13,290 bases of DNA from Thermodesulfobacteriota bacterium (lineage in GTDB: Bacteria > Desulfobacterota_D > UBA1144 > Nemesobacterales > N074bin48): assembly GCA_041572575.1 (NCBI GenBank), contig JBFFSH010000072.1:1-13290 (forward strand), in the 5' to 3' direction. The translations under genes were made by a program, and so were the position numbers. The notes beneath the pieces are model-generated. The model made no database searches. It was given only the letters and a program-made list of their open reading frames with translations, and was not told where the DNA came from. Positions 1 through 13,290 of this stretch are shown here, in pieces (position 1 is the stretch's first letter; every line of letters starts with the position of its first letter).

Positions 1-1281
1 AAGCGGCGGCATTAGAACAACTACATTCCCAAGCGGGCGAAGAAGCACTTCATCGTCCATAGCCCTGTCACAAACCTGCCAGCCCATTTTTTCTTTGGCC
101 TCATAGGGCTTTTTGGTTTTTTTGTCTTCAACAAGCTCAATGCCTGCCATAAGCCCTTTATTTCTTACATTGCCAACATGGGAAAGCCCCGTGAATTCTT
201 TTAGCTCATTTTCAAAATATTCAATTTTCTCCTGCAGTTCGACAAGAGTATTGTTCTTTTCAAATACTTCAATGTTGGCAATTGAAGCAGCACACGAGAT
301 TGGATTTCCGGCGTAGCTGTGGCCATGAAAGAATGTCTTGTATTCTTCGTATTCTCCAAGGAATGCATCGTAGACTTTTTGGTTTGTTATTGTTGCCGAA
401 AGCGGCAGGTAGCCTCCTGTCATGCCCTTGCCCAGCACCAGAATATCCGGGGTCACATCTTCATGCTCACAGGCAAACATCTTTCCTGTTCTTCCAAAGC
501 CGGTTGCTACTTCATCTACTATTAGAAGCACATCATGTTTATCGCAGTATTCTCTAACCTTTTTAAGATAACCCTCGGGGGCTACTATCATGCCGCCCGC
601 AGCCTGTACATATGGCTCGAGGATTACGGCACAAATCTCATCATGATGTTCACTTAGTATTTTATCAATCTCATCAGCACAGGCTATATTGCATGAGGGA
701 TAAGTTTTGTTAAGCGGGCATCTGTAGCAGTAGTATGACGGGGCTTTGTATGTTTCAAAAAGAAGGTCTTTAAACGCTGAATGAAACATGTCAATTCCAC
801 CAACAGATACAGCTCCGAGTGTGTCACCATGATATCCGTTTTCGAGATAAACAAATTTGGTCTTTTCTGGCTTGCCTTTATTCTTCCAGTACTGAAAGGC
901 CATCTTGATCCCAACCTCTACAGCGCTTGCGCCGTCTCCCGAGTAGAAAACTTTTTTAAGCCCTTCGGGGCATATATTTATTAATTCTTCAGCAAGCTTT
1001 GCAGCGGGTGGGTTAGTTATTCCAAGAAGGGTTGAGTGGCTAATATTATCGACCTGATTTTTTATGGCCTCATCGATTTCGGGTACCTTGTGGCCGTGAA
1101 TGTTTACCCATAGTGAGGACACTCCGTCTATGTACTTTTTACCCTCAGAATCATACAGGTAAACGCCTTCTCCTTTTTCTATAACAACAGGTTCTTTTTG
1201 TTCATACTCCTGCATTTGGGTAAAAGGATGCCAGACGTATTCTTTGTCCAGATCGGCGGTTTTTTTTGAATCTTCACCCAT
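1..1281 (-). CDS. bioA: 7,8-diaminopelargonic acid (DAPA) aminotransferase, PLP-dependent class III; 3' end runs off the window
   Basis: Absent from the ORF track because there is no stop in the window. Manual translation from ATG at 1281 is open to base 1: MGEDSKKTADLDKEYVWHPFTQM...DGVSSLWVNIHGH...VEVGIKMAFQYW...GYHGDTLGAVSV...DEVATGFGRTG...PDILVLGKGMTGGYLP (PLP lysine)...FFHGHSYAGNP...LLRPLGNVVVLMPPL. These are BioA motifs, and the gene lies directly downstream of bioB. Confidence 0.95.
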   Translation of the reverse strand, partial: MGEDSKKTADLDKEYVWHPFTQMQEYEQKEPVVIEKGEGVYLYDSEGKKYIDGVSSLWVNIHGHKVPEIDEAIKNQVDNISHSTLLGITNPPAAKLAEELINICPEGLKKVFYSGDGASAVEVGIKMAFQYWKNKGKPEKTKFVYLENGYHGDTLGAVSVGGIDMFHSAFKDLLFETYKAPSYYCYRCPLNKTYPSCNIACADEIDKILSEHHDEICAVILEPYVQAAGGMIVAPEGYLKKVREYCDKHDVLLIVDEVATGFGRTGKMFACEHEDVTPDILVLGKGMTGGYLPLSATITNQKVYDAFLGEYEEYKTFFHGHSYAGNPISCAASIANIEVFEKNNTLVELQEKIEYFENELKEFTGLSHVGNVRNKGLMAGIELVEDKKTKKPYEAKEKMGWQVCDRAMDDEVLLRPLGNVVVLMPPL

Positions 1282-1329
1282 TATGGATAGCCTATAAATT
1301 AAGAACTATGGTAGAAATGTTATAAAAAA

Positions 1330-2319
1330 CTAGTTAGCTATGTCTTTTCTGATTGGAAGTTCAAGATCATCGAGCATCTTGAGGTCTTCTGCAGGTGTTC
1401 TTCCCGGAGTTGTAAGATAGTTGCCAAGAATCATGGCGTTTGCTCCGGCAACAAGTCCCATGGCCTGTAAATCTCTAAGTGTAACTTCTCTCCCACCGGC
1501 TGTCATAATTATTTTGTCTGGAAGAATAAGTCTATAAATAGATATTGTCCTTACAGCCTCAAACGGTGCTACCTTTTCAAATTCTGAAAATGGTGTGCCC
1601 GGGCGCGGGTTCAGGAAATTAATAGGCACCCACGTGGGGTTTAACTCTCTTAGCTCAAACGCAAGCTCAAGTCTCTGCCTTACAGATTCTCCCATCCCCA
1701 AGATTCCTCCGCAGCATAGGTTCATTCCGGTTTCTTTTACAAGCTCTGCGGTTTTTCTTCTATGGTCATAAGTGTGAGTTGTACAAATATTAGGAAAGTG
1801 GCTCCTGCATGTTTCCAGATTATGATTATATCTCCAAACTCCGTGATCCCTTAGTGTATAAGCCTGCTCTTCAGTGAGGTCGCCAAGGGAGCAGCCAACT
1901 TTAAGTTCTGTTTCTTTTACAAGAAGATCAACGGCTTCCAGTACCTTTTTGAATATTCTGGGAGTAGGACCCTTGGCGCTAATGACGATGCAAAAATCCA
2001 TGGCGCCATTCTTTTCAGCCTGTCTTGCAGCACCAAGTATCTTTTCTGCTGCCATAAGAGGATGGGCTTCTACTTCGGTATCAAAATGTACGGACTGTGA
2101 ACAAAAAGAGCAGTCCTCGGGGCAGTTGCCGGTCTGTGCGCTTATAATGGATCTTAAGAATACTCCGTCACCTTTGTACTTGAGTGTGACTTTTCTTGCA
2201 AGTGAAATAAGGTCAGGTACTTCATCCTTTGGAAGCTCGGTTAAAGCCACCGCTTCTTCAAATGTGATTTGATCTTCGTTTTCTAATAATTTTTCTGATA
2301 CAGTTGATAAGACTCCGAT
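1330..2319 (-). CDS. bioB: Biotin synthase (radical SAM). Canonical GTG start at 2250; probable true start is ATC at 2319
   Basis: Radical SAM motif CPEDCSFC followed by SQS, the YNHNLET motif, Cys ligands in DFCIV / GCSLG / LCCGGILGMGE, VPINFL, GGRE and GNYLTT. The frame stays open upstream of 2250 with BioB-like sequence (EKLLENEDQITFEEAVAL). The start position is uncertain. Confidence 0.95.
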   Translation of the reverse strand: MGVLSTVSEKLLENEDQITFEEAVALTELPKDEVPDLISLARKVTLKYKGDGVFLRSIISAQTGNCPEDCSFCSQSVHFDTEVEAHPLMAAEKILGAARQAEKNGAMDFCIVISAKGPTPRIFKKVLEAVDLLVKETELKVGCSLGDLTEEQAYTLRDHGVWRYNHNLETCRSHFPNICTTHTYDHRRKTAELVKETGMNLCCGGILGMGESVRQRLELAFELRELNPTWVPINFLNPRPGTPFSEFEKVAPFEAVRTISIYRLILPDKIIMTAGGREVTLRDLQAMGLVAGANAMILGNYLTTPGRTPAEDLKMLDDLELPIRKDIAN

Positions 2320-2363
2320 TTTGGGCCCCCCAAATAAATTAGCAGATTAAATTTGAACACTCT

Positions 2364-2392
2364 AATTTACTAAAAACAGGTATGAAAGTCAA
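2364..2392 (-). promoter_or_regulatory. Putative sigma70 promoter for bioB(-bioA)
   Basis: Minus strand TTGACT (2392-2387), 17 nt spacer, TAAATT (2369-2364), about 30 nt upstream of a GGGGGG SD-like run at 2331-2326. Confidence 0.6.
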
Positions 2393-2415
2393 TTTGAAGC
2401 ACAAGCTTATAAAAT

Positions 2416-2910
2416 TTATAAAGCAGCCAGTTTTTTAAGCTCTGTGTTTAGTTGTTTTATTGTTGTAATAATTGTACCGCCGCTTGCTCGAATGAAGTAT
2501 TCAACCTGCAGGTTTACGGTCGATCCGTCATTGTCGGCGCTTAATCTGAAATCTCCCCTATAACCTAATATCTTCTTGCCCTTTGCAAATGCATACCCAA
2601 TCTCAGCGGCAGTACCGCTGTCCACATCTACTCCATCAAGTACGGCAAGTATAATATCCGAACTTTCAATTTCTGTGGTATTTAACTTTCCCAGTTCTAG
2701 ATTTAACTTATACCATGCACTTCTTTTTCTTTTGCCATATTCTAAAGAAGATACTTCTTTTATTTGTTTGTTTAGACGAGTATTCCATGGGTCGTAATAT
2801 GAAAATCCCAGTTTCTTTATAGCAGGAATAATAATGTTACTATGAAACTGCCTACCCACTTCAGAAAAGCCAAGAGGACCGGCCAGGTATATTTTGATTT
2901 TTTTATTCAA
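2416..2910 (-). CDS. Nucleoside 2-deoxyribosyltransferase / nucleotide N-glycosidase family protein
   Basis: 164 aa with a TTG start. Family motifs: KIYLAGP at the N-terminus, DIILAVLDGVDVDSGTAAEIGYAFAKGKKI (catalytic Glu in AAEIG) and NLQV near the C-terminus. Confidence 0.85.
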   Translation of the reverse strand: MNKKIKIYLAGPLGFSEVGRQFHSNIIIPAIKKLGFSYYDPWNTRLNKQIKEVSSLEYGKRKRSAWYKLNLELGKLNTTEIESSDIILAVLDGVDVDSGTAAEIGYAFAKGKKILGYRGDFRLSADNDGSTVNLQVEYFIRASGGTIITTIKQLNTELKKLAAL

Positions 2911-2975
2911 TGTGAATTTTACTGTCTGATTGTTTTTTCATTATTAGCAATCTATTTTAGCAACTTATTTAATGA

Positions 2976-3004
2976 ATATTAGTTTATTTAATTTATATTG
3001 TCTA
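2976..3004 (-). promoter_or_regulatory. Possible sigma70 promoter for the deoxyribosyltransferase-family gene
   Basis: Minus strand TAGACA (3004-2999), 17 nt spacer, TAATAT (2981-2976). The region is very AT-rich, so a chance match is possible. Confidence 0.35.
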
Positions 3005-3100
3005 ATCATAGAAGATGTTTATTGGGGTTCTTTAAAAAAAGACTTTAATTTTCTTTAGAAATTTATTATATATAGTATTATTAATTAGTTTTTATAACTA

Positions 3101-3129
3101 TTGACATATTAAGTGAATTACTTTATTTT
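3101..3129 (+). promoter_or_regulatory. Putative sigma70 promoter for gspC
   Basis: Perfect -35 TTGACA (3101-3106), 17 nt spacer, TATTTT (3124-3129), about 30 nt before the gspC ATG. Confidence 0.5.
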
Positions 3130-3158
3130 TAAATTAATTATTAATTGGATTACTTAAG

Positions 3159-4091
3159 ATGCTTTCGGCAATAATAAAGAAATATATTAAAATTGTAGAA
3201 TTTGTACTAATTGCACTCATTGCAATCGTTTTTGTGCTAATAGTTCATGACAACTTTGTAAAACCATCATTATCTACAAGCAATCTTAAAAATAATAACA
3301 CTAATAAAAATAGCACCACTCGCAGAGCACCAACAGCAAATAGCACAAGACCCAGAGCATATTATAAGCCCATTCTTGCCAGTAATATATTTGGGTTAAA
3401 GAATATTGCAGTTTCAGATAGTTTAGCACCGGGACTTACAGGTGACAGAGACGCTCCGGAAACAAAGCTCAATATGGAGTTAATTGCAACTATAATAGAT
3501 ATTAACAATTCCCAGGCAGTATTGAAAAATTTGGATAACAACAAATCAAACGGCTATTTTATTGGTGATGAGGTAGATATATATAAATCTGAAAAAATAA
3601 AGATTTCTAAGGTCGAAAACTGTAAGGTGATATTGGAGCGAAGAAGCGGCTATGAAACAATAAAATGCAAAACAGTAACAGTTGCATCAACATCAAGAAA
3701 GCCTACACGAAACACCAGGCCAGAAATATCAAAACCTGACGATGATGAAGATGAAGCTCTTGATGAGGGCATAAAGAAAATCGGTGAAAATGAGTTTGAA
3801 GTAGACCAGGAGCTGCTCGATGAACTATTAGAGGATATTAACGAAATTATGGCTGAGGTGCGTGTGATACCAAATGAAGAAGGGCTCAAGCTCTTTGGTA
3901 TGAGGCGTAATACGTTCTTTTATAAAATAGGACTTAGAAACGGTGATACATTAAATATGATAAATGATGTGGAATTAACAGATGTGACAAATGCTCTTGG
4001 AATATTCCAGGAACTTAAAGGTCAGCCCAACTTTACCATTAACCTTACAAGGCGAAAGAAGAAGCACACTTTCGAGTACGCAGTCAGATAA
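3159..4091 (+). CDS. gspC: Type II secretion system protein C, with TM anchor, HR domain and C-terminal PDZ domain
   Basis: N-terminal TM segment (IVEFVLIALIAIVFVLIV), ILASNIFG motif, HR region (PETKLNMELIATII...), PDZ-like end (FYKIGLRNGDTLNMINDVEL...INLTRR). Lies immediately upstream of the secretin gene. Confidence 0.88.
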   Translation: MLSAIIKKYIKIVEFVLIALIAIVFVLIVHDNFVKPSLSTSNLKNNNTNKNSTTRRAPTANSTRPRAYYKPILASNIFGLKNIAVSDSLAPGLTGDRDAPETKLNMELIATIIDINNSQAVLKNLDNNKSNGYFIGDEVDIYKSEKIKISKVENCKVILERRSGYETIKCKTVTVASTSRKPTRNTRPEISKPDDDEDEALDEGIKKIGENEFEVDQELLDELLEDINEIMAEVRVIPNEEGLKLFGMRRNTFFYKIGLRNGDTLNMINDVELTDVTNALGIFQELKGQPNFTINLTRRKKKHTFEYAVR

Positions 4092-4152
4092 TTTACACCA
4101 TTTAATGAAACTCCAGTAGAGTTTTGTTTATTTTATAAATATAAAAAAGTAC

Positions 4153-4181
4153 TAGACTTAATATTAAAAGTAGTTTATGAT
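4153..4181 (+). promoter_or_regulatory. Putative internal sigma70 promoter for gspD
   Basis: TAGACT (4153-4158), 17 nt spacer, TATGAT (4176-4181), in the 131-nt gap between gspC and gspD, preceded by A/T tracts resembling an UP element. Confidence 0.5.
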
Positions 4182-4222
4182 TAAAACATAAAGTAATTTC
4201 TTAAACATTTTGGAGCAAGTTC

Positions 4223-7200
4223 ATGAGGGAGAAGATGAATAAAGAATTAGTGGCAATCTTAATATTGCTCACAACACTTGTAGCTACCAATTTATTTGCC
4301 CAGCACTCAATTGATGAGAATAAATCCAGTAAATCCGTAAGTTATAACTACAATAAGGATATTATAACTCATACGGTTGTAAAAGGCGATAGTATGGGTG
4401 GTCTGGCTTATCGTTATAAAACAACTGTAGACTATATAAAGCAGTTAAATAATATAACAAGGGATCAGGTATTTCTGGGTGAAGTTCTGAAAGTTCCTTT
4501 TAATACTAAAAATTCCAAGGGTAAAGACGCATATATAAGCTATACAATCCAAAAAGGTGACAGCCTTTCTCAAATTGCGTCTAAATATAAAACAGACACT
4601 AAATCTATAAAAATTGTTAATAAATTAGGTAGAAATCAGATAAACGTAGGGCAGAAACTATTAATTCCTTATAACAGGAAATTTGAGAGTTCGAAGGCCT
4701 ATGATTCTAAAGAAAGCATAAAAACAGCCTCTAAAATAGATAAAAAACCTGCTGCTATTCAGGTTAAGGGTAGTAAAAAGAAAGATTATCAAAAAGAAAT
4801 CGAAGATAAATATCTATCTTTTTTAGATAAACAGGAAAGATTAAAGAAAGAGGAACAAACTAAGATAAAAACAGCTTCATCAACGAATAAGAGTGTTAAA
4901 GAAACCTCAAAAAGCAATATAAACAGTCCTAAAGATAATAAAAACTATGCCGATCTGGAAAAATCACTTAAAAATGATCTTGTAAAAAGCACAAAAAGAG
5001 AAAAAGTAAAAACAGCTAAGATTACTAAGTCTGAAAATAGAGAATCCATAAATAAAGGTGCTTATATTGACTATGTTGTAAAGAGCGGTGACAGCATTTC
5101 CATACTTGCGCAAAAACATAATACAACTGCAAAAACTATAAGAACTTTAAACAATCTGGAAAGAAACCAGATAGATATTGGACAGACTCTTAAAATTCCA
5201 AATATTCCTGCCAGCAAGTATAAAACCTATCGAATAGAAAGTGGTGATAGCCTGTCTTATTTAGCTGATCGTCACGGAATTACTACAAAGGAGCTTATGG
5301 AGATAAATGGTCTTAGTTCAAAACAGATAAATATAGGCCAAAGAATAAAGCTTCCTTTGATCGAAGCGGATGTGCAGGAAAAACCAGAAATTGCAGCTAA
5401 AGAAGTTAAAGTAGCTAAAACAGAAACAATAGACAAGAAATCAGAAAAAAATGTAGAAAAGACTGAAATTAAACCACTCAAAACTACAGGTGGTGGACCA
5501 TTTCAGATAGCTTCTAATAAAGAAGAAATAATATTGGGTGTTAATACTGCAAAAGTAAAACAGCAAACAACTGAAAAAGTAGAGAATAAAACTGATCTAT
5601 CGAATGAGAAAACAGCAAAATCAGATAAATTGCCAAATAAGACAGATAAGCTAGATAATTCTAAAAACAACGATAAGCCAGTGCTGGTAAAAGCTCAAAC
5701 CAGTAAAACTGATAAGGTTATCAAACCAGATACAAAAATAGAAAAAGAAGTAAAAAAACCGGAAACTAAGCCGGTTATTCAGGTTAAAAAAGAATCAATC
5801 AAGACAGAAAATACAATTAAAAAAGTAGAAAATGAAGAAAAACAGTCTGATATCAAACCAGTTATTGAGGCTAAAAAAGAAACAAAAAAAGATATAATAA
5901 AACCTGAAACCACAACCCAGACCAAAAAAGAAGAAGTTATCAAAGTTGCCGAATCTGACAGCAATACTAAAAAATCTTTTAAAGTCGAAAAAACTCAAAC
6001 CGGGCAAAGTAACATTATTACTTATACAGTTGAAAGCGGAGACAGTGTTTCAGTGCTGGCTGATAAATATAACACTACATCGGCTGATATAAGGAAGTTA
6101 AATAGTTTAAAAGATAATAATATAAAGATAGGACAAAAACTTAAAATTTCTAAAATGCCTCCAAGCCCGTACCTCAGGTACAAAGTGCAAAGTGGAGATA
6201 GCCTTTCAATTGTGGCTGAAAAACATGGACTTACTACAAAACAGGCTATGGAGATTAATAATCTAGATTCAAAACAGATCAAGATTGGCCAGATATTAAA
6301 GTTTCCTAAAGAAATAGATAGCAAAAATGAGCATAAAACAACATTGGTTGCAATGGTTGATAGCAGTAAAGAAGCCAAAAGCGAAAAGATAATATCAGAA
6401 CCGGCCAAAGAAGTAGCTGTAAAAAAAGAAATAATTGAAGAGAAGAAAGAAGAAATAAAGCAAGAAGTAAAAGAAGTTAAGCAAAAAGAAGTTGAAAAGA
6501 CAGAAGAAAAAATAGAAGACATTAAAATAGTCAAAAAAGAAGAACCTGAAAGTCAGATAATTAAAAAAGATGAAAAGACAGAGCTTATAGCTAAAGAGGA
6601 AATAAATGAACCTGTAAAGGTTGAAAATGAAGCTTCAATACAAAATAAACTGGAGCCCAAAACTGAGATTAAAGAGAATTCCAAAGAAGTAATTGCTAAA
6701 GTTGAAGAGGTTGAAGAAGAAAATAAGATTGATGAGAAGCCACAGGCAACAAAAGCTGAAATAAAAAACACGGCTGCTCAGATTAATCCTGTAGATACCA
6801 GTAGTAGTGTTGTTAATGAACAAGTTGCTCCTGAAGAACCTAAAACAGAAAAGCTTGTGTATAGAGAAGGGGAGCAGGAAAACTACGGTGATGATGTAAC
6901 CCTGGCACAGCTTCTTACAATTGAAAACAGCAATATTCCTGAAGCAGATAAGAGGTATGAAAATCTCTTGGATGATCAGATAATGCTTGCAGCAAATAAT
7001 GACGGGCAGAGATATGATAGATTTGCTCAAAATACTCCGGAAACAAAACCGACAGTACCTGTAGTTAGAAGAGCTCCTGAGGTTGAAGCCACTGTTAACA
7101 TCCCTGATGAAATTGATCTAAGGGATTTTGTAAGGACCATAAGTGAAATTACTGGTGAAAGCTATATACTGGATGATAAGCTTAAATCACAGAAAGTTAC

Positions 7201-9079
7201 AATTGTTACTCCTGAAGGCGGCTTTAATAAGAAAAATGCAATACGTCTATTCGGAGCAATCCTGCGTATTCATGGTTTTACCATCTATAAGAAGGGAATA
7301 CTTAACGTAATTACTGAGTCAAGGGATATTAAACAAAAGGATATAGAGGTTATAGAAGGAAGATTGGTTACGGATCCTACTGATAGTTTTGTAACGCAAA
7401 TTATACCTTTAAAAAATATTTCAGCTCAGGATGTTGCTAATACCTTAAAGCCACTAGTTTCAAGAGAAGGAGATATAGTTGTTCATGCACCACTAAATAC
7501 ACTTATAATTGTGGAAACTGAATCAAATCTGGAAAGACTTATAAATATTCTAAACAATATTGATAAGGAAAAAGATATTATATTTGTAAAAATCTATAAC
7601 TCTGAGGCCTCCGATATAGCTGCAATGCTAACTGAGATTTTTGGTGGACAGAGCGCTTCACCAATTTCTACAACAGATGATGACAGAGGTGATAGAAGAA
7701 GGTCTACAAGCAGAAGAGCAAGGGCAGCAAGGGCTGCGGCTGGTGGGCAGACCGAGATTGCTGGCTTTAAAATAATCACAGATGAAAGAACAAATTCACT
7801 TATAGTTATTGCCTACCCTGATGATATGCCTAAAATTAAGGCAGCAATTGAAAGGCTTGATGTAGAAGTTGATGAGCCAGAGCATGGAATATATGTGATA
7901 AGACTCAAAAACGGTGATTCGGAACAGATTGTGAATGTTCTAAATTCATTAATATCAGGCGCTGCAAATACATCAAGTAGAACATCCAGAGGGTTTGCCG
8001 CTACCAGGGAAAGCCAGCAGCAGCAGGATCAGGGAAGAGGAGTACAAAGAACTTCTGCTTCCGGAGCTATTGCTGAATTTAGTTTAGAAGACATAAGAAT
8101 AACATCCGATATTTCTACAAATTCAATAATCGTCGTAGGTTCAAGAAGGGAGTTTGATGCAATAAAGAGGGTAATTGATGAGCTTGATATACGAAGAAGG
8201 CAGGTATTTGTAGAAGCAGCAATACTCGAAGTCAGCCTTGATCAGCTAAAGTCACTTGGAACAAACCTTAGCATCGGTTTTACAATAAACGATGATAACC
8301 TGGGGTTTGGAGGTACTAACCTTCCTGGTGTTCCAAGTCTTTTAGGTGCTGCAGCTGACAGCGAGAATACAGTATCACTTGTTGGAAGTCTGTCTGGTAT
8401 GTTTTTAGGAGTCGTTGGAGAGGAAGTAGATCCTGATGGTTCTGGTCCAATTCCGCCAATACCATCATTTAGCGCACTTTTTCAGGCACTTACATCTGTA
8501 ACTGATGTAAATATTCTTTCTACTCCAAGCATTGTTACTACAGATAATGAAGAAGCAGAGATCGTGGTAGCTGATGTGATTCCGTTCCCCACTGGTAGTA
8601 CGGTTGGAGACAGTGGGGTTACAGTCCAGACTATCGACAGACAACCTGTGGGTATAAGGCTTGCAATCACTCCGCAAATAGGTGATGGAGACTTTTTGCA
8701 TCTTGAGCTTCAGACCGAGGTATCATCTGTAAGAGATGCACCGACTGATCTTAACACCGAAGATTTTGGTATCGCTACAACTACAAGAACTGCCAGCTCT
8801 TCGGTAGTTGTTAAAAACGGTCAGACCATTGTAATTGGCGGCTTGGTTCAGGACAGAGAGAGTAATTTGGAAAACAGAGTGCCCGGACTTGGAAGTCTTC
8901 CGATACTTGGAAACCTATTTAAATTTAAATCAAAATCAAGTAGCAAAATCAATTTAATGATCCTTCTAACCCCAAGAATTATAGAAGATGAAAGAGATAT
9001 GAAATTAATACTTGAAGATAGGCAAAAAAGGAATATGCTATTACAGCAAAGGGGTTTTGATACAGAAGGAGTTTATTGA
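4223..9079 (+). CDS. gspD: Type II secretion system secretin GspD with an N-terminal extension carrying six LysM domains
   Basis: Sec signal peptide (ELVAILILLTTLVATNLFA|Q; alternative ATG at 4235), six LysM motifs, then from about aa 958 (nt 7094): N0 (IDLRDFVRTISEITGESYILD), N1 (TQIIPLKNISAQDV), N2 (ITDERTNSLIV), N3 (ITSDISTNSIIV) and the secretin domain (RRQVFVEAAILEV; NILSTPSIVTTDNEEAEIVV; VKNGQTIVIGGLV; RVPGLGSLPILGNLFK; LMILLTPRII). Lies between gspC and gspE. Confidence 0.95.
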   Translation: MREKMNKELVAILILLTTLVATNLFAQHSIDENKSSKSVSYNYNKDIITHTVVKGDSMGGLAYRYKTTVDYIKQLNNITRDQVFLGEVLKVPFNTKNSKGKDAYISYTIQKGDSLSQIASKYKTDTKSIKIVNKLGRNQINVGQKLLIPYNRKFESSKAYDSKESIKTASKIDKKPAAIQVKGSKKKDYQKEIEDKYLSFLDKQERLKKEEQTKIKTASSTNKSVKETSKSNINSPKDNKNYADLEKSLKNDLVKSTKREKVKTAKITKSENRESINKGAYIDYVVKSGDSISILAQKHNTTAKTIRTLNNLERNQIDIGQTLKIPNIPASKYKTYRIESGDSLSYLADRHGITTKELMEINGLSSKQINIGQRIKLPLIEADVQEKPEIAAKEVKVAKTETIDKKSEKNVEKTEIKPLKTTGGGPFQIASNKEEIILGVNTAKVKQQTTEKVENKTDLSNEKTAKSDKLPNKTDKLDNSKNNDKPVLVKAQTSKTDKVIKPDTKIEKEVKKPETKPVIQVKKESIKTENTIKKVENEEKQSDIKPVIEAKKETKKDIIKPETTTQTKKEEVIKVAESDSNTKKSFKVEKTQTGQSNIITYTVESGDSVSVLADKYNTTSADIRKLNSLKDNNIKIGQKLKISKMPPSPYLRYKVQSGDSLSIVAEKHGLTTKQAMEINNLDSKQIKIGQILKFPKEIDSKNEHKTTLVAMVDSSKEAKSEKIISEPAKEVAVKKEIIEEKKEEIKQEVKEVKQKEVEKTEEKIEDIKIVKKEEPESQIIKKDEKTELIAKEEINEPVKVENEASIQNKLEPKTEIKENSKEVIAKVEEVEEENKIDEKPQATKAEIKNTAAQINPVDTSSSVVNEQVAPEEPKTEKLVYREGEQENYGDDVTLAQLLTIENSNIPEADKRYENLLDDQIMLAANNDGQRYDRFAQNTPETKPTVPVVRRAPEVEATVNIPDEIDLRDFVRTISEITGESYILDDKLKSQKVTIVTPEGGFNKKNAIRLFGAILRIHGFTIYKKGILNVITESRDIKQKDIEVIEGRLVTDPTDSFVTQIIPLKNISAQDVANTLKPLVSREGDIVVHAPLNTLIIVETESNLERLINILNNIDKEKDIIFVKIYNSEASDIAAMLTEIFGGQSASPISTTDDDRGDRRRSTSRRARAARAAAGGQTEIAGFKIITDERTNSLIVIAYPDDMPKIKAAIERLDVEVDEPEHGIYVIRLKNGDSEQIVNVLNSLISGAANTSSRTSRGFAATRESQQQQDQGRGVQRTSASGAIAEFSLEDIRITSDISTNSIIVVGSRREFDAIKRVIDELDIRRRQVFVEAAILEVSLDQLKSLGTNLSIGFTINDDNLGFGGTNLPGVPSLLGAAADSENTVSLVGSLSGMFLGVVGEEVDPDGSGPIPPIPSFSALFQALTSVTDVNILSTPSIVTTDNEEAEIVVADVIPFPTGSTVGDSGVTVQTIDRQPVGIRLAITPQIGDGDFLHLELQTEVSSVRDAPTDLNTEDFGIATTTRTASSSVVVKNGQTIVIGGLVQDRESNLENRVPGLGSLPILGNLFKFKSKSSSKINLMILLTPRIIEDERDMKLILEDRQKRNMLLQQRGFDTEGVY
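4370..4669 (+). repeat. LysM domain pair 1 within gspD (aa ~50-92 and ~107-149)
   Basis: HTVVKGDSMGGLAYRYKTTVDYIKQLNNI...FLGEVLKVP and YTIQKGDSLSQIASKYKT...IKIVNKL...INVGQKLLIP match the LysM consensus YxVxxGDSLxxIAxxY...N.L....I.xGQxLxIP. Confidence 0.92.
5072..5356 (+). repeat. LysM domain pair 2 within gspD (aa ~284-326 and ~336-378)
   Basis: YVVKSGDSISILAQKHNTT...LNNL...IDIGQTLKIP and YRIESGDSLSYLADRHGIT...INGL...INIGQRIKLP. Confidence 0.92.
6023..6307 (+). repeat. LysM domain pair 3 within gspD (aa ~601-643 and ~653-695)
   Basis: YTVESGDSVSVLADKYNTT...LNSL...IKIGQKLKIS and YKVQSGDSLSIVAEKHGLT...INNL...IKIGQILKFP. Confidence 0.92.
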
Positions 9080-9083
9080 TTGA

Positions 9084-10760
9084 ATGAGGTCTCTGCAAGA
9101 AATACTGGTAGACAGAAATCCTGAGCTAGGATCAAGAATAAAAGATATATTAACAGCAAGTGAAGACAGTGCAGAAGAAGCCATAATAAGGTCTAATGTC
9201 CTGAATGACAAACAGATCATGGAGGCGTTTTCAGAGTACTATGAGCTTCCATTCAGAGTTAATATTTTTGAAAAAGAAATTGATCCGGAACTTGCTCAGC
9301 TTATACCCATAGCATTTGCCAAGAAAAACAGGATTATCCCTCTAAATAAAGATAATAATAAGGTTTATGTAGCGGTTTCACCCCCTATCGATCTATACTC
9401 TCTTGACGAGGTGAAATCTCTATTTAACTGTGAGGTTGAACCTTTTCTTTCACCTTCTCATGTAGTGCTTGATTGTATAAATAAAGTATACGAAAGGGAC
9501 AGAGAAGTTACAGAGAATATTGAGGGAGATGTAACCGGTATTAGTGAAGCAGACTTTCAGGAGCCAAAAGACCTGTTGGAAGCTGAAGATGAAGCTCCTA
9601 TAATTAGGTTTGTAAACTCGCTTTTATTTCAGGCAGTAAAAGAGAAGGCTAGTGATATTCACGTAGAGTGTTTTGAAAAAGATGTAATGATCCGTTTTAG
9701 AAAAGACGGGATGCTTCATAAAATTACCGAGATACCCAAAAAACTACAGTCCTCAGTAATATCCAGACTCAAGATCATGGCAGAGCTCGATATTGCCGAA
9801 AGAAGAAAGCCACAGGACGGCAGGATTAGAGTAAAGGTAGCTGGAAGGGATGTTGATGTAAGAATTTCAACAGTGCCTACATCCTGGGGTGAGAGCGTTG
9901 TAATGAGGCTTCTCGACCGCTCATCTGTGCTCCTTAGTCTTGAAGACCTGGGGGTAACCGGCCAGAAGCTTACAGATATAAATAATTTTATAAAAAGACC
10001 TCACGGGATTATTCTTGTTACAGGGCCTACGGGAAGTGGTAAGACAACCACTCTTTATGCCTCACTTGTAAGAATAAATTCCCCTGATAAAAAAATTATT
10101 ACAATTGAAGATCCTGTAGAGTATCAACTTCAGGGAGTAAACCAAATTCAGGTAAACACCAAAGTTAACCTTAGTTTTGCAAACGGACTGAGATCGATAT
10201 TAAGGCAAGACCCGGATGTGATACTGGTGGGTGAGATAAGAGACAGAGAAACTGCAGATATTGCTATTCATGCTTCTCTTACCGGTCATTTGGTTTTTTC
10301 CACCCTGCATACAAATGATTCGGCAAGTGCAATTACAAGGCTCATTGATATGGGTATCGAGCCGTTTTTGGTATCATCATCTCTAATGGCTGTGGTAGCT
10401 CAGAGGCTAGTAAGGCATTTATGCAACCACTGCAAGGAAGAATATACACCAACAGATGAAGAGCTTATGAAAATTGGTATACCAAGAGCATCGGTACTTA
10501 ATGATGTATTATTTAGATCAACCGGCTGTGAACAATGTCTGGATACCGGTTTTGCAGGTAGAAGTGGAATATTTGAGATATTAAAAATGGATGACGAAAT
10601 ACGAAATCTTACTTTACAAAGCACAGATTCCAGTACAATTAAGAAAAAATCAGTCGAGAGGGGACTTATAACACTCAGGGGAGACGGTATAGCTAAAATA
10701 CTGATGGGGCAAACATCTATAGACGAAGTATTAAGGGTTACCGAACAGGACGAAGTTTAA
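9084..10760 (+). CDS. gspE: Type II secretion system ATPase GspE
   Basis: APIIRFVNSLL, ASDIHVE, LDIAERRKPQDGR, Walker A GPTGSGKTTTLY, Asp box TIEDPVE, Walker B LRQDPDVILVGEIRD, His box TGHLVFSTLHTN, tetra-Cys CNHC...CEQC. Confidence 0.96.
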   Translation: MRSLQEILVDRNPELGSRIKDILTASEDSAEEAIIRSNVLNDKQIMEAFSEYYELPFRVNIFEKEIDPELAQLIPIAFAKKNRIIPLNKDNNKVYVAVSPPIDLYSLDEVKSLFNCEVEPFLSPSHVVLDCINKVYERDREVTENIEGDVTGISEADFQEPKDLLEAEDEAPIIRFVNSLLFQAVKEKASDIHVECFEKDVMIRFRKDGMLHKITEIPKKLQSSVISRLKIMAELDIAERRKPQDGRIRVKVAGRDVDVRISTVPTSWGESVVMRLLDRSSVLLSLEDLGVTGQKLTDINNFIKRPHGIILVTGPTGSGKTTTLYASLVRINSPDKKIITIEDPVEYQLQGVNQIQVNTKVNLSFANGLRSILRQDPDVILVGEIRDRETADIAIHASLTGHLVFSTLHTNDSASAITRLIDMGIEPFLVSSSLMAVVAQRLVRHLCNHCKEEYTPTDEELMKIGIPRASVLNDVLFRSTGCEQCLDTGFAGRSGIFEILKMDDEIRNLTLQSTDSSTIKKKSVERGLITLRGDGIAKILMGQTSIDEVLRVTEQDEV

Positions 10761-10801
10761 ACTTTCTTTTTTTAGATATTCCATTAACATTCTTAACTTA
10801 T

Positions 10802-12013
10802 ATGCCAGTATTTAAGTATAAAGCTATTAATAATCAGGGAAATACGGTAGACGGCACAATAGATGCTGAATCTATAAAGACTGCTTCTGATAAGCTTAAA
10901 AAAGACGGATTTTTCCCTTCTTCAATTGATGAAGTTCAAAAAGGCGGCGAGCGAAACAGATTATCGCTTTTTAAGGGTGTGAGTACATCTGAGCTTGCAA
11001 TTTCAACAAGGCAGTTTTCCACACTCATTTCTGCGGGGCTGCCTTTAGAGGCTTCACTAACCACACTATCGGAACAAACCGAGGATAAAAACTTAAGCCA
11101 GGTTCTCTCTCAGGTACGAGATAAAGTAAGTGAAGGCGGCTCTCTTGCTAATTCACTCAAGGATCATAAAAACGTTTTTTCTGATATTTATACAAGTATT
11201 GTAAGGGCAGGTGAGGCAAGCGGAAATCTTGATGTGGTACTTCTTAGGCTTGCTGATTTTTTGGAAAAGCAGGCTGCACTAAGATCAAAGGTAAGAGGCG
11301 CGTTTGTTTACCCGATTTTCATGTTCGTTATCGGAAGCGGAGTACTGGTTTTTATGATGACATTTGTGATTCCAAGAATTACTAAAATTTTTGAGGAAAG
11401 TAAGAAAGCACTTCCTTTTATGACTGTTTTATTAATCAACACAAGTAATTTTATAGTACAGTACTATTATCTGATTTTTATATTTTTTATTGGAATTGCT
11501 TATATATTATATAGATATGTTCAGACGGATAAAGGTAAAGCGCAAAAAGACAAGCTGTCCTTGAAAATCCCGATATTTGGAAAGATAAACAGGATGGTTA
11601 TACTAGCAAGGGTTACAAGGACTTTGGGAACTTTACTATCAAGTGGCATACCACTACTCGATGCCCTGAGAATAGGGGGTGAAGTATCGGGCAATCAGGT
11701 ATATATTGATTCTCTCAATAGTGTGAGTGAAAATGTAAAAGAGGGTACCAGTCTTGCAAGGCCTCTTGAGCAGAGCGGAGTATTTCCACCAATGATGACC
11801 AGGATGATCGCAGTAGGAGAACAGACAGGCGAACTAGAGGAAATGCTTGATAAGGTAGCAGATAGCTATGATCAGCAGGTTGAGACTACACTCTCAGCAC
11901 TTACGTCTCTTCTTGAACCGATTATGATTGTAGTCATGGGTGGTATAGTAGGGTTTATTGTTATGGCTATTTTATTGCCAATTTTTGATATTACATCAAC
12001 TATATCTAATTAA
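10802..12013 (+). CDS. gspF: Type II secretion system inner membrane platform protein GspF
   Basis: MPVFKYKA start, TRQFSTLISAGLPL, AGEASGNLD, YP-led TM segment, LGTLLSSGIPLL, VGEQTGELEEML, LLEPIMIVVMGGIVGFIVMAILLPIF. Confidence 0.96.
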   Translation: MPVFKYKAINNQGNTVDGTIDAESIKTASDKLKKDGFFPSSIDEVQKGGERNRLSLFKGVSTSELAISTRQFSTLISAGLPLEASLTTLSEQTEDKNLSQVLSQVRDKVSEGGSLANSLKDHKNVFSDIYTSIVRAGEASGNLDVVLLRLADFLEKQAALRSKVRGAFVYPIFMFVIGSGVLVFMMTFVIPRITKIFEESKKALPFMTVLLINTSNFIVQYYYLIFIFFIGIAYILYRYVQTDKGKAQKDKLSLKIPIFGKINRMVILARVTRTLGTLLSSGIPLLDALRIGGEVSGNQVYIDSLNSVSENVKEGTSLARPLEQSGVFPPMMTRMIAVGEQTGELEEMLDKVADSYDQQVETTLSALTSLLEPIMIVVMGGIVGFIVMAILLPIFDITSTISN

Positions 12014-12031
12014 TTTAGGGGGTATAAATAA

Positions 12032-12448
12032 ATGAATTCATCATCAGGTTTTACGTTAATTGAAATATTGGTAGTGGTTATCATTATAGGCACTATTGCT
12101 TCGATTGTCGGAGTTAATATTGTGCAAAAATTAGAAGAAGCAAAAATAGATACGACTAAAATTCAAATCACTAACCTGGAATCCGGACTAAAACTATTTA
12201 AAATAAAAAACGGATTTTATCCTGAAACTGATCAAGGCTTGGAAGCTTTGGTATCTGCACCCTCTGTTGGTAGAGAGGTTAAACATTCAACCGGTTTTAT
12301 CGATGGAGATAAAATACCCCTTGATGGTTGGGGAAGTGAATTTGAGTATATAGGTCCCGATCAAACTGGAGACAAGAGTTACGAAATAATCTCACCCGGG
12401 CCAGATGCGCAACTTCAAACCGAGGATGACATATCCAGTAAAGACTAA
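12032..12448 (+). CDS. gspG: Type II secretion system major pseudopilin GspG
   Basis: Prepilin cleavage site G|FTLIE and hydrophobic helix; GFYPETDQGLEALV, PLDGWG, and a C-terminal acidic loop (SPGPDAQLQTEDDI) like the Ca-binding loop of GspG. SD-like AGGGGG upstream. Confidence 0.93.
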   Translation: MNSSSGFTLIEILVVVIIIGTIASIVGVNIVQKLEEAKIDTTKIQITNLESGLKLFKIKNGFYPETDQGLEALVSAPSVGREVKHSTGFIDGDKIPLDGWGSEFEYIGPDQTGDKSYEIISPGPDAQLQTEDDISSKD

Positions 12449-12450
12449 CA

Positions 12451-12960
12451 ATGAGAGATGAAAAAGGCTTTACTATTATTGAAATAATAATAGTTGTAGT
12501 TATTTTGAGCAGTTTTCTTCTGGTAGCAGTACCAAGGTTAGATAATTTTACTGAAGGTAACCTTAAAAGCGGCTCAAGAAATCTGAGTACGACTATAAGG
12601 TATTTGTATAGCGAAGCTGCATTTAAAAAAAAGATTCATAAGCTTGCATTTGATATTGATGAGGGTGAATATTGGGTAGAAGTCTTAGAGGTAGATGAAT
12701 ATGAGGTATCAACCGACCCATTTCTTAAAAAGAGGAAACTTCCTAATAATGTTTCATTTAAAGATATTGTTACACTAAGAAGCCTTGGGATTTCTACCGA
12801 GGGCAAGGATGAATTTATACTATTTCTACCCTCAGGATTTGTAGAACCTGTAGTGATTCATCTGGAAAGTAATTCAGGGGATGTTTATACTCTAGCTACA
12901 AAACCTTATACAGGTGCAACTGCTGTGTTTGATGAATACAAAGAAATTCTTATTCAATAA
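12451..12960 (+). CDS. gspH: Minor pseudopilin, GspH-like
   Basis: Prepilin motif [15 protein letters not shown]...AVPRL, LYSEAAF helix and ILFLPSG motif typical of GspH/FimT; located directly after gspG. Confidence 0.8.
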
Positions 12961-12964
12961 AATA

Positions 12965-13290
12965 ATGACAGTAAAAAAAAAGTATATTAAACCTAATTGT
13001 AATAGGCAATCTGGATTTACTCTTCTCGAAGTTCTTGTAGCAGTTGTTATTCTTGGCTCTTCACTTGCTGTTCTACTGGGTACTGTGAACAGGAATCTGG
13101 TATTAACATCTGATTCAAAAAGTCTCTCTATCGCAAGAATGCTTGCACAGGATAAAATTTCAGAAGTAGAGCTTGAGGGTTATCCTGAAAACAAGAACGA
13201 GGAGGGTGAGTTTGAGGATTTTCCGGATTTTAAATGGTATTTATCTGTTGCACCATTAGAAATTGCATCACTTGAAACAGATATTAAGAT
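12965..13290 (+). CDS. gspI: Minor pseudopilin, GspI-like; 3' end runs off the window
   Basis: Manual translation from ATG at 12965: [38 protein letters not shown]...[19 protein letters not shown]...[13 protein letters not shown]..., open to the window end. Follows gspH. Confidence 0.8.

Follow-up and report, generated by a model that had tools for sequence, protein, structure and literature searches.

How a secretin ring is inserted into and retained in the cell wall is only partly understood, and the locus described here raises the question of what six LysM domains, placed ahead of a type II secretion system (T2SS) secretin in the same chain, could contribute. The window, which is the whole stretch of DNA analysed (13,290 nucleotides), is an entire contig (C72) of the host genome G000, a 2.6-Mb assembly that is 96% complete, and the closest homologues of its 1618-residue secretin are named Candidatus Dadabacteria. 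The reading that we consider likely is that the LysM extension is a periplasmic, multivalent peptidoglycan tether that would hold and probably position the secretin pore. A built-in wall tether is the best reading because of the LysM fold, the retained glycan-pocket positions and the selection acting on these domains.

One reading frame for six LysM domains and a secretin

The gspD frame (4223..9079, forward strand, as are all features of the gene below) runs for 1618 codons without an internal stop in its ORF translation and encodes a signal peptide, six LysM domains with linkers and a complete T2SS secretin. GGAG lies 7 nt upstream of the ATG, and relatives P0005-P0007 align from the same start codon. 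A predicted Sec signal peptide (4223..4300, aa 1-26), read by eye from hydropathy, probably ends at LFA|Q, a cleavage site supported by AFA|Q at the matching place in relatives P0005-P0008. It is followed by LysM1 (aa 49-92) and LysM2 (aa 106-149) at 4367..4669, seen by Pfam and in the model, and by linker 1 (4673..5065; 131 aa, net charge +16), in which helices are predicted at aa 185-220 and at aa 242-257. LysM3 (aa 283-326) and LysM4 (aa 335-378) occupy 5069..5356 according to Pfam, model and fold search, and the predicted disordered linker 2 (5357..6016; 220 aa, net +10) leads to LysM5 (aa 600-643) and LysM6 (aa 652-695) at 6020..6307, again from Pfam and model and a probable copy of the LysM3-4 pair. 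Linker 3 (6311..7087; 259 aa, net -22) separates LysM6 from N0 and contains a conserved 61-residue segment (6848..7030, aa 876-936) with no confident fold (pLDDT <50). The periplasmic domains N0, N1, N2 and N3 (7094..8185, ~aa 958-1321) carry low-confidence insertions in N2 and N3, and are followed by the secretin domain PF00263 (8486..8986; aa 1422-1588 in Pfam, also modelled) and a C-terminal tail (8990..9067) consisting of a single helix, 25-35 aa shorter than the tails of XcpQ or PulD.

Pfam reported six LysM stretches (E 4e-76), N0 at aa 963-1027, three Secretin_N matches and Secretin, and the curated GspD model TIGR02517 covered aa 962-1595 with 470 bits against a cut-off of 351. The protein remained below the cut-offs of the PilQ, SctC and MshL models, with 148 bits for the PilQ model TIGR02515 (cut-off 284); it had no AMIN match in Pfam, and SPOR was not among the 10 Pfam families found in the analysed DNA. 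A model of aa 860-1618, built with a 74-sequence alignment, gave N0-N3, the secretin domain and the single C-terminal helix, with PulD, ExeD and GspD as top fold matches. Only 32 aa, forming one helix, lie beyond the last strand motif, so that the full PulS/AspS-binding S-domain, a variable feature of the GspD family, is absent. Apart from the missing full S-domain, all sequence tests performed identify the 1618-residue protein as a GspD. From the end of the signal peptide to aa 1383, no 15-residue stretch is hydrophobic at a Kyte-Doolittle value >1.6, and therefore there is no second signal peptide ahead of N0. The earlier note, written from the DNA alone, had described a single N-terminal signal peptide, three tandem LysM pairs and a complete GspD core, and all three descriptions stand: the N-terminal stretch is the only strongly hydrophobic one before aa 1383, the six Pfam LysMs pair as 1-2, 3-4 and 5-6, and N0-N1-N2-N3 are followed by a secretin domain.

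The further claim that this is a real fusion rather than two merged genes was borne out by the single frame, the lack of a second signal peptide and contigs from other sequencing runs that span the junction. Four of the 24 runs listed were mapped to the window. One contig of run X4 spans 3000-7542 and one of run X8 spans 4544-7542, both gapless; they differ from the window by 8-9 substitutions, and both join the LysMs to N0, which makes misassembly across 6300-7100, where the note had proposed to map reads, very unlikely. X4 and X8 are possible sources of the assembled DNA, yet they come from two different studies. The only indel listed among the four mapped runs is an in-frame 3-nt loss in X17. 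All but one of the 13 members in the 90% protein cluster of this GspD are 1618 aa long, the exception having 1614 aa, which speaks against a stop or frameshift separating the LysM part from gspD in relatives, and no split version was found among the complete records of the giant clade, the group of multi-LysM forms described below. Misassembly and merged genes were rejected on the evidence of hydropathy, the spanning contigs and the cluster lengths. At 4648-4761, every covering run differs from the window at the same 5-8 positions with the frame intact, and because all of them share these differences the window may hold a local variant or consensus error there. Contigs from a metatranscriptome run cover parts of gspD, with 16 of 30 bins covered, a figure that, lacking a silent control, is not a measure of transcription, and a promoter scan returned 12 sites against 8.3 +/- 2.9 in shuffled sequence.

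Partner genes of the secretion system

On the forward strand, gspD is preceded by a delta-type gspC (3159..4091; NF041515 above cut-off) and followed by genes for the GspE ATPase (9084..10760; TIGR02533 above cut-off), GspF (10802..12013; TIGR02120 above cut-off) and the major pseudopilin GspG (12032..12448; TIGR01710 above cut-off). Profile matches further identify gspH-like (12451..12960) and gspI-like (12965..13288) minor pseudopilin genes, the latter interrupted by the contig end. Divergent from gspC, on the reverse strand of window 1-2910, lie bioA-like aminotransferase, biotin synthase-like radical SAM and nucleoside deoxyribosyltransferase-like genes. The genes gspJ and gspK are on contig C128, and a second locus (L070, C21:15951-18966), after a comF-like gene and near dnaA/dnaN, holds gspL, gspM and a probable gspN. 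GspM and GspJ score slightly below the Pfam cut-off and GspN is named by position only. The partners of GspD found in this genome therefore comprise gspC, E, F, G, H, I, J, K, L and M, and a full-length gspL orthologue is present in 32 of 41 genomes. In the relatives' loci listed, the operon terminates at gspK. A MoxR-type AAA ATPase gene (C128:1599-2747) overlaps the end of gspK and recurs in many relatives, at the same place in the loci of families f2, f4 and f7, and is not there in the f3 and f8 loci listed.

The genome was also searched for the factors that could otherwise connect or deliver a secretin. The PulS/AspS pilotin families PF09691 and PF16549 had no match in G000, although controls matched, and no GspA-type ATPase was found there with a profile that matched strongly in two relatives. 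The earlier note had proposed to look for gspA, a pilotin and tsaP in this genome: the first two gave no match in the 96% complete assembly, and a TsaP-like gene is present (C48:14307-15350), named from its LysM and FlgT_C domains. A GspB search matched 0 of 41 genomes, and no positive control matched either. Two PG_binding_1 proteins of GspA-like length in G000 are L,D-transpeptidases and were rejected as GspA. An ExeA-type ATPase in G007, a LysM-less member of f7, was not counted as a GspA trade-off of the T2SS: its neighbours encode a TPR protein and a membrane protein, it ends in an SH3-like domain (by eye), and its surroundings suggest an exopolysaccharide or protein-sorting locus. The GspA-type match in G004 adjoins capsule-type genes and was likewise set aside. 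With the same searches, no T2SS-tied GspA-type ATPase was found in the LysM-less relatives either, so that the tether would be an aid rather than a required substitute, and the suggestion of the note that it could replace GspAB or pilotin help is weak and not upheld as a general rule.

G000 carries a separate type IV pilus locus, pilMNOPQ, with its own PilQ. Its peptidoglycan genes include Mur ligases and L,D-transpeptidases, and the presence of the Mur ligases indicates that this organism makes a peptidoglycan wall. The genome has 13 LysM matches, 6 of which lie within this secretin. Because of this share, LysM/CBM50 counts in Dadabacteria should not all be taken as wall-degrading enzymes; the inference of wall degradation from LysM was raised, with a caveat, in a preprint on the group (10.1101/2020.06.22.165886). 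Elsewhere in G000, in a polysaccharide-synthesis neighbourhood (C81:4707-6578), a 624-aa protein has a single LysM together with a hydrophobic segment, an acidic linker and a DnaJ-like segment recognised by eye.

LysM domains, linkers and a putative wall tether

The six LysM matches, of ~44 aa each, score 45.7-55.5 bits against a PF01476 cut-off of 20.9. Modelling of the domains, which the earlier note had proposed, was performed as a single-sequence AlphaFold prediction of aa 27-726 and returned six strand-helix-helix-strand LysM folds at pLDDT ~80, with linkers mostly <50. The nearest solved structures are the LysM pairs of the peptidoglycan hydrolases LytE (8i2e) and Thermus thermophilus P60 (4uz2/4uz3). 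In the P60-chitohexaose complex, sugar binding is described as mostly via the main chain, weak (~90 micromolar) and possibly involving two molecules, with pocket residues that include Val21, Gly24, Thr26, Leu27 and Leu52 and the aromatic Tyr28 and Phe50 (PMC4356369). Positions matching the first five hold V/I, G, S, L/I/V/M and V/I in all six LysMs, and G-D is found in 38 of 39 giant-clade LysM rows, the remaining row being gapped there. Of the LysM glycan pocket, which the strand1-helix1 and helix2-strand2 loops form, the main-chain and aliphatic positions are kept, and the equivalents of Tyr28 and Phe50 are small or polar residues, so that the affinity of each LysM may be low.

Conserved LysM domains might instead be mainly self-association or partner-binding modules that aid ring assembly and not wall binders. 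The LysM region of intimin is reported to dimerise (as cited in PMC5595812), P60 LysM pairs to dimerise intermolecularly on sugar (PMC4356369), and the missing PulS/AspS-type pilotin and short C-terminal tail would leave room for such a function. Nevertheless, the intimin and P60 precedents also bind glycan in these sources, and the positions conserved here are those of the glycan pocket, so we hold this alternative to be quite improbable.

In one sequence pair, the frame and its counterpart in L119, dN/dS was 0.056 for the LysMs, 0.028 for the core and 0.445 for the linkers, and the 264 LysM codons carried 11 non-synonymous and 47 synonymous changes; this pair indicates strong purifying selection on the LysMs. 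Identity to P0003 is 91-100% for each of the six LysMs and 70-81% for the linkers, and in the farthest giant forms the aligned LysMs retain 64-77% identity and the linkers 16-42%. A repeat 951 nt apart (75% over 119 nt) links the LysM3-4 and LysM5-6 regions, and the LysM5-6 pair probably arose as a duplicate of the LysM3-4 pair. These patterns also bear on the idea that one LysM is sufficient and that the extra copies and linkers represent neutral expansion. Copy number in the clade ranges from 4 to 7, recent near-identical LysM duplicates occur in P0005 and the linkers evolve fast, and neutrality may still hold for linker length; for the domains, their much higher identity to P0003 and the shortage of non-synonymous changes make it very improbable.

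The tether, which remains the preferred reading, could work as follows. In one chain, six LysMs stand between the only signal peptide and a full GspD; given secretin topology, the C-terminal domain would form the outer-membrane ring, N0-N3 would line the periplasmic channel, and the 930 residues ahead of N0 would hang in the periplasm. The LysM pairs would attach to the GlcNAc backbone of the peptidoglycan that the cell itself makes, as the family, the conserved pocket positions and the selection suggest. Because single-site LysM binding is weak, a firm hold would need avidity, which six LysMs per chain, or ~90 per ring if it is a 15-mer, could provide. Disordered linkers would spread the pairs over the wall, tens of nanometres around the pore, and the tether could immobilise single monomers as well as the completed ring and would probably bias where assembly takes place, as the AMIN domains of PilQ do.

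The linkers show a distinct charge pattern, in which the LysMs and first two linkers are basic and the last linker is acidic. Among 1627 long frames of the genome this GspD holds the most Lys/Glu-rich 150-residue window, and its rank indicates that such inflation is specific to it. A coil estimate puts the last LysM pair ~13 nm and the first up to ~28 nm from N0, the latter comparable to a periplasm of ~30 nm (PMC9239104), and the 930-residue extension has a contour of ~335 nm. The extension is thus far longer than the reach from N0 to the wall requires, and a plain anchor leaves its length unexplained. Arms long enough at full contour could also be imagined to extend to the cell surface and there serve feeding or adhesion by capturing chitin or foreign peptidoglycan, in keeping with the proposal that Dadabacteria are microbial peptidoglycan degraders (10.1101/2020.06.22.165886). 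We regard this as the most improbable of the readings considered: sequence ahead of N0 is periplasmic in the secretins described in PMC9239104, 10.1101/525063 and PMC5285504, no second membrane-crossing segment is present, and an arm threaded through the channel would presumably block it.

The segment at aa 876-936 stands apart from the rest of its linker, with an identity of 62-89% within the giant clade, where aa 697-875 reach 16-70%, and a dN/dS of 0.20 (one pair, against L119). In the model of aa 860-1618 it neither folded nor docked on N0. Long disordered linkers are protease-sensitive, and this conserved, unfolded stretch directly ahead of N0 could be a processing or docking site. The extension might accordingly be cut off after export, leaving an ordinary GspD ring and a free periplasmic LysM protein; since the fusion has been kept across four families, with no split giant form among the complete records and no second signal peptide, such cleavage appears improbable, and the tether attached to its ring is retained as the preferred reading.

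Distribution, origin and known systems

Homologues were searched in the range of 889-2832 aa, and the best 120 of 185 matches were used, a design that favours extended forms. In the 121 proteins so obtained, every one had at least one LysM: 107 had one, 6 had two and 8 had 4-7. Besides the present one, six further clusters share the giant plan: four of 1643, 1683, 1692 and 1828 aa, and two represented by partial records. Their proteins carry 4-7 LysMs, their cores are 81-98% identical, and one lies on a 1.7-Mb contig. A census of GspD loci from 48 genomes, in which length introduces less bias and from which 3 were dropped for a missing 5' end, found LysM at the same position in 32 of 45 GspDs, with one or two each, and 13 without. 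By family, LysM was present in 18/19 of f2, 12/14 of f7, 1/1 of f4, 1/4 of f3, 0/2 of f5 and 0/5 of f8; because the loci taken were those with the best scores, f2 and f7 are over-represented. The LysM-less f7 frame of G038 is without a signal peptide and may be truncated. Since the 13 LysM-less relatives still keep the gsp operon, the order can do without the tether. The fusion is a trait of the whole order, most often with a single LysM, and the 1618-residue form is its extreme.

In a tree of 57 GspD cores, from which the partial sequences of G023, G038, G042, G043 and G045 were left out, the giant forms make one clade with support 1.0. LysM-less GspDs nest among LysM-bearing ones, which suggests repeated LysM loss from a one-LysM ancestor, with root support of 0.0-0.68. 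The ancestral form in the order would have had about one LysM, which the giant clade could then have multiplied by internal duplication. For families f6 and f9, a GspD was found in 0 of 6 and, at the GspD level, in 0 of 19 small genomes, respectively; a T2SS is reported for terrestrial Dadabacteria clades only (10.1101/2020.06.22.165886), which fits the absence from f6 and f9.

Beyond the order, these searches gave no LysM-bearing secretin: among 90 long secretins only the 7 giant-clade members list LysM, and the one LysM-bearing protein among a further 230 secretins scanned is itself of Dadabacteria type (56% identity). A metagenome scan returned at least one locus. A profile search of 1.84 billion representatives was dominated by very long multi-N-domain secretins and sampled ~20 of ordinary length. 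From that search, 129 of 147 further records (P0205-P0351) are secretins that measure 2000-5500 aa, contain 21-53 matched stretches each and have named relatives in Planctomycetota, so that the size which the earlier note had called giant is not exceptional; no description of these 2000-5500-aa secretins was found in the literature search. In the ESM Atlas, two Bacillota clusters of 79 and 119 members pair LysM with Secretin_N (feature score 0.84), and the pairing may therefore have arisen more than once. These proteins are single chains of ~595 aa, compared by ESM Atlas features only, and their fusion is probably independent of the Dadabacteria one.

In type IV pili, TsaP and FimV use LysM to tie the secretin complex to the wall; they are separate polypeptides with one LysM each, whereas here six are fused to the secretin itself. 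Similarly, GspA/GspB (ExeAB, OutB) tie the T2SS secretin to peptidoglycan (PMC9239104) as separate inner-membrane proteins. The closest precedent is LspD of Legionella pneumophila, a 791-aa T2SS secretin with a SPOR domain predicted before N0 (PMC9239104, PMC6617341, 10.1101/525063), which a 2022 paper described as the only T2SS secretin known with a wall-binding domain (PMC9239104). LspD shares with the present protein a predicted wall-binding domain ahead of N0, and its genome is described as without GspA, GspB and canonical pilotin; it has one predicted SPOR in place of six LysMs on a 930-aa extension and belongs to an unrelated lineage. On the 2022 count, Dadabacteria add a whole order with a different module to that single secretin. 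In PilQ, 2-3 AMIN domains before N0 bind peptidoglycan and localise the type IVa pilus machine (PMC5285504); the tandem arrangement ahead of N0 is alike, and the pilus, AMIN fold and pilMNOP context contrast with a T2SS, LysM and gsp genes here. YeeJ and intimin also place a periplasmic LysM between signal peptide and outer-membrane barrel, and in YeeJ it binds peptidoglycan and aids surface localisation (PMC5595812); they are single-chain barrels with one LysM and no secretin ring. By analogy, the 1618-residue GspD most likely works like LspD or PilQ, while matching neither by domain type.

With LspD in print, the concept of a self-anchoring T2SS secretin has a precedent, and the novelty is confined to the LysM module and its number. 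Regarding the proposal of the earlier note that this secretin carries its own multivalent wall tether, the genuine fusion, LysM fold, kept pocket positions and selection favour it, and its novelty as a concept falls away. The literature search, mainly of open-access titles and abstracts and so liable to overlook a remark in a review or domain survey, found no description of a LysM-GspD, and the Dadabacteria preprint, in its available text, mentions T2SS and LysM separately (10.1101/2020.06.22.165886). The note knew of no characterised multi-LysM GspD; this still holds for the literature found, yet wall-anchored secretins are known from LspD and PilQ. The multi-LysM GspD is real, conserved and apparently undescribed in this form, yet a variant of a known self-anchoring solution. 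Natural variants with 0, 1, 2 and 4-7 LysMs on a conserved core form a series on which valency and reach could be tested.

A wider proposal, which we consider possible though doubtful, is that Dadabacteria built the whole secretin scaffold into the secretin in two ways, as a corona of ~90 LysMs in the giant clade and as an envelope-spanning GspD in f2. In the corona, LysMs on arms of 100-260 residues would pin the pore like guy-ropes and may tie the outer membrane to the wall; in f2, a single GspD chain could reach from the inner membrane through the wall to the outer membrane and take over the role of GspB. At the start of f2 GspDs, 81 of 113 proteins have an unusually well conserved 20-residue hydrophobic segment without a nearby cleavage motif, and the first 28 residues are 66% identical between genera against 25-32% in other families, although the f2 genera may be closer kin than those of f7. 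This start could serve as an inner-membrane anchor that is not cleaved off, or else as a signal peptide of an unusual kind. About 14 residues past it, f2 GspDs (e.g. L041:12303-15143 and L049:4885-7593) carry a conserved ENxAxTxEL motif.

Two further observations concern proteins outside this architecture. P0140 (1352 aa), a distant GspD, has several OmpA-like repeats (PF00691) after the secretin domain and may be a further wall-binding fusion, here placed C-terminally. Many f2 genomes, and G035 as well, encode separate proteins of 142-146 aa outside the gsp operon, each with a signal peptide, a linker and a GspD N0-like domain (L076:4042-4479, L077:3544-3969, L078:3670-4104). None was found in G000, and they could possibly act as decoy or adaptor.
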